A stretch of DNA of 64,000 bases, taken from assembly GCF_046105845.1 (NCBI RefSeq), contig NZ_CP151004.1. One strand, given 5' to 3'. Below the pieces are notes generated by a model. The model had not been told where the DNA came from. It searched no databases and saw only the letters and a program-made list of their open reading frames with translations. This document shows positions 1 through 64,000 of this stretch, one piece after another; the first letter of the stretch is position 1, and each line of letters starts with the position of its first letter. Source of the stretch: Escherichia coli. Lineage in GTDB: Bacteria > Pseudomonadota > Gammaproteobacteria > Enterobacterales > Enterobacteriaceae. The position numbers and the translations under genes are program-made.

Positions 1-476
1 GTACCTTCGGTATCCGTAATGATTTGATACAGCTCTTCATCGCTCTGGGCTGCGCGTAAACGGCGGCAGATGGTTTTGTCCGCCAGACGTTTCGCCACCA
101 GCGACAGAGTATGCAGGTGCGTTTTGGTTTGGTCAGCCGGCACCAGCAGGGCAAAAAGTAAATCCACCGGTTGGTTGTCGATGGCATCGAAAGCTATAGG
201 CGTTTCGAGCTGAACGAAAACGCCAACGGCGCGCAGAGTATCTTCTTCCAGTTTGCCATGCGGAATAGCAATACCATTGCCGATACCGGTACTGCCCATT
301 TTTTCCCGCGTCAGGATAGCTTCAAAAACCACCTGAGGCGGCAGGCTAAGTTGTTTCGCCGCCAGCTCGCTGATGATTTCCAGGGCGCGTTTTTTGCTCT
401 GACAGTGGACGCGGCTTCGCGTACATTCCCTGTTAAGAACACTGCTAAGCTGTAGAGTTGTATCATTATTTGTCAT
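1..476 (-). CDS. ptsN: Nitrogen-regulatory PTS EIIA(Ntr) PtsN; C-terminal end lies beyond the window start
   Basis: Minus-strand ATG at 474-476; translation begins MTNNDTTLQLSSVLNRECTRSR and runs off the window edge; lies downstream of hpf as in the rpoN-hpf-ptsN operon. Confidence 0.85.
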   Translation of the reverse strand, partial: MTNNDTTLQLSSVLNRECTRSRVHCQSKKRALEIISELAAKQLSLPPQVVFEAILTREKMGSTGIGNGIAIPHGKLEEDTLRAVGVFVQLETPIAFDAIDNQPVDLLFALLVPADQTKTHLHTLSLVAKRLADKTICRRLRAAQSDEELYQIITDTEG

Positions 477-593
477 AATTTCACCTAAGAACCTGCCCAC
501 TCAAACAGTGGAACAGGCTCGGAGCATTAACCGTACAAATGGCCCGTTGTGCCGCACAACAGGCCGCCATGCACATGCTAATTGCCCGGACAA

Positions 594-881
594 TTAGTGT
601 TGTTTCAGTTTATCTTTATGTTTGGTCAACTGGCGTGCCAGCTTATCAATTAAGCCATCAATGGCAGCGTACATGTCCTGACCTTCCGCGCTGGCATGAA
701 TTTCACCACCGTTTACATGCAGTGTTGCATCTGAGGTGTGGGTGACTTTCTCCACTTTCAGAACAACATAGACCTGGTTGATTCGGTCAAAATATTGCTC
801 AAGTTTGGCAAATTTGGCTGTAACAAATTCGCGCAGTGCCTCGGTGATCTCGACGTTATTTCCGGTAATGTTGAGCTGCAT
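594..881 (-). CDS. hpf: Ribosome hibernation promoting factor (YhbH), 95 aa
   Basis: ORF 594..965 contains the conserved start MQLNITGNNVEITEALREF 28 codons in; CAT (ATG on minus) at 879-881. Confidence 0.9.
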   Translation of the reverse strand: MQLNITGNNVEITEALREFVTAKFAKLEQYFDRINQVYVVLKVEKVTHTSDATLHVNGGEIHASAEGQDMYAAIDGLIDKLARQLTKHKDKLKQH

Positions 882-903
882 AGTGTCTTCCTTATCGGTT
901 GGG

Positions 904-2337
904 TCAAACGAGCTGTTTACGCTGGTTTGACGGCGGAATGGATAAAGACTCTCGGTACTTCGCAACAGTGCGGCGTGCCACCATGATACCTTGTTCCGAC
1001 AGCAAAGAGGTTAACTTGCTGTCGCTCAACGGCTTCGCTGGGTTTTCCGCCGCGATTAATTTCTTCACCAGTGCACGAATCGCCGTGGAGGAGGCTTCGC
1101 CGCCGCCCTCGGTATTGACGTGACTGGAAAAGAAATACTTCAGTTCAAAAATGCCTCGTGGACTATGCAGGTATTTTTGCGTGGTCACGCGAGATATCGT
1201 CGATTCATGCATTTCGACAGCCTGGGCGATATCGGCCAGTACCATCGGTTTCATATATTCTTCGCCTTGCTCAAAGAAGGCTTGCTGCTGTTCAACGATA
1301 CAGCGACTCACGCGCAGTAGCGTATCGTTACGGCTTTCCAGACTCTTGATCAACCATTTGGCATCCTGCAGATTGCTGCGGATAAACTGGCTGTCACCAT
1401 CGTTGCGCGCGTTATTGCACATCGAGGCGTAGTGCTGGTTGATTTGCAGACGCGGAATGCTGTCACTGTTGAGTTCTACCGTCCAGTGACCGTTATGCTT
1501 ACGCACCAGCACATCTGGAATGACATACTCAGGTTCGCCAGTCTGGATCGACTGCCCGGGGCGCGGATCGAGCGACTGGATCAGATTGACGGCTTCTTTC
1601 AGCACATCTTCTTTCAGACGCGTGACGCGCATTAAAGTGCGGAAGTCGTGATTGGCTAACAGATCGAGATGATCGCTAATAATCAGTCTGGCCTCTTCCA
1701 GCCACGGCGTGGTCTTATCGAATTGGGAGAGTTGGATCAGCAGACAGTCACGCAGATCTTTTGCCGCCACACCGACCGGATCAAACCGTTGGATCCGCTT
1801 AAGGACGGCTTCAACTTCGTCGATGTCGATCTCTTCATCGCCCATACTTTCGAGAATATCTTCCAGCGGGACAGTCAGATAACCGGTGTCATCAACGGCA
1901 TCGACGATAGAGGTAGCAATAGCGCGGTCAGTGTCAGAAAACGGTGTCAACTCGACCTGCCACATCAGGTAATCCTGCAAGGTCTGCGTCGTTTCGCCCT
2001 GATAGACCGGCAGCTCGTCGTCAATGTAGTCACCGCTGGTGCCGGATGGTGTACCAGCGGTGTAAATGGTGTCCCAACTGGCATCGAGCGGCAGCTCTTC
2101 CGGCATCTCTTTTTGTTCGAGCGCGTCGGCGGTGTCCAGCGTTTCACTGTCTTGCGTTTCGCGGGTGTCGATTTCTTCATGAGTGTCGATTTGCTCAAGC
2201 AGCGGATTACTCTCCAGCGCCTGCTGTAGCTCCTGCTGAAGTTCCAGCGTCGACAACTGCAACAGACGAATTGCCTGTTGGAGCTGTGGCGTCATCGCCA
2301 GTTGTTGGCTAAGCCTGAGTTGCAAACCTTGCTTCAT
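904..2337 (-). CDS. rpoN: RNA polymerase sigma-54 factor, 477 aa
   Basis: ORF-track protein [27 protein letters not shown] with Gln/Leu-rich region I and C-terminal RpoN-box region [10 protein letters not shown]. Confidence 0.95.
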
Positions 2338-2384
2338 GTTCAGAATCGTACTCTCCTGCTAAAACGTCGCAAACTTCTACCCTA

Positions 2385-3110
2385 TCAGAGTCTGAAGTCT
2401 TCCCCAAGGTATACACGCTTAACGTGTTCGTCTTGTAAGATTTCTGTAGGCGTGCCGTGGGCGATCAAATGCCCCTGACTGACGATATAAGCGCGTTCAC
2501 AAACCGCCAGTGTTTCACGCACGTTGTGGTCAGTGATCAGTACGCCCAAGCCGCTGTCGCGCAGGTGTTCAATGATGCGTTTAATGTCGATAACCGAGAT
2601 CGGGTCAACCCCGGCAAACGGTTCGTCGAGCAGAATAAATTTCGGATTCGCAGCCAGTGCGCGGGCAATTTCTACACGGCGACGTTCACCCCCGGAGAGT
2701 GACTGCCCCATGCTGTCACGCAGGTGCTCAATGTGAAACTCTTCCATCAGCTCGTTCGCGCGGTCTTCACGTTGTTCAGCAGACAAGTCGTCACGAATTT
2801 GCAGTACCGCCATCAGGTTATCGTAAACGCTGAGGCGACGGAAAATGGAGGCTTCCTGTGGCAGATAGCCGATACCGCGGCGCGCGCGTGCATGCAGAGG
2901 CAGCAGACTGATATCGTCATCATCAATAATGATGTTGCCCGCATCGCGCGGCACAATGCCTACAACCATGTAGAAAGTGGTGGTCTTACCGGCACCGTTT
3001 GGCCCCAGCAGACCGACAATTTCCCCGGAGTTGACGGTCAGGCTGACGTCTTCTACCACGCGACGGCCTTTATAGGCTTTTGCAAGGTTCTTTGCAGTTA
3101 ATGTTGCCAT
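2385..3110 (-). CDS. lptB: LPS export ABC transporter ATPase, 241 aa
   Basis: [24 protein letters not shown]; Walker [10 protein letters not shown]; ABC signature LSGGERRR. Confidence 0.95.
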
Positions 3111-3116
3111 AACGAA

Positions 3117-3674
3117 TTAATTACCCTTCTTCTGTGCCGGGGTCTGGCCTTTGTTGTTTTTGTCCTGCAGCTGCGACGGCACCAGAACGGTGGTTACGCG
3201 CTTACCTTTGTCGCTGAAAGCCTGCATTTTCTGCTCTTTCACCAGGTAAGTGATCTTATCGCCCTTAATGTTGCTATCGACCTGCTGCAGATAAGCATTA
3301 CCCGTCAGAACGACAAAATCTTTTGCCAGTTCGTAGTGCATCTGGGAAGCGTGACCTTCAACGGGTTTACCATTGTCCTGCATCTGGTAGAACGTTGCCG
3401 GTTTACCGTAGCCGTCAATCACTTCTTTACCTTGTTCGCCGCCCGGACGGGTAACGACCACTTTGTCGGCATTAATTTTGATGGTGCCCTGGGTGACGAT
3501 GACATTACCGGTAAAGGTAACCACGTTGCCTTGCATATCAAGAGATTGCTGGTCCGATTCAATGTGGATCGGCTGATCAGTGTCTCCGGTTACGGCAAAT
3601 GCCGGAATGCTGGCGGCCAGAAGTGAGCTGGCAAGCACAAGATTAAGGCTGAGTTTGTTTGTTTTGAATTTCAT
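3117..3674 (-). CDS. lptA: Periplasmic LPS transport protein LptA
   Basis: ORF 3117..3695 with conserved start MKFKTNKLSLNLVLASSLLAASIPAFA (signal peptide) 7 codons in; ATG at 3672-3674 on minus strand. Confidence 0.93.
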   Translation of the reverse strand: MKFKTNKLSLNLVLASSLLAASIPAFAVTGDTDQPIHIESDQQSLDMQGNVVTFTGNVIVTQGTIKINADKVVVTRPGGEQGKEVIDGYGKPATFYQMQDNGKPVEGHASQMHYELAKDFVVLTGNAYLQQVDSNIKGDKITYLVKEQKMQAFSDKGKRVTTVLVPSQLQDKNNKGQTPAQKKGN

Positions 3675-4218
3675 AGGATGTTCTAACCTTTTCAATCAGC
3701 TCGGCGTTCTTGCTGCGTAAGTTGCCGCGCATTTTCAGACCGCTGGAGTTAAATGTTGTTCCGTATAACGTGACGAGGTCTTCAGAGGTAACATCCTGCG
3801 TCACCAGATTGATCTGCGCGTTATCCGTCGTGATTCTGCGAAGTTGAGAGTCCGGCACAAGTGCGTTGACTTCAACGTGTCCATATAAATAGAGCATCCG
3901 GTCATTGGTCAGCTTGGCTTTATCTGCTTTTACGGACCATGTCGGGATTTTATCCTTATCAAACGTGGTAAGTACCGGCTGCGTAAACCACGAAACGGCC
4001 TGATCGGAATAATATTCAACATGTTGAGCAATCAATCGATAGCTTAGTGCCCCTTCTGGGTTATAGACGAGCGTGTCCGTATGCTCGCTTTTATAGGTGG
4101 GATCATTGTTGTTGACGACCACCTGGGCGGTATCGTCTTTTTCGGCCATATTAATGCCGATCATCACCAGAACCGCCAGTGATAGCACAATGATAACCCA
4201 ACGTCTGGCTTTACTCAT
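3643..4218 (-). CDS. lptC: Inner-membrane LPS transport protein LptC, 191 aa
   Basis: MSKARRWVIIVLSLAVLVMIGINMAEK N-terminal membrane anchor; 3' end overlaps the lptA start by about 32 nt. Confidence 0.93.
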   Translation of the reverse strand: MSKARRWVIIVLSLAVLVMIGINMAEKDDTAQVVVNNNDPTYKSEHTDTLVYNPEGALSYRLIAQHVEYYSDQAVSWFTQPVLTTFDKDKIPTWSVKADKAKLTNDRMLYLYGHVEVNALVPDSQLRRITTDNAQINLVTQDVTSEDLVTLYGTTFNSSGLKMRGNLRSKNAELIEKVRTSYEIQNKQTQP

Positions 4219-4781
4219 ATCGATTGCCCTTTGGCTTCATCCAGTTTGCCCTGCGCCAGGAGTAATAAGTCGCAAACTTCACGCACTGCACCACGACCGC
4301 CAGCAATGCGCGTCACGTAATCGGCGCGCGGGAGCAACAGTGGATGCGCATCGGCCACGGCGACGCTTAAACCCACTTTTTCCATTACCGGCCAGTCGAT
4401 GAGATCATCGCCGACATAAGCCACATTTTCCGGGGCAATCGCCAGTTTTTCCAGCAAATCGCTAAAGGCGATCAGTTTGTTTGACTGCCCCTGATACAAG
4501 TGAGTGATCCCCAATGTGGCACAACGATCTTCTACCAGTTTAGCCTTTCGCCCGGTAATGATAGCGACTTCAATATCAGAGGTGAGCGCACAACGAATGC
4601 CATAACCGTCACGAACATTGAACGCTTTCAGCTCTTCGCCGTTATTGCCCATATAAATCAGGCCATCTGACAGTACGCCATCGACATCGAGGATCAGCAG
4701 ACGAATGTTCTCTGCTTTTGCTATAACGTCGGCGCTGACAGGGCCGTAACAGGTCGCAAGCGACGCACCTGCTTTGCTCAT
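4215..4781 (-). CDS. kdsC: 3-deoxy-D-manno-octulosonate 8-phosphate phosphatase, 188 aa
   Basis: MSKAGASLATCYGPVSADVIAKAENIRLLILDVDGVLSDG (HAD motif DVDGV); stop overlaps the lptC start. Confidence 0.93.
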   Translation of the reverse strand: MSKAGASLATCYGPVSADVIAKAENIRLLILDVDGVLSDGLIYMGNNGEELKAFNVRDGYGIRCALTSDIEVAIITGRKAKLVEDRCATLGITHLYQGQSNKLIAFSDLLEKLAIAPENVAYVGDDLIDWPVMEKVGLSVAVADAHPLLLPRADYVTRIAGGRGAVREVCDLLLLAQGKLDEAKGQSI

Positions 4782-4801
4782 TGTTGTTTATCCTTGAATC
4801 T

Positions 4802-5788
4802 TTACACTACGCCTGCACGCAGTAAATCATGCATATGTAACACACCGAGTAAATGGTCGCCATCGGCAACCATCACGGAGGTGATATGGCGGGACTGCAT
4901 TAAGTTCAGTGCCTCAACGGCCAGAATGCCAGGGCGCACGCGTATTCCCCCCGGCGTCATAACATCGGCAATACTTAACTGACGAACATCCACGCCCATA
5001 TCGAAGACACGGCGTAAATCACCGTCGGTAAAGATGCCTTCAATCATCATATTGTCATCGCAAATGACAGTCATACCAAGATTTTTGCGGGTAACTTCCA
5101 GCAATGCGTCACGCAGACTGGCCGTTTTCTTAACATGCGGGATCTCATCGCCCGTATGCATAATATCGTTTACGCGCAGCAGAAGTTTACGACCCAGTGC
5201 GCCGCCTGGGTGTGAGAGCGCAAAATCTTCAGCAGTAAAGCCGCGTGCTTTTAACAGAGCGACAGCGAGGGCATCGCCCATAACCAGCGTGGCGGTGGTG
5301 CTGCTGGTCGGTGCCAGCCCTAACGGACAGGCTTCTTTCGCTACTTTAACACACAGATGCACATCTGCGGCGCGCGCCATGCTGCTCTCCGGGCGACCGG
5401 TGATGCAGATTAACGGTACGTGAAGACGCTTAAGCACTGGAATTAAGGCCGTGATTTCGCTGGATTCACCTGAGTTAGAGATAGCAATCACCACATCCTG
5501 TGGGGTGACCATGCCTAAATCACCATGCGCGGCTTCACCAGGATGGACGAAAAATGAAGGTGTACCGGTGCTGGCAAACGTTGCCGCCATTTTGCGCCCA
5601 ATATGCCCCGATTTCCCCATCCCCATGACGACAACTTTCCCTTTACACCAGAACATCTTTTCACAGGCAAGCGTGAAATTCTGATTGATGTATTGATCAA
5701 GCTCCGCCAGGCATTCACGTTCAATCGCCAGGACTTCTTTACCTGCTTGCTGAAAGTCAAAACCCGGTTGTAACTCTACGTGCGACAT
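4802..5788 (-). CDS. kdsD: D-arabinose 5-phosphate isomerase (SIS + CBS domains)
   Basis: ORF 4802..5809; conserved start MSHVELQPGFDFQQAGKEVL 7 codons in; ATG at 5786-5788 on minus strand. Confidence 0.93.
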   Translation of the reverse strand: MSHVELQPGFDFQQAGKEVLAIERECLAELDQYINQNFTLACEKMFWCKGKVVVMGMGKSGHIGRKMAATFASTGTPSFFVHPGEAAHGDLGMVTPQDVVIAISNSGESSEITALIPVLKRLHVPLICITGRPESSMARAADVHLCVKVAKEACPLGLAPTSSTTATLVMGDALAVALLKARGFTAEDFALSHPGGALGRKLLLRVNDIMHTGDEIPHVKKTASLRDALLEVTRKNLGMTVICDDNMMIEGIFTDGDLRRVFDMGVDVRQLSIADVMTPGGIRVRPGILAVEALNLMQSRHITSVMVADGDHLLGVLHMHDLLRAGVV

Positions 5789-5801
5789 AATGCGTTTCCA
5801 G

Positions 5802-6779
5802 TTATTCAACGAGTATTGGCGATAACCAGTACAACATCGCCAGCCATACGATAAATCCGCCAGTTAATAATACCCCTACACCACGGCCCGATTGCGGGGA
5901 GCGCCGCCAGCACAGCAACGCAAAAATAATGCTCACCAGCAACATCACGCTGTAGTCACGACTGTACGCCAGTGGATCAATCTCTCCTGGCGTTATCAGC
6001 GCGGGTAAACCCAACACGATGACAATATTAAAAATGTTTGCGCCAATGATATTTCCGACCGCAATGTCGTTTTCACCTTTGCGAACCCCCGCTATTGCGG
6101 TTGCCAGTTCCGGCAGGCTGGTTCCGATAGCAATTGCCGTCAGACCCATCGTCAACTCGCTGATGGCAAAGTAATTCGCCAGCACCGTGGCGTTATCAAC
6201 CACCATCCGCGTGGCCACTGGCATGATGATAAGCGCAATGCCGAGCCATAAAAACGCGACGGGCAATCCGCCGTCACGCGGCAGCTCTGCAAGCTGCTCT
6301 CTGGTCAGGCTGTCAGTCCCCTGACGTTCAGCCTGACGTGCAAGTTTAACAATGAACAGCAGCCATAGCACAGCCAGAAAGAGGAGAAAGATACCATCGC
6401 TGCGACTAAGTTGTCCGTCATAGAGTACGGAACCGGCCACCACGCTGACCAACAACATTAAGGGTAATTCACGGCGTAGAACATCAGAATGGACGGTAAA
6501 AGGACGAACCAGCGCAGCCAGACCGAGGATCAGCAATATATTGATAATGTTTGAGCCGAGGGCTGTACCAACGGCTAAATTGCGTTGTTCGTGCAGTGAC
6601 GCGGCAAGCGAGACGATGATTTCTGGTAACGATGTACCAATACTGACCACCGTCATGCCGATGATCAGCGGCGGGATGCCAAAGGTTCGGCAAAGAATGG
6701 ACGCGGCAAAAACCAGGCGGTCGGCACTGTAAACGACCAAAAGTAAACCAACAATTAACAGTGCCGTAGCTAAAAGCAT
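5802..6779 (-). CDS. yrbG: Na+/Ca2+ exchanger family inner-membrane protein, 325 aa
   Basis: MLLATALLIVGLLLVVYSADRLVFAASILCRTFGIPPLIIGMTVVSIGTSLPE; duplicated GTSLPE motifs. Confidence 0.9.
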   Translation of the reverse strand: MLLATALLIVGLLLVVYSADRLVFAASILCRTFGIPPLIIGMTVVSIGTSLPEIIVSLAASLHEQRNLAVGTALGSNIINILLILGLAALVRPFTVHSDVLRRELPLMLLVSVVAGSVLYDGQLSRSDGIFLLFLAVLWLLFIVKLARQAERQGTDSLTREQLAELPRDGGLPVAFLWLGIALIIMPVATRMVVDNATVLANYFAISELTMGLTAIAIGTSLPELATAIAGVRKGENDIAVGNIIGANIFNIVIVLGLPALITPGEIDPLAYSRDYSVMLLVSIIFALLCWRRSPQSGRGVGVLLTGGFIVWLAMLYWLSPILVE

Positions 6780-6988
6780 CTAACGTCCTTTCTTCAGGTA
6801 TACTCGCCGGTCCGCTGAAGATTTTCAGAAAGCCGTAACGGATTCTTAATTTTGACTTTATGCGGCTAAAAAGTAAAACAAATGCCAGCTTTCGCTAACC
6901 ACGGCGGGTAATATTCTGTAAATATGTTGGGTTCAAGGTTAAATTGAGCGCCATGCTTAGAAAATCAACGCAAGACGAAGGGTGAATT

Positions 6989-8588
<1,600 letters not shown>

Positions 8589-8592
8589 GTTC

Positions 8593-9144
8593 ATGCAAAC
8601 GAAAAAAAATGAAATTTGGGTGGGTATCTTTTTATTAGCAGCACTACTGGCGGCGCTGTTTGTTTGCCTGAAGGCGGCGAACGTGACGTCCATACGTACT
8701 GAACCGACCTACACGCTTTATGCGACGTTCGATAACATTGGCGGCCTGAAAGCGCGCTCTCCGGTCAGCATTGGTGGTGTTGTTGTGGGCCGGGTGGCGG
8801 ATATTACGCTGGACCCGAAAACATATCTGCCGCGCGTAACGCTGGAAATTGAACAACGTTATAACCACATTCCTGATACCAGTTCGCTGAGCATTCGTAC
8901 TTCCGGCCTGCTGGGGGAACAATATCTGGCATTAAACGTCGGTTTTGAAGACCCGGAACTGGGGACTGCTATCCTGAAGGATGGCGATACAATTCAGGAC
9001 ACCAAGTCTGCGATGGTGCTGGAAGATCTTATTGGTCAGTTCCTTTACGGTAGTAAAGGCGATGACAATAAGAATAGTGGCGATGCGCCAGCTGCTGCGC
9101 CAGGTAATAATGAAACCACTGAACCTGTGGGTACAACGAAATAA
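8593..9144 (+). CDS. mlaD: MCE-domain periplasmic phospholipid-binding protein MlaD
   Basis: ORF 8578..9144; conserved start MQTKKNEIWVGIFLLAALLAALFV at ATG 8593. Confidence 0.93.
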   Translation: MQTKKNEIWVGIFLLAALLAALFVCLKAANVTSIRTEPTYTLYATFDNIGGLKARSPVSIGGVVVGRVADITLDPKTYLPRVTLEIEQRYNHIPDTSSLSIRTSGLLGEQYLALNVGFEDPELGTAILKDGDTIQDTKSAMVLEDLIGQFLYGSKGDDNKNSGDAPAAAPGNNETTEPVGTTK

Positions 9145-9797
<653 letters not shown>

Positions 9798-9798
<1 letters not shown>

Positions 9799-10091
9799 TG
9801 AGCGAGTCACTGAGCTGGATGCAGACGGGTGACACGCTGGCGCTATCCGGAGAGCTGGATCAGGACGTTCTGCTACCGCTTTGGGAAATGCGTGAGGAAG
9901 CGGTGAAGGGGATTACCTGCATCGATCTTAGCCGTGTGTCCCGCGTGGATACGGGTGGACTGGCACTGCTGCTCCATCTTATCGATCTGGCGAAAAAGCA
10001 GGGCAACAACGTGACGCTTCAGGGGGTAAACGATAAAGTGTATACCCTGGCGAAATTGTATAATTTGCCTGCTGATGTTCTGCCTCGTTAA
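9798..10091 (+). CDS. mlaB: STAS-domain protein MlaB, 97 aa
   Basis: Start ATG 9798-9800 overlaps the mlaC stop (TAATG); MSESLSWMQTGDTLALSGELDQDVLLPLWEMREE. Confidence 0.9.
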
Positions 10092-10250
10092 ATTTTTTCA
10101 GGCCGGATATGGCGTTAACCGCCGGTCCGGCAAACCTGCCTGCAAGTCGAGCCTTGTCTGATTTATCAGCGAGGCTTTTTGCTTATTTATGCCAGCGCAA
10201 CTTTGCTCTAAGATGTTTCGCTGGTTTATTAACTGATGATTGAAGATCCC

Positions 10251-10505
10251 ATGGAAAATAATGAAATTCAGAGCGTGTTGATGAACGCTCTCTCCCTCCA
10301 GGAAGTCCACGTTTCCGGCGATGGCAGCCACTTTCAGGTTATTGCCGTGGGTGAGTTGTTTGACGGCATGAGTCGGGTTAAAAAACAGCAGACGGTCTAT
10401 GGCCCGCTGATGGAATATATTGCGGATAACCGCATTCATGCTGTGTCGATCAAAGCGTATACCCCTGCGGAGTGGGCGCGCGATCGCAAACTGAACGGCT
10501 TTTGA
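10251..10505 (+). CDS. ibaG: BolA-family acid-stress protein IbaG (YrbA), 84 aa
   Basis: ORF 10236..10505; conserved start [33 protein letters not shown] at ATG 10251. Confidence 0.9.
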
Positions 10506-10559
10506 GCTATGGGCGATTCGCCGGTAGCGGATATGAATTGTTAACTGAGAACAAACTAA

Positions 10560-11819
<1,260 letters not shown>

Positions 11820-11866
11820 TCGTCTGAGAGCTGGCAGCCCCGTTCGCGGGGCTACCGCCAGACCAC

Positions 11867-12145
11867 TCATTTTTTCGGTTTAGTGTAGCTACGCATCAAC
11901 TGCGTTCTGTCGATAAACTCATGGGTCTGCGGATCATGGTAGCGTGATGGCCATATAACCCAGGGGTCAGTTCCCAGGGCTTTCGCAATAATCATCTCTC
12001 CTTTCGGCCAGGGGCGCGATAATGCGTTCGCCAGCGTTGAGGAACTCAAACCATTTCTGCGAGATTCCGCCGCCATTGACGTTCCCTTCTTGCGCAAACC
12101 CGCAATGATGTCAGCGGGATGCCAGTCAATGAAATTACTTTCCAT
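11867..12145 (-). CDS. sfsB: Ner-like DNA-binding transcriptional regulator SfsB (Nlp), 92 aa
   Basis: MESNFIDWHPADIIAGLRKKGTSMAAESRRNGLSSSTLANAL. Confidence 0.88.
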   Translation of the reverse strand: MESNFIDWHPADIIAGLRKKGTSMAAESRRNGLSSSTLANALSRPWPKGEMIIAKALGTDPWVIWPSRYHDPQTHEFIDRTQLMRSYTKPKK

Positions 12146-12339
12146 CTTTCCTCACTCCTTAAGTTAGTCGCTTTCATTCAGAACACTTCTTCTGTCGAGC
12201 ATCACTATACTCCTGATGGCCTATTGTTCTAAAAAGTTCCTGTAAAGAGTGTGAATATTCAGAATATATAAAGATACATACACTGGTTTTTCAGGCGTTA
12301 TTGCGCTGAATAAGTGTTTTTATGGAACATATTGGAATC

Positions 12340-12364
12340 ATCCCGCGCACTGCGCGGGATGAGG
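12340..12364 (-). terminator. Perfect palindrome just downstream of the ispB stop; possible terminator or REP-like hairpin
   Basis: catcccgcgcactgcgcgggatg palindrome about 10 bp past ispB 3' end; no clean U-tract. Confidence 0.35.
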
Positions 12365-12373
12365 GGGAGGGGA

Positions 12374-13345
12374 TTAACGATCGCGTTGAACAGCGATGTG
12401 CGCGAGGCCGATGAGTGCTTCTCGCCACGGGGTGTCCGGGAGCACCTGTAACGCTGCGATGGCTTTGTCTGCTTCTTCCTCGGCACGCTGACGCGTCCAT
12501 TCAAGAGATCCACAAGCGTTCATTGCTTCCAGAACCGGTTCCAGAAGATGGCGACCGTTACCCTGTTCGATGGCGGTACGAATCATCTGTGCCTGTTCTG
12601 GTGTGCCATGATGCATTGCATGCAGCAGCGGCAGCGTCGGTTTACCTTCGTTCAGATCGTCGCCGACGTTTTTACCTAACTGTTCGCCATCGGCATTGTA
12701 ATCGAGTAAATCGTCGATCAACTGGAAAGCAGTGCCGAGATAGCGCCCATAATCCTGCAGGCCTTTCTCCTCCTCCGGCGTACAGCCAGCCAGAATCCCG
12801 GAACACTGCGCGGCAGCCTCAAACAGACGCGCGGTTTTGCTATAGATAACGCGCATGTAGTTTTCTTCAGTGATGTCCGGATCGTTAACGTTCATCAGTT
12901 GCAGAACTTCACCTTCTGCGATGACGTTTACGGCTTCTGACATGACTTCCAGCACTTTGAGCGAACCGAGGCTGGTCATCATCTGGAACGCGCGGGTATA
13001 AATAAAATCGCCTACCAGCACGCTGGCGGCATTGCCAAATGCGGCGTTGGCGGTAGCTTTACCCCTGCGCATATCTGATTCATCCACAACGTCGTCGTGC
13101 AGCAGAGTCGCCGTGTGGATAAACTCGATCAGGGCAGCAATGGTGACATGCGCATTTCCCTCATAGCCAACAGCTCGTGCAGCCAGTACAGCAATCATCG
13201 GACGAATACGTTTACCGCCGCCGCTGACGATGTAATAGCCTAACTGATTGATCAGTTGGACGTCGGAATTAAGCTGCTCAAGGATTGCCGCATTAACACC
13301 CGCCATATCTTGCGCGGTTAACTCATTGATTTTTTCTAAATTCAT
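12374..13345 (-). CDS. ispB: Octaprenyl diphosphate synthase, 323 aa
   Basis: MNLEKINELTAQDMAGVNAAILEQL; polyprenyl synthase Asp-rich motifs LLHDDVVDESDMRRG and FQLIDDLLD. Confidence 0.95.
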   Translation of the reverse strand: MNLEKINELTAQDMAGVNAAILEQLNSDVQLINQLGYYIVSGGGKRIRPMIAVLAARAVGYEGNAHVTIAALIEFIHTATLLHDDVVDESDMRRGKATANAAFGNAASVLVGDFIYTRAFQMMTSLGSLKVLEVMSEAVNVIAEGEVLQLMNVNDPDITEENYMRVIYSKTARLFEAAAQCSGILAGCTPEEEKGLQDYGRYLGTAFQLIDDLLDYNADGEQLGKNVGDDLNEGKPTLPLLHAMHHGTPEQAQMIRTAIEQGNGRHLLEPVLEAMNACGSLEWTRQRAEEEADKAIAALQVLPDTPWREALIGLAHIAVQRDR

Positions 13346-13489
13346 CGCAAAAGCCGGGCTTTTCGCCCCGATTACCTTACTGTGAACAAAGGCAACTTAG
13401 GGTTTATGGTTAGGAATATAGGGTGATTGTACTGAAAAAATGGCACAGATAAACGTTACCGTACAAGTTGTGTTTTTTTTCTTCGTGTA

Positions 13490-13531
13490 TTGACTGTAGC
13501 ACTTGTCAAAGGCGTGCGTTTTGCGTAATAT
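13490..13531 (+). promoter_or_regulatory. Candidate sigma70 promoter for rplU-rpmA
   Basis: TTGTCA (13503-13508), 17-bp spacer, TAATAT (13526-13531), followed by GC-rich discriminator tcgcgccc; T-tract upstream. Confidence 0.5.
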
Positions 13532-13567
13532 TCGCGCCCTATTGTGAATATTTATAGCGCACTCTGA

Positions 13568-14193
<626 letters not shown>

Positions 14194-14218
14194 GTTTTTC
14201 GCGTCCCGGTAACGGATG

Positions 14219-14250
14219 AAAGCCCCGCAACACGTTGCGGGGCTTTTTAC
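14219..14250 (+). terminator. Rho-independent terminator after rpmA
   Basis: aaagccccgcaacacgttgcggggcttttta: GC stem plus T-run. Confidence 0.8.
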
Positions 14251-14319
14251 ATTCGATAACCGGTAAAAATGCGCATGGTGCGACGTTAATTCGCAAATGC
14301 GCTTTGCAGGGAATACGGT

Positions 14320-15285
14320 ATGAAGCAGCAGGCAGGCATTGGCATTCTTTTGGCGCTCACCACAGCAATTTGCTGGGGGGCGTTGCCAATCGCAATGAAG
14401 CAGGTGCTGGAGGTGATGGAACCTCCGACAATCGTGTTTTACCGTTTCTTGATGGCGAGTATTGGCCTGGGTGCCATTCTTGCGGTGAAGAAGAGGTTGC
14501 CGCCATTACGCGTGTTTCGTAAGCCACGCTGGTTGATTTTGTTGGCAGTGGCGACCGCCGGGCTGTTTGGGAACTTCATCCTGTTCAGCTCATCCTTGCA
14601 ATACCTGAGTCCGACCGCTTCGCAGGTGATTGGGCAACTCTCGCCAGTTGGCATGATGGTTGCCAGCGTATTTATCCTGAAAGAGAAAATGCGCAGCACT
14701 CAGGTTGTAGGGGCATTGATGCTCCTGAGCGGCCTGGTGATGTTTTTTAACACCAGTCTGGTCGAGATATTTACAAAGCTCACCGATTACACCTGGGGAG
14801 TTATCTTTGGGGTCGGTGCTGCGACGGTTTGGGTGAGTTATGGCGTGGCGCAAAAGGTTTTATTGCGTCGGCTGGCCTCACCGCAGATTCTGTTTTTACT
14901 GTACACTTTATGTACAATTGCGCTCTTCCCTCTGGCAAAGCCTGGAGTGATAGCGCAGCTTAGCCACTGGCAGCTCGCATGTTTAATTTTTTGCGGACTG
15001 AATACATTGGTAGGATATGGCGCCCTGGCGGAAGCGATGGCTCGCTGGCAGGCAGCGCAGGTGAGCGCGATCATTACGCTCACCCCACTGTTTACGCTGT
15101 TTTTTTCAGATCTTTTATCACTGGCCTGGCCCGATTTCTTCGCCAGACCGATGTTAAACCTTTTAGGTTATCTCGGTGCGTTTGTCGTGGTTGCGGGCGC
15201 GATGTATTCCGCCATTGGTCATCGTATTTGGGGCGGATTACGTAAGCATACAACGGTGGTATCGCAACCCCGCGCAGGCGAATGA
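14320..15285 (+). CDS. yhbE: EamA/DMT-family inner-membrane transporter, 321 aa
   Basis: MKQQAGIGILLALTTAICWGALPIAMKQVLEVMEPPTIVFYRF; highly hydrophobic multi-pass protein. Confidence 0.88.
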   Translation: MKQQAGIGILLALTTAICWGALPIAMKQVLEVMEPPTIVFYRFLMASIGLGAILAVKKRLPPLRVFRKPRWLILLAVATAGLFGNFILFSSSLQYLSPTASQVIGQLSPVGMMVASVFILKEKMRSTQVVGALMLLSGLVMFFNTSLVEIFTKLTDYTWGVIFGVGAATVWVSYGVAQKVLLRRLASPQILFLLYTLCTIALFPLAKPGVIAQLSHWQLACLIFCGLNTLVGYGALAEAMARWQAAQVSAIITLTPLFTLFFSDLLSLAWPDFFARPMLNLLGYLGAFVVVAGAMYSAIGHRIWGGLRKHTTVVSQPRAGE

Positions 15286-16473
<1,188 letters not shown>

Positions 16474-16478
16474 TCAGC

Positions 16479-16510
16479 AAAACCCCGGCCATGCGCCGGG
16501 GTTTCTTTTT
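16479..16510. terminator. Bidirectional intrinsic terminator between convergent obgE and dacB
   Basis: aaaaccccggccatgcgccggggtttcttttt: A-run, GC stem, T-run. Confidence 0.8.
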
Positions 16511-16512
16511 GA

Positions 16513-17946
16513 CTAATTGTTCTGATAAATATCTTTGTACAAACGGCTTTCAAAACGCACTAACGGAATACGGCGATTACGCTGATCCGCGGGTTCTACT
16601 GCATAGCCGGAAAGATATTGCACAAACGCCATTCGTTGCCCGCTCGCCGTGGTAATGAATCCCGCCAGGTTATATACCCCCTGCAACGAGCCGGTTTTCG
16701 CTGAGACTTTGCCATCCACGCCCGCCTGATGCAGACCTGCACGGTACTGCAAAGAGCCGTCATAGCCCGCCAGCGGCAGCATAGAGATAAAGTTAAGTTC
16801 ATTGTCGTGTTGGGCTATGTATTGCAGCACCTGCATCATGGTGGCGGGGGCAATCAGGTTATGCCGCGAAAGCCCTGAACCATCGGCAATAATGGTGTTA
16901 CCAATATCGACACCGGCTTGCTGGCGCAGGATCTGACGCACGGCGTCCGACCCGGCCCGCCATGTTCCAGGCACATTGAAGCGCGCATGGCCTATCATGC
17001 GGAAAACCGTATCGGCAATCATGTTGTCCGACTTTTTCAGCATAATCTTAAGCAGATCGTGCAGCGGGGCCGACTGTTTACTGGCAACTACCGTTCCAGG
17101 TTCGTTAACCTGCGTCTGACGCAGCAGTGTTCCGCTCCAGGTGATACCTGCCTGTTTTAACTCATCTTTCAGAATTGCTCCGGCATAGCTGGCTCCATCC
17201 TGCACGGCAAAAGCCAACGGGAGCGGCTCAGAACGTTGTGGCAGGCATCCGGTCAGCGTAAAGCGGTTCAGGTCGCCTGGCACCACATCCAGCTCGCAAT
17301 ATTGCGCTTCGGCAGAACCACGGGGGAGGGTGCGTACCTGGCTGAACATCGTAACGGGGTAATAAGATGCCACGCGTATAAAAGCCATATCACCAGGTTT
17401 TGGGGCACTGTAGAGCGAGACGGAGAAACAGTTGCGGTCAACTATGGCGGCAGCAGGCGGAGCGCTAAAGCATTGTGTCATGTCATTCCATGGCCAGCCG
17501 GGGGCTTTATCGTGGCTGGCGAAAATGGAGGTATCTATCAACACATTGCCATCGATTTGGTTGACGCCAGATTTTTTCAAAGTCGCGACCATATTGCGAA
17601 TATCCTGACGTTTTAACGTCGGATCGGCACCAAATCGCGCCACTAAGTCACCCTTAAGTACGCCGTTTTCCACATTACCTTTGGTTTCAAGCGTCGTGGT
17701 AAAACGAAAATCGGGGCCGAGTTGAATCAACGCCGCCAGTGCAGTAATCACTTTCTGCGTACTGGCGGGCAGCGCCATCTGCTGACTGTGGTAATCAATA
17801 GCGGGGGCCGACGCGCCGACTTTTTGCACCATCAGGGCAAGGTTGGCACCAGCGGGGAGTTGAGTAATGTACTCATCAACATTTGCGGCCTGAACACTGA
17901 ACGCTATACAGCTGGTCAATCCGATGATAAATCTGGAAAATCGCAT
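16513..17946 (-). CDS. dacB: D-alanyl-D-alanine carboxypeptidase/endopeptidase PBP4, 477 aa
   Basis: MRFSRFIIGLTSCIAFSVQAANVDEYITQLPAGANLALMVQKVGA; active-site STQK within PASTQKVITALAAL. Confidence 0.95.
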   Translation of the reverse strand: MRFSRFIIGLTSCIAFSVQAANVDEYITQLPAGANLALMVQKVGASAPAIDYHSQQMALPASTQKVITALAALIQLGPDFRFTTTLETKGNVENGVLKGDLVARFGADPTLKRQDIRNMVATLKKSGVNQIDGNVLIDTSIFASHDKAPGWPWNDMTQCFSAPPAAAIVDRNCFSVSLYSAPKPGDMAFIRVASYYPVTMFSQVRTLPRGSAEAQYCELDVVPGDLNRFTLTGCLPQRSEPLPLAFAVQDGASYAGAILKDELKQAGITWSGTLLRQTQVNEPGTVVASKQSAPLHDLLKIMLKKSDNMIADTVFRMIGHARFNVPGTWRAGSDAVRQILRQQAGVDIGNTIIADGSGLSRHNLIAPATMMQVLQYIAQHDNELNFISMLPLAGYDGSLQYRAGLHQAGVDGKVSAKTGSLQGVYNLAGFITTASGQRMAFVQYLSGYAVEPADQRNRRIPLVRFESRLYKDIYQNN

Positions 17947-18065
17947 AATCTCGCGCTAACAACCTGGAATCGAGCCGTCATACTACGGCGCAACGCCCTA
18001 TAAAGTAAACGATGACCCTTCGGGAACTTCAGGGTAAAATGACTATCAAAATGTGAATTGTAGCT

Positions 18066-18099
18066 GACCTGGGACTTGTACCCGGGTCGGTATTTTTTT
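18066..18099 (+). promoter_or_regulatory. greA leader hairpin plus U-tract (attenuator; likely 3' end of the GraL leader RNA)
   Basis: gacctggg...cccgggtc inverted repeat followed by ggta ttttttt (18093-18099), about 95 nt upstream of the greA ATG. Confidence 0.5.
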
Positions 18100-18193
18100 G
18101 CTTCTGGTCCCGGTGAGGAGTTATGCCGGGCAGGCCGAACAGCCGGGGTGGGTGAAGACTTGCCCCATCAGGAATATTCAAGAGGTATAACAA

Positions 18194-18670
<477 letters not shown>

Positions 18671-18713
18671 GAATTACCCAATACTCAAGATGTTGATGTA
18701 TTGTAAAGAAAGG

Positions 18714-18738
18714 AAAAAGGCCGCTATGCGGCCTTTTA
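18714..18738. terminator. Bidirectional intrinsic terminator between greA and yhbY
   Basis: aaaaaggccgctatgcggcctttta. Confidence 0.75.
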
Positions 18739-18825
18739 TCAACGAACAGAGCGTGGCATTTTGCTCTCCTGCCTGCGGAAAACCCCTCGTTTTACACAGC
18801 AAATGTGTGTAACTTTAGGATAATC

Positions 18826-19119
18826 TTAGCGTGGCAGCGAGATTTTACGTTCTTTAGTTGGGCGATAAAGCACCAGCGTTTTACCGATGACCTGTACATT
18901 ACAGGCGCCGGTTTCGCGCACGATAGCTTCCACGATCAAGGTTTTAGTTTCGCGATCTTCGGTGGCGATTTTCACCTTGATGAGTTCATGGTGCTCTAAC
19001 GCTTGTTCAATCTCGGCCAGCACCCCTTCGGTCAAACCATTACTGCCAAGCAGAACAACTGGCTTGAGCGGATGTGCCAGACCTTTCAGGTGCTGTTTTT
19101 GTTTAGTACTCAGATTCAT
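18826..19119 (-). CDS. yhbY: CRS1/YhbY-family RNA-binding ribosome assembly protein, 97 aa
   Basis: MNLSTKQKQHLKGLAHPLKPVVLLGSNGLTEGVLAEIEQALEHHELIKVKI. Confidence 0.9.
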   Translation of the reverse strand: MNLSTKQKQHLKGLAHPLKPVVLLGSNGLTEGVLAEIEQALEHHELIKVKIATEDRETKTLIVEAIVRETGACNVQVIGKTLVLYRPTKERKISLPR

Positions 19120-19244
19120 CGTATTTTTTGCTTACGTTGGGATTGAAAACGGGTCATTCTACCGCCATCTCCCATATATCACCAAATAGGCGCGTAAAAA
19201 TTTACGCAATTGGTTACGATGAGTTATCCCCATGGGAAAGTTAA

Positions 19245-19874
19245 ATGACAGGTAAGAAGCGTTCTGCCAGCTCCAGCCGCTGGCTTCAGGAACACTTTAG
19301 CGATAAATATGTTCAACAGGCACAGAAAAAGGGGTTACGTTCCCGTGCCTGGTTTAAACTTGATGAAATACAGCAAAGTGACAAACTCTTTAAACCGGGA
19401 ATGACGGTTGTCGACCTTGGTGCTGCCCCGGGTGGTTGGTCACAATATGTGGTCACCCAAATTGGCGGCAAAGGCCGCATCATCGCTTGCGATCTTTTAC
19501 CTATGGATCCTATCGTTGGTGTGGACTTTCTTCAGGGCGATTTTCGTGATGAACTGGTGATGAAAGCACTGCTGGAGCGCGTTGGCGACAGCAAAGTCCA
19601 GGTTGTCATGTCCGATATGGCACCAAACATGAGCGGAACACCGGCGGTGGATATCCCCCGTGCCATGTATCTGGTGGAACTGGCGCTAGAAATGTGTCGT
19701 GATGTATTAGCGCCAGGTGGCAGTTTTGTAGTGAAGGTGTTCCAGGGCGAAGGTTTCGATGAGTATCTAAGGGAAATTCGCTCCCTGTTTACGAAGGTCA
19801 AAGTTCGTAAGCCGGACTCTTCTCGTGCACGTTCGCGGGAAGTGTATATTGTAGCGACCGGGCGTAAACCCTAA
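19245..19874 (+). CDS. rlmE: 23S rRNA 2'-O-ribose U2552 methyltransferase RlmE (FtsJ/RrmJ), 209 aa
   Basis: [44 protein letters not shown]; SAM motif [13 protein letters not shown]. Confidence 0.95.
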
Positions 19875-19973
19875 CCGGGAGATTTCAGACGAAAGTTTGA
19901 AAGATGCTGGATATAGAGTATCCTGACGCTGTTTTTAACACAGTTGTAATAAGAGGTTAATCCCTTGAGTGAC

Positions 19974-21908
19974 ATGGCGAAAAACCTAATACTCTGGCTG
20001 GTCATTGCCGTTGTGCTGATGTCAGTATTCCAGAGCTTTGGGCCCAGCGAGTCTAATGGCCGTAAGGTGGATTACTCTACCTTCCTACAAGAGGTCAATA
20101 ACGACCAGGTTCGTGAAGCGCGTATCAACGGACGTGAAATCAACGTTACCAAGAAAGATAGTAACCGTTATACCACTTACATTCCGGTTCAGGATCCGAA
20201 ATTACTGGATAACCTGTTGACCAAGAACGTCAAGGTTGTCGGTGAACCGCCTGAAGAACCAAGCCTGCTGGCTTCTATCTTCATCTCCTGGTTCCCGATG
20301 CTGTTGCTGATTGGTGTCTGGATCTTCTTCATGCGTCAAATGCAGGGCGGCGGTGGCAAAGGTGCCATGTCGTTTGGTAAGAGCAAAGCGCGCATGCTGA
20401 CGGAAGATCAGATCAAAACGACCTTTGCTGACGTTGCGGGCTGCGACGAAGCAAAAGAAGAAGTTGCTGAACTGGTTGAGTATCTGCGCGAGCCGAGCCG
20501 CTTCCAGAAACTCGGCGGTAAGATCCCAAAAGGCGTCCTGATGGTCGGTCCTCCGGGTACCGGTAAAACGCTGCTGGCGAAAGCGATTGCAGGCGAAGCG
20601 AAAGTTCCGTTCTTTACTATCTCCGGTTCTGACTTCGTAGAAATGTTCGTCGGTGTGGGTGCATCCCGTGTTCGTGACATGTTCGAACAGGCGAAGAAAG
20701 CGGCACCGTGCATCATCTTTATCGATGAAATCGACGCCGTAGGCCGCCAGCGTGGCGCTGGTCTGGGCGGTGGTCACGATGAACGTGAACAGACTCTGAA
20801 CCAGATGCTGGTTGAGATGGATGGCTTCGAAGGTAACGAAGGTATCATCGTTATCGCCGCGACTAACCGTCCGGACGTTCTTGACCCGGCGCTGCTGCGT
20901 CCTGGCCGTTTCGACCGTCAGGTTGTGGTTGGCTTGCCAGATGTTCGCGGTCGTGAGCAGATCCTGAAAGTTCACATGCGTCGCGTACCATTGGCACCCG
21001 ATATCGACGCGGCAATCATTGCCCGTGGTACTCCTGGTTTCTCCGGTGCTGACCTGGCGAACCTGGTGAACGAAGCGGCACTGTTCGCTGCTCGTGGCAA
21101 CAAACGCGTTGTGTCGATGGTTGAGTTCGAGAAAGCGAAAGACAAAATCATGATGGGTGCGGAACGTCGCTCCATGGTGATGACGGAAGCGCAGAAAGAA
21201 TCGACGGCTTACCACGAAGCGGGTCACGCGATTATCGGTCGCCTGGTGCCGGAACACGATCCGGTGCACAAAGTGACGATTATCCCACGCGGTCGTGCGC
21301 TGGGTGTAACTTTCTTCTTGCCTGAGGGCGACGCAATCAGCGCCAGCCGTCAGAAACTGGAAAGCCAGATTTCTACGCTGTACGGTGGTCGTCTGGCAGA
21401 AGAGATCATCTACGGGCCGGAACATGTTTCTACCGGTGCGTCCAACGATATTAAAGTTGCGACCAACCTGGCACGTAACATGGTGACTCAGTGGGGCTTC
21501 TCTGAGAAATTGGGTCCACTGCTGTACGCGGAAGAAGAAGGTGAAGTGTTCCTCGGCCGTAGCGTAGCGAAAGCGAAACATATGTCTGATGAAACTGCAC
21601 GTATCATCGACCAGGAAGTGAAAGCACTGATTGAGCGTAACTATAATCGTGCGCGTCAGCTTCTGACCGACAATATGGATATTCTGCATGCGATGAAAGA
21701 TGCTCTCATGAAATATGAGACTATCGACGCACCGCAGATTGATGACCTGATGGCACGTCGCGATGTACGTCCGCCAGCGGGCTGGGAAGAACCAGGCGCT
21801 TCTAACAATTCTGGCGACAATGGTAGTCCAAAGGCTCCTCGTCCGGTTGATGAACCGCGTACGCCGAACCCGGGTAACACCATGTCAGAGCAGTTAGGCG
21901 ACAAGTAA
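19974..21908 (+). CDS. ftsH: ATP-dependent zinc metalloprotease FtsH, 644 aa
   Basis: Conserved start [22 protein letters not shown] at ATG 19974 (ORF track begins 3 codons upstream at TTG); Walker A GPPGTGKT; zinc motif HEAGH. Confidence 0.95.
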
Positions 21909-21938
21909 GTTCCCGCATCAGATGACTGTATTTGTACC

Positions 21939-21970
21939 AAAAACCCCGGGGCGTGCTCCGGGGTTTTTTC
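21939..21970 (+). terminator. Rho-independent terminator after ftsH
   Basis: aaaaaccccggggcgtgctccggggttttttc. Confidence 0.8.
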
Positions 21971-21997
21971 TTATCAATTCATACCAGGGATAACATT

Positions 21998-22846
21998 ATG
22001 AAACTCTTTGCCCAGGGTACTTCACTGGACCTTAGCCATCCTCACGTAATGGGGATCCTCAACGTCACGCCTGATTCCTTTTCGGATGGTGGCACGCATA
22101 ACTCGCTGATAGATGCGGTGAAACATGCGAATCTGATGATCAACGCTGGCGCGACGATCATTGACGTTGGTGGCGAGTCCACACGTCCAGGGGCGGCGGA
22201 AGTTAGCGTTGAAGAAGAGTTACAACGTGTTATTCCTGTGGTTGAGGCAATTGCTCAACGCTTCGAAGTCTGGATCTCGGTAGATACATCCAAACCAGAA
22301 GTCATCCGTGAGTCAGCGAAAGTTGGCGCTCACATTATTAACGATATCCGCTCCCTTTCCGAACCTGGCGCTCTGGAGGCGGCTGCAGAAACCGGTTTAC
22401 CGGTTTGTCTGATGCATATGCAGGGAAATCCAAAAACTATGCAGGAAGCCCCGAAGTATGACGATGTCTTTGCAGAAGTGAATCGCTACTTTATTGAGCA
22501 AATAGCACGTTGCGAGCAGGCGGGTATCGCAAAAGAGAAATTGTTGCTCGACCCCGGATTCGGTTTCGGTAAAAATCTCTCCCATAACTATTCATTACTG
22601 GCGCGCCTGGCTGAATTTCACCATTTCAACCTGCCGCTGTTGGTGGGTATGTCACGAAAATCGATGATTGGGCAGCTGCTGAACGTGGGGCCGTCCGAGC
22701 GCCTGAGCGGTAGTCTGGCCTGTGCGGTCATTGCCGCAATGCAAGGCGCGCACATCATTCGTGTTCATGACGTCAAAGAAACCGTAGAAGCGATGCGGGT
22801 GGTGGAAGCCACTCTGTCTGCAAAGGAAAACAAACGCTATGAGTAA
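21998..22846 (+). CDS. folP: Dihydropteroate synthase, 282 aa
   Basis: ORF 21932..22846; conserved start [32 protein letters not shown] at ATG 21998. Confidence 0.93.
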
Positions 22847-24176
22847 TCGTAAATATTTCGGTACCGATGGGATTCGTGGTCGTGTAGGGGATGCGCCGAT
22901 CACACCTGATTTTGTGCTTAAGCTGGGTTGGGCCGCGGGTAAAGTGTTGGCGCGCCACGGCTCCCGTAAGATCATTATTGGTAAAGACACGCGTATTTCT
23001 GGCTATATGCTGGAGTCAGCACTGGAAGCGGGTCTGGCGGCTGCCGGTCTTTCCGCGCTCTTCACTGGCCCGATGCCAACACCGGCCGTGGCTTATCTGA
23101 CGCGGACTTTCCGCGCAGAGGCTGGGATTGTGATATCTGCATCGCATAACCCGTTCTACGATAATGGCATTAAATTTTTCTCTATCGACGGCACCAAACT
23201 GCCGGATGCAGTTGAAGAGGCCATCGAAGCGGAAATGGAAAAAGAGATCAGCTGCGTTGATTCGGCAGAACTGGGTAAAGCCAGCCGTATCGTTGATGCT
23301 GCGGGTCGCTATATCGAGTTTTGCAAAGCCACGTTCCCGAACGAACTTAGCCTCAGTGAACTGAAGATTGTGGTGGATTGTGCAAACGGTGCGACTTATC
23401 ACATCGCGCCGAACGTGCTGCGTGAACTGGGGGCGAACGTTATCGCTATCGGTTGTGAGCCGAACGGTGTAAACATCAATGCCGAAGTGGGGGCTACCGA
23501 CGTTCGCGCTCTCCAGGCTCGTGTGCTGGCTGAAAAAGCGGATCTCGGTATTGCCTTCGACGGCGACGGCGATCGCGTGATTATGGTTGACCATGAAGGC
23601 AATAAAGTCGATGGCGATCAGATCATGTATATCATCGCGCGTGAAGGTCTTCGTCAGGGCCAGCTGCGTGGTGGCGCTGTGGGTACATTGATGAGCAACA
23701 TGGGGCTTGAACTGGCGCTGAAACAGTTAGGAATTCCATTTGCGCGCGCGAAAGTGGGTGACCGCTACGTACTGGAAAAAATGCAGGAGAAAGGCTGGCG
23801 TATCGGTGCAGAGAATTCCGGTCATGTGATCCTGCTGGATAAAACCACTACCGGTGACGGCATCGTTGCTGGCTTGCAGGTGCTGGCGGCGATGGCACGT
23901 AACCATATGAGCCTGCACGACCTTTGCAGCGGCATGAAAATGTTCCCGCAGATTCTGGTTAACGTGCGTTACACCGCAGGTAGCGGCGATCCGCTTGAGC
24001 ATGAGTCAGTTAAAGCCGTGACCGCAGAGGTTGAAGCTGCGCTGGGCAACCGTGGACGCGTTTTGCTGCGTAAATCTGGCACCGAGCCGTTAATTCGCGT
24101 GATGGTAGAAGGTGAAGACGAAGCGCAGGTAACTGAATTTGCACACCGTATCGCCGATGCAGTAAAAGCCGTTTAA
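22839..24176 (+). CDS. glmM: Phosphoglucosamine mutase, 445 aa
   Basis: [34 protein letters not shown]; active-site SASHNP; start overlaps the folP stop. Confidence 0.96.
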
Positions 24177-24195
24177 AGCGTTAGATAACTGGCTA

Positions 24196-24224
24196 AAAAG
24201 GCGGCGATTGTCGCCTTTTTTCTC
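24196..24224 (+). terminator. Rho-independent terminator after glmM
   Basis: aaaaaggcggcgattgtcgccttttttct. Confidence 0.8.
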
Positions 24225-24403
24225 GGCGAACACATCTATTTTGCTGTTTTTTTCCGCAGTTGATACAATGTGATAAAATTGCCCTTGCGAAGGTCATTCG
24301 CTTTGGTTAGTATTCACACCCGCTTCAGTGGGAAAGATTAAAAACTCCCGCTTTATTGGTTGAAGCATTGGTACGCGGCAACTCCGCAAGGAACAGGTTG
24401 ATT

Positions 24404-24736
24404 ATGTACGAAGCTCTTTTGGTAGTTTTCCTTATTGTGGCAATTGGCCTTGTTGGTCTGATCATGCTGCAGCAAGGTAAAGGCGCTGATATGGGAGCCT
24501 CCTTCGGAGCAGGCGCTTCCGCTACGCTGTTTGGTTCAAGTGGTTCTGGTAACTTCATGACCCGCATGACGGCGCTGCTGGCAACGTTATTCTTCATCAT
24601 CAGTCTGGTGCTGGGTAACATCAATAGCAACAAAACCAATAAAGGTAGCGAATGGGAAAACCTGAGTGCGCCGGCCAAAACCGAACAAACTCAGCCAGCT
24701 GCTCCGGCTAAGCCGACCAGCGATATCCCGAACTAA
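24404..24736 (+). CDS. secG: Protein translocase subunit SecG, 110 aa
   Basis: ORF 24356..24736; conserved start MYEALLVVFLIVAIGLVGLIMLQQGKGADMGASFGAG at ATG 24404. Confidence 0.93.
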   Translation: MYEALLVVFLIVAIGLVGLIMLQQGKGADMGASFGAGASATLFGSSGSGNFMTRMTALLATLFFIISLVLGNINSNKTNKGSEWENLSAPAKTEQTQPAAPAKPTSDIPN

Positions 24737-24750
24737 AAAGTAGTATCCGT

Positions 24751-24837
24751 GCCGAGGTGGTGGAATTGGTAGACACGCTACCTTGAGGTGGTAGTGCCCA
24801 ATAGGGCTTACGGGTTCAAGTCCCGTCCTCGGTACCA
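24751..24837 (+). tRNA. leuU: tRNA-Leu (GAG anticodon), 87 nt with encoded CCA
   Basis: gccgaggtggtggaattggtagacacgctaccttgaggtggtagtgcccaatagggcttacgggttcaagtcccgtcctcggtacca: long variable arm, T-loop GTTCAAGTC. Confidence 0.95.
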
Positions 24838-24845
24838 AATTCCAG

Positions 24846-24876
24846 AAAAGAGACGCTGAAAAGCGTCTTTTTTCGT
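24846..24876 (+). terminator. Rho-independent terminator after leuU
   Basis: aaaagagacgctgaaaagcgtcttttttcg. Confidence 0.8.
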
Positions 24877-25293
24877 TTTGGTCCTGGTCTGAGGAATGGT
24901 TGTCAGGTATCTGTATCTCGTCCAGTTGCTTTACTCGTAGCTGGTACTTTGAAACGATGGTGCCGGTACGCCTTAGTTATAAACTTTTCCCTTCTGCTGA
25001 CATAATTGGCACTTTATTGTGTCAACTCCAGTTCCGGTACGAATACGGATATGTTTACTTCTCGATAAACCATCCTGCTCCTGTCAGTATAACTACTGAT
25101 GGCTACGTTCTGCGTAATGTTTAGAGACGCATTGATAATGTTATTTAATTACTGAGAACAATGGCCGCATCATTTAAAAAGAAAAAACTAACAGTGTTTC
25201 GGTCTGATATGGATCAGAGTTGAAAAACATGTCTGATATAAAATTGAACATTGTTGATAATTGTTTATATTGGTTGTGAACTTGGATTTCTGG

Positions 25294-26919
25294 ATGACAG
25301 TATTCAACAAATTTGTTAGAAGTTTTAAATCTCATTGGTTGTTGTATCTTTGTGTTATTGTTTTTGGTATTACGAACTTAGTCGCCTCTTCCGGAGCGCA
25401 TATGGTTCAGCGATTGCTGTTCTTCGTTCTGACCATCCTGGTTGTTAAACGTATATCATCCCTTCCGCTTCGCCTGCTTGTTGCCGCACCATTTGTGTTA
25501 CTGACAGCGGCAGACATGAGTATTAGCCTCTATTCATGGTGTACCTTTGGTACAACTTTCAATGATGGATTTGCGATTAGCGTGCTGCAGAGTGATCCGG
25601 ATGAAGTTGTCAAAATGCTGGGGATGTATATCCCTTATCTATGTGCTTTTGCCTTTTTATCCCTTCTTTTTTTTGCAGTAATAATAAAATATGATGTTTC
25701 CTTGCCGACGAAAAAAGTGACAGGAATATTATTGCTGATTGTCATTTCGGGCAGTTTATTTTCCGCTTGTCAATTTGCTTATAAAGATGCAAAAAATAAA
25801 AAAGCGTTCAGTCCATATATACTAGCGTCGCGATTTGCTACCTATACACCGTTTTTCAATCTCAATTATTTTGCTTTAGCAGCGAAAGAGCATCAAAGAT
25901 TACTCTCAATTGCAAACACGGTGCCGTATTTTCAATTATCAGTCAGGGATACAGGTATTGATACCTACGTGTTGATTGTGGGGGAGTCTGTACGTGTCGA
26001 CAATATGTCTTTGTATGGATATACACGCTCTACGACACCGCAAGTCGAAGCACAAAGAAAACAGATCAAACTGTTTAATCAAGCAATAAGCGGTGCACCT
26101 TACACTGCGCTGTCGGTTCCCCTTTCTTTAACTGCTGATTCTGTTTTGAGTCATGACATTCATAATTACCCGGACAACATTATTAATATGGCTAATCAAG
26201 CAGGATTTCAGACTTTCTGGCTAAGCTCGCAATCCGCTTTTCGGCAGAATGGTACAGCAGTTTCCAGTATCGCCATGCGCGCCATGGAAACAGTCTATGT
26301 CAGAGGATTTGATGAATTGTTGTTGCCGCATTTATCGCAAGCGTTACAGCAAAAGACGCAGCAAAAGAAATTGATTGTTCTTCATTTAAATGGAAGCCAT
26401 GAACCGGCTTGTAGCGCCTATCCGCAATCCAGCGCCGTGTTTCAACCGCAGGACGATCAGGATGCCTGCTATGACAACTCCATTCATTACACAGATAGTT
26501 TGCTAGGTCAGGTTTTTGAATTATTAAAAGATCGCCGCGCCTCGGTCATGTATTTTGCCGATCACGGCCTGGAACGCGACCCTACGAAGAAGAACGTCTA
26601 TTTTCATGGAGGCAGGGAGGCCAGCCAGCAGGCATATCATGTCCCGATGTTTATCTGGTATAGCCCCGTTCTTGGGGATGGCGTTGATCGTACAACGGAA
26701 AACGATATCTTTTCCACTGCGTACAATAATTACCTTATTAATGCGTGGATGGGGGTAACAAAGCCGGAACAGCCGCAAACGCTGGAGGAAGTGATTGCAC
26801 ACTATAAAGGAGACTCACGGGTTGTAGATGCAAACCATGATGTTTTCGATTTTGTGATGCTAAGAAAGGAGTTTACTGAGGATATGCAAGGTAACCCCAC
26901 CCCTGAAGGGCAGGGTTGA
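25294..26919 (+). CDS. yhbX: Putative phosphoethanolamine transferase (EptA/sulfatase-fold family), 541 aa
   Basis: ORF 25261..26919; likely start MTVFNKFVRSFKSHWLLYLCVIVFG at ATG 25294; N-terminal multi-TM region then sulfatase-like domain (VLIVGESVRVDNMSLYGYTR ... HLNGSHEPA); visibly AT-rich. Confidence 0.85.
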   Translation: MTVFNKFVRSFKSHWLLYLCVIVFGITNLVASSGAHMVQRLLFFVLTILVVKRISSLPLRLLVAAPFVLLTAADMSISLYSWCTFGTTFNDGFAISVLQSDPDEVVKMLGMYIPYLCAFAFLSLLFFAVIIKYDVSLPTKKVTGILLLIVISGSLFSACQFAYKDAKNKKAFSPYILASRFATYTPFFNLNYFALAAKEHQRLLSIANTVPYFQLSVRDTGIDTYVLIVGESVRVDNMSLYGYTRSTTPQVEAQRKQIKLFNQAISGAPYTALSVPLSLTADSVLSHDIHNYPDNIINMANQAGFQTFWLSSQSAFRQNGTAVSSIAMRAMETVYVRGFDELLLPHLSQALQQKTQQKKLIVLHLNGSHEPACSAYPQSSAVFQPQDDQDACYDNSIHYTDSLLGQVFELLKDRRASVMYFADHGLERDPTKKNVYFHGGREASQQAYHVPMFIWYSPVLGDGVDRTTENDIFSTAYNNYLINAWMGVTKPEQPQTLEEVIAHYKGDSRVVDANHDVFDFVMLRKEFTEDMQGNPTPEGQG

Positions 26920-26926
26920 TGTCGAA

Positions 26927-28285
<1,359 letters not shown>

Positions 28286-28321
28286 TTAATTAACTGATGA
28301 TGAGCCTGGATTTCCGCTCTC

Positions 28322-28360
28322 ACTGAATTTTTATGCAAAATAAATGAGTTTTCATTTAAT
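28322..28360. promoter_or_regulatory. Candidate tandem ARG boxes (ArgR operator) upstream of argG
   Basis: ctgaatttttatgcaaaa and aaatgagttttcattt each approximate TGAAT-w4-ATTCA; about 50-90 bp upstream of the argG start. Confidence 0.45.
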
Positions 28361-28495
28361 CATCTTTTATCGGAGACAGGAAGAGTTTAGTGTGTTTTTT
28401 GTAAAATAATGCGCTTAAGGGAGAGCAGGAGAAGGCAAAAGTATTCAACAAATGAAAGTGAACTGGATATTCATTCACGTGATTAGCAATAAACG

Positions 28496-28525
28496 TTGAC
28501 AAAATGTGGCATGGATCACTATAAT
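28496..28525 (+). promoter_or_regulatory. Candidate distal sigma70 promoter of the metY operon
   Basis: TTGACA (28496-28501), 18-bp spacer, TATAAT (28520-28525). Confidence 0.55.
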
Positions 28526-28573
28526 GCCTGCAGATTTTACGTCCCGTCTCGGTACACCAAATCCCAGCAGTAT

Positions 28574-28602
28574 TTGCATTTTTTACCCAAAACGAGTAGA
28601 AT
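28574..28602 (+). promoter_or_regulatory. Candidate proximal sigma70 promoter of metY
   Basis: TTGCAT (28574-28579), 17-bp spacer, TAGAAT (28597-28602); about 15 nt upstream of the mature tRNA 5' end. Confidence 0.55.
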
Positions 28603-28617
28603 TTGCCACGTTTCAGG

Positions 28618-28694
<77 letters not shown>

Positions 28695-28816
28695 CTTTCC
28701 CTTAGAGTCCTTTTTCAAATATACTGTGAAGACTTCGGCCTTCGTAGTGGGATTTGAAAAAATCCTTCTGGAAAGTGCTCCAGACCGCAGTTGCGGTTAT
28801 AGGGTTCAGTTATATA

Positions 28817-28842
28817 AAGCCCCGATTTATCGGGGTTTTTTG
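28817..28842 (+). terminator. Intrinsic terminator/attenuator between metY and rimP
   Basis: aaagccccgatttatcggggttttttg; a second weaker hairpin gggctttaggcccttttttt at 28864-28883. Confidence 0.65.
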
Positions 28843-28900
28843 TTATCTGACTACAGAATAACTGGGCTTTAGGCCCTTTTTTTATGTCTTGGGGGTGGGC

Positions 28901-29353
28901 TTGTCCACATTAGAGCAAAAATTAACAGAGATGATTACTGCGCCAGTTGAGGCCCTGGGTTTTGAACTGGTTGGCATCGAATTTATTCGCGGTCGCACAT
29001 CCACACTGCGCATCTATATTGATAGTGAAGATGGCATCAATGTTGATGATTGTGCTGATGTGAGCCACCAGGTAAGTGCTGTGCTGGATGTTGAAGATCC
29101 CATCACCGTTGCTTATAACCTGGAAGTCTCCTCACCGGGTCTCGATCGCCCACTGTTCACGGCTGAACACTACGCCCGTTTCGTCGGAGAAGAGGTGACT
29201 CTGGTTCTCCGCATGGCGGTACAAAACCGTCGTAAATGGCAGGGCGTTATCAAAGCGGTAGACGGTGAAATGATCACAGTTACCGTCGAAGGTAAAGATG
29301 AAGTGTTCGCGCTGAGTAATATCCAGAAGGCGAACCTGGTTCCCCACTTTTAA
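28901..29353 (+). CDS. rimP: Ribosome maturation factor RimP (YhbC), 150 aa
   Basis: ORF 28889..29353; conserved N-terminus [27 protein letters not shown], likely TTG start at 28901. Confidence 0.88.
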
Positions 29354-29380
29354 TAGTCTGGATGAGGTGAAAAGCCCGCG

Positions 29381-30868
<1,488 letters not shown>

Positions 30869-30892
30869 TAAACTGTAGCAGGAAGGAACAGC

Positions 30893-33565
30893 ATGACAGA
30901 TGTAACGATTAAAACGCTGGCCGCAGAGCGACAGACCTCCGTGGAACGCCTGGTACAGCAATTTGCTGATGCAGGTATCCGGAAGTCTGCTGACGACTCT
31001 GTGTCTGCACAAGAGAAACAGACTTTGATTGACCACCTGAATCAGAAAAATTCAGGCCCGGACAAATTGACGCTGCAACGTAAAACACGCAGCACCCTTA
31101 ACATTCCTGGTACCGGTGGAAAAAGCAAATCGGTACAAATCGAAGTCCGCAAGAAACGCACCTTTGTGAAACGCGATCCGCAAGAGGCTGAACGCCTTGC
31201 TGCGGAAGAGCAAGCGCAGCGTGAAGCGGAAGAGCAAGCCCGTCGTGAGGCAGAAGAATCGGCTAAACGCGAGGCGCAACAAAAAGCTGAACGTGAGGCC
31301 GCAGAACAAGCTAAGCGTGAAGCTGCTGAACAAGCGAAACGTGAAGCTGCGGAAAAAGACAAAGTGAGCAATCAACAAGACGATATGACTAAAAACGCCC
31401 AGGCTGAAAAAGCCCGCCGTGAGCAGGAAGCTGCAGAGCTCAAGCGTAAAGCCGAAGAAGAAGCGCGTCGTAAACTCGAAGAAGAAGCACGTCGCGTTGC
31501 TGAAGAAGCACGTCGTATGGCGGAAGAAAACAAATGGACTGATAACGCGGAACCGACTGAAGATTCCAGCGATTATCACGTCACTACTTCTCAACATGCT
31601 CGCCAGGCAGAAGACGAAAGCGATCGTGAAGTCGAAGGCGGCCGTGGCCGTGGTCGTAACGCGAAAGCTGCGCGTCCGAAGAAAGGCAACAAACACGCTG
31701 AATCAAAAGCTGATCGTGAAGAAGCACGCGCAGCAGTACGTGGCGGTAAGGGCGGAAAACGTAAAGGTTCTTCGCTGCAGCAAGGCTTCCAGAAGCCTGC
31801 TCAGGCCGTTAACCGTGACGTTGTGATCGGCGAAACCATCACCGTTGGCGAACTGGCGAACAAGATGGCGGTTAAAGGCTCTCAGGTCATCAAAGCGATG
31901 ATGAAACTGGGCGCAATGGCAACCATCAACCAGGTTATCGATCAGGAAACCGCACAGCTGGTTGCTGAAGAGATGGGCCACAAAGTTATCCTGCGTCGTG
32001 AAAACGAGCTGGAAGAAGCGGTAATGAGCGACCGTGACACGGGTGCAGCGGCTGAACCGCGCGCGCCGGTTGTGACCATCATGGGTCACGTTGACCACGG
32101 TAAAACCTCTCTACTGGACTACATTCGTTCAACGAAAGTGGCCTCTGGCGAAGCGGGCGGCATTACCCAGCACATTGGTGCATACCACGTTGAAACTGAA
32201 AACGGCATGATCACCTTCCTGGACACCCCGGGGCACGCCGCGTTTACTTCAATGCGTGCTCGTGGTGCGCAGGCAACGGACATCGTAGTCCTGGTTGTTG
32301 CTGCCGACGACGGCGTAATGCCGCAGACCATCGAAGCAATCCAGCACGCGAAAGCGGCGCAGGTTCCGGTGGTCGTTGCAGTGAACAAGATCGATAAACC
32401 AGAAGCCGATCCGGATCGCGTTAAGAACGAACTCTCCCAGTACGGCATCCTGCCGGAAGAGTGGGGCGGTGAAAGCCAGTTCGTACATGTGTCTGCGAAA
32501 GCGGGTACTGGTATCGATGAGCTGCTGGACGCTATCCTGCTGCAGGCGGAAGTTCTGGAACTGAAAGCGGTACGTAAAGGCATGGCGAGCGGTGCGGTTA
32601 TCGAATCCTTCCTCGATAAAGGTCGTGGTCCGGTTGCTACCGTTCTGGTACGTGAAGGTACTCTGCACAAGGGCGATATCGTTCTGTGTGGCTTCGAATA
32701 CGGTCGTGTTCGTGCGATGCGTAACGAACTGGGTCAGGAAGTGCTGGAAGCGGGTCCGTCCATTCCGGTGGAAATCCTCGGCCTGTCCGGCGTTCCGGCT
32801 GCGGGTGATGAAGTTACCGTTGTACGTGACGAGAAGAAAGCGCGTGAAGTTGCACTCTATCGTCAGGGTAAATTCCGCGAAGTTAAACTGGCGCGTCAGC
32901 AGAAATCTAAACTCGAGAACATGTTCGCCAACATGACCGAAGGCGAAGTTCACGAAGTGAATATCGTCCTGAAGGCAGACGTACAGGGTTCCGTGGAAGC
33001 TATCTCCGACTCCTTGCTGAAACTGTCTACTGACGAAGTTAAAGTGAAGATCATCGGTTCTGGCGTAGGTGGTATCACCGAAACCGACGCTACCCTGGCT
33101 GCGGCGTCCAACGCCATCCTGGTTGGCTTCAACGTACGTGCTGATGCCTCTGCACGTAAAGTAATTGAAGCGGAAAGCCTGGATCTGCGTTACTACTCCG
33201 TCATCTATAACCTGATCGACGAAGTGAAAGCGGCAATGAGCGGTATGCTGTCTCCGGAACTGAAACAACAGATTATCGGTCTGGCGGAAGTTCGTGACGT
33301 ATTCAAATCACCGAAATTTGGTGCCATCGCAGGTTGTATGGTTACCGAAGGTGTGGTTAAACGTCACAACCCGATCCGCGTTCTGCGCGACAACGTGGTT
33401 ATCTACGAAGGCGAGCTGGAGTCCCTGCGCCGCTTCAAAGATGACGTTAACGAAGTCCGTAACGGTATGGAATGTGGTATCGGCGTTAAGAACTACAACG
33501 ACGTCCGCACTGGTGATGTGATCGAAGTATTCGAAATCATCGAAATCCAACGTACCATCGCTTAA
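30893..33565 (+). CDS. infB: Translation initiation factor IF-2, 890 aa
   Basis: [31 protein letters not shown]; G domain GHVDHGKTS; in-frame internal GTG (31364) and ATG (31385) at codons 158 and 165. Confidence 0.97.
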
Positions 33566-33578
33566 GGTTGTCTGGGTT

Positions 33579-33656
33579 GTAGGCCGGATAAGGCTTTTAC
33601 GCCGCATCCGGCAGCCGTTGCCTGATGCGACGCTCGCGCGTCTTATCAGGCCTACA
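33579..33656. repeat. REP/BIME element (two inverted REP units) in the infB-rbfA spacer
   Basis: gtaggccggataaggcttttacgccgcatccggca and gcctgatgcgacgctcgcgcgtcttatcaggcctaca match the REP palindromic unit consensus. Confidence 0.8.
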
Positions 33657-33683
33657 CAGCCCTTTCCACCTGAGATTAATTTT

Positions 33684-33708
33684 AAAAGGGGCTATGGCCC
33701 CTTTTTTG
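33684..33708 (+). terminator. Hairpin plus T-run immediately upstream of the rbfA RBS (partial terminator/attenuator)
   Basis: aaaaggggctatggccccttttttg, followed by aggag RBS and rbfA ATG. Confidence 0.6.
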
Positions 33709-33723
33709 TCAGGAGAATTTATT

Positions 33724-34125
33724 ATGGCGAAAGAATTTGGTCGCCCGCAGCGCGTAGCGCAGGAAATGCAAAAAGAGATCGCTCTCATCCTGCAGCGTGA
33801 AATTAAAGATCCTCGTCTGGGCATGATGACCACCGTTTCCGGTGTCGAAATGTCTCGCGACCTGGCGTATGCCAAAGTATATGTAACGTTCCTCAACGAC
33901 AAAGATGAAGACGCGGTTAAAGCGGGCATCAAAGCGCTGCAGGAAGCTTCTGGTTTCATCCGCAGCCTGCTGGGGAAAGCGATGCGCCTGCGTATCGTGC
34001 CGGAACTGACCTTCTTCTACGACAACTCGCTGGTTGAAGGGATGCGCATGTCAAACCTGGTGACCAGCGTGGTCAAACATGACGAAGAACGTCGTGTTAA
34101 CCCGGACGACAGCAAGGAGGACTAA
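33724..34125 (+). CDS. rbfA: Ribosome-binding factor A, 133 aa
   Basis: ORF 33625..34125; conserved start [36 protein letters not shown] at ATG 33724. Confidence 0.93.
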
Positions 34126-35069
34126 TGAGTCGTCCTCGTCGTCGCGGTCGCGACATTAACGGTGTTTTGTTGCTGGATAAACCGCAGGGTATGTCCAGCA
34201 ACGATGCGCTGCAAAAAGTGAAACGTATATATAACGCCAACCGTGCCGGGCATACCGGTGCGCTGGACCCGCTGGCGACCGGCATGTTGCCGATTTGCCT
34301 CGGGGAAGCGACGAAGTTTTCCCAGTATCTGTTGGACTCCGACAAACGCTATCGGGTCATTGCGCGTCTTGGACAGCGTACCGATACTTCTGATGCCGAC
34401 GGACAAATCGTTGAAGAACGTCCGGTAACCTTTAGCGCAGAGCAACTGGCGGCGGCACTGGATACTTTCCGTGGCGATATCGAACAGATCCCATCGATGT
34501 ATTCAGCACTGAAATACCAGGGCAAAAAACTGTACGAATATGCACGTCAGGGCATTGAAGTTCCGCGTGAAGCGCGTCCGATTACCGTTTATGAACTGCT
34601 GTTTATTCGCCATGAAGGCAATGAGCTGGAGCTGGAAATTCACTGCTCAAAAGGCACTTATATCCGCACCATCATTGATGACCTGGGTGAAAAACTCGGT
34701 TGTGGCGCGCATGTTATTTACCTGCGTCGTCTGGCGGTAAGTAAATATCCGGTTGAACGGATGGTGACCCTGGAACATCTGCGTGAACTGGTTGAGCAAG
34801 CCGAACAGCAGGATATTCCGGCTGCGGAGTTACTTGATCCATTACTGATGCCAATGGACAGTCCAGCTTCGGACTACCCGGTGGTGAATCTTCCGTTAAC
34901 GTCTTCTGTTTACTTCAAAAATGGTAACCCGGTTCGTACATCCGGTGCGCCGCTGGAAGGACTGGTTCGCGTTACAGAAGGTGAGAACGGCAAGTTTATC
35001 GGTATGGGCGAAATTGACGATGAAGGCCGCGTCGCGCCTCGTCGGCTGGTGGTTGAATACCCGGCGTAA
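34125..35069 (+). CDS. truB: tRNA pseudouridine-55 synthase, 314 aa
   Basis: [64 protein letters not shown] (catalytic Asp in GALDPLATG). Confidence 0.96.
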
Positions 35070-35081
35070 TGTTAACCGTCT

Positions 35082-35110
35082 TGCGATAACAGGTCGCTAC
35101 GAGTAGAATA
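35082..35110 (+). promoter_or_regulatory. Candidate sigma70 promoter for rpsO
   Basis: TTGCGA (35082-35087), 17-bp spacer, TAGAAT (35105-35110), just downstream of the truB stop. Confidence 0.55.
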
Positions 35111-35121
35111 CTGCCGCTTAA

Positions 35122-35487
<366 letters not shown>

Positions 35488-35502
35488 TTCTTGCGAGTTT
35501 CA

Positions 35503-35531
35503 GAAAAGGGGGCCTGAGTGGCCCCTTTTTT
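35503..35531 (+). terminator. Rho-independent terminator after rpsO
   Basis: aaaagggggcctgagtggccccttttttc. Confidence 0.8.
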
Positions 35532-35733
35532 CAAGCTGACGGCAGCAATTCACTGGAAACTAATGTATTGTTGCTATGAATGATCTTCCGTTGCAGAGGT
35601 TCGCGCGGCTAATGAGAGGCTTTACCCACATTGGGCTGGGTTAGGGTTGTCATTAGTCGCGAGGATGCGCAGAAGATCGGGTATTAACACCAGTGCCGTA
35701 AGGTACTGTCTAAGAAAGAGAAAGGATATTACA

Positions 35734-37869
35734 TTGCTTAATCCGATCGTTCGTAAATTCCAGTACGGCCAACACACCGTGACTCTGGAAACCGGCATGA
35801 TGGCTCGTCAGGCTACTGCCGCTGTTATGGTTAGCATGGATGACACCGCGGTATTCGTTACCGTTGTTGGCCAGAAAAAAGCCAAACCAGGTCAGGACTT
35901 CTTCCCACTGACCGTTAACTATCAGGAGCGTACCTACGCTGCTGGTCGTATCCCGGGTAGCTTCTTCCGTCGTGAAGGCCGCCCAAGCGAAGGCGAAACC
36001 CTGATCGCGCGTCTGATTGACCGCCCGATTCGCCCGCTGTTCCCGGAAGGCTTCGTCAACGAAGTTCAGGTTATCGCCACCGTGGTTTCTGTTAACCCGC
36101 AGGTTAACCCGGATATCGTCGCGATGATTGGTGCTTCCGCAGCACTGTCTCTGTCTGGTATTCCGTTCAATGGTCCGATTGGTGCTGCCCGCGTAGGTTA
36201 CATCAATGACCAGTACGTACTGAACCCGACTCAGGACGAACTGAAAGAGAGCAAACTGGATCTGGTTGTTGCGGGTACTGAAGCCGCTGTACTGATGGTT
36301 GAATCTGAAGCTGAACTGCTGAGCGAAGACCAGATGCTGGGCGCAGTAGTGTTCGGTCATGAACAACAGCAGGTTGTTATTCAGAACATCAATGAACTGG
36401 TGAAAGAAGCCGGTAAACCGCGTTGGGACTGGCAGCCGGAGCCGGTAAACGAAGCGCTGAACGCGCGCGTTGCTGCACTGGCTGAAGCTCGTCTGAGCGA
36501 TGCTTACCGTATCACCGACAAACAAGAGCGTTATGCGCAGGTTGATGTCATCAAATCTGAAACCATCGCGACGCTGCTTGCTGAAGACGAAACCCTGGAC
36601 GAAAACGAACTGGGTGAAATTCTGCACGCTATCGAGAAAAACGTTGTTCGTAGCCGCGTACTGGCAGGCGAACCGCGTATCGACGGTCGTGAAAAAGATA
36701 TGATCCGTGGTCTGGATGTGCGTACTGGCGTGCTGCCGCGTACTCACGGTTCTGCGCTGTTCACCCGTGGTGAAACGCAGGCACTGGTTACTGCAACGCT
36801 GGGTACCGCTCGTGACGCACAGGTTCTTGATGAACTGATGGGCGAACGTACCGACACCTTCCTGTTCCACTACAACTTCCCTCCGTACTCCGTAGGCGAA
36901 ACCGGCATGGTCGGTTCTCCGAAGCGTCGTGAAATTGGTCACGGTCGTCTGGCGAAGCGCGGCGTGCTGGCAGTAATGCCGGATATGGACAAATTCCCGT
37001 ATACCGTACGTGTGGTGTCTGAAATCACTGAATCCAACGGTTCTTCTTCTATGGCTTCCGTGTGCGGCGCGTCTCTGGCGCTGATGGACGCAGGTGTGCC
37101 AATCAAAGCTGCCGTTGCGGGTATCGCAATGGGTCTGGTGAAAGAAGGCGACAACTACGTTGTACTGTCTGACATTTTGGGTGACGAAGATCACCTGGGC
37201 GATATGGACTTCAAAGTTGCGGGTTCCCGCGACGGTATCTCTGCATTGCAGATGGATATCAAAATTGAAGGTATCACCAAAGAGATCATGCAGGTTGCGC
37301 TGAACCAGGCTAAAGGTGCGCGTCTGCATATCCTGGGCGTAATGGAACAGGCGATCAACGCGCCGCGTGGCGATATCTCTGAGTTCGCACCGCGTATCCA
37401 TACCATCAAGATCAACCCGGACAAGATCAAAGATGTTATCGGTAAAGGCGGTTCTGTAATCCGTGCTCTGACCGAAGAAACTGGCACCACCATCGAAATC
37501 GAAGATGACGGTACTGTGAAGATCGCAGCGACCGACGGCGAGAAAGCGAAACATGCTATTCGTCGTATCGAAGAGATCACTGCAGAAATCGAAGTGGGCC
37601 GCGTCTACAATGGTAAAGTGACCCGTATCGTTGACTTTGGCGCATTTGTTGCCATCGGTGGCGGTAAAGAAGGTTTGGTACACATCTCTCAGATCGCTGA
37701 CAAACGCGTTGAGAAAGTGACCGATTACCTGCAGATGGGTCAGGAAGTACCGGTGAAAGTTCTGGAAGTTGATCGCCAGGGCCGTATCCGTCTGAGCATT
37801 AAAGAAGCGACTGAGCAGTCTCAACCTGCTGCAGCACCGGAAGCTCCGGCTGCTGAACAGGGCGAGTAA
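35734..37869 (+). CDS. pnp: Polynucleotide phosphorylase, 711 aa, TTG start
   Basis: ORF 35647..37869; conserved N-terminus [30 protein letters not shown] from TTG at 35734; KH and S1 domains at C-terminus. Confidence 0.95.
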
Positions 37870-37878
37870 GGTTGCCAT

Positions 37879-37907
37879 TTGCCCTCCGCTGCGGCGGGGG
37901 GCTTTTA
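37879..37907 (+). terminator. Candidate terminator hairpin after pnp
   Basis: gccctccgctgcggcggggggctttt (imperfect stem, short T-run). Confidence 0.45.
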
Positions 37908-37977
37908 ACCGGGCAGGACGCCTTGTTAGCAACCGGGAACAGGACGTTCATTCAACCGTGGTCTTCGGGAGTGGGAA

Positions 37978-38862
37978 ATGAAGCCTTTTTTGCGCTGGTG
38001 TTTCGTTGCGACAGCACTTACGCTTGCAGGATGCAGTAATACTTCCTGGCGTAAAAGTGAAGTCCTCGCGGTACCATTGCAACCGACTTTACAGCAGGAA
38101 GTGATTCTGGCACGTATGGAACAAATCCTTGCCAGTCGGGCTTTAACCGATGACGAACGCGCACAGCTTTTATATGAGCGCGGAGTGTTGTATGATAGTC
38201 TCGGTCTGAGGGCATTAGCGCGTAACGATTTTTCGCAAGCGCTGGCAATCCGACCGGATATGCCTGAAGTATTCAATTACTTAGGCATATATTTAACGCA
38301 GGCAGGCAATTTTGATGCTGCCTATGAAGCGTTTGATTCTGTACTTGAGCTTGATCCAACTTACAACTACGCGCACTTGAATCGCGGGATCGCATTATAT
38401 TACGGCGGTCGTGACAAGTTAGCGCAAGATGATCTGCTGGCGTTTTATCAAGACGATCCCAATGATCCTTTCCGTAGTCTGTGGCTTTATCTCGCCGAGC
38501 AGAAGCTCGATGAGAAGCAGGCTAAAGAAGTGTTGAAACAGCACTTCGAAAAATCGGATAAGGAACAGTGGGGATGGAACATTGTCGAGTTCTACCTGGG
38601 CAACATTAGCGAACAAACGTTAATGGAAAGGCTCAAGGCGGACGCAACGGATAACACCTCGCTCGCTGAGCATCTCAGTGAAACCAACTTCTATTTAGGT
38701 AAGTACTACCTAAGTCTGGGGGATTTGGACAGCGCCACGGCACTGTTCAAACTGGCGGTTGCCAACAACGTTCATAACTTTGTTGAGCACCGATACGCAT
38801 TGTTGGAATTATCGCTCCTGGGCCAGGACCAAGATGACCTGGCAGAATCGGACCAGCAATAG
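37978..38862 (+). CDS. nlpI: TPR-repeat outer-membrane lipoprotein NlpI, 294 aa
   Basis: [28 protein letters not shown] (lipobox LAGC); TPR-like repeats. Confidence 0.95.
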
Positions 38863-39041
38863 CTGACGTACACATCAGCCCGTAATCTTTTTTGATTGCC
38901 ATCACCTTAACGGGTGAGGGCGTTGTTGTTCGTTAATACACCTACTTTGAGCCGGTTCACACTTTTCAATGAAAATTGCTGATCAATTTCATGATGAGTT
39001 ATGTAGACTGGCCGCCATTAATTTTGAGGCACACGTACTAC

Positions 39042-40943
39042 ATGGCTGAATTCGAAACCACTTTTGCAGATCTGGGCCTGAAGGCTCCTATCCTTGAAGC
39101 CCTTAACGATCTGGGTTACGAAAAACCATCTCCAATTCAGGCAGAGTGTATTCCACATCTGCTGAATGGCCGCGACGTCCTGGGTATGGCCCAGACGGGG
39201 AGCGGAAAAACTGCAGCATTCTCTTTACCTCTGCTGCAGAATCTTGATCCTGAGCTGAAAGCACCACAGATTCTGGTGCTGGCACCGACCCGCGAACTGG
39301 CGGTACAGGTTGCTGAGGCAATGACGGATTTCTCTAAACACATGCGCGGCGTAAACGTGGTTGCCCTGTACGGCGGCCAGCGTTATGACGTGCAATTACG
39401 CGCCCTGCGTCAGGGGCCGCAGATCGTTGTCGGTACTCCGGGCCGTCTGCTGGATCACCTGAAACGTGGCACTCTGGACCTTTCTAAACTGAGCGGTCTG
39501 GTTCTGGATGAAGCTGACGAAATGCTGCGCATGGGCTTCATCGAAGACGTTGAAACCATTATGGCGCAGATCCCGGAAGGTCATCAGACCGCTCTGTTCT
39601 CTGCAACCATGCCGGAAGCGATTCGTCGCATTACCCGCCGCTTTATGAAAGAGCCGCAGGAAGTGCGCATTCAGTCCAGCGTGACTACCCGTCCTGACAT
39701 CAGCCAGAGCTACTGGACTGTCTGGGGTATGCGTAAAAACGAAGCACTGGTACGTTTCCTGGAAGCGGAAGATTTTGATGCGGCGATTATCTTCGTTCGT
39801 ACCAAAAATGCGACTCTGGAAGTGGCTGAAGCTCTTGAGCGTAACGGCTACAACAGCGCCGCGCTAAACGGTGACATGAACCAGGCGCTGCGTGAGCAGA
39901 CACTGGAACGCCTGAAAGATGGTCGTCTGGACATCCTGATTGCGACCGACGTTGCGGCCCGTGGCCTGGACGTTGAGCGTATCAGCCTGGTAGTTAACTA
40001 CGATATCCCGATGGATTCTGAGTCTTACGTTCACCGTATCGGTCGTACTGGTCGTGCGGGCCGTGCTGGCCGTGCGCTGCTGTTCGTTGAGAACCGTGAG
40101 CGTCGTCTGCTGCGCAACATTGAACGCACCATGAAGCTGACCATTCCGGAAGTTGAACTGCCGAACGCAGAACTGCTGGGCAAACGTCGTCTGGAAAAAT
40201 TCGCCGCTAAAGTACAGCAGCAGCTGGAAAGCAGCGATCTGGATCAATACCGTGCACTGCTGAGCAAAATTCAGCCGACTGCCGAAGGCGAAGAGCTGGA
40301 TCTCGAAACTCTGGCCGCCGCACTGCTGAAAATGGCACAGGGTGAACGTACTCTGATTGTTCCGCCAGATGCGCCGATGCGTCCGAAACGTGAATTCCGT
40401 GACCGTGATGACCGTGGTCCGCGCGATCGTAACGACCGTGGCCCGCGTGGTGACCGTGAAGATCGTCCGCGTCGTGAACGTCGTGATGTTGGCGATATGC
40501 AGCTGTACCGCATTGAAGTGGGCCGCGATGATGGTGTTGAAGTTCGTCATATCGTTGGCGCGATTGCTAACGAAGGTGACATCAGCAGCCGTTACATTGG
40601 TAACATCAAGCTGTTTGCTTCTCACTCCACCATCGAACTGCCAAAAGGTATGCCGGGTGAAGTGCTGCAACACTTTACGCGTACTCGCATTCTCAACAAG
40701 CCGATGAACATGCAGTTACTGGGCGATGCACAGCCGCATACTGGCGGTGAGCGTCGTGGCGGTGGTCGTGGTTTCGGTGGCGAACGTCGTGAAGGTGGTC
40801 GTGAAGGCGGTCGTAACTTCAGCGGTGAACGCCGTGAAGGTGGTCGTGGTGATGGTCGTCGTTTTAGCGGCGAACGTCGTGAAGGCCGCGCTCCGCGTCG
40901 TGATGACTCTACCGGTCGTCGTCGTTTCGGTGGTGATGCGTAA
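39042..40943 (+). CDS. deaD: Cold-shock DEAD-box RNA helicase DeaD/CsdA
   Basis: ORF 38976..40943; conserved start [33 protein letters not shown] at ATG 39042; Walker [13 protein letters not shown] motif [11 protein letters not shown]; RGG/RE-rich C-terminal tail. Confidence 0.95.
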
Positions 40944-40969
40944 TCATCGCTGAACAGCGAACACAATCT

Positions 40970-40987
40970 GTAAAATAATATATACAG
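40970..40987. promoter_or_regulatory. TyrR-box-like sequence upstream of mtr
   Basis: TGTAAAataataTATACA versus consensus TGTAAA-N6-TTTACA (one mismatch); overlaps the deaD terminator. Confidence 0.45.
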
Positions 40988-41018
40988 CCCCGATTTTTAC
41001 CATCGGGGCTTTTTTTCT
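40986..41018 (+). terminator. Rho-independent terminator after deaD
   Basis: cagccccgatttttaccatcggggctttttttct. Confidence 0.8.
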
Positions 41019-41026
41019 GTCTTTTG

Positions 41027-41047
41027 TACTCGTGTACTGGTACAGTG
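41027..41047. promoter_or_regulatory. TrpR operator-like palindrome in the mtr promoter region
   Basis: gtACTcGTgtACTgGTACagt resembles the trp operator half-sites ACTAGT..ACTAGTAC; about 50 bp upstream of the mtr ATG. Confidence 0.5.
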
Positions 41048-41096
41048 CAATGCATAACAACGCAGTCGCACTATTTTTCACTGGAGAAAAGCCCTC

Positions 41097-42341
41097 ATGG
41101 CAACACTAACCACCACCCAAACGTCACCGTCGCTGCTTGGCGGCGTGGTGATCATCGGCGGCACCATTATTGGCGCAGGGATGTTTTCTCTGCCAGTGGT
41201 TATGTCCGGGGCGTGGTTCTTCTGGTCAATGGCGGCGCTGATCTTTACCTGGTTCTGTATGCTGCATTCCGGCTTGATGATTCTGGAAGCTAACCTGAAT
41301 TATCGAATCGGTTCTAGCTTTGACACCATCACCAAAGATTTGCTGGGCAAAGGCTGGAACGTAGTCAACGGCATTTCCATTGCCTTTGTGCTCTATATCC
41401 TGACTTACGCCTATATTTCTGCCAGCGGTTCGATTCTGCATCACACCTTCGCGGAGATGTCGCTGAACGTCCCTGCACGGGCAGCTGGATTTGGTTTTGC
41501 ACTGCTGGTAGCGTTCGTGGTGTGGTTGAGTACGAAAGCTGTCAGCCGGATGACAGCAATTGTGCTGGGGGCGAAAGTCATTACTTTCTTCCTCACCTTC
41601 GGCAGCCTGCTGGGGCATGTACAGCCAACGACCTTGTTCAACGTTGCCGAAAGCAATGCGTCTTATGCGCCGTATCTGCTGATGACACTGCCATTCTGTC
41701 TGGCATCGTTTGGTTATCACGGTAACGTGCCGAGCCTGATGAAGTATTACGGCAAAGATCCGAAAACCATCGTGAAATGCCTGGTGTACGGTACGCTGAT
41801 GGCGCTGGCGCTGTATACCATCTGGTTGCTGGCGACGATGGGCAACATCCCTCGTCCGGAGTTTATCGGCATTGCCGAGAAGGGCGGTAACATTGATGTG
41901 CTGGTACAGGCATTAAGCGGCGTGCTGAACAGCCGTAGCCTGGATCTGCTGCTGGTCGTGTTCTCAAACTTTGCGGTAGCGAGTTCGTTCCTCGGCGTTA
42001 CGCTGGGTTTGTTTGACTATCTGGCAGATCTGTTTGGTTTCGATGACTCGGCTATGGGCCGCTTGAAAACAGCATTGTTGACCTTTGCACCGCCTGTTGT
42101 GGGTGGTCTGCTGTTCCCGAATGGATTCCTGTACGCCATTGGCTATGCTGGCTTAGCAGCTACCATCTGGGCGGCAATTGTACCGGCGCTGTTGGCCCGC
42201 GCATCGCGTAAACGCTTTGGCAGCCCGAAATTCCGCGTCTGGGGCGGTAAGCCGATGATTGCGCTGATTCTGGTGTTTGGCGTCGGCAACGCACTGGTGC
42301 ATATTTTATCGAGCTTTAATTTGCTGCCGGTGTATCAGTAA
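41097..42341 (+). CDS. mtr: Tryptophan-specific permease Mtr, 414 aa
   Basis: [50 protein letters not shown]. Confidence 0.95.
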
Positions 42342-42349
42342 TTGAACGA

Positions 42350-42374
42350 GCCGGATGAGCAGTTTTCATCCGGC
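42350..42374. other. Stem-loop just past the mtr stop (weak terminator or junction hairpin)
   Basis: gccggatgagcagttttcatccggc: 8-bp stem, no U-tract. Confidence 0.35.
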
Positions 42375-42401
42375 AATAATTCACAAGTACACGAGATGGT
42401 A

Positions 42402-42932
42402 TCAAATAAACCCCTGTTTATTATAAAGTTCTTCAGCGAGAGCTTCCCCGTGCTCATCGAAAAAAGCATCGGCGATAGTTAAATTTTCTGCCTTAGGATT
42501 TGCCGTTATTTTGCTACCATTGGCATCAAATTCGAGCGCGATAGCGGTCTCCGAACCCCACCAGTAATAATAAATTAGCGCAAAATTATTTTCCCCTGGC
42601 GTAATAAACTTCTCGATTCCCCGCACACAGGCCATGAGTGGCATGAAGATTTCATAGCTCTCTGAGAGAAATATGTGATCCATCGTGACTATCTGTGTTT
42701 CTTTATTAAAGTTGATATGTTCGGCATAAATATTCTTTTCACTTTCACCAGAATTACAAGCTGCAAGATTGTTAAGCATTTTTGCAGGATCGCCGTACAA
42801 CCGCTGCTTCTCGATAAACCATGGCAACCAGTCGTCATGGTCTTTGATATTTGTTGCTGGTGAATGGAAAAACTTCTCGAGGTTACTCTCGGTAATATGT
42901 GCATGAAGAAAAAAGGAAGCCGGTTCACTCAT
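42402..42932 (-). CDS. Hypothetical acidic cytoplasmic protein, 176 aa, no recognizable family
   Basis: ATG at 42930-42932 (minus); MSEPASFFLHAHITESNLEKFFHSPATNIKDHDDW...IYYYWWGSETAIALEF; no signal peptide or TM segment; AT-rich; lies between mtr and yhbW, which I recall as adjacent in K-12. Confidence 0.6.
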   Translation of the reverse strand: MSEPASFFLHAHITESNLEKFFHSPATNIKDHDDWLPWFIEKQRLYGDPAKMLNNLAACNSGESEKNIYAEHINFNKETQIVTMDHIFLSESYEIFMPLMACVRGIEKFITPGENNFALIYYYWWGSETAIALEFDANGSKITANPKAENLTIADAFFDEHGEALAEELYNKQGFI

Positions 42933-43089
42933 AATGATTTTCTCTGGTAATAAGTCGATTTGTTCATTTCTCTGTTTGGCGATGATAAAACGATGACTAT
43001 TTTATAAAAGTACAGAACTGGACCTTTTATCTATTTCATATCATAAGAAAATATATACAAGAACTGGCTCAGAATAAGCGGAATACGAA

Positions 43090-43809
43090 ATGGGGCGTAA
43101 AGGACTACTTGCTATTGTATTGTTGAGCCTGTTTATCGCCATGATTTTTCAATTTTTCTGGCCTGCCCCACACGATGAACACGTTTTCCTGCCAGTTGAA
43201 AAACCTGTCGCACCGTCTTTAAAAATCATTCATCCTGGTGACCAGTTATTTATCCGCATTCTGAAAGCGGAAGATAAGCTGGAACTGTGGGCAAGCACCA
43301 ACAACAAGCCTTACGAACTCTATAAAACCTGGACTATATGCGCGTGGTCTGGTGGCTTAGGGCCAAAACACAAACAGGGGGATGGTAAAAGCCCGGAAGG
43401 TTTTTATGCCACCAACAAAGGGTTGCTTAACCCAAACAGCCGCTATCATCTGGCATTTAATATTGGTTACCCGAATGCTTACGATCGGGCAAACGGCTAC
43501 ACCGGTGATTTCATTATGGTTCACGGGAACTGCGTTTCAGCGGGCTGCTATGCCATGACCGATGCTGGTATTGAAGAGATTTATCAACTGGTGGCGCAGG
43601 CGCTGAATAGCGGGCAGAAGAGCGTGCCGGTGCATATCTTCCCGTTTGCGATGAACGAAGAAAATATGCGCCAGGCGCAGGTATGGCCGGAATATAATTT
43701 CTGGCGTATGTTGAAGCCCGGCTATGATTACTTTGAAAAAAATCGCCGATTGCCAACCATCACCGTTGAAAACCGGCGTTATAAAATCAGCCCAACAATT
43801 CTTCCTTAA
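43090..43809 (+). CDS. YafK/DpaA-like L,D-transpeptidase-fold (YkuD domain) protein, 239 aa
   Basis: [24 protein letters not shown] hydrophobic N-terminus; [19 protein letters not shown]; catalytic-type motif [15 protein letters not shown] (His...Ser-x-Gly-Cys); LKPGYDYFE; 3' end overlaps the yhbW 3' end by 23 bp. Confidence 0.8.
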
Positions 43810-44794
43810 CATCCATCGCCAGTTCAAACGAATGCAGGCGCGCCTGGTGATCGAAAATCTGCCCGTTAACCATAATCTCATCGGCGTCGGTTTCGCGCAG
43901 GATCGACTGCAAGCCATGACGCACTTTCGCTTTATCACCCACCAGCGACATACTCAGCGCCTGCTGCACGCCATACTGCTCGGACGGTGACCAGAACTGA
44001 TCCATATTTTGAATCGGCGGCGGTAGTTGCCCGGTTTCGCCACGGCGCAGCTTCACAAAGGCTTGCTGCATTGAGGTAAAGAGAAATTCAGCGTCGCGGT
44101 TGCTGTCGGCGGCGATAATATTGATGCACACCATCGCATACGGTTTTTCCAGCCGTGCCGACGGTTTGAAGTTGCTGCGATAAAGATGCAGCGCCTGGAA
44201 CAACATATCCGGCGCGAAGTGTGAGGCAAACGCAAACGGCAGACCAAGCTGCGCCGCCAGTTGCGCGCTGTAAAGGCTGGAGCCTAACAACCACACGGGG
44301 ATTTTCTCGCCATAGCCCGGTACCGGGCGCACATGCGGATTGGGATCGCGGGCGTCAAACCAGTCCACCAGCTCCGCGACATCGCGGGGGAAATTATCAA
44401 TATCGCCGCTCATATGACGACGTAGAGCCATCATGGTTCGCTGGTCACTACCCGGAGCACGGCCCAGCCCCAAATCGATTCGCCCCGGATAGAGCGTATT
44501 AAGCGTGCCGAACTGTTCGGCGATCACCAATGGTGAGTGATTAGGCAACATCACGCCGCCAGACCCCAGATGCAGCGTAGTGGTATTCGCCGCCAGATAG
44601 CCAATCAAAACTGATGTTGCAGCACTGGCAATGCCGGTCATATTGTGGTGTTCTGCCAGCCAGTAGCGATGATAGCCGCGCTTTTCAGCCAGACGGGCGA
44701 GCTCGAGAGAGTGGGAGAACGCTTCCCGCGCTGAAGAGCCTTCGGGAATGGGGGCCAGATCGAGTAGCGAAAACGCAATGGTTTTATCAGTCAT
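43787..44794 (-). CDS. yhbW: Luciferase-like (LLM-class) flavin monooxygenase, 335 aa
   Basis: [62 protein letters not shown]. Confidence 0.9.
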
Positions 44795-44874
44795 AACAGC
44801 TCACTTTGTTACCGATTAATCTTTAATACTGCATTAAAGAGTAGTTAAAGTTGTTAACAAAGTGAGCTATTTAC

Positions 44875-45753
44875 TTAGGCTTGCAGCTCCAGCCCAGCCA
44901 GCCGCCGCCAGTAGCCGTTACAGTCGCTGTTTGCCGTCAACGGCAGTGGCGCAGCGCCATTTTCATTGGCGCGGAAGGCGTCGAGCATAGCGAAAGTGTC
45001 AGTCCCCTGCGGTGACAGACGAACCACATCAACCAGTCCCTGCATGGATGCCAGCTCGTTACCGAGGTTGTAAACGTAGCCGCTCATGGTCTGAATGCCG
45101 TTGAGTACAAACACTTGTTGGTTTTCCTGCGACAGCACGTTGCGCCCGTTCGGATACTTAATGCAGCAGGTTTCGCACTCATCTTTCGGGCGGTCTTCCG
45201 AACGCGCGGTAAAGCAGCGGGCGGAGTAGGCCAGCGGCAGATGACCGTAGCTCAGGACTTCCACTTCAAACTGGTTGCGAATGCCCAGCTCATCGCACTG
45301 ATTAAGCAGATTCACCAGCCAGTCGCGGGAAAGCTCCACCGGCATACACCAGCGCATCATGCCCTGTTTGAGCAATATTTTCAGCGTCACCGCGTTGTAG
45401 CAGTTCAGCGCGTGTCCGGCGACGAACGGTAGTTTGCGCTCAGCGCACATATTCACCACGCCGAGATCGCTGGCTTCAATCAGAAACTCACCGTTCTCAA
45501 CATAGCGTTTCAGTTCGCCCAGTTCAGAGGATGCCTGCACCAGCGCCAGCGTGGAGAGCACAATCTGCTTACCACTTCCGGCGAGTGATTTTGCCATCTC
45601 CAGCCAGTCGCCAACTTTGGTTGCCCGGCGCTTGCTGCATACCGCTTCACCAAGATAAATCACGTCGGCGCTGCTGGCGGCGGCCTGCTGATAAAATTCT
45701 TCCAGCGTCTCTTTTGGCCAGTACCACAGCACTGGCCCTAAGGAATATTTCAT
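44875..45753 (-). CDS. ubiV: U32-peptidase-family protein UbiV (YhbV), O2-independent ubiquinone biosynthesis
   Basis: ORF 44875..45771; conserved start MKYSLGPVLWYWPKETLEEFYQQAA at ATG 45751-45753; Cys cluster PKDECETCC. Confidence 0.88.
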   Translation of the reverse strand: MKYSLGPVLWYWPKETLEEFYQQAAASSADVIYLGEAVCSKRRATKVGDWLEMAKSLAGSGKQIVLSTLALVQASSELGELKRYVENGEFLIEASDLGVVNMCAERKLPFVAGHALNCYNAVTLKILLKQGMMRWCMPVELSRDWLVNLLNQCDELGIRNQFEVEVLSYGHLPLAYSARCFTARSEDRPKDECETCCIKYPNGRNVLSQENQQVFVLNGIQTMSGYVYNLGNELASMQGLVDVVRLSPQGTDTFAMLDAFRANENGAAPLPLTANSDCNGYWRRLAGLELQA

Positions 45754-45761
45754 TGCTTTTC

Positions 45762-46757
45762 TCACTGCCATTTACGGTGATACGCGCCAAGGGTGGTCTG
45801 CGTGCCTTCGGACATCGACCCGAGCGTCTCCATCCACGCGCTTTGCGGTATGAAGTTTTGCGGATCGGCCTTACAACGGTCGATAGCCTGACGCCAGACT
45901 TTCGCCACCTGGCTGACATACGCCGGGCTACGCTGGCGGCCTTCAATTTTCACCGAAGCAATATTCGCTGCCATTAACTCCGGCAGCAGTTCCAGGGTAT
46001 TGAGACTGGTGGGTTCTTCCAGCGCGTGATAGCGCTCGCCGTCCACCAGATAACGCCCTTTACACAGCGTCGGATAACCTGCGTTTTCGCCATCCTGATA
46101 ACGGTCGATCAGCACTTCGTTCAGGCGAGATTCCAGCCCCTGCGGCGTTTGCTGCCAGCGCACGAAACGGGCCGGAGAACACGCACCCACAGTGTTGGGC
46201 GACTCACCCGTCAGATACGACGACAGATAGCAACGCCCTTCCGACATAATGCACAGGCTGCCGAAAGCAAACACTTCCAGCGGGACAGGTGTGACCCGTG
46301 CCAGTTGTTTCACCTGATGAATCGACAACACGCGCGGCAGCACCACGCGGGCAACGTCAAAATGGCGATGATAAAAGTTAATCGCCTCTTCATTGGTCGC
46401 CGAAGCCTGCACTGACACATGACGCTCAATATGCGGGTAACGCTCGGCGGCGTACTCCAGCATGGCGAGGTCGGCGAGGATCAGCGCGTCGGCACCCAGC
46501 TGCGCCGCCATATCCACGGCGCGCTGCCAGCGGGCGTAACCGTCCGGGTGCGCAAAAGTGTTAATCGCGATGTGAAGTTTGCGGCGATGTTGATGGACAA
46601 AACTCACCGCTTCCTGCAATTTTTTCTCGGTAAAGTTAAGGCCGGCGAAGTGACGGGCATTGGTATCATCTTTTAGCCCGATATAAACAGCATCTGCGCC
46701 GTTTTCGATGGCCGCCTTAAGCGCCGGGAGATTTCCGGCAGGGCAGAGCAGCTCCAT
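45762..46757 (-). CDS. ubiU: U32-peptidase-family protein UbiU (YhbU)
   Basis: ORF 45762..46784; conserved start MELLCPAGNLPALKAAIENGADAVYIGL at ATG 46755-46757; Cys-rich FGSLCIMSEGRCYLSSYLTGESPNTVGACSPA. Confidence 0.88.
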   Translation of the reverse strand: MELLCPAGNLPALKAAIENGADAVYIGLKDDTNARHFAGLNFTEKKLQEAVSFVHQHRRKLHIAINTFAHPDGYARWQRAVDMAAQLGADALILADLAMLEYAAERYPHIERHVSVQASATNEEAINFYHRHFDVARVVLPRVLSIHQVKQLARVTPVPLEVFAFGSLCIMSEGRCYLSSYLTGESPNTVGACSPARFVRWQQTPQGLESRLNEVLIDRYQDGENAGYPTLCKGRYLVDGERYHALEEPTSLNTLELLPELMAANIASVKIEGRQRSPAYVSQVAKVWRQAIDRCKADPQNFIPQSAWMETLGSMSEGTQTTLGAYHRKWQ

Positions 46758-46965
46758 AATTTTTCCTGAAGGTTGCGCTATCAAAACGCAAAAATGTTAA
46801 CGAACTGGGATTTTAGTTAACCTTGCTGCGACAATTTTTGATTTAAGGCAGTTAAAGTTGTATTGGTGGTAGCAGCAATTTCATATGGAATTGTTGATTT
46901 ATACCGCTATGTTATTTTTCTGATATGGCAAAATAGGATGATTGTTGAAACAGGGAGTAAAACTC

Positions 46966-47490
46966 GTGTTGGATAAACTGCGTTCCCGTATTGTGCATTT
47001 GGGGCCATCTCTGTTGAGTGTACCGGTAAAACTGACGCCATTTGCGCTAAAACGTCAGGTTCTTGAGCAGGTCCTAAGCTGGCAATTCCGTCAGGCGCTG
47101 GATGATGGCGAGCTGGAGTTTCTTGAAGGCCGCTGGTTAAGTATTCATGTGCGTGATATTGACCTGCAATGGTTTACCTCGGTGGTGAATGGCAAACTGG
47201 TCGTTAGCCAGAACGCGCAAGCTGATGTGAGTTTTAGTGCCGACGCCAGCGATCTGCTGATGATTGCGGCGCGTAAACAAGATCCGGATACGCTCTTCTT
47301 CCAGCGTCGGCTGGTGATTGAAGGCGATACGGAGCTGGGGCTGTATGTGAAAAACCTGATGGACGCCATTGAACTGGAGCAAATGCCGAAAGCCTTACGC
47401 ATGATGCTGCTGCAACTGGCGGATTTTGTTGAGGCGGGAATGAAAACCGCGCCTGAAACCAAACAGACATCGGTAGGTGAACCATGCTAA
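46966..47490 (+). CDS. ubiT: SCP2-domain lipid-binding protein UbiT (YhbT), GTG start
   Basis: ORF 46942..47490; conserved N-terminus LDKLRSRIVHLGPSLLSVPVKLTPFALKRQVLEQ from GTG at 46966; divergent from ubiUV. Confidence 0.85.
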   Translation: MLDKLRSRIVHLGPSLLSVPVKLTPFALKRQVLEQVLSWQFRQALDDGELEFLEGRWLSIHVRDIDLQWFTSVVNGKLVVSQNAQADVSFSADASDLLMIAARKQDPDTLFFQRRLVIEGDTELGLYVKNLMDAIELEQMPKALRMMLLQLADFVEAGMKTAPETKQTSVGEPC

Positions 47491-47987
47491 TTCGAGTAGA
47501 AATTCCCATTGATGCGCCGGGTATTGATGCCCTGCTGCGTCGTTCATTCGAAAGTGATGCGGAAGCGAAGCTGGTTCACGATCTGCGTGAAGATGGCTTT
47601 CTGACGTTGGGGCTGGTGGCGACAGATGACGAAGGTCAGGTCATTGGCTATGTGGCATTTAGTCCGGTTGATGTGCAGGGCGAAGACCTGCAATGGGTCG
47701 GCATGGCACCGCTGGCGGTAGATGAAAAATACCGTGGACAGGGGCTGGCACGCCAACTGGTCTATGAAGGACTCGATTCGCTCAATGAGTTCGGCTATGC
47801 CGCAGTGGTGACGCTGGGCGATCCGGCGCTGTACAGTCGTTTCGGCTTTGAACTGGCGGCGCATCACGATCTGCGTTGCCGCTGGCCGGGCACTGAAAGC
47901 GCCTTCCAGGTACATCGTTTAGCGGATGACGCGCTGAACGGCGTAACCGGTCTGGTTGAGTATCACGAGCATTTCAATCGCTTTTAA
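47484..47987 (+). CDS. yhbS: GNAT-family N-acetyltransferase, 167 aa
   Basis: [62 protein letters not shown]; acetyl-CoA motif RGQGLARQL. Confidence 0.88.
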
Positions 47988-48276
47988 TCTCCGGGGGTTG
48001 CAGGCTGCTCAACAGCTCTGCAAACCCTGCGCCTTCCGCTACCAGACGCTCTTTTTGCCGTTTGGTCAGTTGCTTAACGCGATATTCCGCCCGTAGTGCC
48101 AGCGAACGATCGCCCACTGGCGCGGAAAACGCCAGCGTTAGTTCTCCTTTCCCGCGCAGTGCTTTCGCCCCTTTGCCGCTTTGGTGCTGCTGATAGCGGC
48201 GTTCGACATCTGTGGTGATCCCGGTATAAAGCTTATTGTCGGCGGTACGGATCAAGTAAAGAAACCAGGGTGTCAT
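47974..48276 (-). CDS. yhbQ: GIY-YIG domain protein, 100 aa
   Basis: [44 protein letters not shown] (YLIR...LYTGIT...R..H core). Confidence 0.88.
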
Positions 48277-48326
48277 CGTCTGCGTCGCATGTTAAGGTCA
48301 GGCCCACAGTATAAAAGAGAACAGCA

Positions 48327-48749
48327 ATGGAAACACTCACCGCCATCAGCCGTTGGCTGGCAAAACAACATGTTGTCACCTGGTGTGTGCAGCAGGAAGG
48401 GGAACTCTGGTGCGCTAATGCCTTTTATCTTTTTGATGCGCAGAAAGTCGCCTTCTACATTTTGACGGAAGAAAAAACGCGCCACGCGCAGATGAGTGGG
48501 CCGCAGGCGGCAGTTGCCGGAACGGTAAACGGTCAGCCGAAAACGGTAGCGTTAATTCGCGGCGTGCAATTTAAAGGCGAGATCCGCAGGCTTGAAGGTG
48601 AGGAAAGCGACCTCGCACGCAAGGCGTACAACTGTCGCTTTCCGGTTGCCAGAATGCTGTCGGCCCCGGTATGGGAAATCCGGCTCGATGAAATCAAATT
48701 CACCGACAACACGCTGGGCTTTGGTAAAAAAATGATTTGGCTACGTAAC

Positions 48750-48770
<21 letters not shown>
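48327..48770 (+). CDS. yhbP: Pyridoxamine 5'-phosphate oxidase-like FMN-binding protein, 147 aa
   Basis: [55 protein letters not shown]. Confidence 0.85.
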
Positions 48771-49280
<510 letters not shown>

Positions 49281-49281
49281 A

Positions 49282-50031
<750 letters not shown>

Positions 50032-50103
50032 TTATTCCCAAGAATTGATAGTGAGCGTAATATTCACGCGCTCAATTATCATAACTTATTCCTGGGGAAT
50101 GCT

Positions 50104-51144
50104 ATGACTGGTCAGTCTTCATCTCAGGCGGCAACGCCCATTCAGTGGTGGAAACCCGCGCTTTTCTTTCTCGTTGTCATTGCTGGTCTCTGGTATGTGA
50201 AATGGCAACCTTACTACGGCAAAGCGTTTACTGCTGCCGAAACCCACAGTATCGGTAAATCTATCCTTGCGCAGGCGGATGCTAATCCGTGGCAGGCGGC
50301 GTTGGATTACGCGATGATCTATTTCCTCGCGGTATGGAAAGCGGCGGTGCTGGGCGTACTGCTCGGGTCGTTGATTCAGGTGCTGATTCCGCGTGACTGG
50401 TTGCTGCGTACGCTTGGGCAATCGCGCTTTCGCGGCACGCTGCTGGGAACGCTGTTTTCGCTGCCGGGCATGATGTGTACCTGCTGTGCGGCTCCGGTCG
50501 CGGCGGGAATGCGTCGCCAACAGGTATCGATGGGCGGGGCGCTGGCATTCTGGATGGGGAATCCGTTGTTAAACCCGGCGACGCTGGTGTTTATGGGGTT
50601 TGTCCTCGGCTGGGGGTTTGCGGCGATTCGTCTGGTGGCGGGGCTGGTGATGGTGTTGCTGATTGCGACGCTGGTGCAAAAATGGGTACGTGAAACACCG
50701 CTAACGCAGGCACCGGTCGAAATTGACATACCGGAAGCGCAGGGCGGATTTTTTAGCCGCTGGGGCAGGGCGCTATGGACGCTTTTCTGGAGTACGATCC
50801 CGGTTTATATCCTTGCCGTACTGGTGTTGGGTGCCGCTCGCGTCTGGTTATTCCCCCATGCTGATGGTGCTGTCGATAACAGCCTGATGTGGGTGATTGC
50901 GATGGCGGTAGCGGGATGCTTGTTTGTCATTCCAACGGCAGCAGAAATTCCAATTGTACAAACGATGATGCTGGCAGGCATGGGAACCGCTCCGGCGCTG
51001 GCATTGTTGATGACGCTCCCGGCGGTGAGTTTGCCGTCACTGATTATGCTGCGCAAAGCGTTCCCGGCGAAAGCCTTATGGCTGACGGGGGCGATGGTGG
51101 CAGTGTCAGGTGTGATTGTCGGCGGGTTGGCGCTGTTGGCCTAA
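50104..51144 (+). CDS. yraQ: Predicted permease, 346 aa
   Basis: MTGQSSSQAATPIQWWKPALFFLVVIAGLWYVKWQPYYGK; multi-pass membrane protein with Cys cluster GMMCTCCAAP. Confidence 0.88.
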   Translation: MTGQSSSQAATPIQWWKPALFFLVVIAGLWYVKWQPYYGKAFTAAETHSIGKSILAQADANPWQAALDYAMIYFLAVWKAAVLGVLLGSLIQVLIPRDWLLRTLGQSRFRGTLLGTLFSLPGMMCTCCAAPVAAGMRRQQVSMGGALAFWMGNPLLNPATLVFMGFVLGWGFAAIRLVAGLVMVLLIATLVQKWVRETPLTQAPVEIDIPEAQGGFFSRWGRALWTLFWSTIPVYILAVLVLGAARVWLFPHADGAVDNSLMWVIAMAVAGCLFVIPTAAEIPIVQTMMLAGMGTAPALALLMTLPAVSLPSLIMLRKAFPAKALWLTGAMVAVSGVIVGGLALLA

Positions 51145-51178
51145 GATGTTGGATGCTCCTGAATACAGCACTGGACGG

Positions 51179-51215
51179 TCCCCTCTCCCCTTTGGGGAGA
51201 GGGTTAGGGTGAGGG
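51179..51215. repeat. GC-rich perfect hairpin plus canonical G-quadruplex motif between convergent yraQ and dolP
   Basis: ccctctcccc ttt ggggagaggg (10-bp perfect stem) then GGGG-aga-GGG-tta-GGG-tga-GGGG on the + strand; no U-tract. Confidence 0.6.
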
Positions 51216-51265
51216 GAACAGGTCGGCTAAGGTGTGAATATTTACTTCAACGACCGATCAATGGC

Positions 51266-51841
51266 TTATTTAATAAACGTAAACGCCGTGGTTACCCGCT
51301 TCACGCCGCTTACCCGGCTGGCAATATCTGCCGCCGCTTTCGCTTCACGTTCAGTCACTAGCCCCATCAGGAACACTTCACCGTTTTCGGTGGTCACTTT
51401 CACGTTGGACGATTTCACCAGGTCGCTGGTTAAGAGCTGCGAACGCACTTTGGTGGTGATCCACGTATCGTTAGACGCTTCGCCCAGACCAATCGGCTGG
51501 CCCTGACGAATCTCGTTATACACTTCGTTGGCACCGTCTACGCCCATAGCAATCTGTTTGGCGCGAGCCGAAAGTTCAGCGTTTGGTGACTGCCCAACCA
51601 GCAGCACTTTGCCCTGATACGCCGTGACATTAATACGGGTTTCTTTCTTAATCTGTTCGTCTTTCGACAATGCGCTGTTTACGCGCACTTCCAGGGTACC
51701 ATCGTCCACCTGGGTGCCGACACTGCGTGGGTCAGTTGCGGCTTTGGTACCTACAGCAGCGGTACCCACTACGGCAGCGGCAACACAACCTTGCAACAGC
51801 AGCGCGGAAAGAAGGACTGCGATTGGCGATAATGCCTTCAT
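51266..51841 (-). CDS. dolP: Dual-BON-domain outer-membrane lipoprotein DolP (YraP), 191 aa
   Basis: MKALSPIAVLLSALLLQGCVAAAVVGTAAVGTKAATDPRSVGTQVDDGTLEVRVNSAL (lipobox LQGC). Confidence 0.93.
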   Translation of the reverse strand: MKALSPIAVLLSALLLQGCVAAAVVGTAAVGTKAATDPRSVGTQVDDGTLEVRVNSALSKDEQIKKETRINVTAYQGKVLLVGQSPNAELSARAKQIAMGVDGANEVYNEIRQGQPIGLGEASNDTWITTKVRSQLLTSDLVKSSNVKVTTENGEVFLMGLVTEREAKAAADIASRVSGVKRVTTAFTFIK

Positions 51842-51850
51842 GTATTCTCC

Positions 51851-52441
51851 TTAAACATCCTGGTGAGGGAAAAGCGTGTTATCGATCAGATCGCACAGGC
51901 AATTTACCGTCAGCATATGCATTTCCTGAATGCGAGCACTACGATGCGAAGGAATGCGGATCTCCACATCCTGTGGCCCTAACAAACCTGCAAGTTCACC
52001 GCCGTCATAGCCGGTTAATGCCACAATGGTCATATCACGCGTAACGGCAGCTTCTACCGCTTTTACAATATCGCGGCTGTTGCCACGGGTGGAAATGGCT
52101 AACAATACATCCCCCGCATGACCCAGCGCCCGCACCTGTTTTGCATACACTTCATCATGTAAGCGATCGTTGGCAATCGCCGTTAAGACAACATTATCAG
52201 TATTTAGTGCAATGGCAGGTAAGCTGGGCCGCTCCGTTTCGAAACGGTTGATCATGCTGGCAGCAAAATGCTGTGCATTGGCAGCGGAAGTTCCATTACC
52301 ACAACAGAGGATTTTGTTGCCATTGAGCAGAGACTGAACCAGCGTCATGGCTGCACGGGAGATGGCATCCGGAAGCGCCTCTGCCGCCGCAATTTGAGTT
52401 TGAATGCTTTCAGTGAAGCAAGCTTTAATTCTTTCTTGCAC
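51851..52441 (-). CDS. diaA: DnaA initiator-associating protein DiaA (SIS domain), 196 aa
   Basis: [63 protein letters not shown]. Confidence 0.95.
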
Positions 52442-52460
52442 GCTAATCCTTAAACCTTAA

Positions 52461-52856
52461 TTATGAGTGGTCATTAAAGGCATCCTTAATCCACTCAACC
52501 TCATTCCCGGTGAAGGCTACCACATCGAACCGGCAATCCACAGTATCAAAACTCCCATTATGACGCGCGAGCCACAAGCGGGCAGTCTGTAATAATTTGT
52601 GTTGTTTGCTGCGGGTCACACTGGCTGCCGCGCCGCCATAAAGCGCAGAGCGGCGGTAACGCACCTCAACAAAAACGGTGGTCCGGCCTTCACGCATTAT
52701 CAGATCGATCTCGCCGCCACGCTCGTTCACGTTAGCGGCGATAAACCGCAGTCCTTTGCCTTCCAGCCAGCGACGCGCTTGTGCTTCCCACGCATCGCCG
52801 GTCTGTTTGGTGGTTAACTGGCGGGGACTACCTGACCTTGTTGGTACTGTAGCCAT
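52461..52856 (-). CDS. yraN: UPF0102 family protein YraN, 131 aa
   Basis: [57 protein letters not shown]; start lies about 43 nt inside the lpoA 3' end. Confidence 0.88.
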
Positions 52857-54850
52857 GATAACTTCCTGTTAATCACGCAATCCGGGTTAGCCGTCAGACT
52901 TCCGGTATTACCGTTGATTTCAAAACCCTGAACCTGGCGCATTTGTGAGAAATGATTTGTCAACGACCAGGCATCGACGCCCATCGCATACATGCGAGCC
53001 AGCGAATAATCGTTGTTCACCGCGCTGAGCGCCTGCTGCATTAACGGCAGATTACCGCCTGCCAGCATCGGGATTTCGCTGTACTGCAAGCCTTCCATCT
53101 CCAGACGGAAATCCGGGCCTGCGGTGCCTTGTGCGCTGCGGGAACTGGCGTACAGCGTTGCACCGCTCTGGCTACCGTTACGCATGGCGATCATCGGTTT
53201 GATAAAAGCGATTTCACCCGGCGTTGCCACAATGTAGACCGCATCGACACGACCGCCATTATTGGTGAACTGGTCATCGGTTGGCGTGGTTTGCAGCGTT
53301 GGATTGTTGGTCGTCATGCCGGAGTCGGTTGTCGCTCTGGGAGTAATCGGGCTACCCGTTAAAGCAATACCAGAACCGCCGTTAACACCCGCGCGTAATT
53401 CGCTGGTGGAACCAAATTTTTGTTGCAGAACGGTGCCGCCACCCAGTTTCTGCCACTCTTGCGCAAACGCATTGGCTACGCGATCGCCCAATGAACTACG
53501 TGGGATCAGCACCAGCGGCGCTTGTTTACCCTGGTCACGAATATGACGCGCAGCATCGCGCGCTTCGTCTTCTGGTGAAAGCGCGAAGTAACAAATATTG
53601 ACGCGGTTTTCGATATTCTCCGGCTGGTTCAGTGCCAGCACGTTCAGCGGGGTGTTGCTCTTCAGCAACTCTTCAACGTTATTTTTCAGCAACGGGCCGA
53701 CCACAATACTCGCGCCATCCTGTTGAACCTGGTTGAGGATCTGGCTAAGTGGTTGTGATGATGTATCGTAGATTTTCAGCTCTGCGGATGGATTCGCAGG
53801 TGCGCTTACCGCTGCGGTGGTTGCCGCCGGGGCGTTTACAGGCACCGGCTGGGCCGCAGGTTGTTCACCGGTCAGATCGCTAACCGAGGCTTGTGCCGGG
53901 CTGGCAACGCCATCCACGGTTTGCGGCTGAGGTTGTTCTGCTACGTCTGCGGCAGGTGCGGCAGCTACCTGAGTCGCCACTGGCTGAGTGCCGATATTTT
54001 TCGCCGCTTCAAAGCCTTGCTGAATAGTGCGACCAAATACCGCTGCCTGGCCATTCAGTGGCAACAGCAGGGCGATTTTGTTGGTCGATGCGGGTTTAAA
54101 CGCTTTTACGTTAACCAACTGCGTTGGCAGCATTTTCGCGCCCGGGTTGTTCGGATAACGTTTCTGCCAGTCGGCGATCCCGGCTTTCATCATGTCGGGA
54201 TCGTTACGGTTATCAAACCAGATGCGCTGCAGATCCAGCCAGCCTTGCAGAATATTTTCGTCGGCATTGATCACCAGCGTATTCGCCTGTTCCTGAGTCA
54301 TGGAGGAGAGCGCCTGCCAGGTGGCGTCAATATTCTGCTGCTTTTCTTTCGCGCCGAGCAGCGGTTCCTGAGCAATTAACGCGCGCAGTAAATCAATGGA
54401 AGGACGCCCCTGGCTGGCATCGATTTTTGCCTGCCAGTAACGCGCTTGCTGGTTTTGTTCTAAATCTGCAGGTGTGATTTTCGCCAGCAAGTTTTGCGCG
54501 CCAGCAAAATCTTTCTGCGCCAGTTTAATCTCTGCCGCCAGCAGTGTTTTCTCGCGACGCTGAGAATCGTTCAGTTCTTGCGGTAGTTGGTTAAACAACT
54601 CCACCGCCTGTCCGGTTTTACCTTCTTTCACCAGTGCACGAATGGCGAGTAATTGCCAGTTGATCCTGGTATCATCAGAACTTTGCTGCATCTGTTGCAG
54701 GTAAAAGGCAGAATCAGCCTGCGCCGTGCCCTGCATATAGGCAGTGGACTGATCGGGAGTATGGGTGCCACAACCGGCGAAAATCAGGGCTGCCAGAACA
54801 ACAGGCAGACAACGCGCGGCTTTCAAACGAGAAAATGTTGAGGGTACCAT
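52814..54850 (-). CDS. lpoA: PBP1A activator lipoprotein LpoA, 678 aa
   Basis: ORF 52814..54880; conserved start [28 protein letters not shown] (lipobox) at ATG 54848-54850. Confidence 0.93.
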
Positions 54851-54914
54851 AATGTATCCAGTGATATTTTTTTTACGCAATGCTCAATATTAAATCGGCA
54901 ATACGGACGACACA

Positions 54915-55775
54915 ATGAAACAACACCAATCGGCGGATAATTCTCAGGGCCAGCTTTACATTGTACCGACGCCAATCGGCAATCTGGCGGATATCACCCA
55001 GCGTGCGTTGGAGGTATTACAGGCCGTTGATCTGATTGCCGCCGAGGATACGCGTCACACCGGTTTATTGCTGCAACATTTTGGGATTAATGCTCGGTTG
55101 TTTGCGCTGCACGACCATAACGAACAACAAAAAGCCGAAACGCTGCTGGCGAAGCTGCAAGAGGGGCAAAACATTGCGCTGGTTTCCGATGCCGGAACGC
55201 CGCTAATTAACGATCCTGGCTACCATCTGGTGCGTACCTGCCGTGAAGCGGGGATTCGCGTGGTGCCGCTACCCGGGCCGTGTGCTGCTATCACTGCGTT
55301 AAGCGCCGCGGGTTTACCATCCGATCGTTTTTGTTATGAAGGCTTTTTACCTGCCAAATCAAAAGGCCGCCGTGATGCGCTAAAAGCCATTGAAGCGGAG
55401 CCGCGCACGCTGATTTTTTATGAATCTACCCACCGTCTGTTAGATAGCCTGGAAGATATCGTTGCGGTATTAGGCGAATCCCGCTACGTGGTTCTGGCGC
55501 GTGAGCTGACCAAAACCTGGGAAACCATTCACGGCGCGCCCGTTGGCGAGCTGCTGGCGTGGGTCAAAGAAGATGAAAACCGTCGCAAAGGCGAAATGGT
55601 ACTGATTGTCGAAGGCCATAAAGCACAGGAAGAAGACTTACCCGCCGATGCCCTGCGCACGCTGGCGCTGCTACAGGCAGAACTGCCGCTGAAAAAAGCG
55701 GCGGCGCTGGCGGCAGAAATTCACGGCGTGAAGAAAAATGCGCTATATAAGTATGCGCTGGAGCAGCAGGGGTAA
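54915..55775 (+). CDS. rsmI: 16S rRNA C1402 2'-O-methyltransferase RsmI, 286 aa
   Basis: [58 protein letters not shown]. Confidence 0.95.
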
Positions 55776-55790
55776 GCCTGCTGCTGGAAA

Positions 55791-56885
55791 TTACCTGACA
55801 ATAACCGTAATGGTAGCTGATGCTTTAAAAGGTCCGGTCGACAATACTCCACCGACCAGATTTACAGGATAAGCCTGAAAGTGTGTTGTTCCTGCTCCGG
55901 TTTTATCTAGCAGAATGATGCCTGGATTAAATGGAACATCTACTTGCCCTTTAGTCACATCCATAAGGCGGATACCAACATCAGGGACATCATCACTTTC
56001 ACGGCGTCTTGCGACTAAATTATATTGATTAACATAATCTGAACCTTCAATTTTCATATACAAGCTATTGTTAATTTGGGACATATCACCGCAATCATAG
56101 GTAATATCAAAGCTTACTGGAGTGTAACCTGTTGGCATCTGATTTTGTAGGGTGAAACGTTGAGCGCTAATAAATCCAAGATTTACATTAATGGTATCAC
56201 CTTGATTTATTTTGCAACTTTGAGGTACCGTAATTCGGCCTTGAATATAGATTTTAGCAATATCCTTAATGGGACGTGGTGCAGCAGAAGTACTTGTCCA
56301 CGCAGCCTGGACTGAAGCAATATGTGTTTCAGGGATATTCAGTTCACCCAAAAATGGCGTAGTGACGTATAGTGTAATCGTTGTATTTTTACCAATAGAA
56401 AAGTCTGATCCCCGAACATTGGCTGGGTCGGCCATGCACACACTATTGTTTTTGTTAGCATGGTAAGTACCAGTACCGTCTCTAAGCGGTGTATATGAAT
56501 TGCTTGGAACCATAACAGATGGATTACCAGGAATGTCGTTTATTTGGGTTTTAATATCCAGATTAGAATTCAGTCGATAGAAATCTCGTTCTTTACCTTG
56601 AGTTATTAATGCAGATGTTACTGTATAATACAGGTTAACTTTACTACCTGCCGGACAAGAGCAGTTTAAGGTGTAATTGCTCCCAATAGCTGAATTCTTT
56701 ACCACATAATCTTTGCCGGCAACATTATTATCTTGTGTCCAGTCCTCAGAAGCATCTGTCCGAAATTCACCTGTTCCTTCACAATCACCTGTTGCTGCCT
56801 TTACCGATGGGCTAAGTAACAGGGGGGAGACCACGGCAGCAATAGACAATAGTTGTTTAATCATTTTGAAACTCCCTAAAGACAC
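55791..56885 (-). CDS. yraK: Putative fimbrial adhesin/tip protein of the yra chaperone-usher operon
   Basis: MSLGSFKMIKQLLSIAAVVSPLLLSPSVKAATGDCEGTGEF (signal peptide; start could be the internal MIKQ); last gene of the usher operon. Confidence 0.85.
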   Translation of the reverse strand: MSLGSFKMIKQLLSIAAVVSPLLLSPSVKAATGDCEGTGEFRTDASEDWTQDNNVAGKDYVVKNSAIGSNYTLNCSCPAGSKVNLYYTVTSALITQGKERDFYRLNSNLDIKTQINDIPGNPSVMVPSNSYTPLRDGTGTYHANKNNSVCMADPANVRGSDFSIGKNTTITLYVTTPFLGELNIPETHIASVQAAWTSTSAAPRPIKDIAKIYIQGRITVPQSCKINQGDTINVNLGFISAQRFTLQNQMPTGYTPVSFDITYDCGDMSQINNSLYMKIEGSDYVNQYNLVARRRESDDVPDVGIRLMDVTKGQVDVPFNPGIILLDKTGAGTTHFQAYPVNLVGGVLSTGPFKASATITVIVR

Positions 56886-59398
56886 TTTGCCGAATCACGA
56901 ATAATGGGGGTAGTGATGTTCGCGCTATCGTTCAGACTAAACGTAAACTGGCATTGTTGGTTTATTCCACTTCCCCAGCGAACCTTCCAGGTTTGTGGTT
57001 TTTTATTAATGCCGGAGAGATAAATAACTCCAGCTTCATCGACAATACTTTGTTGGAATTGGCCTTCATTACTGGCAACAGCACCAAAAGGAATGGGCTT
57101 ACCTTGGACGTCAGTTAGTGCTAATAGCACTCTGTGACCGGTTTGGGCATTAAAATTTGCAACGACAGCGGCGCCCTGTCCTGGCACGACAATCTTTGCA
57201 GTCTCCTGGACATCTACATTATCCGGCATTGTAGTAGTGTCTAAGGCAATACGATTTTCCTGATAAGCCGTTAAATAAGGGATGACGGCGTAACCAAAGT
57301 AATCGGTGGCAATACCAGGGTAATTTTTAACCCGAATATTAGATGCACCCTGGGTATCAATTACGGCAAATGTATTACCCAGCGGTTGTGAGAGAGTCAC
57401 CCCATGGGGGTGTGCGACAATTCCACCTGAAAGACCATAGCTGAACTGGCGACTGTTTGACGTGTAATCATAGTTGGCGTTAACAGTGCCATAAGCAGAG
57501 CGGTAACTACCAGAAAGCGTACTGCCGTTATTATTATTTTCCTGGTCCATTCGTTGTTTAAAGCTGTAACTTAATCGGTTGTCATCAAGGAAAGAACCGG
57601 TAATGCCAGTCTCATATTGAGTTGAACGGTATTTTTCATCAGTGACACGAAACGTAGCTTGTGCATTAGGTAACCAACGATCCAGAGGCAGACTAATACT
57701 AAAAAAGATTGCCCTATCACTATCGCGATCGGAATAATCTGTGAATTGTCCACTCACGCTGTAGCTGATGCCGGCAAGATAGCCGTTCAGTCCGGCAGAA
57801 TAATTGCGATCATTTTGTTCTGCTCCCCAGTATTCTCGTTGTGCACCTGAAATATAAAAACTGAGATTATCAGTCAGCGTTTGGTTAACGTTGAAAATCG
57901 CTTCGCTGCGTTGGCGATTGTTTACATTAATATCACGTTGGTTTGCGTCGGCAAAGGTAAAAAAAACTGAGTTGGAATAGCGCGAGTAACTAAGAGAAAG
58001 GCTTGTTCCTGTTTCGGGTATATCTTTAATATATTGAAAACGTAAACCTTCCCCGGTAAATTTTTCTTTATTTTCTAACTTCGTTTTGGCATAAGTTAAA
58101 TCAACGGAAAGTGCGCCCAAAATACTCAATGTGCTACCGATGCCTAATGCTGCTGCTTGATAATCCTTGGATCCAGTTACCCCACCATAAAGAGTGAAAA
58201 TATTAGTAAGGCCGTAAAATGCTGTGCCTTCGATGAACTCTGGTTCTTTACTATTAGATGACGGGTCTGCACGAAATCGCCCTGCTGTCATGCTATATAA
58301 AAGATGGCCTGGCCGTTGCATAACAGGAAGTGCTGAAAACGGCTGAGTAAATTGGCGAACGGTACCATCGGCTTCTTCAATTGTAACGTCTAAATCACCG
58401 CTAAATGAGGATGGATAGAGATCGTTGATTTCGAATGCTCCCGCCGGGACATTGCTTTGATAAATTGTATAGCCATTCTGGCGGATGGTGACTATTGCGC
58501 TGGTATTGGCAATCCCACGGATAATCGGTGCAAAACCTCGTAAGCTATTCGGTAACATGTTCTCGTCAGAATAAATTCTGGCACCCGTAAACTGAACGCT
58601 GGAAAAAATTGTGCCATCAGTGGCGCTTTCACCAAGCACTAATTGCGACTTTAAACTCTTAATATCACGCTGCAACCAACTATTAATACTATCCCAGCGA
58701 GTCTCATTACTGCTATGTGTCCACGTGGAGTAATTACGCAACCGCCATGGGCCGATATTGACTCCATTTTGCATATTGAGATAAAACCTTTCATTCTTTT
58801 CGCTGTTACTATAATAACTGTTCGAGCCACTAAAACTGTAATTGGTAAACAATACTGGAATACCATGATCCCACCTGGCGGGATCAACATAACCAGAAGG
58901 GTCACGCCGCAGGGCAATTTGTGGAATGTCCAGGATGAGAGTGCTATGGTTGAGGTCTATCTTTGTTTTGCTTCCAGGTACGGTTTTGGATAAATCTGTT
59001 ATCAGGGCGTTGTCATCAAGAGTATTTAGTGAATTTATTTCGTCAACTTTAAAACCCAATTCGCGTAAAAGACCAACGGTAAGCTGTGGGCGAATTTCTC
59101 CATTATCATCTATAGCAAAAGTGATTTTTCTCTGAGTCACCTTTTTTTTATTGATAACGATCTCAACATCATAATCACCGGGACTATGAGTATTTTTACC
59201 GGAGAAAGCAGATAAATCGCTTGCCTTTTGACCACTCTTTGTTGTTTCCAGCAATGAGGGATCAAAATAGTAATTGTCAGCAATGGCATGAAGAGGGGAC
59301 AGAACTCCACCAGTAATAAGAACAGGTAATACTGTTTTTAACCAGCAGGAAAGTGGTTTCATAACAGGTAAAGAGATGCATTTTATTTTGGTTTTCAT
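56876..59398 (-). CDS. yraJ: Fimbrial outer-membrane usher protein, 840 aa
   Basis: MKTKIKCISLPVMKPLSCWLKTVLPVLITGGVLSPLHAIADNYYFDPSLLE; usher-size beta-barrel protein; C-terminal Cys pair. Confidence 0.92.
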   Translation of the reverse strand: MKTKIKCISLPVMKPLSCWLKTVLPVLITGGVLSPLHAIADNYYFDPSLLETTKSGQKASDLSAFSGKNTHSPGDYDVEIVINKKKVTQRKITFAIDDNGEIRPQLTVGLLRELGFKVDEINSLNTLDDNALITDLSKTVPGSKTKIDLNHSTLILDIPQIALRRDPSGYVDPARWDHGIPVLFTNYSFSGSNSYYSNSEKNERFYLNMQNGVNIGPWRLRNYSTWTHSSNETRWDSINSWLQRDIKSLKSQLVLGESATDGTIFSSVQFTGARIYSDENMLPNSLRGFAPIIRGIANTSAIVTIRQNGYTIYQSNVPAGAFEINDLYPSSFSGDLDVTIEEADGTVRQFTQPFSALPVMQRPGHLLYSMTAGRFRADPSSNSKEPEFIEGTAFYGLTNIFTLYGGVTGSKDYQAAALGIGSTLSILGALSVDLTYAKTKLENKEKFTGEGLRFQYIKDIPETGTSLSLSYSRYSNSVFFTFADANQRDINVNNRQRSEAIFNVNQTLTDNLSFYISGAQREYWGAEQNDRNYSAGLNGYLAGISYSVSGQFTDYSDRDSDRAIFFSISLPLDRWLPNAQATFRVTDEKYRSTQYETGITGSFLDDNRLSYSFKQRMDQENNNNGSTLSGSYRSAYGTVNANYDYTSNSRQFSYGLSGGIVAHPHGVTLSQPLGNTFAVIDTQGASNIRVKNYPGIATDYFGYAVIPYLTAYQENRIALDTTTMPDNVDVQETAKIVVPGQGAAVVANFNAQTGHRVLLALTDVQGKPIPFGAVASNEGQFQQSIVDEAGVIYLSGINKKPQTWKVRWGSGINQQCQFTFSLNDSANITTPIIRDSAKCL

Positions 59399-59450
59399 TA
59401 TTCCCTTATTTCCTTATTCCCTGTCATATGTATAAGTTTTGTATAAATAA

Positions 59451-60143
59451 TTATGGCAAAGTAGATGTATATGTATCCGTATTACCGCCATAGTCATTAA
59501 TGGCTGCCCATTTCACGATGTTTTCTGAAACTAATGGCAATGGTAATTGCTTATGTTCACCCGGTGCAATAAATTCTATTTTATCGGTAAAGTCGGTTTT
59601 TCCTACAGCCAGTCCTGAAAAAACAACGTAATATGCCGAAGGATTATATATCTCCAGTTGGTTGTTCTTCCTTGAGAATTTTAGGCCTTTATAGGCATCT
59701 GAAGGTCTACCGTCCATTTCTGATGGTCTGTAAAAGAGTTTAATGCGTGTTTTAAATACTAAAGTAAGTAGGTTCTTATCTTGCGTTTCTTTTTTATCGA
59801 CAGCAGGAATTGCACGGACGTTAATATAAAAAAGTGATTCTTTATCTCTCGGTAGATTGCCATCGGTTTTAATGATACGCAATGAAGAGTTGTCTCCGGC
59901 ATCAAGACGAAATAGCGGAGGGGTAATAATAAAAGGGCCGCGAGAAGAGTCATAGATATTTTCAACCCACGATTGTAATAAATATGGTGGTTTATCACTT
60001 CGATTAGTGACCGGCAATGCAGCTTCTTTTTTACTACCATCATAAACTACACGCGTTCTTTCCAGAAGGATTCCACCAGCCAGACTCTGGTTCACCCAGC
60101 CAGCTAATAGAAAAAGTATTGCAAACGATTTTTTAATCTTCAT
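59451..60143 (-). CDS. yraI: PapD-like periplasmic fimbrial chaperone, 230 aa
   Basis: [62 protein letters not shown]. Confidence 0.92.
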
Positions 60144-60232
60144 CTTCTGTTACCGCTACGAAATAAAATTGTCTCTTTAACAGCAGACCGCTAAAGAGAC
60201 AAAATAAAGGATTATGAACTAATGACTAGTTA

Positions 60233-60805
60233 TCAACGATAATCAAGAGTTACATCCACAGTAGCATTAGCTTCACCGGGTTTGATTTTATCGGCTGTTG
60301 TGGTTGACACATAGTAAGCCGCTAAATCTAAATTCATCGTGGAACCAGTAATTGGGAAAGATATCTTTGGAACACTAAGTTTGTTAATTGCCATAGGTGT
60401 TTGAGCATCTTTTTCAATCCGAATACCAACACCTGTAGCCGCGGTATCTGGGTCCATACTTGTAACAGCAACTAACTCATTGTTATCACCGGTAGTTGCT
60501 CCGTTACGCGTTTCCAGCCATAACTGGAAAGACGCATCTTTAGTACCATCAATGTGATCCCAGGCTACCGTTGGGCAGTTTTTCAACGGAATAGTGAAAG
60601 GGATCGTAGGGGATTTATCCCCTTTAAACTTAAACTGATTAGCGGCATAGTGACCTAATTCAACATAAACTGTATCACCATTCGCAAATTCACAGACAGT
60701 GCCAAGAATTTCACCCGTGAATTCAATTTTTCCATCGGTTGCGGAGGCGCTACCGGCAAAAAGCGCCAGCAGGCCAGCGGCAACTGTCTTAGCTACTTTA
60801 CTCAT
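60233..60805 (-). CDS. yraH: Fimbrial major subunit (pilin), 190 aa
   Basis: MSKVAKTVAAGLLALFAGSASATDGKIEFTGEILGTVCEF (signal peptide, conserved Cys pair); first gene of the usher operon. Confidence 0.9.
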   Translation of the reverse strand: MSKVAKTVAAGLLALFAGSASATDGKIEFTGEILGTVCEFANGDTVYVELGHYAANQFKFKGDKSPTIPFTIPLKNCPTVAWDHIDGTKDASFQLWLETRNGATTGDNNELVAVTSMDPDTAATGVGIRIEKDAQTPMAINKLSVPKISFPITGSTMNLDLAAYYVSTTTADKIKPGEANATVDVTLDYR

Positions 60806-61285
60806 AAGATAACCTTAGTCCTTGTAACTAGTACTTCGAATAAATATGAAATGTAAGATTCTTTTCAACAACAGAAACGATTATACCTACTGAAGCATGG
60901 AGTGGATAAAAAATAGTCATTTTTAAGAATATATTTATATTTCCTGAAGCTATTTAAAAACCATATATATTAGTATTGATTATGTTATGATGTGAATGTA
61001 GTAAGACTAAAAGGGTAATTATAAGTATAATTCAATGGGTTGATAGCAGTTATTGTAATGATAATCACTAATATTGACTTTTGTAGTTATGAGTTGTGAA
61101 CTGTAAGAATAAAATGTAATATGTTATGACGTTTAATAGTTGATGTTGTTAAATATAAGCTTAATTAAACTATATGATATTGAAAAAGTGGGGATGGATA
61201 ACTAAAACTATTTTGCCTGTATATACGAGCAGTGGAAGGGGTTTGCACAGGAAGCCCTTTCTTCTGTTGAACAGGCCTCCCCTAC
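60806..61285 (-). promoter_or_regulatory. Extremely AT-rich upstream/regulatory region of the yraHIJK fimbrial operon
   Basis: About 480 bp of long A/T tracts (e.g. atatatattagtattgattatgttatgatgtgaatg); no convincing ORF; typical of nucleoid-protein-silenced fimbrial promoters. Confidence 0.45.
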
Positions 61286-61403
61286 GATGGTTGCAGAACG
61301 GGCGTTCTTCTGCGAGTGCTCTGACACGTTATCGATAGCCTTCACTGGCCGTGAATCAGACGATTATCAATACGAGTTAAGAGAATATTTGACAATGTCA
61401 TGT
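61286..61403 (-). pseudogene. Relic of a mannose-family PTS operon: EIIB start (19 codons) joined out of frame to an EIID-like fragment
   Basis: Minus strand from ATG 61401-61403 reads MTLSNILLTRIDNRLIHGQ* (EIIB-Man hallmark RIDxRLIHGQ); the next frame reads VKAIDNVSEHSQKNARSATI, about 80 percent nucleotide-identical to agaD 62874-62950 (VKAIDKVRENSQMIARSATI). Confidence 0.6.
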
Positions 61404-61451
61404 TTTTATTTCCTATCATCCATTTCACCTTTATTTGGTTTATCAGAGGGC

Positions 61452-61482
61452 AATAAAAAAGGCAGATAATTAATTATCTGCC
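61452..61482 (-). terminator. Intrinsic terminator on the minus strand about 370 nt downstream of agaI
   Basis: Perfect palindrome ggcagataattaattatctgcc (61461-61482) followed on the minus strand by a U-run (complement of aaaaaa 61455-61460). Confidence 0.6.
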
Positions 61483-61852
61483 TGATGTGTCATGCTTTTT
61501 TTGCATCCGTTCTCATGTTTTTACCAGAAAATATCTTTGTGTGCCGAAGTTAAAACGTAAGTAATTTCACCGTTTTGCACATAGTGGCAGCAACCTTCAA
61601 TAATGATTCTGGCATTGCAAGCAAAATGATTGACCCATTCGGTCGCTGTGTGTCCGCTTTTTTCGTTGGCGGGTTTTGTTCTGATTACTGAACAACGTAA
61701 CGTGTTTATCTATAAATTAAACAGTGAACATAATTTCATTTTTAAGTGAAATTATGTTCAAGTTGATTACAGATTACTTAACTTAAAATATAGTTAATGA
61801 AGTTAAAGTATTGGTTTTGGCGTATTAGTCGTATTTCTGATAAAGAAAGTGG

Positions 61853-62617
61853 TTATGCTTTGCTTCTCTCTATTAAACAAATAAAGTTACTGTGCAGCCA
61901 TAAAAACGAAGCCGGGATAGCGGTGGAGACTTTAGCCGTGAGAAAACGTTCTGTCGCATCCTGCTTTCCTTCGCCAGTCACCAGTAACAAAACTTCGCGG
62001 GCACTGAGAATATCCTTCAGGCCTAAGGTGATCCCACGAATCACGGGACGGCCCGCGGTTTTTAACATCTCATGTTGCTGTGTTCTGGCATCAAGTTGAC
62101 TGATATGGCAGGCCGGTTGCAGGCTTTCTCCCGGTTCGTTCAGCCCAAGATGACCGTTTTTCCCCAACCCGAGAACGCATAAATCCAGACCGCCTTTGCG
62201 CGCAATCAGGTTCGTTACCCGTTCGCACTCTGTCTCATTTATCTCTTCGGAGCGAAAGCTGATGAGCTGGTCTTCACGCAGCCCCAGCGGCTGCACGATA
62301 TGCTGTTGTAGGAAAGTTTCGCAGGTGCCAGGCATCGTTAATGGCAGATCCACCCATTCGTCGAGCTTCACGAAGGTGAGCTGGCTGACATCAACCTGCT
62401 GCTGGTGGATTTTTTCTACCAGATAATGATACGTCAGTAATGGCGTGGCTCCGGTCGCCAGGCAAATCACGGCATCCGGTTTGCTACGGATCACGGCCAA
62501 TAAATATTCGCTGGCACGTTCACTTAACGCCGTATAGTTTTCAACTTGTTGAAGGGTTTGCACAGGATGAAATTCCTTAAGTAAAGAGGCACCGCCAGAC
62601 GCGGTGCCTCGTTCCAT
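61853..62617 (-). CDS. agaI: Galactosamine-6-phosphate deaminase/isomerase-like protein (NagB family), 254 aa
   Basis: MERGTASGGASLLKEFHPVQTLQQVENYTALSERASEYLLAVIRSKPDAVICLATGATPLLTYHYLVEK. Confidence 0.9.
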   Translation of the reverse strand: MERGTASGGASLLKEFHPVQTLQQVENYTALSERASEYLLAVIRSKPDAVICLATGATPLLTYHYLVEKIHQQQVDVSQLTFVKLDEWVDLPLTMPGTCETFLQQHIVQPLGLREDQLISFRSEEINETECERVTNLIARKGGLDLCVLGLGKNGHLGLNEPGESLQPACHISQLDARTQQHEMLKTAGRPVIRGITLGLKDILSAREVLLLVTGEGKQDATERFLTAKVSTAIPASFLWLHSNFICLIERSKA

Positions 62618-63409
62618 TTACAAAATGCCGAATGCGGAACAAACAATAGAGAGCACAAAAGTCACGCCGATTAACAGCACCGGATGCGCTTTTTTCACCC
62701 GCAGGAAGTAATACATCAGCAGGGTGTAGGCCATCGGTAAAATGTTCGGGAAGACTTTATCGAAGAAATCCTGTTGCAGCGCGACGCTGTGGGTACTGTC
62801 GATGGCAAACGATGTCACCACGTTAATATGCACATACGAAGCGATCAGCCCGCCGATTACCGTGATCCCGAGGATGGTTGCCGAACGAGCAATCATCTGC
62901 GAGTTCTCTCGCACTTTATCGATCGCCTTCACGCCGACTGAATAACCGACGTGGGTCCAGCCGACGCGCAGGAAGAAGATAAGCAGGTAAACGGCGAAAA
63001 ATAGAATCGGCCCCAGCAAGTTTCCCTGGCTGGCAAATGATGAGCAAATTCCCGCCATAATCGGCAATAAGGTAAACCAGAAAATCGCATCGCCAATCCC
63101 GGCGATTGGGCCAAACAGTGCCACTTTGAGGCCTTTAATGGTGTCGCGGTTTTCTCCTTTTTCTTCCATCGAAATTAATAACCCCATCAGGAATCCGACC
63201 AGATTCGGGTGGGTATTAATAAATTCGAGGTTATCTTTCATCGCCGCGCTTAGGCCCGGTTTGTCGTCCTTATAAATCTTTTTCAGGATCGGCAACATCG
63301 CCCAGGTAAAACCGCCCGCCTGCATCCTTTCGTAGTTAAAGCTTGCTTGTAGCAGTGACGAACGAAAGCCCAGACGGGTGATATCTTTTTTACTGATTTC
63401 AGATCCCAT
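62618..63409 (-). CDS. agaD: PTS N-acetylgalactosamine/galactosamine EIID component, 263 aa
   Basis: ORF 62618..63571; conserved start MGSEISKKDITRLGFRSSLLQASFNYERMQAGGFTWAM at ATG 63407-63409. Confidence 0.9.
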   Translation of the reverse strand: MGSEISKKDITRLGFRSSLLQASFNYERMQAGGFTWAMLPILKKIYKDDKPGLSAAMKDNLEFINTHPNLVGFLMGLLISMEEKGENRDTIKGLKVALFGPIAGIGDAIFWFTLLPIMAGICSSFASQGNLLGPILFFAVYLLIFFLRVGWTHVGYSVGVKAIDKVRENSQMIARSATILGITVIGGLIASYVHINVVTSFAIDSTHSVALQQDFFDKVFPNILPMAYTLLMYYFLRVKKAHPVLLIGVTFVLSIVCSAFGIL

Positions 63410-64000
63410 TGCTGTAGTCCTCTTCTTCATTTTTACTGGCAACGGGCTGCGGTTGCGCTTGCTGCCGGGATTTCGCATTGAAAAACTCATACACCGCAAA
63501 GCCTGCGCCCAGTACGGCAACCGGCAACAGGTTGCTGACCTGGATGTAGCAAACAAACAGGAAGCCGGCAATCAGGTAAGGGATATATTGCGCTTTGAAC
63601 ATCACGCGCAGCAGCAAGCCAAAACCAACGGCAGGCAGAATACCGCCAGCCACTTCAAAGCCGTGGGTCAGCCAGGCGGGCATCGCTTTCACCAGCGCCT
63701 GCATCGCCCCTTGTGCCAGGTAAGTACAGAGGAAAGCAATCACCGCATACGCTGAAGCAACGATGAGCATCGTTGTCCAGTTAAGTCGGGAAAACGCTGC
63801 CGTATCCGCTTCTTTCGCGCATTTATCGGCTTTGGTCATAAATAATGAGAAAGCAGAATAGAAGAACAGAATGACATACTGCATTAACAAACTAAACGGC
63901 AGGCCAAGACCAATTGCTGTTTTGGCATCAACGCCCGTAGACCATGCAATGACGGTGGTCATCAGACCCGCCATAATCGGGTTGGGCGGCTGAACACCAC
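63399..64000 (-). CDS. agaC: PTS EIIC component AgaC; N-terminus lies beyond the window end
   Basis: Hydrophobic multi-pass ORF running to the window edge, ending ...AKSRQQAQPQPVASKNEEEDYSNGI; stop overlaps the agaD start by about 11 nt. Confidence 0.85.
   Translation of the reverse strand, partial: GVQPPNPIMAGLMTTVIAWSTGVDAKTAIGLGLPFSLLMQYVILFFYSAFSLFMTKADKCAKEADTAAFSRLNWTTMLIVASAYAVIAFLCTYLAQGAMQALVKAMPAWLTHGFEVAGGILPAVGFGLLLRVMFKAQYIPYLIAGFLFVCYIQVSNLLPVAVLGAGFAVYEFFNAKSRQQAQPQPVASKNEEEDYSNGI

Follow-up and report, generated by a model that had tools for sequence, protein, structure and literature searches.

A probable patB/malY relic with an inherited terminator downstream of agaI in a minority lineage of Escherichia coli

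The window, that is, the whole 64,000-nucleotide stretch of E. coli DNA analysed here, includes part of the aga/gam cluster: agaB lies outside it and agaC is partly within. On the minus strand, agaI is followed by a gap of 1047 nt that extends to a fimbrial subunit gene. The initial annotation placed about 370 nt between agaI and a minus-strand terminator, and these coordinates are correct, with the agaI stop at 61853 and the terminator at 61483–61452. The features of the region, listed from agaD onwards, are the following.

62618–63409, minus strand: agaD, directly preceding agaI
61853–62617, minus strand: agaI, an intact open reading frame, the context gene upstream of the interval
61761–61852, minus strand: AT-rich spacer directly after the agaI stop, with no homology outside the carrier lineage
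61725–61760, minus strand: AT-rich hairpin, TGAACATAATTTCA-loop-TGAAATTATGTTCA, with a 14-bp stem (dG −22.6 kcal/mol, z −6.6)
61662–61733, minus strand: the rest of the post-agaI spacer, which ends in an A-run and joins the patB/malY remnant
61655–61668, minus strand: novel junction at which the A-run of the post-agaI spacer meets approximately codon 334 of patB/malY, with GAAA microhomology
61521–61709, minus strand: composite stop-free frame of 62 codons (61709–61524) and its stop (61521–61523)
61490–61661, minus strand: 3'-terminal fragment of a PatB/MalY-family C-S lyase pseudogene, codons 334–390 of 390, delimited by tblastn and nucleotide alignments
61452–61483, minus strand: intrinsic terminator, hairpin AGGCAGATAATTAATTATCTGCCT plus T-run TTTTTTATT
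61345–61401, minus strand: agaB' remnant, second copy, ATG plus 19 codons (MTLSNILLTRIDNRLIHGQ), cut by an internal deletion
61280–61345, minus strand: 'agaD remnant, second copy, codons 160–181 (VKAIDNVSEHSQKNARSATIVG), fused to agaB'
60233–60805, minus strand: fimbrial subunit gene at the far end of the 1047-nt gap

The minus-strand frame downstream of agaI reads ...SGHTATEWVNHFACNARIIIEGCCHYVQNGEITYVLTSAHKDIFW and then a stop. Sixty-two stop-free codons are indeed seen, as the initial annotation had it, and its remark that the frame lacks an obvious start also stands, as no ATG, GTG or TTG start in the 61709–61521 frame gives 25 or more amino acids. However, the length of the frame is at the chance level. 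When the 369 nt were simulated 5000 times with a first-order Markov model, the longest run without a stop in six frames averaged 62 codons, and a run of at least 62 codons has P = 0.45; hence the open frame by itself is no evidence of anything. The frame is composite: it starts in the spacer, passes through codons 334–365 of the remnant in their true frame, and continues out of frame after a frameshift.

The remnant accounts for about 172 nt of the 369-nt interval. When the whole gap was compared by megablast with 5,426 complete E. coli genomes (28 Gb), 61345–61660 matched at 80–81% identity (E 1e-59 to 1e-62) in 31 genomes, where the matching DNA is annotated as 'MalY/PatB family protein' followed by 'PTS sugar transporter subunit IIB'. 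In local searches the DNA homology covers 316 nt at 78–81% identity, with E 1e-68 to 1e-77. The intact protein, 390 amino acids ending in ...SGRSATEWVNHFARNAGVIIEDGSHYVQNGENYLRLNFGTQRYWLEQALERMQKIA before the stop, gives two tblastn pieces in the gap (E 1.4e-16, a value that refers to the small local database of this comparison): 61661–61566 corresponds to codons 334–365 with 72% identity, and 61566–61498, in a different frame and with an internal stop, to codons 366–388 with 74% identity. This match, obtained with the coding part alone, argues against a similarity resting on the terminator and agaB' alone. Overall, the remnant is 72–74% identical to the intact PatB-family gene at the amino acid level and 78–81% at the DNA level. 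Of the gene, 85% is lost; the N-terminal 333 codons are gone and the last 15% (57 codons) are left.

What is left carries three lesions. The nucleotide alignment places a 1-nt deletion (−1 frameshift) within 61561–61574; a TTA codon has become the nonsense codon TGA at 61513–61515; and a second 1-nt deletion within 61490–61503 has destroyed the original stop. Because of the deletion within 61561–61574, the peptide tail ITYVLTSAHKDIFW is an out-of-frame reading, and the peptide given in the initial annotation is a frameshift artefact: after ...HYVQNGE the ancestral reading goes on in the other frame as NYLRFNFGTQRYFLVKT, a stop, and ERMQK.

The substitutions tell the same of the remaining codons. 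Relative to the gene of Escherichia sp. MOD1-EC7003 (locus L004), the remnant has 8, 7 and 11 differences at codon positions one, two and three, respectively, and 14 of 56 residues are changed, while the intact Escherichia genes differ from each other at 2, 1 and 6 such positions. Thus, the third-position bias typical of purifying selection is not observed in the remnant, and the even spread of substitutions over codon positions points to neutral decay. Some of the changes hit the segments VIIEDGSHYVQ and RYWLE, invariant in the homologues inspected from Kluyvera, Enterobacter and Citrobacter.

The intact relative passes the PatB-family C-S lyase model TIGR04350 (368.7 bits against a cutoff of 340) and also matches PF00155. 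The reconstructed 57-aa peptide of the remnant has no Pfam match, being too short and too damaged to match any Pfam model. The remnant lacks the full-length aminotransferase class I/II fold domain, which takes up about 390 aa in a single open frame, and is not a functional enzyme; the fragment encodes nothing. In comparison with the intact PatB/MalY C-S lyases (WP_032185184.1 of E. coli 2020CK-00188 and O145:H28 strains, and the MOD1-EC7003 orthologue), the remnant is colinear with codons 334–390 and is followed by the same next features, a terminator and the start of agaB, but it sits after agaI, whereas the intact patB/malY genes are situated between malX and agaB. Both the homology and the gene neighbourhood (an own terminator, then agaB) identify it as a PatB/MalY pseudogene fragment. 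It bears no annotation in RefSeq/PGAP or in the gene calls of eleven related assemblies. A truncated, frameshifted pseudogene fragment with an orphaned terminator is an ordinary kind of object.

Hence the initial suggestion of a gene remnant holds for 61661–61490, the 3' end of a PatB/MalY-family gene, and fails for the agaI-proximal 190 nt, which are native spacer. The whole interval is, very probably, made of two parts: at 61661–61490, a dead patB/malY 3' fragment with its own terminator, and at 61852–61662, the native agaI-downstream spacer with its hairpin.

The terminator hairpin (61483–61460) has a 10-bp stem with four G-C pairs and a 4-nt loop, and is followed by the T-run (dG −14.5 kcal/mol, z −3.75). 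A G+C-containing hairpin with a T-run is the structure of a rho-independent terminator, and 61483–61452 has the same stem, loop and T-run as terminators of this class, but it has lost its gene, and termination here is now predicted. At the loci of 2020CK-00188 (L002) and MOD1-EC7003 (L004), the hairpin starts within about 10 bases of the patB/malY stop, and after roughly another 60 to 90 nt agaB begins. The window and 2020CK-00188 share an identical block of 34 nt that takes in the hairpin, though the flanks are about 80% identical. Since the terminator directly follows the stop codon of the intact gene at both loci, by descent it belongs to the patB/malY-like gene and not to agaI, to which it had been ascribed.

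A scan with the intact protein, one genome per species, returned 19 loci. The MOD1-EC7003 locus has the order kbaY–malX–patB–terminator–agaBCDI–hairpin–yraHIJK and provides intact templates for the parts of the interval. Its features and the alignments with the window are as follows.

L004 8417–9988: malX
L004 10001–11173: patB/malY
L004 11179–11201: terminator
L004 11260–13358: agaB, agaC and agaD
L004 14253–15008: agaI
L004 15057–15080: hairpin, followed by yraH, yraI, yraJ and yraK
Window 61733–61683 (minus strand) against L004 15073–15123, 86% identity: the spacer after agaI
Window 61660–61345 (minus strand) against L004 11001–11316, 78% identity: the patB/malY 3' end, the terminator and the start of agaB
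Window 61345–61287 (minus strand) against L004 13044–13102, 80% identity: agaD codons 160–181

In MOD1-EC7003 agaD and agaI are separated by about 0.9 kb (L004:13359–14252); in E. coli these genes abut.

The junction between the first two aligned segments reads CCGCCAACGNAAAAAGCGGACACACAGCG in the window. The window follows the MOD1-EC7003 spacer into the A-run (...CGCC..CGAAAAAA) and then switches to patB/malY at ...GAAAGYGGAC.CACAGC.ACCGAATGGGTCA. Owing to GAAA microhomology, the alignment with the spacer and that with patB/malY are compatible with each other over the junction bases.

Further remnants, agaB' and 'agaD, adjoin the patB/malY fragment and form one decayed block with it. Relative to MOD1-EC7003, the agaB'–'agaD fusion amounts to a deletion of approximately 1.73 kb (L004:11317–13043). 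The second agaB start is preceded by AGGAAA, and the fusion yields an open reading frame of 19 aa, MTLSNILLTRIDNRLIHGQ, ending with a stop. Both agaB' and 'agaD are slightly nearer to the E. coli alleles (89% over 47 nt and 85% over 66 nt, respectively) than to those of MOD1-EC7003 (80%). This closeness is not predicted by a simple duplication inside a MOD1-EC7003-like genome.

Further on, for approximately 340 nt at 61279–60941, neither the E. coli genomes nor any of the fetched loci yielded a homologue. Blastn of 60806–61344 against all complete E. coli genomes yields strain MEW alone, in addition to the agaD paralogy for 61280–61344, and neither tblastx nor low-stringency blastn of 61300–60806 against all fetched loci reveals further remnants. 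The G+C content of 61208–61280 is about 47%, the remainder of 60941–61279 having 24–29%; the former segment may be another gene scrap.

The agaI-proximal 190 nt align weakly with the agaI–yraH spacer of K-12 and better with the post-agaI spacer of MOD1-EC7003. Blastn of 61661–61852 against all complete E. coli genomes again finds strain MEW alone. This part of the interval contains a second hairpin (61760–61725), stronger than the terminator, which was missed in the initial annotation. Its 8-bp core, GAACATAA/TTATGTTC, occurs once after agaI in K-12, MOD1-EC7003 and 12 of 12 carrier strains, and the 64-kb window has a single instance of the pattern GAACATAA...TTATGTTC, against 0 expected by chance. 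In all three backgrounds, K-12 (L003:1608–1641), MOD1-EC7003 (L004:15057–15080) and the lineage of the window, the hairpin is located 50–95 nt after the agaI stop. The folding energies are −22.6 (window), −18.9 (K-12) and −16.7 kcal/mol (MOD1-EC7003), with z between −5.5 and −7.0. The window shares a loop length of 18 nt with K-12, while the loop of MOD1-EC7003 has 8 nt; pairing is kept or extended, up to the 14-bp stem of the window. A protein-binding site recognising GAACATAA...TTATGTTC at a fixed spacing was considered and rejected as the leading reading, since the spacing changes between 18 and 8 nt and the pairing is kept; the variable loop and extended stem fit an RNA or DNA hairpin better.

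The hairpin is un-annotated in the K-12 record, and the copy from the window has no Rfam match. A simple terminator scan also lists 61760–61725 as terminator-like. The hairpin is probably the native terminator of the aga operon or an RNA-stability element, and it is likely to form the native end of the aga transcript, being a more likely candidate for agaI's own terminator than 61483–61452. If so, the 3' UTR is shorter than the 370 nt that the initial annotation put between agaI and the terminator.

The interval belongs to a larger divergent segment. The DNA at 55776–61871 (6.1 kb) is 65–68% identical to K-12 and about 80% identical to MOD1-EC7003, whereas the flanks, up to 55775 (rsmI onward) and from 61872 (agaI, agaD), are 97–98% identical to K-12. 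The foreign yraHIJK allele, with these same identities to K-12 and MOD1-EC7003, is on the same segment as the relic, and its YraH protein is 52% identical to that of K-12. The segment looks like an allelic replacement ending in the last agaI codons and the end of rsmI. The high identity to typical E. coli DNA breaks off near 61872, which is seven codons short of the agaI stop. AgaI is 98% identical to the K-12 protein, but it has 254 aa and ends in ...FICLIERSKA, and the K-12 protein (251 aa) differs after ...FICLI; the tail differs because the divergent segment begins inside agaI.

Among the 5,426 complete E. coli genomes, strain MEW, isolated from an ivory gull, is the only one in which megablast finds the full gap (99%). 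In an index of public draft and Logan assemblies, 158 blocks contain the exact YraH protein. Ten YraH-bearing loci were read, and all have a gap of about 1047 nt; no gene is called in the gap in any of the eleven loci other than the window (MEW and these ten). The window, MEW and the ten loci constitute a set of 12 sequences, in which 18 of 1047 sites (1.7%) vary in the gap, 4 of 172 (2.3%), including a poly-A indel, in the remnant, and 5 of 693 (0.7%) in yraI. Thus the relic changes no more slowly than the non-coding DNA around it and is conserved only through recent common descent. This arrangement is confined to one minority lineage of E. coli.

We interpret the window as carrying a decayed second copy of the segment from the patB 3' end through the terminator and agaB to agaD, set after agaI. 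A tandem duplication of the patB 3' end, terminator, agaBCDI and spacer would create the junction of the spacer with patB codon 334; alternatively, the same junction would arise by illegitimate insertion of a fragment spanning kbaY through agaI and the spacer into patB. The redundant distal copy may then have been reduced, losing the bulk of the agaB-to-agaD stretch as well as all sequence from agaD codon 182 to a point past agaI, and deletions and point mutations would have eroded the rest. The order of these events, as opposed to the homology, lesions, synteny, junction and distribution described above, is what we infer, since the genomes searched contain no intermediate with two full tandem copies and no closer relative of the remnant, and the nearest intact sequences are just 78–81% identical to it. 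A metagenome scan for the terminator returned one contig, of the O145 (2020CK-00188) type, and no less decayed donor. The nearest relative of YraH (76%, P0002) has a K-12-like spacer in front and no remnant. In Citrobacter sedlakii the yra operon adjoins the gat cluster instead, and this locus provides neither a donor nor an intermediate.

Other readings of the interval can be considered. Its length of open frame is not significant, which would agree with random intergenic sequence whose likeness to a gene is coincidental. This reading is refuted by the homology over 316 nt (78–81%; E 1e-62 against 28 Gb of E. coli genomes), and the gene end, terminator and agaB start are moreover colinear with those of the intact loci, so that its probability is practically nil. 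A real small protein of at most 62 aa, with a non-canonical start or coupled to agaI, is hardly credible either. Its 62 stop-free codons do encode a protein-like amino acid sequence, but this likeness is inherited from codons 334–365 of a 390-aa enzyme, after which the frame is wrong; a frame this long is to be expected by chance, none of the canonical starts yields 25 aa or more, the substitutions are even over codon positions, no gene is called in the eleven related loci, and the 57-aa reconstruction has no match in Pfam.

It is, further, very unlikely that the remnant was co-opted as RNA, that is, that the interval is a functional structured 3' UTR of agaI or a 3'-UTR-derived sRNA ending at 61483–61452. 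Such an RNA, 401 nt long, would end in a strong terminator and folds well below shuffled controls (z −5.8), but the two local hairpins explain the low energy, and the structured 3' UTR proposed as an alternative in the initial annotation finds no specific support. There is no match in Rfam (15) at E up to 1 for 60700–61950 on both strands. In the 12 strains the terminator (0 of 32 variable sites) and the hairpin (0 of 36) are invariant, which would suit this reading, but with about 0.6 sites expected in each this is uninformative either way; the body between them has acquired substitutions and an indel no more slowly than the adjacent non-coding DNA. Moreover, the arrangement is limited to one minority lineage, and the hairpin at 61760–61725 probably halts most transcripts before they reach the remnant.

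The only plausible residual activity of the relic is that the inherited terminator would stop read-through from agaI. There is a small chance that the relic is not inert and that the terminator, with or without the body of the remnant, has been kept, either to act as a second insulator or to form the 3' end of an RNA derived from agaI. Were this true, it would shield from aga read-through the promoter region of the imported yra fimbrial operon, which is AT-rich and of the H-NS type.

Decay of the E. coli aga/gam cluster is known: K-12 has a 2.3-kb deletion, and agaC and agaI of O157:H7 carry nonsense mutations (PMC3668189). The present case concerns the same locus, an amino-sugar cluster variable between lineages, and events of the same kind, that is, deletions, point mutations and truncated pieces. 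However, the lesions in K-12 and O157:H7 affect the 13 canonical aga genes, whereas in the window the canonical agaD and agaI are intact and the debris comes from an extra patB/malY–agaB–agaD segment, which is not in the cluster as described for K-12, E. coli C or O157.

Another parallel is the agaB' pseudogene of the O145:H28 strains, which RefSeq describes as 'PTS sugar transporter subunit IIB, internal stop; incomplete': it has the same neighbourhood of patB/malY stop, terminator and agaB start, and is also truncated. The O145:H28 strains have intact malX and patB/malY, while agaBCDI and yraHIJK are replaced; the window keeps the opposite genes. In 2020CK-00188 the order is agaS–kbaY–malX–MalY/PatB–IIB pseudogene–LysR regulator. 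The distal part of this type (L002:1884–4057), consisting of the agaB' pseudogene, the LysR regulator gene, an MBL-fold hydrolase gene and then rsmI, represents a third structural state of the locus.

Outside Escherichia, agaS–kbaY–malX(IIBC)–patB/malY is a conserved block in Kluyvera, Enterobacter, one Citrobacter, an unclassified Enterobacteriaceae isolate and two Aeromonas species. It is present in L004–L019 and L021 (at about 6250–11170 in most of them), usually downstream of agaVWEF-like genes. In the literature on aga, malX and yraH we found no description of the remnant or of a malX–patB module in aga clusters, and no role in the Aga/Gam pathway reported for a PTS of the MalX type and a C-S lyase of the PatB type.

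In itself the relic matters little. Its identification keeps the frame from being mistaken for a small open reading frame or sRNA, and fixes the boundary and the content of the 6.1-kb imported segment with its foreign yra fimbrial allele. It documents that Escherichia aga clusters once carried malX–patB between kbaY and agaB, as some lineages still do, and the malX–patB module, kept with agaS–kbaY as far as Aeromonas, merits a functional look.
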